Below, piece after piece: positions 1 through 43,623 of a stretch of DNA of 43,623 nucleotides. Within the stretch, counting starts at the first letter, position 1. Each line of letters opens with the position of its first letter. Both the position numbers and the translations under genes were made by a program. The notes under the pieces are model-generated. The model ran no database searches. It had not been told where the DNA came from and saw only the letters and a program-made list of their open reading frames with translations. The stretch comes from Terriglobales bacterium (GTDB taxonomy: Bacteria; Acidobacteriota; Terriglobia; Terriglobales; Acidobacteriaceae): the NCBI GenBank assembly GCA_035624475.1, contig DASPRL010000121.1:1-43623 (forward strand), written 5' to 3'.

Positions 1-1
1 C

Positions 2-742
2 GGCTTCGACTACGCCACCGGCGATGCCGCCTGCTTCGTGGCCTGCGACCTGCAGGACCCGCCTGACGCCCTCCCGCGCATGCTGGCGGCGCTGCAGCCC
101 CCGGTGGAGATCGTGTGGGCGGTGCGCAACACCCGCCAGGACCCGCTGGGCTCGCGCCTCTCCTCGCGCCTGTTCTACGGGCTGGCGCGGCTGCTGGTCA
201 GCCGCAACCTGGCGCCCTCCGGCTCCAGCATGTTCCTGCTGGGCCCGCAGGCGCTGAACATCGTGCGCCGGCACCATGAGCGCAACCTGATGCTCGACGG
301 CGTGCTCTCCACCATGGCGGTCGTCCAGGCGCAGGTGCCTTACGAGCGCCAGGCCCGCCAGGCGGGCCGCAGCAAGTGGACCCTGGGCAAGAAACTCAAG
401 ACCTTCGCCGACTTCTTCGTGGGCTACTCCTACGCGCCCCTGCGCTTCATGTCGTACCTGGGCATGCTGGTGGCGGTGCTGGGCTTCCTCTATGCGCTGG
501 TGGTGCTGGTCGACCGGCTCTTCTTCGCCCAACTGGTGCAGGGCTGGACCTCGCTCATGCTGGTGGTGCTGATCCTGGGGGGCCTGAACATGATGATGCT
601 GGGCATCATCGGCGAGTACCTGTGGCGGACGCTGGACGAGGCCCGCGGCCGTCCCCGCTACGTCCTGGAGACCACGCTGAACGTCGCTTCCCCGGCGCCG
701 GCGGCGCAGGCTTCGGGCCCGGCGGGAGGAGCGCGGCCATGA
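2..742 (+). CDS. Family-2 glycosyltransferase of the polyprenol-phosphate sugar transferase type (ArnC/GtrB/DPM1-like), 5' end cut by window edge
   Basis: The frame is open from nt 2 (GFDYATGDAACFVACDLQDPPDAL) to TGA 740-742. The C-terminal part has two hydrophobic helices (LGMLVAVLGFLYALVVLV and LMLVVLILGGLNMMMLGIIGEY), as in ArnC/GtrB-type GT2 enzymes. Third codon positions are GC-rich. Confidence 0.8.
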   Translation, partial: GFDYATGDAACFVACDLQDPPDALPRMLAALQPPVEIVWAVRNTRQDPLGSRLSSRLFYGLARLLVSRNLAPSGSSMFLLGPQALNIVRRHHERNLMLDGVLSTMAVVQAQVPYERQARQAGRSKWTLGKKLKTFADFFVGYSYAPLRFMSYLGMLVAVLGFLYALVVLVDRLFFAQLVQGWTSLMLVVLILGGLNMMMLGIIGEYLWRTLDEARGRPRYVLETTLNVASPAPAAQASGPAGGARP

Positions 743-1710
743 AGCTGGAGGGCAGCCGCATCCTCATCACCGGGGGCGCCGGCCTGGTGGGCTCGCACAT
801 CGCCGACCAGGTGGCTGGGCGCGCCCGCGAAGTCATCGTGCTCGACAACTTCGTGCGCGGCCGCCGCGAGAACCTGCTCCCGGCCCTGGCCTCGGGGAAG
901 GTGCGCATCGTCGAGGGCGACATCCGCGACCGCAAGCGGCTGGCCGAAGTCATGGCTGGCGTGGATGTCCTCTTCCACCAGGCCGCCATCCGCATCACCC
1001 AGTGCGCCGCCGAGCCCCGCCTCGCCCTGGAGGTGATGGCCGACGGCACCTACAACGTGCTGGAGGCCGCCGTCGCCGCCCAGGTCAAGCGCGTGGTGGC
1101 GGCTTCTTCGGCCTCGGTCTACGGCCTGGCCGAGCAATTCCCCACCCCCGAGCGCCATCATCCCTACAACGACAGCACCCTCTACGGCGCCACCAAGAGC
1201 TTCAACGAAGGCCTGCTGCGCGCCTTCCACGAGATGTACGGCCTCGACTACGTGGCCCTGCGCTACTTCAACGTCTATGGGCCGCGCATGGACCTCCACG
1301 GGGTCTACACCGAGGTGCTGATCCGCTGGATGGAGCGCATCGCCGCCGGCCAGCCCCCGCTGATCTTCGGCGACGGCCGCCAGACCATGGACTTCATCTA
1401 CATCGAGGACGTCGCCCGGGCCAACCTGCTGGCCGCGGAATCGGCCGTCGACGGGGAGGTGTTCAACGTGGCCAGCGGCGTGGAGACCAGCCTGCAGGAG
1501 CTGGCCGCCACCCTGCTGCGGGTGATGGGCTCCTCGCTCCAGGTGGAATACGCGGCCGAGCGCAAGGTCAGCCCCGTGGCCCGCCGCCTGGCCGACACCC
1601 GCGCCGCGCGCGAGCGCCTCGGCTTCGCCGCTCAGGTCCCCCTGGAAGAGGGCCTGCGGCGGCTGGTAGCGTGGTATCAGGAAGAACGCCGTGCCGAAAA
1701 AAAAGACTAG
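739..1710 (+). CDS. NAD-dependent epimerase/dehydratase (extended SDR, nucleotide-sugar modifying)
   Basis: ATG 739 overlaps the upstream stop (ATGA). It has an N-terminal Rossmann motif (ILITGGAGLVGSH) and a YxxxK catalytic motif (YGATK). The 376 start in the ORF track is an Arg/Gly/Pro-rich upstream extension and was rejected. Confidence 0.9.
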   Translation: MKLEGSRILITGGAGLVGSHIADQVAGRAREVIVLDNFVRGRRENLLPALASGKVRIVEGDIRDRKRLAEVMAGVDVLFHQAAIRITQCAAEPRLALEVMADGTYNVLEAAVAAQVKRVVAASSASVYGLAEQFPTPERHHPYNDSTLYGATKSFNEGLLRAFHEMYGLDYVALRYFNVYGPRMDLHGVYTEVLIRWMERIAAGQPPLIFGDGRQTMDFIYIEDVARANLLAAESAVDGEVFNVASGVETSLQELAATLLRVMGSSLQVEYAAERKVSPVARRLADTRAARERLGFAAQVPLEEGLRRLVAWYQEERRAEKKD

Positions 1711-2917
1711 AACGTCCTCGCCTGAAGCTCCGGCGCTGCTGCCGGTGGCCCGCCCCCTGACCGGGGAGCGCGAGGCCCGCGCCGTCCGCCGCCCCCTGCT
1801 CTCCGGGTGGCTGACGCAGGGGCCGGAGGTGGCCGCCTTCGAGCGCGAGTTCGCCGCCTACGTGGGCGCGCCCCACGCCTGCGCCGTCGCCAGTTGCACC
1901 GTCGCGCTGCACCTGGCGCTGAAAGCGGTGGGGGTGGGCCCGGGCGGTGAGGTCATCACCGCCAGCCACTCCTTCATCGCCACCGCCAACGCCGTCCGCT
2001 ACTGCGGCGCGCTGCCCGTCTTCGTGGACATCCAGCCGGAGACTTACAACCTCGATCCCAAGCTGATCGAGCGCGTCATCACCCCCCGCACCCGCGCCAT
2101 CCTGTGCGTGCACCAGATCGGCATGCCCTGCGACCTGGCCGCTATCCTGGAGATCGCCGGCCGCCACCGGCTGCCGGTGGTCGAGGACGCCGCCTGCGCC
2201 GCCGGCAGCGAGATCCGCTGGCAGGGAAAGTGGGAGAAGATCGGCCGCCCCCGCGGCGACATCGCCTGCTTCTCCTTCCACCCGCGCAAGCTCCTCACCA
2301 CCGGGGACGGGGGCATGCTGACCACCCGCAACCCGGAGTTCGACCGCCGCTTCCGGCTGTGGCGGCAGCACGGCATGAGCGTCCCCGACACCGTCCGCCA
2401 CGGCGCCCGCCAGGTCATCTTCGAGGACTACGCCGAGCTGGGCTACAACTACCGCATGACCGACATCCAGGCGGCGGTGGGGCGCGAGCAGCTCCAGCGG
2501 CTGCCCGCCATCCTGGCCCGCCGGCGCAAGCTGGCCGCCGCCTACCGCCGGCGGCTGGCCTCCATCCCCGGCCTGGGGCTGCCGGCGCAGCCTGCCTGGG
2601 CCCGCAGCAACTGGCAGAGCTACTGCGTCCGCCTGCCCGCAGGCCGCGAGCAGCGCCAGGTCATGCAGGCCATGCTGGAGGAGGGCATCTCCACCCGCCG
2701 CGCCGTCATGTGTGCCCACCGCGAGCCCGCCTACCGCACCGAACCCTGGTCCTGCGGCCTGTCCCGGGAGCAGTGCGGCTGCCCCCCCGGCTCCTGCCGC
2801 CGCCTGGCGGAGAGCGAACGCGCCCAGGACCAAGCCATCGTCCTGCCGCTCTTCCACCAGATGGGCCTGCGGGAGGTGGAGCGGGTGGTCGCGGCTTTGC
2901 TCCGAGCCTGCCGCTGA
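1691..2917 (+). CDS. DegT/DnrJ/EryC1/StrS-family PLP-dependent sugar aminotransferase
   Basis: Family hallmarks are present: VARPLTGEREARAV..SGWLTQGPEVAAFEREFAAYVGA, CFSFHPRKLLTTGDGGM (PLP-lysine context) and GYNYRMTDIQAAVG. GTG 1691 overlaps the epimerase 3' end by 20 nt. The exact start is uncertain because there is no in-frame ATG. Confidence 0.88.
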   Translation: MPKKKTRTSSPEAPALLPVARPLTGEREARAVRRPLLSGWLTQGPEVAAFEREFAAYVGAPHACAVASCTVALHLALKAVGVGPGGEVITASHSFIATANAVRYCGALPVFVDIQPETYNLDPKLIERVITPRTRAILCVHQIGMPCDLAAILEIAGRHRLPVVEDAACAAGSEIRWQGKWEKIGRPRGDIACFSFHPRKLLTTGDGGMLTTRNPEFDRRFRLWRQHGMSVPDTVRHGARQVIFEDYAELGYNYRMTDIQAAVGREQLQRLPAILARRRKLAAAYRRRLASIPGLGLPAQPAWARSNWQSYCVRLPAGREQRQVMQAMLEEGISTRRAVMCAHREPAYRTEPWSCGLSREQCGCPPGSCRRLAESERAQDQAIVLPLFHQMGLREVERVVAALLRACR

Positions 2918-3156
2918 CGGTCCTCCCTGGGGGAGCTTGTTGCCTACCCGGTAACGATGCTGTTGGTCCGCCCTCGGCCTTCGGGCCGTGTCCAAAAGGA
3001 ACCGAAGTCGCCAAGTCTTGAACCCTTTGCATCAACACCACAATGGGTTGTGGTCTTGTACCGCTCCCAGTACAGAATATTGACGTAAGAGCCCCAAAAC
3101 CGACGCCCATTTCCGCCTAAACCCCCCAAAAACCGGAAGAAAGACCTAAGACCTGC

Positions 3157-3187
3157 TTGACACTCGAAGGAGTAACCTTGGTATAAC
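3157..3187 (+). promoter_or_regulatory. Candidate sigma70-type promoter with extended -10 for the HTH-pilMNOPQ operon
   Basis: TTGACA sits at 3157-3162, and TGgTATAAC (extended -10: TG 3179-3180, hexamer 3182-3187) follows. The 19-nt spacer is long, but extended -10 promoters tolerate a weak or misplaced -35. It lies in a low-GC intergenic stretch about 120 nt upstream of ATG 3306. Confidence 0.35.
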
Positions 3188-3305
3188 TCGCATCTAGAAA
3201 GTTCGCCCCCCGAGAAAGCGGAGGATTCTCTACTCCGCCCACTGAAAAAGGCCATCTCCCGCCCGTGGAGCGGGGAGTTATATCTGTGGAAAGGGCTGCG
3301 CTTCT

Positions 3306-3539
3306 ATGGCCGAGTCGCGTGAGGTGATGAACATCCGCCAGGCTTCGCAGTACCTGGGGGTGAGTCCGGACACGCTCTACAAGTACGTATACGAGGAGAA
3401 GATCCCGGCCTTCAAACTGGGCAACCGCTGGAAGTTCAAGAAGACCATCCTGGACTCCTGGATGGAGCGCAAGAGCACCCTGGGCGAAGGACGGGGCAAA
3501 AAGAAACCCAAAGCGGCGCGCGCAATGGCGACGCACTGA
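3306..3539 (+). CDS. Small helix-turn-helix DNA-binding protein (excisionase/MerR-superfamily HTH_17-like)
   Basis: IRQASQYLGVSPDTLYKYVYEEKIPAFKLGNRWKFKKTILDSWM matches the excisionase-family HTH pattern (LGVS..T.Y......IPA.K.G..W.F....ID.W). It has a basic C-terminal tail and ends 9 nt before pilM. Alternative start at ATG 3327. Confidence 0.75.
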   Translation: MAESREVMNIRQASQYLGVSPDTLYKYVYEEKIPAFKLGNRWKFKKTILDSWMERKSTLGEGRGKKKPKAARAMATH

Positions 3540-3548
3540 GGCGCAAAC

Positions 3549-4604
3549 ATGGGCTTGTTTGGTGGTGGAAAAACGATCGTCGGCCTGGACATCGGCTCCA
3601 GCAGCATCAAGGCCGTCGAGCTGAAGAAGGCGAAGGGCGGGATCGAGGTGGCGCACCTGGGCATCGAGCCTCTGGCCAGCGACATCGTGGTCGACTCCAT
3701 GATCGTCGACAGCGGCAGCGTCTCCAGCGCCATTACCAAGATCTTCAATGAGAACAACATCAAGGCCAAGCAAGTGGCCACCTCGGTCAGCGGCCACTCC
3801 GTGATCGTCAAGAAGATCCCGGTGGCCACCATGAGCGAGGCCGAACTGGCCGAGAGCATCAACACCGAGGCCGCCCAGCACATCCCCTTCGACGTCAACG
3901 ACGTCAACATCGACTACCAGATCCTTTCCGAGGACCTGAGCGGCCCCCAGATGGACGTGCTGCTGGTGGCGGTGAAGAAGGACAAGATCCTCAACTACAC
4001 CAACGTCCTGTCGCTGGCCGGGAAGGCCCCGGCGGTGGTGGACATCGACGCCTTCGCCCTGCAGAACTGCTACGAGTACAACTACGAGCCCGCTCCCGGC
4101 TCCACCGCCGCCCTGCTCAACCTGGGCGCCAGCGTGATGAACATCAACATCGTCAAGGGCTCCACTCCCTTGTTCACCCGCGACGTCAGCGTGGGCGGCA
4201 ACCAGTACACCGACTCGCTGCAGAAGGAACTCGACCTCAGCTTCGACGATGCCGAGGCCCTCAAGCTGGGCAAGAAGGTGGGCACGGTCAGCGAAGACGC
4301 CAAGATGCCCATCCTGCAGCAGGTGACCGAGATCATCGTGTTGGAGATCCAGAAGACCTTCGATTTCTTCCGGGCCACCGCCAGCGGCGAGCACATCGAA
4401 CGCATCTACCTGGCGGGCGGCTCCTCCAAGGTTCCGGGGCTGACGGAAGCGCTGCGGCAGGAATTTTCCCTGCCGGTGGAGCTGTTGAATCCCTTCCAGC
4501 GCATCAGCTACGCCCCTAACCTGCCGTCGGCGGAACTCATCGAGGAAAACGCGGGACAACTCGCGGTGGCTGTGGGATTAGCCCTTAGGAGCTTTGAAGA
4601 ATGA
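3549..4604 (+). CDS. pilM: Type IV pilus assembly ATPase-fold protein PilM
   Basis: The actin-like fold N-terminus (IVGLDIGSSSIKAVELK) and overall PilM-like sequence fit the family. It is followed by pilN with an ATGA overlap. Confidence 0.95.
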   Translation: MGLFGGGKTIVGLDIGSSSIKAVELKKAKGGIEVAHLGIEPLASDIVVDSMIVDSGSVSSAITKIFNENNIKAKQVATSVSGHSVIVKKIPVATMSEAELAESINTEAAQHIPFDVNDVNIDYQILSEDLSGPQMDVLLVAVKKDKILNYTNVLSLAGKAPAVVDIDAFALQNCYEYNYEPAPGSTAALLNLGASVMNINIVKGSTPLFTRDVSVGGNQYTDSLQKELDLSFDDAEALKLGKKVGTVSEDAKMPILQQVTEIIVLEIQKTFDFFRATASGEHIERIYLAGGSSKVPGLTEALRQEFSLPVELLNPFQRISYAPNLPSAELIEENAGQLAVAVGLALRSFEE

Positions 4605-5251
4605 TCCGCATCAACCTTTTGGGCGTCACCAAACCGAAGAAGGGCAAGCGCGCTCCCGCGATGGCCATGGAGGGAGCGGAGGGCGGCCGCGGCGGCCTGT
4701 TCGTGGGGCTGATCCTGCTGGGCCTGTTCGCCGCCGGCAACTACTACTACTACCACCGTCTGGACTCGCAGACCACCGCGCTCAACCAGCAGTTGGCCCA
4801 CGAGCGGGCCGAGGGCCAGCGGCTGGCCGACGTCAAGGCCAAGTGGGAGGAGAAAGAGGCCCAGTACGAGAACGCCCAGCGCCGGGTCTGCATCATCAAC
4901 GACCTCAAGTCGGCACAGACCGGGCCCGTCACCCTGCTCACCCAGGTGGCGGACACGGTCAACATGACCGACGGCGTGTGGCTGCGCTCCATGCAGGACC
5001 AGGGCGGCGCCATCGAGCTCAAGGGCAACGGGCTGAGCGTGCACGCCATCGCCAACTTCATGGCCGACCTGCAGAAGTCCGGGGCCTTTACCCGGGTCGA
5101 GATCAAAGAGGCCTTCCAGGACGAGAGCGTGAAGGACATGCAGGTCTTCGTCTTCACCCTGGACTGCGACAAGGCCCCACCGGCCCCGCAGCCGGGACAG
5201 CAGGGACAGCAGCAACAGGCCGAATGCGCCAAGCTGCTGCAGAAATCTTAA
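4601..5251 (+). CDS. pilN: Type IV pilus assembly protein PilN
   Basis: It starts MIRINLL, typical of PilN, and has a single TM helix (LFVGLILLGLFAAGNYYYY). It lies between pilM and pilO and its start overlaps the pilM stop. Confidence 0.85.
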   Translation: MIRINLLGVTKPKKGKRAPAMAMEGAEGGRGGLFVGLILLGLFAAGNYYYYHRLDSQTTALNQQLAHERAEGQRLADVKAKWEEKEAQYENAQRRVCIINDLKSAQTGPVTLLTQVADTVNMTDGVWLRSMQDQGGAIELKGNGLSVHAIANFMADLQKSGAFTRVEIKEAFQDESVKDMQVFVFTLDCDKAPPAPQPGQQGQQQQAECAKLLQKS

Positions 5252-5267
5252 GGTTGGGACGGTCACT

Positions 5268-5903
5268 ATGAAAATGTCAGCCGGAGCGCAGATTGGGATC
5301 TTCCTCCTGATCGCCGTGCTTGGGACGGGGGCCTGGTACTGGTTCCTGGATCGGCCGGTCATGGACATCAACGCCAAGCTGCAGAGCGACATCGCCGCCA
5401 AGCAGGCGGAGAACGCCCAGCTCCGGCAGTACGAGCCCAAGCTGGCGCAGCTCACTCAGTTGATCGCTGGCCTGCAGCAGCAACTGGAGATCGAGAAGAA
5501 GATCGTTCCTGACACCAAGGACGCCGACCAGTTCATGCACCTCATCCAGGACAACGCCTCCGGAGCCGGCATCGACGTGCGCGGCCTGGAAGCGCAGACG
5601 GTCAACGACAAGGGCTTCTACAGCGAGGTCCCCTTCAACCTGCAGATCGACGGCAGCTTCTACGGGGTGCTGAGCTTCCTGGAGGCCATGTCCAAGTCGG
5701 AACGCATCGTCAACATCTCCAACCTGCAGATGGCCTCCGTCAAGACGCCGGTGGACGCCAAGGCCAAGCGGAGCGGCTACGAGTACGGACCCAACGAGAG
5801 CGTGATCGCGACCTGCGTCGCCACCACCTTCTACAGTCACGAGGCTGCGCCCGCCCCCAAGGGCGGCAAGCCCGGGGCGGGCGGGGCAGGGGTGCGCAGG
5901 TAA
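5268..5903 (+). CDS. pilO: Type IV pilus assembly protein PilO
   Basis: It has an N-terminal TM helix (IGIFLLIAVLGTGAWYWF), a coiled-coil segment and a ferredoxin-like C-terminal region (FYSEVPFNLQIDGSFYGVLSFLEAM). Its operon position fits. Confidence 0.85.
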   Translation: MKMSAGAQIGIFLLIAVLGTGAWYWFLDRPVMDINAKLQSDIAAKQAENAQLRQYEPKLAQLTQLIAGLQQQLEIEKKIVPDTKDADQFMHLIQDNASGAGIDVRGLEAQTVNDKGFYSEVPFNLQIDGSFYGVLSFLEAMSKSERIVNISNLQMASVKTPVDAKAKRSGYEYGPNESVIATCVATTFYSHEAAPAPKGGKPGAGGAGVRR

Positions 5904-5924
5904 GGCAGCTAGGGGAACCAACTT

Positions 5925-6485
5925 ATGAAGACGCTGAAAATCCTTGTGGTGCTTCTGGTGGCGGGGAGCGTAGCCCTGGCCGAGCCTTCCCCCAAGCAGA
6001 AGACGGGCAGCAAGACGGCCAAGCCGGCCGCCCCGGCGCCTGCGGCCAAGACCCCGTCGCCCAAGCCGGCCCAGCATGCGCGGACCAGTCCCATGGTTCC
6101 CAAGCATCACGCCGCCAAGCCCGCGCCTGCGGCCGAGACCGCGCACGTGGCGCCGCCGGCGGGGCGCGGCAAGCGCGATCCCTTCGTCAGCCCGGTGATC
6201 GCCCGCGGGCCCGGACCCGGACCCTGCGCCGGCGGCAAGCGCTGCCTGGCCATCGACCAGTTGGAGGTCCACGGGGTGGTGAAAGGGCCGCGGGGCTGGA
6301 TCGCCATCGTCGAGAACCCCGCCAAGAAGACCTACTTCCTGAACGACAACGACGAGCTGTATGACGGCTCGGTGGTCAAGATCACGGGGGACTCGGTCAT
6401 CTTCAAGCAGAACGTGCTGGACGCGATGGGGCATACCTCCACGCGCCAGATCGAGAAGAAGCTCGTGCCCGGACCCGCGGCGTAG
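5925..6485 (+). CDS. pilP: PilP-like pilus assembly protein (secreted, apparently not lipidated)
   Basis: It has a signal peptide (MKTLKILVVLLVAGSVALA) without a lipobox Cys, a Pro/Ala/Lys-rich linker, an RDPF motif and a C-terminal beta domain (LEVHGVVKGPRGWIAIVENP..YFLNDNDELYDGSVVKITGDSVIF). It lies between pilO and pilQ. Confidence 0.7.
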   Translation: MKTLKILVVLLVAGSVALAEPSPKQKTGSKTAKPAAPAPAAKTPSPKPAQHARTSPMVPKHHAAKPAPAAETAHVAPPAGRGKRDPFVSPVIARGPGPGPCAGGKRCLAIDQLEVHGVVKGPRGWIAIVENPAKKTYFLNDNDELYDGSVVKITGDSVIFKQNVLDAMGHTSTRQIEKKLVPGPAA

Positions 6486-6631
6486 CCGCTGGCGAGGGCA
6501 GCAAGGTCGTCTGGGACCGTGGGCCGAACCTGGGATGCAGTTTCGCCGCGAGGCGAGGGGCTAATTCATCGGCGGGATGGAACCCGCCGCGCACGCACCG
6601 GACAGAGTGCCGAGGCGTGAGGAGAGATCAG

Positions 6632-9136
6632 ATGAGGCTAAAGCATACGCTGGGGATTCTCTTACCGCTGCTCCTGCTGGGCTCGGCGGCAGCGGCTGCC
6701 GGTACGCACCTGACGAACGTGGGCGTGGTTCAGCAGAACGGCGCCACCATCGTCACCCTTTCCGCGTCCGGCGCCTTCACGCACACCGAGTATCGTCCCT
6801 CGGAGAACCTCCTGCTGGTGGATCTGGCGGGGGTTTCGGCCGACCAGCTGGACGGACAGGCGCGCACGCTGAACGCTCCGGGAGTGGTGTCGTACCGCAT
6901 CCTGGGCTATCGCGGCGCCACCGGCTCCGACGTGGCGCGGCTGGAGCTCACCCTGGCTCCCGGCACCGAAGTCCACCTGAGCGAGAGCGAGGGTGGCTTG
7001 GCGGTGCGCCTGCAGCCCACGGCGGCTGCCGCTACGGGTGTGCCCGCGGTGACCGCCACCCACGCCAAGCGCCCGGCGGCTCCAGTCTCCGCTCCCAGCG
7101 CGGACCCGGCCTCGGCCTCGGCGGCGGCGAAGACCATCACCATCCGCAAGCTGGCGATGGTCCGCGGCCAGAGCGGCATGGATCTCGAGATCACCGCCAC
7201 CGGCCCCCTGGCCCCCAGGGTCAGCAAGCTGACCGGGCCCGACCGCCTGGTGCTGGATGTCCCCAACGCCGTCCCTGCGGCCGCGCGCACCCTCCCCGTG
7301 CATAGCGACACGGTCAAGGACGTGCGCATGGCGCGCTTCCAGAGCAAGCCGCCGGTGACCCGCATCGTGGTGGACCTGGCCCACGCCCAGGACTATTCCC
7401 TGGTGCCGGAAGGCAATCGCCTGACCGTGCAACTGCACGCGCCAGGCAGCATTGCCAGTGAGCCGGCGAACAGCGCCCCGGCGACTGCGGCGGACGCGGT
7501 TCCTGCGGCCAGCGCCCCGGCGGCAGAAGCGGCACCGGCCAGCCCGCCGGCGCCCGCTGCCACGGAAGCGGCGGGGCCCGCTGCCCCGACGACCGCCGCG
7601 GCGGCAGCCACCGACAAGAAGGCCAGCGACTTCCTCTTTGTCGAACCCACCTTCCAGAACAAGGCGGAAGGCTCCGACAGCAAGCCCGCTCCGGTGGACC
7701 CGCCGGCGCGTGCGGTGGACGCTGCCGCCAAGTTCGCCACTCCGCAGCCGGAGATCCCGCTGAGCGCCAACGCCAGCATGAGTCCGCAGCCGGCCATGAA
7801 CCTGGCCCTGCAGCAGCAGACCCAGGCGGCGGCCGGCGGGACCACCCCGGCTGCCAAGCCCCGCTACACGGGGGAACCCATCTCCGTCAACCTGAAGGAC
7901 GTGGACATCAAGGACTTCTTCCGCCTGATCCACGACATCAGTGGGCTCAACGTGGTGCTGGATCCTGCGGTGCACGGCCAGCTCACCATCGTGCTCGACG
8001 ATGTGCCCTGGGACCAGGCCTTGGACATCGTGCTGCAGAACAACGGCCTTGACCGGCAGTTGGAGGGCAACGTTCTGCGCATCGCCACCGTCGACACCCT
8101 GCGCCGGGAAGCCGACGCCAAGCGCGCCCAGATCGAGGCCCAGCGCCTGGCCGTGGACACGGTCACGGTCACCCGCTTCCTCAGCTACGCCCATGCTGAG
8201 GACGTGGTGCCCACCATCAAGAAGTTCCTCTCCCAGCGCGGCGACCTGGTGGCCGACAAGCGCACCAACGCCCTCATCATCTCCGACATCCCCTCGGTCT
8301 TCCCGCAGGTGGATGCCCTGCTGGCCAAGCTGGACCGCAAGACCCAGGAGGTAGAGATCGAGGCCCGGGTGGTCGCCGCTACCCGCAGCTTCGCCCGCGA
8401 CATCGGCACCCAGTTGGGCTTCGGCTGGGGCAACGGGGTCAGCGCTGTGGGCGGCGCCAGTTCAGTCGGCTCCTCCCCCATCACCGTGACCGGGCTGAGT
8501 CCCTCCTACATCACGACCGGCGCGGGCGGCACGAGCGGCTCCTCCATCCCGCTGTTCAGCAACCTGCCCGCCGGCACCGGCACCAACCCGGCCACCAGCG
8601 GCCTCAGCTTCCTCAACGCCACCAACAACTACCGCCTGGACTTCATTCTCACCATGGCGGAGACGCGCGGCTTGCTGAAGATCCTGTCGCGGCCCCGCGT
8701 GGTCACCCAGAACAACATCCAGGCGGTGGTCAAGCAGGGCGTGCGCGTGCCCATCGTGACCGCGGCCCAGTTGGGCGGGCCGCCCACCGTCACCTACGTG
8801 GACGCCTTCCTGCGCCTTACGGTGACCCCGCAGATCACCGCGGAGAACACCATCTTCCTGAACGTGGACGTGGAAAACACCACCCCCGACTTCAGCCGCA
8901 CGATTTCGGGCAACCCCACCTTGGTGACCCAGCAGGCGACCACGCAGGTGCTGATCACCGACGGTGGTACGGTGGTGATCGGCGGCGTGATTCAGACCCA
9001 GAACTCGGTCAACATCAGCCAGGTGCCGCTGCTGGGCAACATCCCGGTCTTCGGCAACGTCTTCAAGCGGCGCACGGTCACTACCTCGACCCAGGAGCTG
9101 ATCTTCTTCATCACCCCGAAGATCATCCAGACCTAG
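6632..9136 (+). CDS. pilQ: Type IV pilus secretin PilQ with two N-terminal AMIN domains
   Basis: ATG 6632 is preceded by GAGGAGAG; GTG 6617 is an alternative start. It has a signal peptide and two AMIN-like modules (LTNVGVVQQNGATIVTLSASG...LLLVDLAGV and IRKLAMVRGQSGMDLEITATG...RLVLDVPNAV...VTRIVVDL). An Ala/Pro-rich linker is followed by secretin N-domains and a secretin C-domain (LLKILSRPRVVTQNN...VPLLGNIPVFGNVFK...ELIFFITPKII). Confidence 0.95.
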   Translation: MRLKHTLGILLPLLLLGSAAAAAGTHLTNVGVVQQNGATIVTLSASGAFTHTEYRPSENLLLVDLAGVSADQLDGQARTLNAPGVVSYRILGYRGATGSDVARLELTLAPGTEVHLSESEGGLAVRLQPTAAAATGVPAVTATHAKRPAAPVSAPSADPASASAAAKTITIRKLAMVRGQSGMDLEITATGPLAPRVSKLTGPDRLVLDVPNAVPAAARTLPVHSDTVKDVRMARFQSKPPVTRIVVDLAHAQDYSLVPEGNRLTVQLHAPGSIASEPANSAPATAADAVPAASAPAAEAAPASPPAPAATEAAGPAAPTTAAAAATDKKASDFLFVEPTFQNKAEGSDSKPAPVDPPARAVDAAAKFATPQPEIPLSANASMSPQPAMNLALQQQTQAAAGGTTPAAKPRYTGEPISVNLKDVDIKDFFRLIHDISGLNVVLDPAVHGQLTIVLDDVPWDQALDIVLQNNGLDRQLEGNVLRIATVDTLRREADAKRAQIEAQRLAVDTVTVTRFLSYAHAEDVVPTIKKFLSQRGDLVADKRTNALIISDIPSVFPQVDALLAKLDRKTQEVEIEARVVAATRSFARDIGTQLGFGWGNGVSAVGGASSVGSSPITVTGLSPSYITTGAGGTSGSSIPLFSNLPAGTGTNPATSGLSFLNATNNYRLDFILTMAETRGLLKILSRPRVVTQNNIQAVVKQGVRVPIVTAAQLGGPPTVTYVDAFLRLTVTPQITAENTIFLNVDVENTTPDFSRTISGNPTLVTQQATTQVLITDGGTVVIGGVIQTQNSVNISQVPLLGNIPVFGNVFKRRTVTTSTQELIFFITPKIIQT

Positions 9137-9163
9137 GCGGGGCGCCCGCGCCCTTCCCCTCCA

Positions 9164-9196
9164 CCCCGCGGGGAATCACCCCCGCGGGGTTTTCTT
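9164..9196 (+). terminator. Rho-independent terminator after pilQ
   Basis: CCCCGCGGGG (9164-9173) pairs with CCCCGCGGGG (9180-9189) across the loop AATCAC, followed by TTTTCTT. Confidence 0.8.
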
Positions 9197-9213
9197 GTCT
9201 ACACTAGGAGGCC

Positions 9214-10302
9214 ATGGACTACCCACGCCGCCAGGCTGCGCTCCGCCACGCCATGCAGCTCTGCCGTACCTCGGGGCTGCTGGTCACGCATCTGGCCAAC
9301 ATTCGCTACCTGTGCGGCTTCACCGGCAGCGCCGGCGTCCTCGCCTGCAAGCGGGAGCACTCCCCTGGGGGAGGCAAACTGGCCTTCTTCACCGATGGCC
9401 GCTACGCCGAGCAAGCCCGCGAAGAGGTCCAGGGCGTACGCGTCTGCATCGCCAAGGGCTCGGCCCTGGCGGCGGCCATGTCGTGGCTGGACGGGGTGAG
9501 TCCCATCGGCGTCGAGGCCGAGCACATGAGCCTCGCCCAGCGCGAGGCGGCGGCCGCCGGCAAGCGCCCGCGCTCGCGCCTCAAGCCGCTCGCCGGCTTC
9601 GTGGAGCGTCTGCGCATGGTCAAGGAGGAGGAAGAGGTGGAGCAGATCGAGGCGGCGGTGGTGCTGGCCTCCAGCCTGTTCGAGGGCCTGCTCCCCTCCA
9701 TCCTTCCCGGGGTGGCCGAGTCCCGGGTGGCGGCCGAGCTGGAGTACGCCGCGCGGCGCGCCGGCGCCCAGGGGATGTCCTTTGAGACCATCCTGGCGGC
9801 GGGCGCGCGCTCCTCCCTCCCCCACGGCCGGGCTTCCTCGCAACCTATTCCAAACAAGGGATTTGTCGTCCTCGACTTCGGTGTTATACTTTCCGGCTAT
9901 TGTTCAGATATGACCCGCACTCTGTACCTGGGCAAGCCCACGCCGCGGGCCCTGGGGATGTACGAGGCGGTGCGGGAGGCGCAGCAGGCTGCTGTGCAAG
10001 AGGTACGGCCAGGGGTCCTGGCGGGGCAGGTGGATGCGGCCGCCCGCCGGGTGCTGCAGCGCTCCGGCTGGGGCAGATACTTCACCCATTCCACCGGGCA
10101 CGGGGTGGGGCTGGAGATCCACGAGCCGCCGCGCCTGGGGAGGGGCGAGAAAGAGCCGCTCCAGGCCGGCATGGTGATCACGGTGGAGCCCGGCGTCTAT
10201 GTCCCCGGCGAGGGTGGGGTTCGCATTGAGGATATGGTGGCGGTCACCACCGAGGGCTGCCGGGTGCTGACCCCGACCACCAAGGAACTGATTACGCTGT
10301 AG
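9214..10302 (+). CDS. M24-family Xaa-Pro aminopeptidase
   Basis: It has a creatinase-like N-domain plus the pita-bread metal ligand context: [42 protein letters not shown] and VRIEDMV. Confidence 0.9.
9863..9890 (+). promoter_or_regulatory. Candidate internal sigma70 promoter (extended -10) inside the aminopeptidase gene, facing accBC
   Basis: TTGTCG (9863-9868), a 16-nt spacer, then TGtTATACT (TG 9882-9883, hexamer 9885-9890). It is embedded in a roughly 75-nt low-GC, rare-codon patch of an otherwise GC3-rich gene. Confidence 0.35.
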
Positions 10303-10339
10303 GCGCGTCATACCCAGGGCTTCCGCCACATACCCGACA

Positions 10340-10831
10340 ATGAACCAAAAAGAGCTGAAAGAACTCATCGAGTTTCTCATCGAGAAAGACATCGCCGAGT
10401 TCGAGCTGGAACGCGGCGACGTCAAGGTGCGCATCAAGCGCGGCGCGGCGGAGCAGCCCGAGCCCCGCTACGTCCACCTGCCGGCGGTGCCCGCCGTCCC
10501 CGCGCCCGAGTTCCATCCCGTGGCCGCGGCGCTCACTTCCGCGGCCGCTCCCGCGCCGGCCGCAGCCAAGGCGGCGGAGGAAGACGGCCTGCACATGATC
10601 AACTCCCCCATCGTGGGCACCTTCTACGAGGCCCCCTCGCCGGGGGCGCCCCCCTTCGTCAAGGCCGGGGACGCGGTCGACGCCGGGCAGGTGCTGTGTA
10701 TCATCGAAGCCATGAAGCTGATGAACGAGATCGAGTCCGACATCGCCGGCGAGATCGTCAAGAAGCTGGTGAGCAACGGGCAGCCGGTGGAGTACGGCCA
10801 GCCCCTGTTCGCCATCCGGCCGCGTGCCTGA
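10340..10831 (+). CDS. accB: Acetyl-CoA carboxylase biotin carboxyl carrier protein
   Basis: It has the biotinyl-lysine motif ([13 protein letters not shown]), an Ala/Pro linker and the typical BCCP C-terminal domain. It lies directly upstream of accC. Confidence 0.95.
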
Positions 10832-10853
10832 GGAGTCCGCGCGGCAGCCTCCT

Positions 10854-12218
10854 ATGTTCAAGAAGATCCTCATCGCGAACCGCGGCGAGATCGCCCTGCG
10901 CGTGATCTGCGCCTGCAAGGAGTTGGGCATCAAGACGGTGGCCATCTACAGCGAGGCCGACCGCCACAGCCTGCACGTGCGGTTCGCTGACGAGGCCATC
11001 TGCATCGGCCCGCCCCGGCTGGCCGAGAGCTACCTCAACATCCCCGCCGTCATCAGCGCCGCCGAGATCGCCAACGTGGAGGCCATCCATCCCGGCTACG
11101 GCCTGCTCAGCGAGAACGCCAACTTCGCTGAGGTCTGCGAGACCTGCCACATCAAGTTCATCGGCCCGCCTCCGTCGGTGACCCGCCTGATGGGCGAGAA
11201 GGAGAAGGCGCGCGTGGCCATGAAACAGAGCGGCGTGCCCATCCTGCCCGGCTCCGAGGGGGTGCTGCAGAACGAGAGCGAGGCCCTGGAGTGGGCCCGG
11301 CAGATCGGCTTTCCGGTGATCGTGAAGGCCTCGGCGGGAGGCGGGGGGCGCGGCATGCGCGTCATCCGCTCCCAGGGGGAACTTACCAACCTCTTCCTGG
11401 CCGCGCAGTCGGAGGCCGCGGCCGCCTTCGGCAACGGCGACCTCTACATGGAGAAGTTCATCGAGCGCCCCCGGCACATCGAATTCCAGGTGCTGGCCGA
11501 CGCCCACGGCCACGTGGTCAGCCTGGGAGAGCGCGAGTGCTCCATCCAGCGCCGCCACCAGAAGCTGCTGGAGGAGTCGCCCTCGGTGGCGGTCACCCCG
11601 GAATTGCGCCGCGAGATCGGCGAGAAGCTGGAGGCCACCCTGGCCCGCATCGGCTACGTCAACGCCGGCACCGTCGAGTTCCTCATGGACGAAGAGCGCA
11701 AGCTCCACTTCATCGAGATGAACACCCGCATCCAGGTGGAGCATCCCGTCACCGAGATGGTCACCGGCATCGACCTGGTCAAGTCGCAGGTGCTGCTCGC
11801 GGCGGGAGAGAAGCTGGCGGCGGTGCTGCCCGGGAAGATCGAGCATCGCGGCCATGCCCTGGAGTGCCGCATCAACGCCGAGCACCCCGAGAAGTTCACT
11901 CCCTCGGCGGGTAAGATCTCGGCCTTCCACGTTCCCGGAGGCACCGGAGTGCGGGTGGATACCGCCGCCTACGCCGAAGGCGTCATCCCGCCCTACTACG
12001 ACTCCCTCATCGCCAAGCTGATCACCCACGGCAAGGACCGCGAGGAAGCGGTCTCGCGCATGGCCCGCGCCCTGGGGATGTTCATCGTGGAGGGCATCTA
12101 CACCAGCATCCCCCTGCATCAGCGCATCATGGCCGACGCCGACTTCCGCGCCGGCCGCCTCGACACCAAGTTCATGGAGCGCTTCCTGCAGCCCGCGCCC
12201 GAGGCGGTGCCGCGGTGA
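10854..12218 (+). CDS. accC: Acetyl-CoA carboxylase biotin carboxylase subunit
   Basis: [18 protein letters not shown] is the canonical AccC N-terminus, and ATP-grasp motifs are present throughout ([24 protein letters not shown]). ATG 10854 is preferred over the track start at 10824. Confidence 0.95.
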
Positions 12219-12889
12219 GCGCCCCCTCGCCTCGCGAGACACAACTGGCGGCTACCGGACTGCTGCCCCGTCTCTACGCCATCGTGGATGCCTCCGCCTT
12301 CGCGGAAGAGAAGGATGAAGCCCGGCAAGCGGCCCGCCTTCTCAGCTTCGCCCAGGAATTGCTGGCGGCCGGAGCTACGCTGCTGCAGTATCGCAACAAG
12401 ACCGGGAATGCGCGGCGTGTGCTGGACGGCGCCCGCGCCTTGCGCCGCCTCAGCGAAGGCAAGGCCCGCCTCCTCCTCAACGACCGCGCCGACCTCTGCC
12501 TGGCGGCGGGGTGCGACGGCGTCCATCTCGGCCAGGACGACCTGTCGGCGGAGGGCGCCCGCCGTATCCTCGGAGATCGGCTCTGGGTGGGCGTTTCCGC
12601 GCATTCGGTTGAGCAGGTGAAAGAGGCGGACCGTACCCCGGTGGACTATATCGCCGTCGGGCCCGTTTTCGCCACCGCCAGCAAGGAGCGGCCCGACCCG
12701 GTGATCGGGCTGGAGGGCGTGCGCTCCGCCCGCAGCGCCACCGGCAAGCCGCTGGTGGCCATCGGGGGCATCACCCGCGCCAACTGCCGCTCTGTGATCG
12801 AGGCGGGCGCGGATTCGGTGGCCGTCATCGCCGACCTGCGGGCGGAGCCCCGCCGGGCGGTGGAGGAATTTCTCCGCATCTTGCGGTGA
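12215..12889 (+). CDS. thiE: Thiamine-phosphate synthase
   Basis: [51 protein letters not shown] and LVAIGGI are ThiE/TMP-TENI hallmarks. The GTG start overlaps the accC stop (GTGA). Confidence 0.9.
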
Positions 12890-12929
12890 TGCGCCTGCCG
12901 CAGGCTGCATCTGAAGCAGGAGGAGGTTC

Positions 12930-14489
12930 GTGAGCACCGACGTCCAAGCCGTGCGCGCCGCCGTTCCCGAGCAGGAGCTGGTCAAAGGCCTGGGCCTGAC
13001 CAGCGCCACCACCCTGGTCATGGGATCCATGATCGGGTCGGGGATCTTCATCGTCTCCGCCGAGATCGCCCGCGAGGTGAGCTCGCCGGCCCTGCTGCTG
13101 GCCGCCTGGCTGGTCACCGGCTTCATGACCATCACCGGCGCCCTGGCCTATGGTGAGCTGGCCGCCATGATGCCCCGCGCCGGCGGCCAATACGTCTTCC
13201 TGCGCGAGTCGCTGGGACCGCTCTGGGGCTTCCTCTACGGCTGGACTTTCTTCCTGGTCATCCAGACCGGCACCATCGCCGCCGTGGGGGTCGCCTTCGG
13301 CAAGTTCCTGGGTTACTTCTTTCCCTCCGTCTCCTCGAGCAACTGGATCCTGCACTTCTGGAAGGCGCCCGCCATCCACATCGGCCCCATGGTGCTGGGC
13401 AACATGGACGTCGGGCTCAATACCCAGAACCTGGTCGCCATCCTGATGGTGGTCTTTCTTTCGGTGTTGAATATCTTCGGGATCAGGCTGGGGGCGCTGG
13501 TGCAGAACATCTTCACCATCGCCAAGGCGGCGGCGCTCCTCGGTCTGGTGGCGGTGGGCTTCGCCATCGGGCGCAACCCCCAGGCCATGGCCGCCAACTT
13601 CTCCGACTTCTGGCACAACGCCGGCCTGGGCGCCCGTCACCTGCTGCAGGTGGGCAGCGGCGGCCCCATCGTGCTGGTGGGCACCATCGCCATCGTGGCG
13701 GTGGCGCAGACGGGCTCGCTGTTCTCCGCCGACGCCTGGAACAACGTCACCTTCACCGCCGCCGAGGTGCGCAATCCCAGGCGCAATCTGCCCCTGGCCC
13801 TGGCCCTGGGCACCGGCATCGTCATCGCCCTCTATGTGCTGACCAACGTCGTGTACCTGTACGTTCTGCCCCTGGCGGGCGATCCTAACGGGGCCACCGT
13901 ACTGGCCCGCGGCATCCAGTACGCCGCCGAGGACCGCGTGGGCACCGCCGCTATGCAGCAGATGTTCGGCTCCGCCGGCGGCGCCCTCATGGCGGTGGCG
14001 ATCCTCATCTCCACCTTCGGCTGCAACAACGGGCTGATCCTGGCGGGGGCGCGCGTCTACTACGCCATGGCCAAGGACGGCCTTTTCTTCCTGCGCGCGG
14101 TGGGCAAGGTCCATCCCCGCTACCACACCCCGGTGGTCTCGCTCATGGTGCAGATGGTGTGGACCTGCGTGCTCTGCCTCTCCGGCAGCTACGGCCAGTT
14201 GCTCGACTACATCATCTTCGCGGTGCTGGTCTTTTACATCCTGACCATCGCCGGCCTGTTCGTGCTGCGGCGCACGCATCCGCAGGCCGAGCGCCCGTAC
14301 AAGGCCTTCGGTTACCCCTTGCTGCCGGGGGTTTATATCCTGATGGCCCTCTACATCGATTTAGTATTATTGCGCTTCAAACCCCAGTACACTTGGCCGG
14401 GCTTGATCATTGTGCTGCTCGGCATCCCGGTTTATTTTGTTTGGACCCGGTGGGCAGGGAAGGGGAGCGCGCCTGCCGCGGCGGACTGA
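12930..14489 (+). CDS. APC-superfamily amino acid permease
   Basis: There are about 12 predicted TM segments and the APC signature near the N-terminus (LVMGSMIGSGIFIVSAEIA). GTG 12930 is preceded by GGAGGAGG. Confidence 0.9.
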   Translation: MSTDVQAVRAAVPEQELVKGLGLTSATTLVMGSMIGSGIFIVSAEIAREVSSPALLLAAWLVTGFMTITGALAYGELAAMMPRAGGQYVFLRESLGPLWGFLYGWTFFLVIQTGTIAAVGVAFGKFLGYFFPSVSSSNWILHFWKAPAIHIGPMVLGNMDVGLNTQNLVAILMVVFLSVLNIFGIRLGALVQNIFTIAKAAALLGLVAVGFAIGRNPQAMAANFSDFWHNAGLGARHLLQVGSGGPIVLVGTIAIVAVAQTGSLFSADAWNNVTFTAAEVRNPRRNLPLALALGTGIVIALYVLTNVVYLYVLPLAGDPNGATVLARGIQYAAEDRVGTAAMQQMFGSAGGALMAVAILISTFGCNNGLILAGARVYYAMAKDGLFFLRAVGKVHPRYHTPVVSLMVQMVWTCVLCLSGSYGQLLDYIIFAVLVFYILTIAGLFVLRRTHPQAERPYKAFGYPLLPGVYILMALYIDLVLLRFKPQYTWPGLIIVLLGIPVYFVWTRWAGKGSAPAAAD

Positions 14490-14514
14490 AACTCACTGCA
14501 CTGAAACTCACTGC
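14485..14514. repeat. Perfect 15-bp tandem duplication (ACTGAAACTCACTGC x2) between the two permease genes
   Basis: 14485-14499 is identical to 14500-14514. The first unit contains the upstream TGA stop (14487-14489), and the second unit ends directly at the GAGGAG Shine-Dalgarno of the next gene. Confidence 0.95.
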
Positions 14515-14525
14515 GAGGAGACCGG

Positions 14526-16085
14526 ATGGCTAACCTGCTGGCAACCAAACCGTTGGACATGCTCATGGCCGAGGCCAAGGACTCGGGCGAACACAGTCTG
14601 AAACGCGCCCTGGGACCCATCAACCTGGTCACCCTGGGCATCGGCGCCATCATCGGTGCGGGCATCTTTGTGCTCACCGGCCAGGCCGCGGCGCAGTATG
14701 CCGGACCCGCCATCGTCCTCTCCTACGTGCTGGCGGGCCTGGGCTGCGCCTTCGCCGGCCTCTGCTATGCCGAGTTCGCCTCGCTCATCCCCATCGCCGG
14801 CTCCGCCTACACCTACGGCTACGCCACCCTGGGCGAGATCTTCGCCTGGATCATCGGCTGGGACCTGATCCTGGAATACGCCTTCGGCGCGGCCACCGTG
14901 GCCTCCGGCTGGAGTTCCACCCTGGTGGCCTTCCTCCAGGACTACGGCATCAACCTGCCGCCGCAGATCTGCGACGTCCCCGGCGCCAAGTGGTCCATGG
15001 TGGACGGCCGCTGGGGGCCGGACACCACCTTCACCATGGACCAGCTGGCCCGCGCCACCCAGCACGCCAGCACAACCTTCAACCTGGTCGCCTTCCTGGC
15101 CATCATCGCGGTGACCATCCTGCTCATCGTCGGCATCCGCGAATCGGCCAACTTCAACACCACCGTCGTCTTCATCAAGCTGATCGCGGTGGTGACCTTC
15201 ATCGTGGTGGCCGGCGCCTTCGTCATCAAGCATCCCGAGGTCGCGCATCCCAACTGGGCCACTTTCATGCCGGCGAACGCTGGGCGCTTTGGAGCTTTCG
15301 GCTGGTCGGGAGTCTTGCGCGCTGCGGGAGTGGTCTTCTTCGCCTATATCGGCTTCGACGCCGTCTCCACCGCCGCGCAGGAAGCCAAGAACCCGCAGAA
15401 AGACATGCCCGTCGGCATCCTGGGCTCGCTGCTGATCTGCACCGTCCTGTACCTCCTGGTATCCGGCATCCTCACCGCGACCGTGCATTACACGCGCCTC
15501 AACATCGGCGCCCCGGTATCGCTGGCCATCCGCGAGACCGGCATCAAGTGGGGCAGCTATGTGGTCAACGCTGGGGCGCTGGCCGGGCTGAGCACGGTGA
15601 TGCTGGTCATGCTGCTGGGCCAGTCGCGCGTCTTCTATTCCATGGCCCACGACGGCCTGCTGTGGAAGTGGGCGGGCGAGGTCCATCCCAAGTTCCGCAC
15701 TCCCTGGAAGTCCACCGCCATCACCGGGGTGTGCGTGGCCACCATCGGTTCGCTGGTGCCCATCGGCTCGCTGGGGCAGATGGTCTCCATCGGGACATTG
15801 ATGGCCTTCGTCATCGTCTGTGCCGGGGTGTGGGTGATGCGCGTCAAGCGCCCCGATCTGAAGCGGCCCTTCAAGACCCCCTGGGTGCCCTTCGTCCCCA
15901 TCATGGGCATCGCCATCTCCCTGGCCATGATGCTGGGCCTGAACGGAATCACCTGGCTGCGCCTCCTGATCTGGCTGATCATCGGGATGACCATCTACTT
16001 CACCTACGGCGCCCGGCACAGCCGGGTACAGGCCATGAAGAGGGGCGCGCCCGCCGGTGACCAGGCCCCCGCCCAGGCCGACTAG
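14526..16085 (+). CDS. APC-superfamily amino acid permease (cationic amino acid transporter-like)
   Basis: It has multiple TM segments, the N-terminal motif LVTLGIGAIIGAGIFVLTGQAA and the CAT-type architecture. GAGGAG lies 5 nt upstream of ATG 14526. Confidence 0.9.
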   Translation: MANLLATKPLDMLMAEAKDSGEHSLKRALGPINLVTLGIGAIIGAGIFVLTGQAAAQYAGPAIVLSYVLAGLGCAFAGLCYAEFASLIPIAGSAYTYGYATLGEIFAWIIGWDLILEYAFGAATVASGWSSTLVAFLQDYGINLPPQICDVPGAKWSMVDGRWGPDTTFTMDQLARATQHASTTFNLVAFLAIIAVTILLIVGIRESANFNTTVVFIKLIAVVTFIVVAGAFVIKHPEVAHPNWATFMPANAGRFGAFGWSGVLRAAGVVFFAYIGFDAVSTAAQEAKNPQKDMPVGILGSLLICTVLYLLVSGILTATVHYTRLNIGAPVSLAIRETGIKWGSYVVNAGALAGLSTVMLVMLLGQSRVFYSMAHDGLLWKWAGEVHPKFRTPWKSTAITGVCVATIGSLVPIGSLGQMVSIGTLMAFVIVCAGVWVMRVKRPDLKRPFKTPWVPFVPIMGIAISLAMMLGLNGITWLRLLIWLIIGMTIYFTYGARHSRVQAMKRGAPAGDQAPAQAD

Positions 16086-16101
16086 CGGCTCCTGGCGTTT
16101 C

Positions 16102-16138
16102 CGGCCCTCCGCCTGCGCTGGAGGGCCGTTTTCTTTTT
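16102..16138 (+). terminator. Rho-independent terminator after second permease
   Basis: CGGCCCTCC (16102-16110) pairs with GGAGGGCCG (16120-16128) across a 9-nt loop, followed by TTTTCTTTTT (16129-16138). Confidence 0.8.
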
Positions 16139-16142
16139 CCGC

Positions 16143-16170
16143 TTGAAACTTGAAACTTGAAACCTGAAAC
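16143..16170. repeat. Heptamer tandem array TTGAAAC x3 + CTGAAAC
   Basis: Units lie at 16143-49, 16150-56, 16157-63 and 16164-70. The last unit plus flank (CTGAAACTCGCTGG) resembles the 14485 repeat unit (CTGAAACTCACTGC). The array ends 8 nt before the GTG 16179 start. Confidence 0.95.
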
Positions 16171-16178
16171 TCGCTGGT

Positions 16179-17183
16179 GTGAAGGCCCTGCGCAACCTGA
16201 AGCTCGTCCTGGCGGCGCTGCTGCTGCTCACCCTGGTGGGCATGGCCGGCTTCCACTACATCGAAGGCTGGCCCTGGTTCGACGGCCTCTACATGACCGT
16301 CACCACCTTCACCACCATCGGCTACCAGGAGGTCCACCCGCTCAGCCACGCCGGGCGGGTCTTCAACCTCTTCCTGATCTTCGCCGGGGTGGGCCTGCTG
16401 TTCCTCACCATCGGTACCCTCACCCAGGCTTTGTTAGAATTCGAGCTGACCAGCTTCTTCGGCAGGAGACGCATGGAACGCGAGATCGGCCGGCTCTCCG
16501 ACCACTACATCCTCTGCGGCGCCGGGCGGGTAGGCCGCAGCGCCGCCCGCGAGCTCATCCGCCGCCCCGCCCCCTTCGTCATCATCGAGCAGAACGAGGA
16601 CAAGGTCGCGCACGTGGGCGCGGGCGAGTGGCTCACCCTGATCGGCGACGCCACCCAGGAGAGCGTGCTGCGCCAGGCGCAGATCGAGCGCGCGCGTGGC
16701 CTGGTGGCCGCCACCACCACCGACGCGACCAACATTTACATCGTGCTCACCGCTCGCGCCCTGAATCCCAAGCTGCGCATCCTGGCGCGCGCCAGCGAAG
16801 AAGACGCGGAGAAGCACCTGCTCACCGCCGGCGCCGACTCCGTCATCTCCCCCTACACCTTCGCCGGCCACCGCATCGCGCAGAGCTTCCTGCGCCCCAA
16901 CGTGCTCGACTTCCTCGACATCGCCACCGCCCGCAAGGGCAAGCTCGGCCTGGAGATCGAGGAGGTCTTCGTGGAGCGGGCCTCGCGCTTCGCCGGCGCG
17001 ACCATCGAAGGCTCGCGCATCCGCCAGGAGATGGGCGTGATCGTGCTCGCCATCAAGCGCGGCGAAAGCATGCGCTTCAACCCCTCCCCCGAGGACGCCA
17101 TCGAGCAGGGCGACTACCTCATCGTGATGGGCGAGCGCGCCAACCTGGACCGGCTGGAAGAGACGGCCGCCGCCCCGCGATGA
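16179..17183 (+). CDS. 2-TM pore-loop cation channel with cytoplasmic RCK (TrkA-N/TrkA-C) domains, MthK/Kch-like, with an atypical selectivity filter
   Basis: The order is TM1 (LVLAALLLLTLVGMAGF), pore helix plus filter (WFDGLYMTVTTFTTIGYQEV), TM2 (VFNLFLIFAGVGLLFLTIG), a Rossmann RCK-N (ILCGAGRVGRSAAREL) and a TrkA-C-like end (GATIEGSRIRQEMGVIVLAIKRG). The GTG start has no clear RBS. Confidence 0.85.
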   Translation: MKALRNLKLVLAALLLLTLVGMAGFHYIEGWPWFDGLYMTVTTFTTIGYQEVHPLSHAGRVFNLFLIFAGVGLLFLTIGTLTQALLEFELTSFFGRRRMEREIGRLSDHYILCGAGRVGRSAARELIRRPAPFVIIEQNEDKVAHVGAGEWLTLIGDATQESVLRQAQIERARGLVAATTTDATNIYIVLTARALNPKLRILARASEEDAEKHLLTAGADSVISPYTFAGHRIAQSFLRPNVLDFLDIATARKGKLGLEIEEVFVERASRFAGATIEGSRIRQEMGVIVLAIKRGESMRFNPSPEDAIEQGDYLIVMGERANLDRLEETAAAPR

Positions 17184-18805
17184 AGATCGTCACTGCCGAC
17201 GAGATGCGCTCGATCGATCGCCTCACCAGCGAGCGCTTCGGCGTGCCCTCGCTCACCCTGATGGAGAACGCCGGCTCCGCCGTGGCCGCGTTCGTCCTCG
17301 AGGGGTATCCGGGTGCGAAGACCATCGGCGTGATCTGCGGCAAAGGCAACAACGGCGGCGACGGCTTCGTCTGTGCCCGCCGCCTGCGCGCGGCCGGGAA
17401 GAAGGTCTCAGTCCTGCTGCTGGCCGCGCCCGCAGAACTGCGCGGCGACGCTGCCGCCATGTTCAAGAAGATGGGCATCAAGCCGGTGGCGGCACGCGAG
17501 GAGAAGCACCTGGCGGCTCCGGCCGCGCAGCGCGTCTTCGGCTGCGACCTCCTGGTGGATGCCCTGCTGGGCACCGGCTTCCAGCCGCCGGTCAAAGGCC
17601 TGTACGCCGAGGCCGTCCGGCGGATGTGGGAGTGCGCGCGCGACGGCCGGCACGTGGTCGCGGTGGACATCCCTTCGGGAGCCGACGCCGATCTGCGCAC
17701 TCCGGTGGACAGGCAGGGGCCGGTCGCTCCCGCCGAGGCCACGGTCAGCTTCACCGCGCCCCGCCCCGCGCACGTCTTCGGTTCCCTGGGCGAGGAGAGT
17801 GCGGTCGCGGTCTCGCCCATCGGCTCGCCTCCCGAGGCGATCGAGTCGGAGCTGGATCTCGAGGTCATCACCCCCCAGGACATCGCGGGGGCGGTCGCTC
17901 CGCGCTCTCCCCAGGCCCACAAGGGCGATTTCGGCCACGTGCTGGTGATCGGCGGCTCGCTGGGCAAAGCGGGGGCGGCGGCCATGGCCGGCATGGCGGC
18001 GCTGCGCGCGGGCGCCGGCCTGGTCACGGTCGCCACACCCAAGTCCGTCCTGCCCACGGTCGCCGGCTTCGCGCCGGAGATCATGACCGAGCCCCTGGAC
18101 GAGACAGATGCAGGTACGATCTCGCTGCGCGCCCTGGAGTACGGCCGCATGGACGGGCTCATTCAGGGGAAGGACGTGCTGGCCATCGGCCCCGGCATCT
18201 CGCGCCACCCCGAGACCGCGCAGTTGGTGCGCACCGTCGTGACCCAGGCGGAGCTGCCGGTGGTACTCGATGCCGACGGTCTCAACGCCTTTGAGAAGCA
18301 CCCCGAGGAGCTGGATGGCCGCAACCGTACTCTGGTGCTCACTCCCCATCCCGGCGAGATGGCGCGGCTGGCGGGTATCTCCACCGAGCAGGTGCAGCGG
18401 GACCGCCTGGGCGTGGCCCGCCGCTTCGCGCAAGGGCACCATTGCATAGTCGTGCTGAAGGGACATCGCACCATCGTCGCTTTTCCCGACGGCCGCGCCT
18501 GGATCAATCCCACCGGCAATCCTGGCATGGCGACCGGCGGCACCGGCGACATCCTGACCGGCCTGATCGCCGGGCTCGTTCCCCAGGGAGGCAAAGCGGC
18601 GCCGGCGCTACCTGCCCTCGCCGGCGTCTACCTGCACGGCCTGGCCGGCGACCTGGCGGCGGAGCGCCTGGGCCAGCACTCGCTGGTCGCCTCCTCGCTG
18701 CTCAAGTTCCTGCCCGATGCCTTCCTGCTCGCGCGCCGGCTGGCGCGGTCGAAGTTCGCCTGGGTCCAGCTCGGCGCCCAACCCAGCCGCCTGCTCGCGC
18801 GATGA
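17180..18805 (+). CDS. nnr: Bifunctional NAD(P)H-hydrate repair enzyme (epimerase + ADP-dependent dehydratase)
   Basis: It has an N-terminal YjeF_N domain (MENAGSAVA, CGKGNNGGDGF) and a C-terminal carbohydrate-kinase-like domain (HKGDFGHVLVIGGS, GNPGMATGGTGDILTG). ATG 17180 overlaps the upstream stop. The track start at 16157 is a spurious extension. Confidence 0.9.
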   Translation: MKIVTADEMRSIDRLTSERFGVPSLTLMENAGSAVAAFVLEGYPGAKTIGVICGKGNNGGDGFVCARRLRAAGKKVSVLLLAAPAELRGDAAAMFKKMGIKPVAAREEKHLAAPAAQRVFGCDLLVDALLGTGFQPPVKGLYAEAVRRMWECARDGRHVVAVDIPSGADADLRTPVDRQGPVAPAEATVSFTAPRPAHVFGSLGEESAVAVSPIGSPPEAIESELDLEVITPQDIAGAVAPRSPQAHKGDFGHVLVIGGSLGKAGAAAMAGMAALRAGAGLVTVATPKSVLPTVAGFAPEIMTEPLDETDAGTISLRALEYGRMDGLIQGKDVLAIGPGISRHPETAQLVRTVVTQAELPVVLDADGLNAFEKHPEELDGRNRTLVLTPHPGEMARLAGISTEQVQRDRLGVARRFAQGHHCIVVLKGHRTIVAFPDGRAWINPTGNPGMATGGTGDILTGLIAGLVPQGGKAAPALPALAGVYLHGLAGDLAAERLGQHSLVASSLLKFLPDAFLLARRLARSKFAWVQLGAQPSRLLAR

Positions 18806-19275
18806 AGAAGGAATTCAGCACGCACTCCGCCGAGGAGACGGTCGCGCTGGGGCGCCGTCTGGCCGCGGACCTCCAGCCGCCGCGACTGGTCCTGCTGCGC
18901 GGTGAGTTGGGGGCAGGGAAGACCACGCTCATCAAGGGCATCGCCGAGGGCTTCGACGCCGCCCGCCAGGACCAGGTCACCAGCCCCACCTTCACCCTGG
19001 TGCACGAGTACCGCTCGCCCCGGGTGAACGTCTATCACGTGGATCTCTACCGCGTGGACACGCCGCGCGAGCTGGAGACTCTTGGGCTGGACGATCTCTT
19101 CGCCGACAACGCCGTCCTGCTCATCGAGTGGGGAGAGAAGTTCGAGCGCTTCCGCCGCGAGCGCGATGTCGAGATCGCCCTGGAGCGCACCGGCGAGAAC
19201 GAAAGAAAGATCGTCTTCACCGCCGAGCACGCAGGGAACGCAGAGACGATAAGATCAAAACAGAAGAAGCATTGA
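18802..19275 (+). CDS. tsaE: tRNA threonylcarbamoyladenosine (t6A) biosynthesis ATPase TsaE
   Basis: It has a Walker A motif (LRGELGAGKTTLIKG), SPTFTLVHEY and HVDLYR. ATG 18802 overlaps the nnr stop (ATGA). The last ~15 codons lie in one arm of a long inverted repeat. Confidence 0.85.
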   Translation: MKKEFSTHSAEETVALGRRLAADLQPPRLVLLRGELGAGKTTLIKGIAEGFDAARQDQVTSPTFTLVHEYRSPRVNVYHVDLYRVDTPRELETLGLDDLFADNAVLLIEWGEKFERFRRERDVEIALERTGENERKIVFTAEHAGNAETIRSKQKKH

Positions 19276-19300
19276 GTCTCTCGTTCTCTGCGTTCCCTGC
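19231..19300. repeat. Long inverted repeat spanning the tsaE stop codon
   Basis: GCAGGGAACGCAGAG (19231-19245) is perfectly complementary to CTCTGCGTTCCCTGC (19286-19300). It extends to 19 bp with one bulge (..ACGA / TCGTT..). The 40-nt A-rich loop contains the tsaE TGA (19273-19275). Confidence 0.9.
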
Positions 19301-19342
19301 GACCTCTGCGGTGAAATCATTCGCTTGGATTGGGAGGGAGCT

Positions 19343-19654
19343 ATGCGATCGAAGGACCGGCTGGAGGATGAGGAACTGGAAGCCATCGCGGAGCGGCTGC
19401 TGCGCGCTCCCGACGCTCCCTGGCACGCGCAGCGCCAGGCGGCCGGCACCCAGGCCGTGGTGATCCGCGCGCGCGGGGGCGTGGACGTCTGCACCCTCGC
19501 CGCCGAAGGCGGGCGGTTGAGCGGCGCCGAGGCCGCGGCCGCCGCCGACTTCATCGCCCACGCTCCCGGCGACATCGACCGCCTGCTGCGCGAACGCAAA
19601 CTCCTGCTGCACAAGATCCGGTACCTGAATGCGGCGCTGGGAAGCAAGAGGTAG
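19343..19654 (+). CDS. Hypothetical small protein (103 aa)
   Basis: ATG 19343 lies 5 nt after GGAGG (19333-19337) and the frame is GC3-rich. I recognise no family. The TTG 19325 start in the track is less likely. Confidence 0.45.
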   Translation: MRSKDRLEDEELEAIAERLLRAPDAPWHAQRQAAGTQAVVIRARGGVDVCTLAAEGGRLSGAEAAAAADFIAHAPGDIDRLLRERKLLLHKIRYLNAALGSKR

Positions 19655-19668
19655 CTGGGATTGATTCA

Positions 19669-19738
19669 TTGACGATTGAACCGCAACGGCTGCCGACCGC
19701 CTTCCAATCGTCAAGGTCTCAATCGTCAATCGTCAATG
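19669..19738. repeat. Inverted repeat plus CAATCGT heptamer repeats between convergent genes
   Basis: TTGACGATTG (19669-19678) is complementary to CAATCGTCAA (19705-19714). CAATCGT recurs at 19705, 19720 and 19727, the last two in tandem, ending at the fabI stop (19740-19742). Confidence 0.9.
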
Positions 19739-19739
19739 T

Positions 19740-20510
19740 TCAGAACCCCATGATGTTGTAGCCGCAGTCGACGTAGACGACCTCGCCGGTGATGCCGCTG
19801 GCCGCGTCCGAGGCCAGGAAGACCGCGGTCTTGCCCACCTCGTCCACCTCCACGTTGCGCTGCAGGGGAGCGCGCTCGACGTGTCCCTTCAGCATGTCGC
19901 CGAAACCGGAGATGCCGCGCGCGGCCAGCGTCTTGATGGGCCCGGCGGAGATGGCGTTCACCCGGATCTTGCGCTTGCCCAGGTCGAAGGCCAGGTAGCG
20001 CACCGAAGCCTCCAGCGCCGCCTTGGCCACCCCCATCACGTTGTAGCGTGGCACCACCTTCTCCGCGCCGTAGTAGGTCAGGGTGAGGATGGAGCCGCCG
20101 TCGGTCATCAGCGGCGCCGCCGCCCGCGCCAGCGCTACCAGCGAGTACACGCTGACGTCGTGGGCGACGCGGAAGCCCTCGCGGCTGGTAGCCAGGAACT
20201 CGCCCGCGAGCTCGGCCGCGGGCGCGAAGGCGATGCTGTGCACCAGCGCGTCCAGCTTGCCGTAGCGCTCCTGGAGCTGGGCGAAGAGGCGGTCGATCTC
20301 CTCGTCGCGGGAGACGTCGCACATGAAGGCCTCGGCCCCGGGCAGGGCGGTGATCAGGTCCTTGGCCTCCTGCTCCAGCCGCTGGTTCTGGTAGGTGATG
20401 GCCAGGCGCGCGCCCGCCTGCTGCATCTGCTGGGCGATGGCCCAGGCGATGCTGCGCTTGTTGGCCACTCCGAAGACCACCGCCGTCTTGCCTTCCAGGC
20501 TGCCTGCCAT
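19740..20510 (-). CDS. fabI: Enoyl-[acyl-carrier-protein] reductase (NADH), FabI
   Basis: MAGSLEGKTAVVFGVANKRSIAW, the Y..M..AK catalytic context (YNVMGVAKAALE), RVNAISAGPIKTLAA and GEVVYVDCGYNIMG fit a classical FabI. Confidence 0.95.
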   Translation of the reverse strand: MAGSLEGKTAVVFGVANKRSIAWAIAQQMQQAGARLAITYQNQRLEQEAKDLITALPGAEAFMCDVSRDEEIDRLFAQLQERYGKLDALVHSIAFAPAAELAGEFLATSREGFRVAHDVSVYSLVALARAAAPLMTDGGSILTLTYYGAEKVVPRYNVMGVAKAALEASVRYLAFDLGKRKIRVNAISAGPIKTLAARGISGFGDMLKGHVERAPLQRNVEVDEVGKTAVFLASDAASGITGEVVYVDCGYNIMGF

Positions 20511-20591
20511 GCGGGTTCCTTCCTTCAGGCTGGGGATTGTGAGACGGGAAAGGATAGCAGGGGGTGCGCGTGGCTGTCTTGCGAGGGAGAG

Positions 20592-21848
20592 CTAGCCCAC
20601 CGCTTCCGTCTCCGCTGCCGCCGCCGGATGCGACACCGGCCACACCGCGGTCAGGCAGGCGATGAAGTACAACCCGCCCACCAGGGCGAAGCCCAGGCCC
20701 AGTCCGATGTGCTGCGAGGCCACCCCCACCACCAGCCCCATCACCACCTGGATGAAGGTGCCGAAGAAGTAGAAGGTATTCTGCACCCGCCCCATGAAGT
20801 GCTTGGGCACGAGTTCCATCATGGTGGTGGAGATGGAGATGCCGGCGATGCCGCGGGCTGTCCCCATCAGCCCGTAGACGCCCACCGCGAGTGCCAGCCA
20901 GCGCGAGTAGGGCAGCAGGAAGAGGCTGGCGGCCAGCAGTCCCATGGAGAGGCCCAGAGCTGGGCGCGCCTTCAGCGCGCGGATCACCGCCGGCGCATAC
21001 CAGGCGCTCAGGAAGGCGCCCACACCCCAGCCTCCATTGAGCCAGCCGTAGCCCACCGCGCCGCCGTGGAAGACGAGGTCGCTCAGCGGCGCGGTCAGCA
21101 CGCCCTGGGTGAGCATGGCGCCCAGGAAGAGTGCCCAGCTCGTCCCCAGCAGCACCACGTAGGGCTTGGAGCGCAGGTAGCGCAGGCCTTCGTGCAGTTC
21201 CAGCCAGTAGCGCTGGAAGGCGCCCTCCGCGTCCTTCAATTCGGCGGTGATCTCGTGCGGCCTCTGGACTACTTGCTTGCCCTTGCGCACGGCGAAGTAA
21301 CAGAGGAACGAGACCACGTAGGTGGCGCAGTCGATGAGCAGCACCCCGCCCAGCCCGATATGGTTGTAGACGAAGCCCACCAGCGCGCCTGCCATCAGCC
21401 AGCCGCCCTGCACCCCCGCCAGCAGGAAGGTGTTGGCGTGGACGAACTGCGCCTCCGGGGTCAGTTCCTGGATGAGCGCCGTGATGGTGGGCCAGAACAT
21501 CCAGAAGCCGGCCGCCACCAGGATGTTCATCAGGTAGAGCATCCAGAGCTGCGCCTGGTGGCGCAGCACCAGCACCGCCACGGTCACGATGACCAGGGCG
21601 CGGGCCGCGTCCAGCATCATCACCAGATAGCGCCGGTCCTGCCTGTCGATAATCACGCCGGTGAAGGGCAGCATCAACATGGCGGGGATGGTCTGCAGCA
21701 CCACCAGCAGGCCCAGGGCGGTTTCCGAGTGGGTGGCCTGGAGGATGTACCAGGTCACCGCGGCGGAGTTCATGCCGCTGCCCAGCATGGAGATCACGTT
21801 GGCGCCGAAGATGAAGCGCAGCCCGGGCTGCCGCAGGATGCTTTTCAT
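20592..21848 (-). CDS. MFS transporter
   Basis: There are about 12 TM helices and an MFS-like loop motif (GVIIDRQDRRYLV). ATG 21848 with GGAGGA just upstream is preferred; GTG 21860 in the track would contain the RBS. Confidence 0.85.
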   Translation of the reverse strand: MKSILRQPGLRFIFGANVISMLGSGMNSAAVTWYILQATHSETALGLLVVLQTIPAMLMLPFTGVIIDRQDRRYLVMMLDAARALVIVTVAVLVLRHQAQLWMLYLMNILVAAGFWMFWPTITALIQELTPEAQFVHANTFLLAGVQGGWLMAGALVGFVYNHIGLGGVLLIDCATYVVSFLCYFAVRKGKQVVQRPHEITAELKDAEGAFQRYWLELHEGLRYLRSKPYVVLLGTSWALFLGAMLTQGVLTAPLSDLVFHGGAVGYGWLNGGWGVGAFLSAWYAPAVIRALKARPALGLSMGLLAASLFLLPYSRWLALAVGVYGLMGTARGIAGISISTTMMELVPKHFMGRVQNTFYFFGTFIQVVMGLVVGVASQHIGLGLGFALVGGLYFIACLTAVWPVSHPAAAAETEAVG

Positions 21849-21976
21849 CAGTCCTCCCACTGTAACTGCGGAAGAGGAATTGCGCTACCCTGTGGGACAG
21901 ACACTTTGGTGTGGAAAACCGGGCGGCCGCCGCGGGAGCTTCGACCGTATAATCCACCTCAGGTGCTCCCCCGGGG

Positions 21977-22675
21977 GTGATCCCGCTGCGCCTTCCTTGG
22001 AGACGCGTAGGGCAGACCGCGGGCTGGGCCGCGCTGGTCTTCCTGGCGCTGGCCGCGGCCGGGCAGAGGCCGCACCCGACGGCCCGTCTCGCCTCCGTTC
22101 CCGGCCCCGCCTCGCCGCGCCTGCCGGTGACCTCGGCTTCCTTCGAGGGCAAGAGCGTCGATCTCACCGTGACGCCCGCCGCCGACCTCGGGCGTGCTGC
22201 GTTGGTGGGGCCCTGGGACTTCGGCGAGCGTGTCTCCGATCCCAAGCCCCGCGACAAGCGCCTTAACCTCTACCTGGTCTGCCCCGGCCGCCAGCACCAC
22301 GCCGAGGGCTGGGAAGACTACGACCACAACCTCGTCGTCAACGCCCTTTCCCCGGAGGGCCAGAGCGGGGAGTGGGACGTCTATTACGCCATCGTGCTCG
22401 ACCCGGCGCTGCGCGAGGATCTGCGGCGCGAGCGCCAGCTCCTGCTGGCCGCCCAATCGCGCTTCGTGCCCGGCGACCTCTACGAACTGGACGACGCTCC
22501 CGGCGCCGCCTTCCTGCGCCTCTTCCTCCACGCCGAGACCCTGGAGGACCTGGCGCCCTACCGCCGCCGCGACGGCTCGCTGCCCCGCCTGATCCTGGTA
22601 CGCGCCGGCTTCGCCGTGCGCGCGACGGCAGTCTCGCCCGAACCGCCTCCGACCCCGACGCCGTCTCCCAAGTAG
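21977..22675 (+). CDS. Hypothetical exported protein (232 aa)
   Basis: The GTG start is followed by a hydrophobic N-terminal segment (WAALVFLALAAAG). The frame is GC3-rich and the C-terminus is Pro/Thr-rich. I recognise no family. Confidence 0.55.
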   Translation: MIPLRLPWRRVGQTAGWAALVFLALAAAGQRPHPTARLASVPGPASPRLPVTSASFEGKSVDLTVTPAADLGRAALVGPWDFGERVSDPKPRDKRLNLYLVCPGRQHHAEGWEDYDHNLVVNALSPEGQSGEWDVYYAIVLDPALREDLRRERQLLLAAQSRFVPGDLYELDDAPGAAFLRLFLHAETLEDLAPYRRRDGSLPRLILVRAGFAVRATAVSPEPPPTPTPSPK

Positions 22676-22744
22676 TTCCCCGCGTTGCATCCGCCGCGCA
22701 TCGGCGCTAGCATGCCCTCGTCGTCCCATTCTGCGGAGGCACTT

Positions 22745-23866
22745 ATGAGGATCCGCTGCTGCGTGCTGTTCCTGCTGCTTGTCCTGCAGCCGCTGCTCCA
22801 CGCCCAGGTCACCTCCATCCTGATCCCGGCGGGAACGCCCGAGGACAAGGCCATCCAGGCCATCACCGCGGAGGCCGACGCGCAGAAAAAGACCGCGCTG
22901 CTGCAACAGATGGCCAAGGACTTCGCCTCCAATCCCAACGCCGTGGCCTATGCCTGTTCCCAGCTGGCGCAACAGGCGACGGCGGCCGGTGACGCCGCCC
23001 AGGCGCTCACCTACCTGGACCAGGCGGTGGCCGCCCAGCCCGACAACCTCGATCTGCTGGTGCTGCGGGTGCAGGCCGCCGTGCAGCTCAAGCAGAACGC
23101 CAAGGCGGTGGACAGCGCCGTGCAAGGCGGCACCGCCTACCTGGGCATCGGCAAGGAGGCCAAACCCGCGGGCATGAGCGACGAGGACTTCGCCCGCCAC
23201 TCCGAGGAAGCCCGCGCCGCCAACAAGAACTCCTACGACTTTCTGGAGAACTCCGCCTACGCCGCCATCTCCGCCGAGAGCGACGCCAAGCTGCGCCTGG
23301 ACGAGATCGAGCGCTTCAACGCCGCCTTCCCCAAGTCGGCCTACAAGCCGGCGCTCTCCCAGTTGGCCCTCTACGCCCTCCAGCAGGAGGGCAACTGGGA
23401 CAAGCTCTACGACTTCGGGGAGAAGTTGGTGGCCTCCGACCCGGACAACTTCACCACCCTGGCGCTGCTGGCCAGCGCCTACTCCGAGGACCCCAAGAAC
23501 GCGCACCTGGACAAGGTGATGGAGTACGGCCAGAAAGCAGTGACGCTGGCCAAGCCCGACGATCCCGCCGCCGATCAGCCGCACAAGCTCTCCGCCGGCC
23601 TGGCCTACTCCGCCATGGGCTACGCCCTGATGAAGGAGCGCAAGACCGCCCAGGCGGCCGTGGACCTGAAGAAGGCCGCCGACCTGCTGGAGAGCAACCC
23701 CGACGCCTGCGCTCCCGTGCTCTACCGCCTGGGCAACGCCTACGCCATGCTGCGGCGCTACGCCGAGGCGCGCGCCGTGCTCACCAAGGCTGCCGCCATT
23801 CCCGGTCCGGTGCAGCAGCCCGCGCGCGTCCTGCTGGAGCAGGTGAAGGAGAAGATGGGGAAGTAG
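22745..23866 (+). CDS. Secreted TPR-like helical repeat protein
   Basis: ATG 22745 lies 5 nt after GGAGG. It has a signal peptide (MRIRCCVLFLLLVLQPLLHA) and repeated amphipathic helix pairs with TPR-like A/Y/L spacing (e.g. VLYRLGNAYAMLRRYAEARAVLTKA). Confidence 0.7.
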   Translation: MRIRCCVLFLLLVLQPLLHAQVTSILIPAGTPEDKAIQAITAEADAQKKTALLQQMAKDFASNPNAVAYACSQLAQQATAAGDAAQALTYLDQAVAAQPDNLDLLVLRVQAAVQLKQNAKAVDSAVQGGTAYLGIGKEAKPAGMSDEDFARHSEEARAANKNSYDFLENSAYAAISAESDAKLRLDEIERFNAAFPKSAYKPALSQLALYALQQEGNWDKLYDFGEKLVASDPDNFTTLALLASAYSEDPKNAHLDKVMEYGQKAVTLAKPDDPAADQPHKLSAGLAYSAMGYALMKERKTAQAAVDLKKAADLLESNPDACAPVLYRLGNAYAMLRRYAEARAVLTKAAAIPGPVQQPARVLLEQVKEKMGK

Positions 23867-23888
23867 GACCGCGTCCCCGCCTCCGGAG

Positions 23889-24914
23889 CTAAGAAGGGCT
23901 GCCCACTCCTTTGGCGCGCGCCTTGCGCTCCTCCACCGCGGCCACCACTTGGCGGTAGTCCTTCACCCAGAGCTTTTGCAGGTCGGCGCCGTAGCCGGCG
24001 ATGGCCCAGGGCGCCCGCCGTACCAGCTCCTGCAGCAGGGCGTCGCCGGCGGTCTGGTTGCGCCCCATCTCGATCAGGAAGGTGGTCTTGCTTCGGTCCC
24101 AGAGTACGACCGAGTAGGTCTTGCCGGTGGGCACGAAGTTCACCCGGTGCTGCGTGACCTTCTTGTAGAACCAGACCAGGTCCTGCAGGCGCAGCAGCTT
24201 CAGCGAGAAGGTGCCGGGACCCAGCAGCCAGGAGGGCGTGAGGACGGCCGACGACCCGAACTTCAGCGCTTGTCCCGAGTTCATCTCCTGGTCGATGTTG
24301 GCGGCCAGGTCCATTCCGGGGCCCAGCGTCTGCAGGCGAAGGGCTATGGGGTGGCGGGCGGGGTCCGAGGAATAGCCGGTGCGCAGGATCATGGCCGCGA
24401 TCACGGCCAACAGCAGGCCGAAGCCAAGGCCCACAAAGCCGGCGGTGCGGAAGCTGTCGCTGGCATCGAGCATGACCGGCAGGAACGATCCTTGCAGGCC
24501 CTCCTGGCTGGCCTCGCTGGGCGCCACGATCTTGCTGCGCACCTCCTCCGGGATGGTGGTCAGTTCGCCGGTGAACTTCTTCTGTTCGTTGAGCGGCGCC
24601 TTCACCAGCAGGAAGCGATGCCCAACCACCACCGCCACAAACCGGGCTTTCGTCTGCCCGTCCTCCTCTTCGGAGCCGCCGGTGTTGATGGGCTCGCCGG
24701 CCGGGATGGTCACGAAGTACTGCCTCAGGGTGCCGGGATCGTTCACCGTGAGCAACTGGAAAGGATCGGTGGGGAACGGCCCGCGGAAGAAGTTGTAGAG
24801 ATAGCGCCAGCTCGCGGCGGTCGCCAGCAACAGGACCGCCATGGTGACCGCGAAGAACGCCAGGGAGTTGCGGTTGCAGCGCCGGATCTGCTGTGCGATG
24901 TAGCCGTCTTCCAT
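23889..24914 (-). CDS. Hypothetical 2-TM membrane protein (341 aa)
   Basis: TM helices lie at LAFFAVTMAVLLLATAASW and FVGLGFGLLLAVIAAMIL, with a ~130-aa loop between them and a ~150-aa C-terminal soluble domain. GAGGTG lies upstream of the ATG. It is the last gene of the minus-strand RtcB cluster. Confidence 0.6.
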   Translation of the reverse strand: MEDGYIAQQIRRCNRNSLAFFAVTMAVLLLATAASWRYLYNFFRGPFPTDPFQLLTVNDPGTLRQYFVTIPAGEPINTGGSEEEDGQTKARFVAVVVGHRFLLVKAPLNEQKKFTGELTTIPEEVRSKIVAPSEASQEGLQGSFLPVMLDASDSFRTAGFVGLGFGLLLAVIAAMILRTGYSSDPARHPIALRLQTLGPGMDLAANIDQEMNSGQALKFGSSAVLTPSWLLGPGTFSLKLLRLQDLVWFYKKVTQHRVNFVPTGKTYSVVLWDRSKTTFLIEMGRNQTAGDALLQELVRRAPWAIAGYGADLQKLWVKDYRQVVAAVEERKARAKGVGSPS

Positions 24915-24971
24915 CAGGCACCTCGGGCGGGGCAGGGAGAACGTTACCGCAGGAGGGAGGAGGGCGGAATC

Positions 24972-25571
24972 CTACTTCTTAGGGAGAGCGTTGCTGAGCA
25001 GGTGCGCCTTGCCCGCCAGGTTGTAGGCGCGGAGCAGGTCGCCCTCGGCCAAGGCGGCGCGCGCCTGCGCCAGGTAGCTGCGGATCTCATCGACCGTGGC
25101 CTGCTCCTCGCGGCTGAGGGGCTGCGCCAGGTTCTGCAGGTTGGCCTCCGTGGCCGCCAGCAACTGCACCGTGCTCTGCCGGGTGCGCTCCGCCTCTTCC
25201 GGGGTGAGGCTGGGCGTGAGTTGGCTGCTGGTGGAGGGAGCGCTGCCCTCCGGCACCGTCGTCTTGGCAGGCACGTCCGCGGCCGCTGGAGGAGTTGCCG
25301 GTGCCGGGGCCGCGGGCTTTCGTGCCGGATGATGGTTCTTGGACCGCGGCGGGGTCGCCGGGGTCGGCGGTGGAGTCGCCGGCTTGATCTCCGGATGAGT
25401 GCTGTTGGTGGGGACTGCGGGCGGCGCCGGCGCCGGCTGGGCGAGGGTGGGCGCCTGCGCCTGCGGCGGCACCGCGGATGCCTTCTTCTTGTGGCATCCT
25501 GCCAGCCACAGCACTCCCACCCCTGCCAGCAGCAGGATCCCCGCTCGCGGCCTGGCTCTCAGGATGCTCAT
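24972..25571 (-). CDS. Hypothetical lipoprotein with Pro-rich linker and helical C-terminal domain
   Basis: It has a lipobox (LWLAGC), a ~90-aa Pro/Ala/Thr-rich spacer and a helical C-terminus (EEQATVDEIRSYLAQARAALAEGDLLRAYNLAGKA). Its ATG overlaps the kinase stop (ATGA at 25568-25571). Confidence 0.6.
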   Translation of the reverse strand: MSILRARPRAGILLLAGVGVLWLAGCHKKKASAVPPQAQAPTLAQPAPAPPAVPTNSTHPEIKPATPPPTPATPPRSKNHHPARKPAAPAPATPPAAADVPAKTTVPEGSAPSTSSQLTPSLTPEEAERTRQSTVQLLAATEANLQNLAQPLSREEQATVDEIRSYLAQARAALAEGDLLRAYNLAGKAHLLSNALPKK

Positions 25572-27451
25572 CCGGTGCGCGCCGCCACCTCCTGCGGCGC
25601 CCGTCCTTCCGCTTCCAGGGCAGGGAAGCGCAGGCGGAAGACCGTGCCCTGGCGGGAATAAGACTCGAACTCCACCGAGCCGTTGTGCAACTGCATCACC
25701 CGGTAGGTCATGGCCAGGCCGATGCCGCTGCCCGCCGGCTTGGTGGTGAAGTACAGGTTGAAGACCTTGTCGCGCAGGTCGGGAGGGATGCCCGGGCCCT
25801 GGTCGCAGACGTAGATCTCCAGGCCCGGCCCGACGCGGGTGGCGCCCAGGGTGAGCGCGCCGCCCTGGGGCATGGCCTGCACCCCGTTGAGCACCACGTT
25901 GAGCAGCGCCTGCTTCACCAGGTCGGCATCCACCTTGACGCGCAGGGGCTGGCGGGGCAGCTCGCGCACGATGCGCACGCCCTGGCGCTCGGCGTCGGGA
26001 GCGGCCAGCACTCCCACTTCCTCCACCAGGCGGCGCAGGTCGGTCTCGGCCAGGCGCAGCTCCACCGGGCGGGTGAAGTCCACCAGCGTTTGCACCACGC
26101 GGTCGAGGCGCTGGATCTCCTTGCCGATGACCTCCATGTGGCGGCGGGTGTCGGGGTCGGTCTGCTGCAGCTTCTGCCGCAGCACCTCCAGGTGCAGCAC
26201 GATGGCGTTGATGGGGTTCTTGACCTCGTGGGCCACCCCCGAGGTGAGGCGGCCGATGGCTGAGAGCCGCTGCGAGAGTTCGATCTCGTCCTCGATCCGC
26301 TGCACGGACTCGGCGTCATGCAGGGTGAGCAGCGTCCCGATGCGCTCCCCGCGCTCCTCGATGAAATCCAGCGAGACCTGCGGGCGCCGCCCCTCTTCCG
26401 CCTGCACCTCGTGGCGTACCAGAGGCTGGCGCAGGCTGTAGGCGTCGAGCACCAGGCTGCCCAACGGCGAGTGCTGGGCGAAGATCTCCCAGATCTCCGC
26501 CCCCAGCATCTCTGCCCGCGGCTTACCCAGGAACCGCTCCACCGAGGCGCTCACCAGCACGGCGCGCGCGTCGCGGGTGAACAGCAGGATGCCGTCCTGC
26601 AGGTTGGCCATAATCTGGTCGAGGTTCTCCTTCAAGGTGGAGAAGACCTCGCGGGCGTCGCGGATCTGCCGTCCCAGCAGGTCGATCTTGGTGGTGACCG
26701 CGCCCACTTCGTCGTCGCGCGCAGGCTCGGGCGTGCCCGCCTGCAACTGCCCGGCGCTGGCCAGATCCAGCCGCCGGCTGATGTCCTCCAGCGGCCGCAA
26801 CGCCGCGTTGGAGAGCAGCGCCGCCAGCAGCAGCGAGAGCAGCACCGCCACCCCCGAGAACAGCAGCGCGCTCTTCAGCTTGGGCTGCAGCTGGCTCCTC
26901 AGGAAGACGGTGGAGATGCCCACGCGGATGCTGCCGAAGGGCTCCCCGTTGCGCTTCACCGGCAGCCGGCGCTCGTAGACACGGGGCTTGCCGAAGACCG
27001 CCTCCAGTTGCCGTCGCAGGCTTCCCCGCTCCACCTCCGCGAAATCCTCGCGCTCCGGCAGCACCTTGCCGATCTGGTCGCGATTGGTGTGCAGCAGCAC
27101 CCGCCCGCGCGTGTCGGTGATCATGACGTCGTAGATGGTGGGCGAATAGCCGACGATGGACTGCAGCAGCGTGTTCAGCCCGGGGTCGGTCTGCAGTACT
27201 TCCTCGATGGCGGCGCGCACCTGCTGGGGATCGCGGGTGTCCACGCGGGTGCTGTCCAGATCGGCCTGCAGAGCTTCCTGGGCCGCATCCAGCACCTCGT
27301 TGGCCAGGAAGCCCGCGCCCTGGTAGGTATCGTGCACGTCGTGACGCACGATCTGCGAGACGTAGACGGAGGCCAGCCCGGCCACCAGCACCACCACCAT
27401 CCCGCTGATGGCCAGCACCAGCTTCGTCTTCAGGCGCAGTCGTGGGTGCAT
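25568..27451 (-). CDS. Membrane sensor histidine kinase (TM-periplasmic domain-TM-HAMP-PAS-HisKA-HATPase_c), NtrB/AtoS-like H-box
   Basis: ATG 27451 (MHPRLRLKTKLVLAISGMVVVLVAGLA) is followed by a ~160-aa extracytoplasmic segment, a second TM (ALLFSGVAVLLSLLLAALL) and a PAS-like region. The H-box is GVAHEVKNPINAI, with an N-box (NVVLNGVQAM) and G-boxes (DQGPGI, GSGIGL). The track ORF extending to 28882 is an off-frame run over rtcB. Confidence 0.9.
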   Translation of the reverse strand: MHPRLRLKTKLVLAISGMVVVLVAGLASVYVSQIVRHDVHDTYQGAGFLANEVLDAAQEALQADLDSTRVDTRDPQQVRAAIEEVLQTDPGLNTLLQSIVGYSPTIYDVMITDTRGRVLLHTNRDQIGKVLPEREDFAEVERGSLRRQLEAVFGKPRVYERRLPVKRNGEPFGSIRVGISTVFLRSQLQPKLKSALLFSGVAVLLSLLLAALLSNAALRPLEDISRRLDLASAGQLQAGTPEPARDDEVGAVTTKIDLLGRQIRDAREVFSTLKENLDQIMANLQDGILLFTRDARAVLVSASVERFLGKPRAEMLGAEIWEIFAQHSPLGSLVLDAYSLRQPLVRHEVQAEEGRRPQVSLDFIEERGERIGTLLTLHDAESVQRIEDEIELSQRLSAIGRLTSGVAHEVKNPINAIVLHLEVLRQKLQQTDPDTRRHMEVIGKEIQRLDRVVQTLVDFTRPVELRLAETDLRRLVEEVGVLAAPDAERQGVRIVRELPRQPLRVKVDADLVKQALLNVVLNGVQAMPQGGALTLGATRVGPGLEIYVCDQGPGIPPDLRDKVFNLYFTTKPAGSGIGLAMTYRVMQLHNGSVEFESYSRQGTVFRLRFPALEAEGRAPQEVAARTG

Positions 27452-27471
27452 GCGTGAGATCCGGACCTCTC

Positions 27472-28944
27472 CTAGCCTTTGAGGACTCCGATGGGCTCCA
27501 GGCGCGCCACCTTCTTGCCGATGCCCGCGCGGTGTACCACCTCGACCACCCGGGCCACGTCCTTGTAGGCGACGGGAGCCTCTTCCGCCAGCCCGCTCAG
27601 GGAGCCGGCCCGCACCCCGATGCCGCGCGCCTCCAGCTCCTCGCGCAGGCGCTCCCCGCGCACCTGCTTCTTGGCCCGGGCGCGGCTCATCACCCGGCCC
27701 GCCCCGTGGCAGGTGGAGCCGAAGGTTTGCTCCATCGAGCGCTCCGTCCCCAGCAGGATGTAGGAGGCCGTCCCCATCGAGCCCGGCACCAACACGGGCT
27801 GGCCCAGGTCGCGCAGGGAGTCGGGTAGCACCGGCGAGCCTGGCCCGAAGGCGCGCGTCGCTCCCTTGCGGTGCACGCACACCTTCATGCTCTGGCCGCC
27901 CACCTGGTGCTCTTCCATCTTGGCCATGTTGTGGGCGATATCGTAGACCTGGTGGAGGTCGAAGCTCTCCACCCGCCCGGCCAGCGCCTCTTCCATGGAG
28001 CGCCGGATCTGGAATGTGAGCACCTGGCGATTGGCGAAAGCGAAGTTGGCGGCGCAGGCCATGGCCGCCAGGTAGCGCTCGCCTTCCGGCGAGTCCAGGG
28101 GCGCGCACACCAGTTCGCGGTCGGGCAGCTCGATGCCGTGCTCCCGCACCGTGCCCTGCAGCCGGCTCACGTAATCCTCGCAGACCTGGTGGCCCAGCCC
28201 GCGCGAGCCGCAGTGGATCTGCACCACCACCTGCTCCGGAAACAGCCCCAGGCGCTCGGCGGCCTCGCCGTCGTAGATGGCCGCGATGCGGTCCACCTCG
28301 ATGAAATGGTTGCCCGCACCCAGGGTCCCCACTTGCGGCCGCCCCCGCTCTTTGGCGCGCGGCGAGACCTGCTCCGGGTCGGCGCCCGCCATGCACCCAC
28401 CCTCCTCGGTGCGCTCCAGGTCCTGGGGGCGTGCATAGCCCTGGCGCAGGGCCCAGCGCGCGCCCTCGCGCAAGACCTGGTCGAGATCTTCGTGGCTCAG
28501 CCGGAAGCCGCCACTCACGCCCACCCCGCTGGGACAGTTGCGGTAGAGCACGGTGAGCAGGCCGTCCAGGTGCGGCCGCACCTCTTCGACGGAGAGCGTG
28601 GAGGCCAGCACCCGCACCCCGCAGTTGATGTCGTAGCCCACGCCGCCGGGGGAGATCACGCCCTCGGGGACGCGGGTGGCCACCACCCCTCCGATGGGAA
28701 AGCCATAGCCCTGGTGGATGTCGGGCATGGCGATGGCGTACTTGACGATGCCGGGCAGGGTGGCGGTGTTGACCAGTTGCTCGATGGAGCGGTCGGCCAG
28801 CGCGTCCTCCAGCAGCGACTCGTCGGCGTAGAGGCGCGCCGGCACCCGCATGTCCTCGCGGAATTCGCGCGGCAGCTCCCACACGTTGCGGGCCACCTGC
28901 TGGAAGTCATGCTTGCTCGCGATGGTCTGGGTCTTCTGCATCAC
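27472..28944 (-). CDS. rtcB: RNA-splicing ligase RtcB (3'-phosphate/5'-hydroxyl RNA ligase)
   Basis: Conserved RtcB blocks are present: [54 protein letters not shown] and the guanylyl-histidine context CHGAGR. The start is GTG 28944 or ATG 28941, and both overlap the archease stop. Confidence 0.95.
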
Positions 28945-29342
28945 ACGTCCAGCACCAGGGTGGCCTGCCAGCCCTCCGCCGCCGGTTGCACCCGCAGGTC
29001 GTGGAAGGTGACCGCCTTGATGCGCCGGCGCACTTGCGCCTGGGTTCCGCCGCGCACGCGCGCGCTCAGGCGCGTTGCGGAGAGTTCCTCCATCTCGAAC
29101 TCACTGTACACCTCCCCATGGCGTTCTTGCAGGTAGAGAAGCTCGTTGAGCCAGTTCACCAGCAGGGTCTCGCGATCCACTCCTTCGACCTCGACCCGGC
29201 GTTCCTGCCGCGGGGGCGGCAGGCCGCCGCCCTGGAGCGTGAACATGCCGCGGGCGGCGTTGGCGAACAGTTCGGCGGGATCGCGCCCGTAGGCGCAGAA
29301 GGCCAGGTCGGCCGTGTGCTCGATCTCTTCGAAGGCCTTCAT
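28941..29342 (-). CDS. Archease (RtcB activator/chaperone family)
   Basis: The N-terminal [10 protein letters not shown] motif, the ~133-aa size and the C-terminal KAVTFHDL block fit archease. It lies immediately upstream of, and overlapping, rtcB. Confidence 0.85.
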
Positions 29343-29348
29343 GACCGG

Positions 29349-30740
29349 CTACTGAGGCGCGTCGACGGCCACCGCGCTGGCGTTGTACTCCTTCAGCTTG
29401 TTGTGCAGCGTCTTCAGGCTGATGCCCAGGATCTCGGCGGCCCGGGTCTTGTTGTTGTTGGTGAACTCCAGCGTCTTCAGGATGAGCAGCCTCTCCGCCT
29501 CGTCCACGGTGGTGCCCACGCCCAGGCGCACCGCGTTGGGCTCTTCCACCGCGGGGCGCGGCAGACCCTGCCCGAAGCCCGGCGGCAGGTGCTTGGGCTC
29601 GATCTCCGGAGACTGGCAGACGATCACCGCCCGCTCCAGGGTGTTGCGCAATTCCCGCACGTTCCCCGGCCAGGAGTAGTCCTGGAACAGCGACATCACC
29701 GCGTCGCTCACCAGGCCCACCTTGCGTCCGTGCTTGCTGTTGACCTCGGCCAGCAGGGCCGGCACCAGTTCGGCCAGGTCCTCTTTGTGCTCGCGCAGCG
29801 GCGGCATGGCGATGTGAAAGACGTTGAGCCGGTAGTAGAGGTCCTGGCGCAGCTCGCCCCGGGCCACCGCCTCTTCCGCCACCTTGTTGGTGGCGGCGAG
29901 CACGCGCACGTCCACCGGGGTCTCCAGCTTGCTGCCCAGGCGCCGCAGCTTGTGGTCCTCGAGCACGCGCAGCAGCTTGGCCTGGGTGGCCACCGGCATC
30001 TCCCCGATTTCGTCCAACAGCAGCGTCCCTTCCTCGGCCAGCTCGAAGCAGCCGGCGCGCCGCTCCAGGGCCCCCGTGAAGGCGCCCTTCTCGTGTCCGA
30101 AGATCTCGCTCTCGATCAGGGTTTCGGGAATGGCGGAGCAGTTGATGGCCACGAACGGCCGCCCCTTGCGCGGGCTCATCTCGTGGATGGTGCGCGCCAC
30201 CAGCTCCTTGCCCGTGCCGCTCTCGCCCGTGATCAGCACCGACGCCGTGGAAGGCGCCACCTGCTCCACCAGCCGGAAGGTCTCCTGCATCTTCTTGGAG
30301 GAGCCCACCAGCGAGCCCAGCACGCCGGTGTCGCGCAGCTTGCGCCGCGTGACTTCCAGCTCCCGCTCCGTGCCGCGCTGGCGCGCCGCATTGTTCAAGA
30401 TGGTGCGCAGCCGGGTCGGGTCGATGGGCTTCTGGATGAAGTCATAGGCGCCGCTCTTCATGGCCTCCACGGCCACGTCGATGGTGCCTTGCGCGGTGAG
30501 CAGGATCACCGCCACGGCCTGCGGCTGGGCGGAGATGCGTTCCAGCAGCTCCAGCCCGTCCATGCGCGGCATCTTCAGATCGGTGATCACGATGCCCGGC
30601 GACCAGCCCGCCACCTTCTCCAGGCCTTCGACGCCGTCCTTCGCGGTTTCGGCGCGATAGCCCCACGCCGACACCAGCTCGGCCAGCCCGCTGCGCTCGT
30701 TCTCCTCGTCCTCCACGATCAGTACTCTTTCCGGTGTCAT
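29349..30740 (-). CDS. Sigma54-dependent response regulator (REC + AAA+ EBP + Fis-type HTH; NtrC family)
   Basis: ATG 30740 follows GAGGGAG. It has a receiver domain (VLIVEDEE..., IVITDLKMPRMDG, LTAQG, KP), Walker A (GESGTGKE), the sigma54-contact GAFTGA loop (EKGAFTGA), Walker B (LLLDEIGE) and a C-terminal HTH (KTRAAEILGISLKTLHNKLKEY). The track start at 30845 is rejected. Confidence 0.9.
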   Translation of the reverse strand: MTPERVLIVEDEENERSGLAELVSAWGYRAETAKDGVEGLEKVAGWSPGIVITDLKMPRMDGLELLERISAQPQAVAVILLTAQGTIDVAVEAMKSGAYDFIQKPIDPTRLRTILNNAARQRGTERELEVTRRKLRDTGVLGSLVGSSKKMQETFRLVEQVAPSTASVLITGESGTGKELVARTIHEMSPRKGRPFVAINCSAIPETLIESEIFGHEKGAFTGALERRAGCFELAEEGTLLLDEIGEMPVATQAKLLRVLEDHKLRRLGSKLETPVDVRVLAATNKVAEEAVARGELRQDLYYRLNVFHIAMPPLREHKEDLAELVPALLAEVNSKHGRKVGLVSDAVMSLFQDYSWPGNVRELRNTLERAVIVCQSPEIEPKHLPPGFGQGLPRPAVEEPNAVRLGVGTTVDEAERLLILKTLEFTNNNKTRAAEILGISLKTLHNKLKEYNASAVAVDAPQ

Positions 30741-30911
30741 GACTCCCTCGCTGCCGCTGCCCCGGGAGGAAACCTCCCAGGTACCTGTGCAATTCTTACA
30801 TGCTTGGCATGCGCCCGTCTCCTCAAAATCAGGACCTACGCTCAAACGGAAATGGTCGTAAGACTTTAGTAATCAACCGCTTCCAGGCGAGCTAGGTGCT
30901 GCCGCAAGCCC

Positions 30912-30928
30912 CTGGGTGCAGCCTTGCA
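30912..30928 (+). promoter_or_regulatory. Candidate sigma54 (-24/-12) promoter, divergent from the EBP operon
   Basis: CTGGGTGCAGCCTTGCA: GG at 30914-30915 and GC at 30926-30927 show the exact 12-nt register of the consensus YTGGCACG-N4-TTGCW. The -12 element TTGCAT is perfect and the -24 element retains TGG. Confidence 0.4.
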
Positions 30929-31317
30929 TCTGTCTCCCGCCAGGCGGTCATAGTGCTTTTTCACCGCCACTCTGCGACCCCGCCGCCACCACGACCATTG
31001 GTGGCGTCGCGGGCGGCGTGGGCCAGACGGTGGGCACCACCACCGGGGTGGCGGGCAATGCGGCGGGGTCCACGGTGGGCGCCACCGCGGGCGCCGCGGG
31101 TAACGTTGCCGGCAACGTCGGTCGTTCCGGCGCTATGGCGGCCACCGACGTCTCCGGGCATCTGCTGGCCTCCAGCAGCGGGGTCGTGGGGCTTCCCGGC
31201 CTGACCCTGCAATCGGCCGCCTCCAGTGCCACCCAGGGGGCGGTAGTGGCCTCGAGCGGCAAGAACGTCCACCTCGACAGTGGTACCCAGATGGTGTTGC
31301 GCGTGGTCAGCCAGTAG
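30916..31317 (+). CDS. Gly/Ala/Thr-rich small protein (glycine-zipper-like), start codon uncertain
   Basis: This is the maximal ORF. GC3 is high from about 30990 onward, but codons are poor before that, so the true start is probably internal (GTG 31018, 31030 or 31048, or ATG 31135). The repetitive G-x-x-x-G stretch (GVAGNAAGSTVGATAGAAGNVAGNVG) is followed by a non-repetitive C-terminus (GKNVHLDSGTQMVLRVVSQ). Confidence 0.4.
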   Translation: MQPCICLPPGGHSAFSPPLCDPAATTTIGGVAGGVGQTVGTTTGVAGNAAGSTVGATAGAAGNVAGNVGRSGAMAATDVSGHLLASSSGVVGLPGLTLQSAASSATQGAVVASSGKNVHLDSGTQMVLRVVSQ

Positions 31318-31335
31318 ATCTAAGTAATTCCCTTG

Positions 31336-31386
31336 CGCTCCGGCCGGCTTAGGGTACAATCTCGGGTCGGCCGGAGCGGCCCTTTT
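31336..31386 (+). terminator. Possible terminator hairpin after the Gly-rich ORF
   Basis: CGCTCCGGCCG (31336-31346) pairs with CGGCCGGAGCG (31368-31378) as an 11-bp stem, followed by GCCCTTTTC. The 21-nt loop is large for an intrinsic terminator. Confidence 0.4.
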
Positions 31387-31550
31387 CAGCCCCCCGGCTG
31401 CCTTTCCCGGCCCCGCATTCCACATCCTTTATCCGTACTGATAGCCCTGGAGGCTGGATGTCACGTGGTGCGCAGGTTTCGGCAGCAAAAGCCTCTGGAC
31501 TTCCCTTGGCCCGTGCTGGAGAATGGGCCGCCACATCCCAGGAGGACAGA

Positions 31551-33827
31551 ATGAAGCCTTCTCTGAGTCCCCGAGCCTTGTTCTTTTTTTTGAGCGTGAT
31601 GGTGGTCCTGGTGGCGCTGGTGAGCCTGCCGGCGCTGGCCCAGGACACGCCCCCGGCCGCGCCCTCGGCTACGGCCGCCACGTCGTCTTCGTCCAGCCAG
31701 GCGCCGCCGCCCTACCATCCGGCCGCTCCCGCCTTTGCCACTCCCAAGCCCAAGCCGGCGCCGGCGGGCGCTTCCGACGAAGGTCCTGACTGGGACAAGC
31801 GCTGGGAGGTGGAGTTCCACGGCGGAGGGATGTTAGCCAACACCCCCACCTCCGGCAGCTCCAACCTGCCCAACCCGGGGCTGACCTTTACCACCTTTCT
31901 CGGGTTCTCGGACACGCGTCAGGTTCCTTCGTTCTACTTTGGCGATGGCGCGCTGCTCACCAACCAGTTCGTGACCGCGCTGGGTAATCCGAACCTGACC
32001 ACGGGCGTCACCCCCCTCGACCCCGTGCTCACCAACTCGGTGGTGAAGCGGCGCAATGGCGGCATCTTCGGCGGCCGCCTCAGCTATGAGTTCAGTCCGC
32101 GGGTCAACCTGGAAGGCACCTTCGACTACAGCCTGGGTTCGCTGGGCTACACCCCCGGAGCCCTGTTGAATGTCCAGGCCACCAGCGACAGTTGGCAGAC
32201 CTTCTTCCTGGCGGCCAACTCTCCACTCATCTGCGGCCCGGGCTGCACCGCTGAATCGTCCAGCTCGACGGTCGGCGTTCACACCGATGTGGGCCACAAC
32301 TACATGCTGACCGGGGCCGTGAACATCAACGCCCTGACCTCGGGCAAGTGGATCCCCTACTTCACGGTGGGCGTGGGCCTGCTAGGGAACACGGGAGACA
32401 CTCCCTTCATCACCCTGGCGGGCGATTACCAGTACACCTTCGGCGGCCAGACCTACAATGCCATCGACCTGGTGCGGGTGCACACCACCGTCGACGATCG
32501 TTCCTTCGTGGGCATCATCGGCGCGGGGCTCAAGTACTACGTGACGCCGCGCTGGGGCATCCGCGCGGACCTGCGCGATTACATCAGTCCCAACAGCATC
32601 AGCACCCTGCTGGACGCCAACGGCTCGGAAGTGCAGGTAGGGGCGGGTGGGTTTTGCGCCGCTTTTGGCGTGACCCCTGACATCCAGGACTGCAATAACC
32701 CCGCGGTCGGCGTCTCCACCCTGTCGGCCTTCCCCTTCACCAACTTCCGCACCTTCTCCGGCTCCGGGGCCATGCACCAGGTGGCCATCACCGCCGGCGT
32801 CTTCTACCGCTTCGGGGGTGGGCCGTCAGTGCCCACCAGCGCCTCCTGCTCGGTGTCGCCCACCGAGGTATACGCGGGCGAGCCGGTGCAGGCCAGCGCC
32901 AGCCCCAGCGGCTTCAATCCTAACCACACCCTGAACTACAACTGGACCTCGACCGGGGGCGCGATCAGCGGCACCGGGGCCACTGCCAACGTGGACACCA
33001 AGGGCCTGAATCCGGGCAGCTACACCACCCACGTGCACGTCAGCGATCCCAAGAGTTCCAAGGCTACCGCCGATTGCGACGCCACCTTCGCCATCAAGGA
33101 GCGCCCCAAGCACCCGCCCGAGATCTCCTGCTCGGCCAATCCGGCGACGGTGCAATCGGGCACTCCCTCCACCATCACCTGCTCGTGCTCGACGCCGGAC
33201 AGCGGGCCGGAGTACCAGCCGGCGGTCACCACCAGTATCGGCAACTGGTCCGCCAGCGCAGGCCGCGTGAGCGGCAGCGACGGCAGCGCCACCCTGGATA
33301 CGGCGGGAGTGGGAGCAGGACCGGTGACCGTGAGCGCCACCTGCACCGACAACCGCGGCCTGTCCTCGCCGGGTTCGGCGACGGTGAACGTCGAGGTCGC
33401 GCCGGCGCCGCCCCAGGCCTCCAAGGTGAATGACTGCGAGTTCAAGCCCAAGGCCAAGCCGGCGCGCGTGGACAACGAGTGCAAGGCCAAGCTCGACGAC
33501 TACGCTCTGGCCCTGCAGCGCGACGCCGAGGCCAAGGGAGTGATCGTGGGCTCTTACGACGAGAAGGAAGGCAAGAACGCGAAGGCGGCGCGCAACCTGG
33601 CCGCCCAGCGCGCTGCCAACACCAAGGAGTACCTGGTCAAGGAGAAGGGGATCGATCCCGGACGGCTGGAGACCCGTGTGGATGGGGCCAGCGGTCGCAT
33701 GGTTGAGAATTGGATCGTTCCCGCGGGCGCCAGCTTCACCCAGGAAGGCACTGAGGTGGTGACCCAGAAGGCCACCCCCGGCGCCTACGGCATGGGCAAG
33801 AAGAAGGCCCCGAAGAAGACCCAGTAA
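31551..33827 (+). CDS. Modular outer-membrane protein: beta-barrel + two Ig-like modules + OmpA-like C-terminal domain
   Basis: ATG 31551 lies 5 nt after GGAGGA. It has a signal peptide (LFFFLSVMVVLVALVSLPALA) and a Pro-rich spacer. Alternating beta-strand segments end in AITAGVFYRF (barrel-terminal aromatic). Two ~95-aa Cys-framed repeats follow (SCSVSPTEVYAGEPV... and SCSANPATVQSGTPS...). The C-terminal OmpA-like segment is DDYALALQRD...RNLAAQRAANTKEYLVKEKGIDPGRLETR. Confidence 0.85.
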   Translation: MKPSLSPRALFFFLSVMVVLVALVSLPALAQDTPPAAPSATAATSSSSSQAPPPYHPAAPAFATPKPKPAPAGASDEGPDWDKRWEVEFHGGGMLANTPTSGSSNLPNPGLTFTTFLGFSDTRQVPSFYFGDGALLTNQFVTALGNPNLTTGVTPLDPVLTNSVVKRRNGGIFGGRLSYEFSPRVNLEGTFDYSLGSLGYTPGALLNVQATSDSWQTFFLAANSPLICGPGCTAESSSSTVGVHTDVGHNYMLTGAVNINALTSGKWIPYFTVGVGLLGNTGDTPFITLAGDYQYTFGGQTYNAIDLVRVHTTVDDRSFVGIIGAGLKYYVTPRWGIRADLRDYISPNSISTLLDANGSEVQVGAGGFCAAFGVTPDIQDCNNPAVGVSTLSAFPFTNFRTFSGSGAMHQVAITAGVFYRFGGGPSVPTSASCSVSPTEVYAGEPVQASASPSGFNPNHTLNYNWTSTGGAISGTGATANVDTKGLNPGSYTTHVHVSDPKSSKATADCDATFAIKERPKHPPEISCSANPATVQSGTPSTITCSCSTPDSGPEYQPAVTTSIGNWSASAGRVSGSDGSATLDTAGVGAGPVTVSATCTDNRGLSSPGSATVNVEVAPAPPQASKVNDCEFKPKAKPARVDNECKAKLDDYALALQRDAEAKGVIVGSYDEKEGKNAKAARNLAAQRAANTKEYLVKEKGIDPGRLETRVDGASGRMVENWIVPAGASFTQEGTEVVTQKATPGAYGMGKKKAPKKTQ

Positions 33828-33855
33828 CCCTTGGGGAGTCAAGAAAGTAAACTCT

Positions 33856-33892
33856 GGCCGGTCGGGACCAGCCCGACCGGCCTATACTTTTT
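33856..33892 (+). terminator. Rho-independent terminator after OmpA-like gene
   Basis: GGCCGGTCGGG (33856-33866) pairs with CCCGACCGGCC (33872-33882) across a 5-nt loop, followed by TATACTTTTT. Confidence 0.8.
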
Positions 33893-33977
33893 GAGTCTTC
33901 AGTAACTTGCCGCGGGAACCTGGTGTCAGGCATTCTGTGGCGACACGATCGCATCCGGCCGAGCTCGAAGGGGATTT

Positions 33978-36002
33978 ATGTCGTTTCCGGCGAACTCCGA
34001 CTTCCGCGGCGGTAAGCTCCTGCTGGCGGTGCTGCTCTTCCTGCTGCCCGCGGCCCTCTACGCCGCCACTCCCTGGGTCCCGCTGGGTCCCGACGGCGGC
34101 GACGTCCGCAGTCTCGCCTACGACCCTCAGAACCCCGACCGCATCTACCTGGGCACCAGCGCCGGGCAGATGTTCCTCTCCACCGACGGCGGCGCCTCCT
34201 GGTCGCGCTTCACCCACCTGGGCGAGCGCTTCGACTACGTTCTCGACCACATCCTGATCGATCCCGCCGACTCCAGCACCCTCTACGTCTCCGCCTGGAG
34301 CGTGGAGAACGCGGGCGGCGACGTCTTCCGCAGCCGCGACGGCGGCAAGACCTGGGAGACCCTGCCCGGCCTGCACGGCAAGTCGGTGCGCGCCCTGGCC
34401 CTGGCCGCCTCCGACCCCCGCACCCTGGTGGCGGGCGCGCTCGACGGCGTCTTCCGCAGCCGCGACGCCGGCGATACCTGGGAGCGCATCTCCCCCGAGC
34501 ACCACGCCGAGATCAAGAACATCGAGTCGGTGGCCATCGATCCCAGGAACCCCGACATCGTCTATGCCGGCACCTGGCACCTGCCCTGGAAGACCGAGGA
34601 CGCGGGCAAGACCTGGCACAGCATCAAGAAGGGCCTCATCGACGACTCCGACGTCTTCTCCATCATCGTCGATCCGCACGATCCCAGCGTCGTCTACCTG
34701 AGCGCCTGCTCCGGCATCTACAAGAGCGAGAGCGCCGCCGAACTCTTCCACAAGATCCAGGGCATGCCCTTCTCCGCCCGCCGCACCCGCATGCTCAAGC
34801 AGGACCCCAACCATCCCGAGGTCGTCTATGCCGGCACCACCGAAGGCCTGTGGAAGACGGGCGACGCGGGCAAGACCTGGAAGCGCATGACCCCGCCCAA
34901 CATCATCCTGAACGACGTGCTGGTGGACCCGCGCAACTCCGACCATGTGCTGGTGGCCACCGACCGCAGCGGGGTGATGGTCTCCAACGACGCCAGCCTC
35001 AGCTTCGCCGCCTCCAACCGCGGCTTCGCCCACCGCCAGGTGAGCGCGGTGCTGGTGGACCGCGAGGATGTCAGCACCCTCTATGCCGGGCTGGTCAACG
35101 ACAAGGAGTTCGGCGGGGTCTTCGTCTCCCGCGACACCGGGCGGCACTGGACGCAGATGAGCGCCGGGCTGGACGGCAGCGACGTCTTCAGCCTGCAGCA
35201 GGCCGAAGACGGCACCCTGCTGGCCGGCACCAACCACGGCGTCTTCGTGCGCGGCCGGCGCGACCCGCAGTGGCGGCCCGCCAACACCCTGATCACGGAG
35301 AAGCTGGTGCCGGCGCGCTGGACCCGCAAGGGCGCCAAGCCCGCGCCCCCGCGACGCGTCACCGAGACCTCGGAGCTGCGCGCTCGCGTGGCCCAACTGA
35401 CGGTCACCCCCGGCCGCTGGCTGGCCGCCACCTCCGCCGGCGTCTTCGTTTCCACCGACGCCGGGCGCACCTGGCGCGGCGGCCCCGTGCTGGGCAATCT
35501 CGACTTCGTCTCCCTGCGCGCCCGCGGGCCGATGGTCGCGGCCGCCACCCCCAAGTCCGTGGTCGTCTCCCTGGATGGGGGCACGCAGTGGTTTCCCGCC
35601 GCCCTGCCCGCCTACGTCACCGCGGTCTATGGCGTGAGCCTGGATGCCGGCGGGATGCTGTGGGCGGCCACCCGCGAAGGCGCCCTGGTCAGCCGCGACA
35701 ACGGTGAGACCTGGGAGCACGTGATGAACGGCCTCCCCGCCCGCCACGTCACCTCGATCTTCAGCCAGGACGATGGCAAGCGCCTGCTCGCCACCGCCAG
35801 TGTCGGCCTTTACGAGAGCAACGACGCCGGGCGCAGTTGGCGGCTGGCCGCCTCCGGCTTGCCCCTGCGCGGTCTGACCTCGGCCGGCGGGCGCCTCTTC
35901 GCCACCACCACCTTCGACGGCATCGTCGCCGAACCCCTGGGAGGAGAGGCGGAATCCACCGCCTCTGCCCCTGCCGGCGCCGGCAACCGCCGGCCGCAGT
36001 AA
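33978..36002 (+). CDS. Secreted BNR/Asp-box repeat protein (beta-propeller, Ycf48/GH74/sortilin-like)
   Basis: It has a signal peptide (LLLAVLLFLLPAALYA) and ten S/T-x-D-x-G-x-x-W Asp-boxes: STDGGASW, SRDGGKTW, SRDAGDTW, TEDAGKTW, TGDAGKTW, SRDTGRHW, STDAGRTW, SLDGGTQW, SRDNGETW and SNDAGRSW. Confidence 0.85.
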   Translation: MSFPANSDFRGGKLLLAVLLFLLPAALYAATPWVPLGPDGGDVRSLAYDPQNPDRIYLGTSAGQMFLSTDGGASWSRFTHLGERFDYVLDHILIDPADSSTLYVSAWSVENAGGDVFRSRDGGKTWETLPGLHGKSVRALALAASDPRTLVAGALDGVFRSRDAGDTWERISPEHHAEIKNIESVAIDPRNPDIVYAGTWHLPWKTEDAGKTWHSIKKGLIDDSDVFSIIVDPHDPSVVYLSACSGIYKSESAAELFHKIQGMPFSARRTRMLKQDPNHPEVVYAGTTEGLWKTGDAGKTWKRMTPPNIILNDVLVDPRNSDHVLVATDRSGVMVSNDASLSFAASNRGFAHRQVSAVLVDREDVSTLYAGLVNDKEFGGVFVSRDTGRHWTQMSAGLDGSDVFSLQQAEDGTLLAGTNHGVFVRGRRDPQWRPANTLITEKLVPARWTRKGAKPAPPRRVTETSELRARVAQLTVTPGRWLAATSAGVFVSTDAGRTWRGGPVLGNLDFVSLRARGPMVAAATPKSVVVSLDGGTQWFPAALPAYVTAVYGVSLDAGGMLWAATREGALVSRDNGETWEHVMNGLPARHVTSIFSQDDGKRLLATASVGLYESNDAGRSWRLAASGLPLRGLTSAGGRLFATTTFDGIVAEPLGGEAESTASAPAGAGNRRPQ

Positions 36003-36092
36003 GCGGCTGCCCACGGGTGGCGCCGGAGTCCGGGAAGGCCTGGCGACCCCGCGGCTCGCTCCCTCACGCGGCCCCGTGATACCTTGTCGCGC

Positions 36093-36980
36093 ATGCAGCA
36101 TGGCATTCTGGGCGCGGGCGGCGTGGGCGGCCTGATCGCCGCGGTGCTGGCCCGGGCCGGCGATTCGGTCACCCTCATCGTCCGCCCCCAGGCGGTGGAC
36201 GTCTATCCGCGCGTGCTCTCCCTGGAGAGCCGCTGGGGGGATTTCTCCGTCCCGGTCTCCGTAAGTGCCGCCGTCACCCGCCCGCTCGATCTTCTGTGGA
36301 TCGCCGTGAAGGCGACCCAGCTCGAGGCCGCCCTGGAGAGCGTTCCTGGGCAAGCCCAGATCGGCTCCGTGGTGCCACTGCTCAACGGTGTGGAGCACGT
36401 GGCGCGCCTGCGCCGCCGCTTCGGGGATGAACGCGTCGTGCCCGCCACCATCGCCGTCGAGAGCGAGCGCGTCGCCCCCGGGAGGATCGTCCACCGCTCT
36501 CCCTTCGCGCGCCTGAACGTGGCGGCGAGCGGGCGTCCTCGCCTGGAGGCCTCGCTCGAGCACCTCCGCCGCTTCGGCTTCGAGTGCAGGTTCGTGGAGA
36601 GCGAGAGCACGCTGCTGTGGAGCAAGCTCGTGTTCCTGGCGCCCATCGCCCTCTCCTGCACCGCGACCGCCCTTCCCATCGACCTGGTGGTGGCCGATCC
36701 TGCCGCCCGGGCGCGGCTGGAGGCCAGCGTGCGCGAGGCCTGCGCGGTGGCCGCCGCCGCGGGCGCCTCGGTGGATGCCGCCGCCGTGATCGCCGGCATC
36801 GCCGGGCTGCCGCCCGGCATGCGCGCTTCCATGCAGAAGGACGTGGAGGCGGGCCGGACGCCCGAGCTGGACGCCATCGCGGGTCCCATCCTGCGCGGCG
36901 CCCAGGCCCACGGCCTCGCCGCTACGGCCACCCAGGAACTGGTCGCCGCCGTGCGCCAACGGATGGCGCAGCCGCGCTAG
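36093..36980 (+). CDS. panE: 2-dehydropantoate 2-reductase (ketopantoate reductase, ApbA/PanE family)
   Basis: It has an N-terminal Rossmann motif (ILGAGGVGGLIAAVLARAG), the family motif PLLNGVEH and the C-terminal SMQKD..G..E.D context. ATG 36093 is preferred to TTG 36084. Confidence 0.8.
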   Translation: MQHGILGAGGVGGLIAAVLARAGDSVTLIVRPQAVDVYPRVLSLESRWGDFSVPVSVSAAVTRPLDLLWIAVKATQLEAALESVPGQAQIGSVVPLLNGVEHVARLRRRFGDERVVPATIAVESERVAPGRIVHRSPFARLNVAASGRPRLEASLEHLRRFGFECRFVESESTLLWSKLVFLAPIALSCTATALPIDLVVADPAARARLEASVREACAVAAAAGASVDAAAVIAGIAGLPPGMRASMQKDVEAGRTPELDAIAGPILRGAQAHGLAATATQELVAAVRQRMAQPR

Positions 36981-37242
36981 AGCTTCCTGCGGGTTGGCCT
37001 CCGCATTCCCGGTCCTTCCCACATTGGGAAAACCAAGGAATCTCGTCTAACGCCTTGACCGTCCAGCCCATTACGCCAGCCGCGGCTCTGGTTGCGAGCC
37101 CCGGTCGTTCCATTATGGGAACACTGGCCCAGAACTTTCCCAACCTCGTTCTGTGCAACTCCCGCTCCGGGAAGCAGTTGGAAGGATTCCCACGCGCGGA
37201 AGCCGGATTGCTCTGGAAACAGCGGAGGTTGCATCCACGGCC

Positions 37243-38439
37243 ATGCCCGCTCCCAGCCCAGCGCGCGCCGCGCCGCCCGGTGGTCCCACCCGGTCTCAAC
37301 TGGCGGACTTGGGACGCCTGGCCGGCGGCGTAGCCCACGAGTTCAACAACCTGCTGACCGCCATCCAGATCCATGCCGGGCTGCTCCTGGAGCGGCTTCC
37401 CCCCGAACATCCGGCGCGCCCCTCGGCCCAGGAGATCCGCCTGGCCGCCGAGCAGGGGGCGTTGCTGGTGGAGCAACTCTCCCGGCTCTCCCGCCGCCAG
37501 CCTGCGCAGCCGCAGGTGGTGGACCTGGACCGGATGATCGCCGGCCTGGCGGAGATGCTGCAGCACCTGATCGGGGAGCACATCCGGTTGCGTCACCAGC
37601 CCGCCTCCCGGCCCGCCCGGGTGCGCGTCGATCCCGCGCAGTTGCGCCAGGTCATCCTCAACCTGGTGCTGAACGCCCGCGACGCCATGCCCTCGGGCGG
37701 CTGCCTGACCCTGGCCACCTCGCACCACGAAATCGCCGCCGAGCAGGCCCTCCGGCATCCCGGCCTGGAGCCCGGTCCCTGCGTGCGCCTGGCGGTCGCC
37801 GACACCGGTTCGGGGGTGGACGCACTCGCCCGCCGCCACCTGTTCGAGCCTTACTTCACCACCAAGCCGCCGGGGCGGGGCAGCGGCCTGGGCCTGCCCG
37901 CCGTCTACGGCCTGGTGCAGCAGAACCGCGGTAGCGTCTGGCTGGAGAGCGAGCCCGGGCAGGGAACCACCGTCTACCTGCTGCTGCCGGTGGCCCCGGC
38001 TTCGTCCTCCGCCCGGGCGGAGCCGGAAGCGGAAGAGGCCGCGGTCGCGGGCGGCTCTGAGACCATCTTGCTGGTGGAGGATGCGGAGGTGGTGCGGCGC
38101 GCCCTGGCGGCCGGCCTGGCGGCCTACGGCTATCGCGTGCTGGAAGCCGCCGACGGCCCCCAGGCGCTGCGCCTGGCCGCGCAGCACCCCGGCGCCATCG
38201 ACCTGGTGCTCACCGACGTAGTCTTGCCCGGCCTGAACGGGCGGGAGCTGGCCTGGCGGATGGACTCCAGCCACGCCGGCACCCCCGTGCTCTACATCTC
38301 CGGCTACGGCGAGGTCGTGGCGGGGTGCCCGCTGGCGCGCCCGCTCACCTTCGCCAAGCCCTTCGACGCGGCCCGCCTGGCGCGCCAGGTGCGCCGCCTG
38401 CTCGCGGGCCGGCGCCGGCCCGGCAAGAAAAGCGCTTGA
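37243..38439 (+). CDS. Cytoplasmic hybrid histidine kinase without sensor domain (HisKA-HATPase_c-REC)
   Basis: The H-box (GGVAHEFNNLLTAI) begins ~30 aa after ATG 37243. It has an N-box (LNLVLNARDAM), G-boxes (DTGSGV, GSGLGL) and a C-terminal receiver (ILLVEDAEVV...LVLTDVVLPGLNG...YISGY). There is no TM or PAS segment. The start is uncertain; the track start is 37153. Confidence 0.8.
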   Translation: MPAPSPARAAPPGGPTRSQLADLGRLAGGVAHEFNNLLTAIQIHAGLLLERLPPEHPARPSAQEIRLAAEQGALLVEQLSRLSRRQPAQPQVVDLDRMIAGLAEMLQHLIGEHIRLRHQPASRPARVRVDPAQLRQVILNLVLNARDAMPSGGCLTLATSHHEIAAEQALRHPGLEPGPCVRLAVADTGSGVDALARRHLFEPYFTTKPPGRGSGLGLPAVYGLVQQNRGSVWLESEPGQGTTVYLLLPVAPASSSARAEPEAEEAAVAGGSETILLVEDAEVVRRALAAGLAAYGYRVLEAADGPQALRLAAQHPGAIDLVLTDVVLPGLNGRELAWRMDSSHAGTPVLYISGYGEVVAGCPLARPLTFAKPFDAARLARQVRRLLAGRRRPGKKSA

Positions 38440-38469
38440 GGGGTGGACTCCCCCGAAGGGAGGGCTACA

Positions 38470-39893
<1,424 letters not shown>

Positions 39894-39897
<4 letters not shown>

Positions 39898-40376
39898 TCC
39901 TGCTCATCGCCAACAACAAGTCCGCCAACGAATGCGCCGCCGCCATGCAGCGCGCCACCGGGGAGCGCGTGCGCGTGGCCGCCGACTTCCGCCGCGCCAC
40001 CGCCGCCCTGCGCGCCGGCGATTTCTCGGCCGTGGTGGTGGACCAGTCCTTCTGGGACCTGGATCCCGCCGGCGGCGAGCTGCTGCTGCAGCGCGCCGGG
40101 ACCGCCATCCCGGTGATCGTGAACCTGGCCATCAGCGGGCGCGAGCGCGTGGTGCGCAGCGTGCGCGCCGCCCTCTACCGCCGCGAGCGCGAGCAGCGCC
40201 TGGCCATGAAGGCCGCCGCCACCATGCTGCGCAACGAACTCAACAGCTCGGTCACCGGCATCCTGCTCTCCTCGCAGCTCGCCCTGGCCACGCCCTCCTT
40301 GCCCCCGGCCCTCGAGGTTAAACTGCGCTCCCTCGCCGAGGCCGCCGAGCAGATGCGCTCCCGCCTGCAGCGCTAG
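39894..40376 (+). CDS. Small protein: degenerate receiver-like N-terminus fused to a His-less DHp-like helix pair
   Basis: Its start overlaps the EBP stop (ATGA). The beta1 strand ILLIANN replaces the usual acidic DD pair, beta3 is AVVVDQS and beta4 is IPVIVNLA. The C-terminal segment MLRNELNSSVTGILLSSQLAL aligns by eye with the HisKA H-box (SHELRTPLT.I.G..ELL), with Asn in place of the phospho-His. The frame is GC3-rich. Confidence 0.6.
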
Positions 40377-40379
40377 CCG

Positions 40380-40497
40380 CCGACGGCCAAAGCCAACGAC
40401 CAACGACAGGACCCCGCTCTGTGTCCTTCGTGTGCCCTTTGTGCCCTTTGGGGTGAGCTTTGTTCTTGACCGACAGCCGAGGGCCGACGGCCGACGG
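40380..40497. repeat. Convergent intergenic region composed of three different short tandem repeats
   Basis: CCAACGA occurs twice (40393-40399, 40400-40406). GTGYCCTTY occurs three times (40421-29, 40432-40, 40441-49). CCGASRG occurs four times (40470-76 CCGACAG, 40477-83 CCGAGGG, 40484-90 and 40491-97 CCGACGG). A lone CCGACGG lies at 40380-40386. Confidence 0.9.
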
Positions 40498-40502
40498 CTC
40501 CC

Positions 40503-42773
40503 CTAGAACGAGAACAGGTACGACAGCTTCACAAACACCTCGTTTCCCAGGTCGGAGGGCTGCAGGGGCACGTGCCGCTGGTGGTTGTAGCCGAGGAAGA
40601 GCGCGCTGCGCGCCGTGAAGTCGTAGGCCACCAGCGAATTCACGCTCAGGTTGTGGCCGTGGATGTCGCTCTCGTACTGGGCCAGCACCCGCGCCCGCAG
40701 CTTGGGGGTGAACTGGTAGGTGGTGCGCGAGATCAGGAAGCGCCGGTCCTGGAAGGGCCGGCCGCCGTCCTGGTACTCGCTGATGTAGATGGCGGTGGCG
40801 TCCCAGTTCAGATGGCTGCCCACCAACGCCGTCAGGCCGGCGGTGTACTGGTGGAAGAAGCCGTGGAAGTTCTCGTTGAACTGGGTCATCTTGCCGTGCG
40901 CGTACTGGAAGAGGAGGTACCACCGCCGCGTCCGGTTGGTGGAGAGCTGCAGCGCCCAATTGGGGTCCAGGTACAGCCGGGTGCAGGCCAGGTTGACCGT
41001 GCACACCCGCCCAAAGTCCGGGGTGAAAAAAAAGAAACGGGTGCGGTCGTAGCTGTAGCCGGCCGCGAAGTCCCAGAAGTTCTTGAACTGCACCTCCAGG
41101 TTGCCGCTGGCCCCGGAGCTCTCCAGCTCTCCCTGGGTGCCGTTGCCCTCGCCGTAGTCCAGGGTGGCGAAGATCTGGCGGATACCGTAACGGTTGATGA
41201 AGGGCTTGTACTCCGCCGTCATCTCTCCGCTCCAGCGGTCCACCTCCGGCTCGAAGCCGGTGCTGCTGACGTTCACCTTGTTGCCCAGGAACTTGCCCGC
41301 GCTCTGGAAAAAGTACTGTTCCGAGTCGTAGGTGAACGTGGACTGCCAGCCCAGGTGCTGGGCGTCGAAGCCGGGGTTCAGGGCGTTGAAGTTCATCATG
41401 AACTGCGAGGCCCAGGTGACGTGCTGGCCGTGCCGGATGCTGAGGTCCACCGCCTGCGTGCTCTCGCTCTCGCTGAGCACGTTGCCGGCGGCGTCGCGCG
41501 CGATGGGGTCTTGCTGCAGCCGGTTCACGGAGATGAACCCGAGGGCCGACTTTTGCAGGATGCCGTGCTGCAGCCGCAGCACTCCGAAGAACGCTCCCGG
41601 CTCGGTCTCGACCGCGCCCGTGTTGGGATCGGTGAACTCGGTGCGCTGGGTCAACGCCTCCAGCGCCCCGATGGTCCAGCCGCGCGCCTGTCCGGTGAGC
41701 TTCAGTCCTTCGTAGATGCGCTGCGGCTCGCCGTCGGGGAGCCGCGCTCCCACCCGCCGCGAGAAGAACAGGTCCATCGGGGTCTGGAAGTAGTTGGCGC
41801 CTTCGGTGAAGAACTTGCGCTTCTCCGGGAAGAAGATCTCGAAGCGGGAGATCTGGCTGGTGAACTCGTCGGCCTCGGTCTCGGCGAAGTCGGGGTTGAG
41901 GGCGAGGCTGGCGGTGAGGTTGCCGGCCAGACCGTAGCGCGCGTCCAGGCCTCCGGCCCCGGAAACGCCGTTGAGCTGTGGCGCCCAGTTCACCCGCCGG
42001 TAGGTGGTGCTGCCGTAGGGGATCAGTTCCAGGTTGCGGCCCACGTGCACGTCCTCCAGCCCCACCAGCAGCCCCGCCTTGGAGGGCTTCATGATGCCGT
42101 CGTAGCGGCTCACCGGCTGCCAGGAAGCGCTCTCGTTCTTGCGCGGGATGGTGCGGTTGATGTTGAAGCCCCACACCTGCGTGCCCGCGTGCGACACCCG
42201 GATGGACTTGAAGGGAATGACCACCTCGATCGACCAGCCCCAGTCCTCCACCTTGCCGGCGCTGTACCAGATGCCGTCCCAGCTCGGGTCGATGATGCCG
42301 AAGCCGCTCCCGCCCCGGCTCTCGTCTTCCAGTCCGTCGAACTGGACGCCCAGGTCGTTGATGCTGAAGTAGAAAGCGGTGCGCCGGTCGTGGAAGGTGT
42401 CGAGCATGATGTCGATGCTGTCGGAGCCGGTGCGCCCGTCGTGCGGCCCCAGCCGGTGGATGATCCCCTTGGCCCCGGAGTCGTAGCACTTGATGCCGAA
42501 GTAAATGTTGTTGGCGTCGAAGAAGATGCGCACCTCGGTCTTCTCGCTGACCGGGGCGCCCAGGTTGGGATCGGTCTGCACCAGGTCGCCGAAAGGCTGG
42601 ACCTGCTGCCACACCGGCTCGTCCAGCTTGCCGTCCACCTTGATGTGGGGGTTGTCGATGCGGTGGATCACCCAGGTCTTGGTGGGCACGTTGCTGACGT
42701 CCTGCTGCGTCTGTCCCAGGGCAGGGCAGAGCGCGGCCAGCAGCAGCAGCGGGATGAGGACGTGTCGCAGCAA
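40503..42773 (-). CDS. Outer-membrane/exported carbohydrate-binding (CBM9-like N-domain) + large beta-rich domain protein, DUF5916-like
   Basis: It has a signal peptide (LRHVLIPLLLLAALCPALG-Q). The N-terminal block (IKVDGKLDEPVWQQ...FYFGIKCYD...DSIDIMLDTFHDRRTAFYFSIN) is typical of CBM9/DUF5916 proteins, and the C-terminal F (KLSYLFSF) suggests a beta-barrel. There is no in-frame ATG or GTG near the signal peptide, so TTG 42773 is proposed. The track ORF to 43520 runs off-frame over the neighbouring gene. Confidence 0.8.
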   Translation of the reverse strand: MLRHVLIPLLLLAALCPALGQTQQDVSNVPTKTWVIHRIDNPHIKVDGKLDEPVWQQVQPFGDLVQTDPNLGAPVSEKTEVRIFFDANNIYFGIKCYDSGAKGIIHRLGPHDGRTGSDSIDIMLDTFHDRRTAFYFSINDLGVQFDGLEDESRGGSGFGIIDPSWDGIWYSAGKVEDWGWSIEVVIPFKSIRVSHAGTQVWGFNINRTIPRKNESASWQPVSRYDGIMKPSKAGLLVGLEDVHVGRNLELIPYGSTTYRRVNWAPQLNGVSGAGGLDARYGLAGNLTASLALNPDFAETEADEFTSQISRFEIFFPEKRKFFTEGANYFQTPMDLFFSRRVGARLPDGEPQRIYEGLKLTGQARGWTIGALEALTQRTEFTDPNTGAVETEPGAFFGVLRLQHGILQKSALGFISVNRLQQDPIARDAAGNVLSESESTQAVDLSIRHGQHVTWASQFMMNFNALNPGFDAQHLGWQSTFTYDSEQYFFQSAGKFLGNKVNVSSTGFEPEVDRWSGEMTAEYKPFINRYGIRQIFATLDYGEGNGTQGELESSGASGNLEVQFKNFWDFAAGYSYDRTRFFFFTPDFGRVCTVNLACTRLYLDPNWALQLSTNRTRRWYLLFQYAHGKMTQFNENFHGFFHQYTAGLTALVGSHLNWDATAIYISEYQDGGRPFQDRRFLISRTTYQFTPKLRARVLAQYESDIHGHNLSVNSLVAYDFTARSALFLGYNHQRHVPLQPSDLGNEVFVKLSYLFSF

Positions 42774-42853
42774 GCCCGAGATTATACCGGGGGTCAGCTC
42801 TGCGGCGAGGTGCCCGGCGCGATTCCGCCCGCTCGGAAAGAGCGCGGCTTGAG

Positions 42854-43623
42854 CTACTTCTCCCTGGCCACCACGTAATCCGGGATCAGCAGCAGCGCCC
42901 GCTTGATCTCCGACTCGGGGAAGCCGTAGAGCCCCAGGCGCGCCGCCTCGGCGTACTCGCTGGCGCGCGCCAGCGCCGCCTCCACCGATTCGTAGCGGTT
43001 CAGGATCTCCAGCACCTGCGGGTGGGTGACGCTGCGGAAGGCGCCCTCGCGGAGCACCGTCTCGACGGCTTCGCGCTCTTCCGGCGTGCTGCGCTCCAGC
43101 GCATGGATCACTGCCAGCGTGGCCTTGCCCTCGCGCAGGTCGCTGCCCACGGGCTTGCCCAGCACCTGCTCGGAGGCGGTGAGGTCGAGCACGTCGTCCA
43201 CGATCTGGAAGGCCATGCCCAGGTCGCGCCCGTACTGCGCCAGGCGGTTCTCCTGCTCTTCCGTCGCCCGCCCCAGGATCGCTCCCAGCCGCATGCACAC
43301 CGAGAACAGGCAGGCGGTCTTGCGGAAGATCAGGTCGAAATGCTCCTCCGCGGTGATGATCTGTCCCAGCTTCTCCACCTGCAGCAGCTCGCCCTCCACC
43401 ATCTTCTGGGTCAGCTCGATGAGCACGTCCAGGATGCGGAAGTTGCGCTCCTCCACCGCGATCTTGAAGGCCTGCATGTACAGCCAGTCGCCCGCCAGCA
43501 CGCACTTCGAGTTGCCCCACTGCGTATTGGCTGCCGGACGTCCTCGCCGGGTCCGGGCTTCGTCAATAATGTCGTCGTGCACCAGCGTCGCCGTGTGAAT
43601 GATCTCCACCACCGCTCCCAGCG
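42854..43623 (-). CDS. Long-chain all-trans polyprenyl-diphosphate synthase (IspB-like), N-terminus beyond window
   Basis: It has the first DDxxD motif (TLVHDDIIDEARTRRG) and the second (FQIVDDVLDL), plus KPVGSDLREGK. The frame is open to the window end. Confidence 0.85.
   Translation of the reverse strand, partial: LGAVVEIIHTATLVHDDIIDEARTRRGRPAANTQWGNSKCVLAGDWLYMQAFKIAVEERNFRILDVLIELTQKMVEGELLQVEKLGQIITAEEHFDLIFRKTACLFSVCMRLGAILGRATEEQENRLAQYGRDLGMAFQIVDDVLDLTASEQVLGKPVGSDLREGKATLAVIHALERSTPEEREAVETVLREGAFRSVTHPQVLEILNRYESVEAALARASEYAEAARLGLYGFPESEIKRALLLIPDYVVAREK

Follow-up and report, generated by a model that had tools for sequence, protein, structure and literature searches.

The window is a stretch of 43,623 nt from a Terriglobales (Acidobacteriota) metagenome contig. 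Six genes are packed in a single run on its minus strand. All six open reading frames were recovered where the initial annotation had placed them, and the gaps and overlaps that it listed match both the open reading frame coordinates and an independent gene call, with the same genes, on a public contig identical to the window (L081). The assigned gene identities, and the embedding of an archease-rtcB pair between a response regulator and a histidine kinase, are borne out by Pfam and the open reading frames. The features of the locus are:

30741..30930, minus strand: leader/promoter region 5' of the response regulator gene, with block GCGCATGCCAAGC and a 9-bp leader hairpin
29349..30740, minus strand: NtrC-family response regulator (RR; REC, σ54 AAA+ with GAFTGA, Fis-type HTH), gene 1 of the cluster
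29343..29348, minus strand: upstream insertion junction, the 6-nt RR-archease spacer
28941..29342, minus strand: archease (PF01951), gene 1 of the inserted two-gene cassette
27472..28944, minus strand: RtcB 3'-phosphate/5'-hydroxyl RNA ligase (PF01139), gene 2 of the inserted cassette
27452..27471, minus strand: downstream insertion junction, the 20-nt rtcB-HK spacer
25568..27451, minus strand: membrane sensor histidine kinase (HK; Cache, PAS, HisKA, HATPase_c)
24972..25571, minus strand: Pro/Ala-rich lipoprotein with a signal peptide, lipobox LAGC, and a conserved helical C-terminal domain
23889..24914, minus strand: DUF6709 protein (PF20456) with two TM segments

The RR stop lies 6 nt from the archease ATG. 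Between the archease stop and the rtcB start the overlap is 1 nt with ATG 28941, the start used in the public gene call (489 aa), or 4 nt with GTG 28944, which is also possible. The HK and lipoprotein genes share an ATGA overlap, and 57 nt separate the lipoprotein stop from the DUF6709 gene. Within the cluster, terminator prediction gives no intrinsic terminator for the minus strand. A tight co-directional gene run is not unusual in itself; the gene content is what counts.

The RR contains the elements that define the NtrC family: a REC domain with phospho-acceptor D54, an AAA+ domain with Walker A (residues 172-179) and GAFTGA (residues 219-224), and an HTH motif (Pfam Response_reg, 4.9e-29; Sigma54_activat, 2.8e-70; HTH_8, 3.3e-12). 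The Response_reg match at its N-terminus agrees with the earlier view that it is a REC-type EBP and not a CARF-type RtcR. Specifically, the NCBIfam RtcR model covers only RR residues 80-454 and scores 311 bits against a cutoff of 650, and the PADLOC RtcR models align from model position 104 or later, mainly with the AAA+/HTH part of the RR. These generic EBP matches were the only hits in a PADLOC scan for defence-system context. The HK consists of TM1 (residues 11-29), a periplasmic single-Cache domain, TM2 (residues 195-213), a HAMP-like linker, PAS, HisKA, and HATPase_c (Pfam sCache_3_2; PAS; HisKA, 6.5e-12; HATPase_c, 3.8e-19), with the H-box histidine H408 located within GVAHEVKNP. The TM segments, sensor domain, and PAS domain originally assigned to the kinase are thereby supported, while the HAMP assignment is not, as its match is sub-threshold (E 0.54).

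The two genes between RR and HK are immediately adjoining, co-directional, and overlapping at stop and start. The archease (PF01951, 1.9e-34; 119.3 bits against a cutoff of 25) aligns with structures 1jw3 and 4n2p, and the alignment takes in its EHTAD motif at the N-terminus and its KAVTFHD motif at the C-terminus. RtcB is full length (PF01139, 1.5e-173; 578.4 bits against a cutoff of 27; model positions 1-426) and matches P. horikoshii RtcB 1uc2 with 596 bits. The motifs GYDINC (D105, C108), GNHF (H213), IHCGSRG (H244), AHN (H338), and STCHGAGR (H413) are aligned with those of the P. horikoshii enzyme; we take their residues to be the metal-binding residues and the guanylylated histidine of published RtcB structures. 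Archease-activated RtcB joins 2',3'-cyclic or 3'-phosphate RNA ends to 5'-OH via a His-GMP intermediate. The dN/dS values are 0.16-0.19 for archease, 0.14-0.20 for RtcB, and 0.08-0.20 over the five core genes, with dS broadly comparable across the cluster. The conserved motifs and dN/dS values indicate that the cassette genes are functional and catalytically intact.

To place this arrangement among its relatives, 84 loci with HK orthologues (L084-L167) were surveyed, and L175 was counted in addition. More than 100 full-length HK orthologues (60-71% identity) are present in Terriglobales. An RR orthologue (75-84% identity) lies directly 5' of HK in 42 of the 84 loci and also in L175, and judging from this adjacency RR and HK are a cognate pair. 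These uninserted relatives have one RR-HK spacer of 21-460 nt. The flanks recur, with divergent OmpA-like and BNR/sortilin genes upstream and convergent TPR and MFS genes downstream.

The lipoprotein matches no Pfam family. Its homologue lies 3' of HK in most of the 84 loci and is also kept in the HK clade without an adjacent RR, which identifies it, at the level of gene order, as a conserved downstream partner of HK and part of an ancestral RR-HK-lipoprotein operon. Only the window/L081 and L088 carry the DUF6709 gene (PF20456, 1.3e-16); the convergent TPR gene comes directly after the lipoprotein gene in L174 and L175. The dN/dS of DUF6709, 0.33, is the highest in the cluster. DUF6709 is a second, younger, lineage-specific addition outside the conserved unit. 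Thus, of the two envelope accessories proposed in the initial annotation, the lipoprotein is retained and DUF6709 is not.

The archease-rtcB pair is located between RR and HK only in the window/L081-L083, L088, L173, and L174. These form a clade with 88-98% HK identity that contains several independent assemblies, at least four of them diverged, and that belongs to one genus-level Terriglobales group of soil Acidobacteria. The RR-archease spacer is 6 nt in the window and 36-39 nt in L173 and L174, and the 20-nt rtcB-HK spacer is kept in L088, L173, and L174. Inspection of the junctions (6-39 nt and 20 nt) revealed no obvious remnants of insertion scars or repeats. In an NJ tree of HK, which is an unrooted distance tree and does not itself give the direction of change, the clade falls inside the RR-HK-adjacent lineages, with L175 as its sister, followed by L124 and L140. 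Because uninserted lineages surround the clade in the tree, the insertion appears to be derived. It is retained over dS of ~0.3-0.6 with purifying selection on the genes. As far as gene order can tell, the insertion is recent and local and reflects no conserved regulatory design.

Relatives of the cassette sit elsewhere. The nearest RtcBs found in a protein database search (73-79% identity, labelled Terriglobales) keep the tight archease-rtcB pair, which is present in most related loci examined. Five Terriglobales RtcB loci represent four unrelated contexts, none with RR/HK linkage; an RND pump, a cNMP-binding protein (in two lineages), a radical-SAM gene, or pilin-like genes lie 5' of the pair. 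Terriglobales pairs often begin just 15-99 nt after a co-directional gene. Among the matches listed from GTDB representative genomes, which are not the closest relatives of the window RtcB, none of 80 RtcB loci is flanked by HK and regulator genes. These comparisons indicate that the archease-rtcB cassette moves between gene contexts. The initial annotation had proposed a phosphorelay to which the ligase core appears wired, and had named missing conservation of the linkage in related genomes as evidence against this. The gene-neighbourhood survey places the linkage only in the clade whose kinases share at least 88% identity; it is missing where RR and HK are adjacent as well as from the five Terriglobales and 80 listed RtcB loci.

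We searched for promoters that could place the ligase genes under the RR. On the minus strand from 29343 to 30930, no TGGCAC-N5-TTGC-like site was present at up to two mismatches, although a divergent σ54 promoter could escape this consensus. No σ54 promoter was found 5' of RR, at the RR/archease junction, or within the RR gene on this strand, and the 6-nt spacer leaves no room for one. No GG-N10-GC element was found 5' of RR or archease in the window and close relatives, and a weighted GG-N10-GC scan 5' of RR in 30 loci, in both orientations, gave nothing conserved. Over the whole window, the σ54 consensus with up to two mismatches has 30 matches, compared with 56 expected by chance. One σ54-like site faces a divergent Gly-rich ORF and is common only to the window and L088. 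A TTGCnG-N18-GATAAT motif occurs just 5' of the RR start in 14 of 32 orthologous RR upstream regions, so that the RR promoter in relatives looks σ70-type. The insertion clade is without this proximal motif; the block GCGCATGCCAAGC of the leader region is common to orthologous loci. The absence of a consensus match is still compatible with a divergent σ54 promoter or autoregulation, and the upstream regions give no positive sign of RR-dependent archease-rtcB transcription.

The explanation that we regard as probable is that the archease-rtcB cassette relocated into the RR-HK spacer of an operon that is older and widely conserved, and is now a co-transcribed passenger. The five genes, plus DUF6709 in the window's own species, would be transcribed as one unit from the RR promoter, and translational coupling would fit the start-stop overlaps of archease with rtcB and of HK with the lipoprotein gene. 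HK would sense a periplasmic ligand and phosphorylate RR D54, and RR would activate σ54 promoters elsewhere. Archease would activate RtcB, which would seal RNA ends through His-GMP, as expected from the family and the conserved residues. Expression of the ligase genes would then follow whatever drives the two-component operon. Control of the ligase genes by the RR itself has no support here. Co-transcription, suggested by the spacing alone, and some regulatory coupling are plausible in this one lineage, and signal-dependent control of RNA ligation is possible.

A stronger form of coupling is that the two-component system controls ligation: phosphorylated RR would activate its own operon and archease-RtcB would be induced by a periplasmic or envelope signal, as a REC-type analogue of RtcR-controlled rtcBA. 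The 6-nt and 20-nt spacers within one operon, the lack of a predicted terminator, and the retention of the arrangement in at least four diverged assemblies with every gene under purifying selection all fit this reading, and retention under purifying selection is indeed also expected if the linkage is useful. A precedent for an EBP link comes from Proteobacteria, where RtcB regulation is reported to use a σ54 EBP (PMC7790460, PMC9650030). We nevertheless consider such control unlikely. The linkage is absent from the 42 RR-HK-adjacent loci and L175 and from the other RtcB loci (five in Terriglobales and 80 among the matches listed), no GG-N10-GC element precedes RR or archease, the motifs 5' of RR in relatives are σ70-like, and a gene is not a target of a two-component system just because it lies in that system's operon. 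Somewhat more doubtful is that an envelope-sensing REC-type σ54 system captured archease-RtcB, such that RNA end-healing rises with its possibly autoregulated expression.

Horizontal acquisition of the cassette from Chloroflexota (Anaerolineae), followed by landing in the operon, is improbable. The best matches among those listed for GTDB representatives are from Anaerolineae, with up to 71% identity, and this transfer was dropped as the primary reading because the larger protein search gave closer RtcBs, the Terriglobales set at 73-79%. In addition, the archease shares 58% identity with its Terriglobales neighbours and no more than 50% with Chloroflexota, the GC of the insert matches that of the flanks (~0.69), and there are no mobile-element genes near the locus. 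That the RR-archease-rtcB-HK order is ancestral, with the cassette deleted from all other Terriglobales lineages, is highly improbable: nothing direct favours it beyond an unrooted tree that gives no direction, the lineages with the insertion form a shallow tip group (HK identity at least 88%) within deep and diverse RR-HK-adjacent lineages, many independent precise deletions would be required, and the closest outgroup RtcBs occupy other contexts, of which cNMP-binding protein, archease, rtcB, and convergent TonB_C, common to two lineages, is a better candidate for an older cassette location.

If the cassette is a passenger, the locus is a clean case of a design-like, tight "operon" born of recent rearrangement and a caution against reading regulation out of adjacency alone. 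The sister intact RR-HK operons and the cassettes elsewhere would then serve as natural controls for the effect of relocation on RtcB expression. If phosphorylated RR does control ligation, it would provide a second, mechanistically different tie of RtcB to a σ54 activator (phosphorelay versus CARF) and a handle on the physiological role of bacterial RtcB. Capture of the cassette by the system would make its RtcB the first to be governed by a phosphorelay and not through CARF (RtcR), and the locus would be a dated natural experiment, with sister lineages that carry the uninserted operon for comparison. In either case, each part belongs to a well-known family and is an ordinary member of it.

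The two-component system resembles E. coli AtoSC and ZraSR, the best-scoring named models, in its REC-AAA+(GAFTGA)-HTH_8 regulator and its membrane-bound HisKA/HATPase kinase, which combines a sensor domain in the periplasm with a PAS domain in the cytoplasm. Cognate genes are adjacent in such NtrC-family systems, as in the orthologous loci here. The scores are far below the NCBIfam equivalog cutoffs (AtoC, the best match of the RR, 427.6 versus 714; ZraR, 345.3 versus 760; AtoS, 270.2 versus 646; ZraS, 190 versus 479), and the system represents a distinct Terriglobales family. The associated periplasm-facing accessory protein may be comparable to ZraP. Unlike in AtoSC and ZraSR, the two genes of the window lineage are separated by 1.9 kb of RNA-ligase genes.

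The window shares with RtcR-rtcBA of E. coli and Salmonella (PMC7790460, PMC9650030) an rtcB gene beside a σ54 EBP gene. In RtcR-rtcBA the EBP has a CARF domain and its gene is divergent, whereas in the window the EBP has a REC receiver and its gene is co-directional and upstream. The window contains archease, which the E. coli system lacks, and has no RtcA; a Pfam scan of the cluster and 29 flanking ORFs gave no match to an RNA cyclase family. A further difference is that no σ54 promoter was found ahead of the ligase genes. The literature, in the part covered, yielded no description of archease-RtcB inside a two-component operon, which may nevertheless have been described before.

The cassette itself resembles the bacterial and archaeal 'tRNA splicing operon' made up of archease and RtcB (Desai et al. 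2014, 2015; PMC3973293, PMC4604427), with the same adjacent, co-directional, overlapping pair, the same full-length RtcB active site, and the same archease motifs. That operon is a free-standing unit, whereas the pair in the window is enclosed by the two genes of a two-component system, 6 nt from one and 20 nt from the other.

The initial annotation described six tightly packed minus-strand ORFs at 23889-30740. All six were found at exactly the coordinates it gave, and the same six appear in the independent gene call of ENA ERZ27251308 (L081), a public contig identical to the window. The sole difference is the start of rtcB, which the public call places at ATG 28941 (-), the GTG first proposed lying one codon further out. 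The gene identities, in cluster order, are as follows.

Genes of the six-gene cluster
minus strand, response regulator (RR), Pfam REC, Sigma54_activat and HTH_8
minus strand, archease, Pfam Archease
minus strand, rtcB product, Pfam RtcB
minus strand, histidine kinase (HK), Pfam sCache_3_2, PAS, HisKA and HATPase_c
24972-25571, minus strand, lipoprotein, lipobox, no Pfam match
23889-24914, minus strand, two-TM gene, Pfam DUF6709

RR and archease are separated by 6 nt, archease and rtcB overlap by 1 or 4 nt, a 20-nt spacer precedes HK, HK and the lipoprotein gene share a 4-nt ATGA overlap, and 57 nt separate the latter from the DUF6709 gene. Terminator prediction gave none on the minus strand within the cluster. 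The cluster would be co-transcribed from an RR-proximal promoter, probably with translational coupling within it. RR D54, Walker A and GAFTGA, the kinase H-box, the lipobox and the TM segments are visible in the sequence itself; the HAMP domain previously assigned to the kinase gives only a sub-threshold match (E 0.54). The lipoprotein has a long linker rich in Pro and Ala, and its C-terminal domain of ~80 aa is helical and conserved, with no Pfam match. By likeness to ZraP and CpxP, this HK-coupled lipoprotein may serve the kinase as an accessory protein in the periplasm.

The alignment of RtcB with the P. horikoshii enzyme spans its whole length, with the metal-binding and His-GMP motifs intact, and archease aligns with solved archease structures. 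RtcB ligase chemistry would be expected from knowledge of the family. Compared between the window and L088, L173 or L174 (loci with the same gene order), RR, archease, rtcB, HK and the lipoprotein gene have dN/dS of 0.08–0.20, the range of purifying selection, and broadly comparable dS. The archease-rtcB cassette has co-diverged with its flanks under such selection, and the cluster genes are predicted to be functional. The DUF6709 gene has the highest dN/dS in the cluster (0.33).

Upstream of RR, inside the RR gene and at its junction with archease, the minus strand of the window and its close relatives showed no sigma54 consensus. The 200 nt before the RR start were surveyed in loci L084-L167 (window counterpart, 30741-30930). 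A sigma70-like motif, TTGC[ACG][GC]-N~18-[GA]ATAAT, is present in 14 of 32 orthologous regions and ends 9–18 nt before the RR start codon, so that the leader would be very short. Further upstream, GTTAC-N~16-GCATC is present in 10/32. Both motifs are missing in the insertion clade (window, L088, L173), where a shared block, GCGCAT(G)CCAAGC, is all that remains, at ~-72. Thus, the promoter searches, which rely on a consensus and could miss an atypical site, give no positive evidence of RR driving its own operon. The window leader contains a hairpin at ~30761-30781 (-), ~20–40 nt 5' of the RR start codon, with a 9-bp stem and a 3-nt loop (CCTGGGAGG-TTT-CCTCCCGGG); L173 carries a similar AGGAGGTTTCCTCC. 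On the plus strand, a sigma54-like CTGGGTGCAGCCTTGCAT (GG-N10-GC spacing) at ~30911-30928, common to the window and L088 only, faces a small Gly/Ala-rich ORF (31018-31317, +) divergent from RR. It could be the target of an enhancer-binding protein (EBP) of the window, or chance.

The other window genes are ordinary chromosome (pilMNOPQ, accBC, permeases, fabI-like, MFS and a second two-component system; GC ~68%), and the window contains no RtcA, RtcR or mobile-element genes. The second signalling pair (37051-39897, +) has the hybrid kinase directly 5' of the regulator.

Second signalling pair
37051-38439, + strand, hybrid HisKA-HATPase-REC kinase
38440-39897, + strand, REC-sigma54-HTH regulator

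The OmpA-like/BNR genes between the two signalling systems also occur in the related loci L086 and L087, at whose edges part of a hybrid kinase gene or of a sigma54 regulator gene is also seen.

The kinase has >100 full-length relatives at 60–71% identity, and the named ones are all labelled Terriglobales or Acidobacteriia, which marks the window as a metagenome contig of Terriglobales (Acidobacteriota). Three long MAG contigs with HK orthologues (63–66% identity) have the order RR, HK, lipoprotein homologue, and archease and rtcB are absent at their HK loci; upstream, two of the three (L086 and L087) match the window in having divergent OmpA-like and BNR/sortilin genes. An HK metagenome scan yielded 80 loci, which were pooled with earlier loci and searched by tblastn with the six window proteins. 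RR lies directly upstream of HK in 42 loci (gap 21–460 nt), an EBP is missing upstream in 27, all of a clade of ~60% HK identity, and 14 are too short for the upstream arrangement to be read. No locus of that clade has an adjacent RR; HK is kept throughout, and the lipoprotein gene in most. Thus, HK-lipoprotein is the more deeply conserved unit, from which RR has split at least once. The 27 loci fall within L118-L164 (for example, L134 5995-8661), with no sigma54 EBP within 1.8–6 kb upstream of HK.

The inserted arrangement occurs at a single locus of the pooled set, L088 (HK 98%), and RR-archease-rtcB-HK is also the order in L173 and L174 (~89–90% identity). In the next closest kinase locus, L175 (70%), the RR C-terminus is 53 nt upstream of HK, leaving no insertion, and the downstream neighbours are as in the window (lipoprotein, convergent TPR, ~200-aa ORF, MFS). 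In the HK NJ tree, the insertion clade forms a shallow group at the tips, with L175, L124 and L140, all uninserted, as successive sisters. The insertion is therefore derived and lineage-restricted, at roughly genus level: the ligase genes are newcomers in an old two-component operon. The DUF6709 gene, found in window/L081 and L088 only, is a second, younger addition; it is absent from L174 and L175, where the convergent TPR gene comes straight after the lipoprotein gene.

Signal-dependent control of RNA ligation by the two-component system, as envisaged in the initial annotation, is rather unlikely, though conceivable, in this one lineage. It fails the conservation check that the annotation set for it: the HK/RR-rtcB linkage is confined to the narrow insertion clade, and 42 orthologous loci are uninserted. 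With uninserted sisters in the tree, an ancestral RR-archease-rtcB-HK order lost elsewhere is unlikely.

The closest RtcBs outside the insertion clade are 73–79% identical, and the named ones are Terriglobales bar three (one Chlamydiota, one Chloroflexi and one Anaerolineae). Archease-rtcB is a tight pair in 5/5 such loci, in four distinct contexts.

Contexts of the archease-rtcB cassette
context 1, 3' of an RND pump, 15-nt gap
context 2, 3' of a small cNMP-binding protein gene, convergent TonB_C downstream, two lineages
context 3, 3' of a radical-SAM gene, 20-nt gap
context 4, 3' of pilin-like genes

None of these five loci has an HK or EBP beside the pair. The varied contexts indicate that the cassette acts as a small unit, repeatedly 3' of unrelated co-directional genes. 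The cNMP-binding gene is immediately 5' of archease-rtcB in Terriglobales loci L169/L170 (7017-7478) and L177 (5083-5484); this cNMP-binding/TonB_C context may represent an earlier location of the cassette, with the small cNMP-binding protein a candidate regulator. In 80 RtcB loci among the matches listed from GTDB representative genomes, mostly Chloroflexota, the pairing is common and the flanking HK/RR arrangement occurs in 0/80; a convergent HK-RR pair follows downstream at a single locus (L064). Transfer of the cassette from Chloroflexota is unlikely, Terriglobales prevailing among the named near RtcBs.

The best-supported reading, and a likely one, is that an ordinary archease-RtcB module is now a passenger in a two-component operon. 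The locus is a caution against inferring function from adjacency, and the inserted and uninserted lineages form a natural before-and-after pair for RtcB regulation in Acidobacteria. The literature covered, which does not include the main comparative RNA-repair survey, yielded no description of archease-RtcB in a two-component operon.

The window cassette belongs to the archease-RtcB operon family (PMC3973293, PMC4604427). In contrast to the RtcR-type Rtc system (PMC7790460, PMC9650030), the cluster has no CARF domain, RtcA or detectable sigma54 promoter, and it is not such a system. RR and HK resemble AtoSC and ZraSR as a similar NtrC-family pair, although with scores under the equivalog thresholds. 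The parts are thus ordinary; their juxtaposition is recent and lineage-specific.
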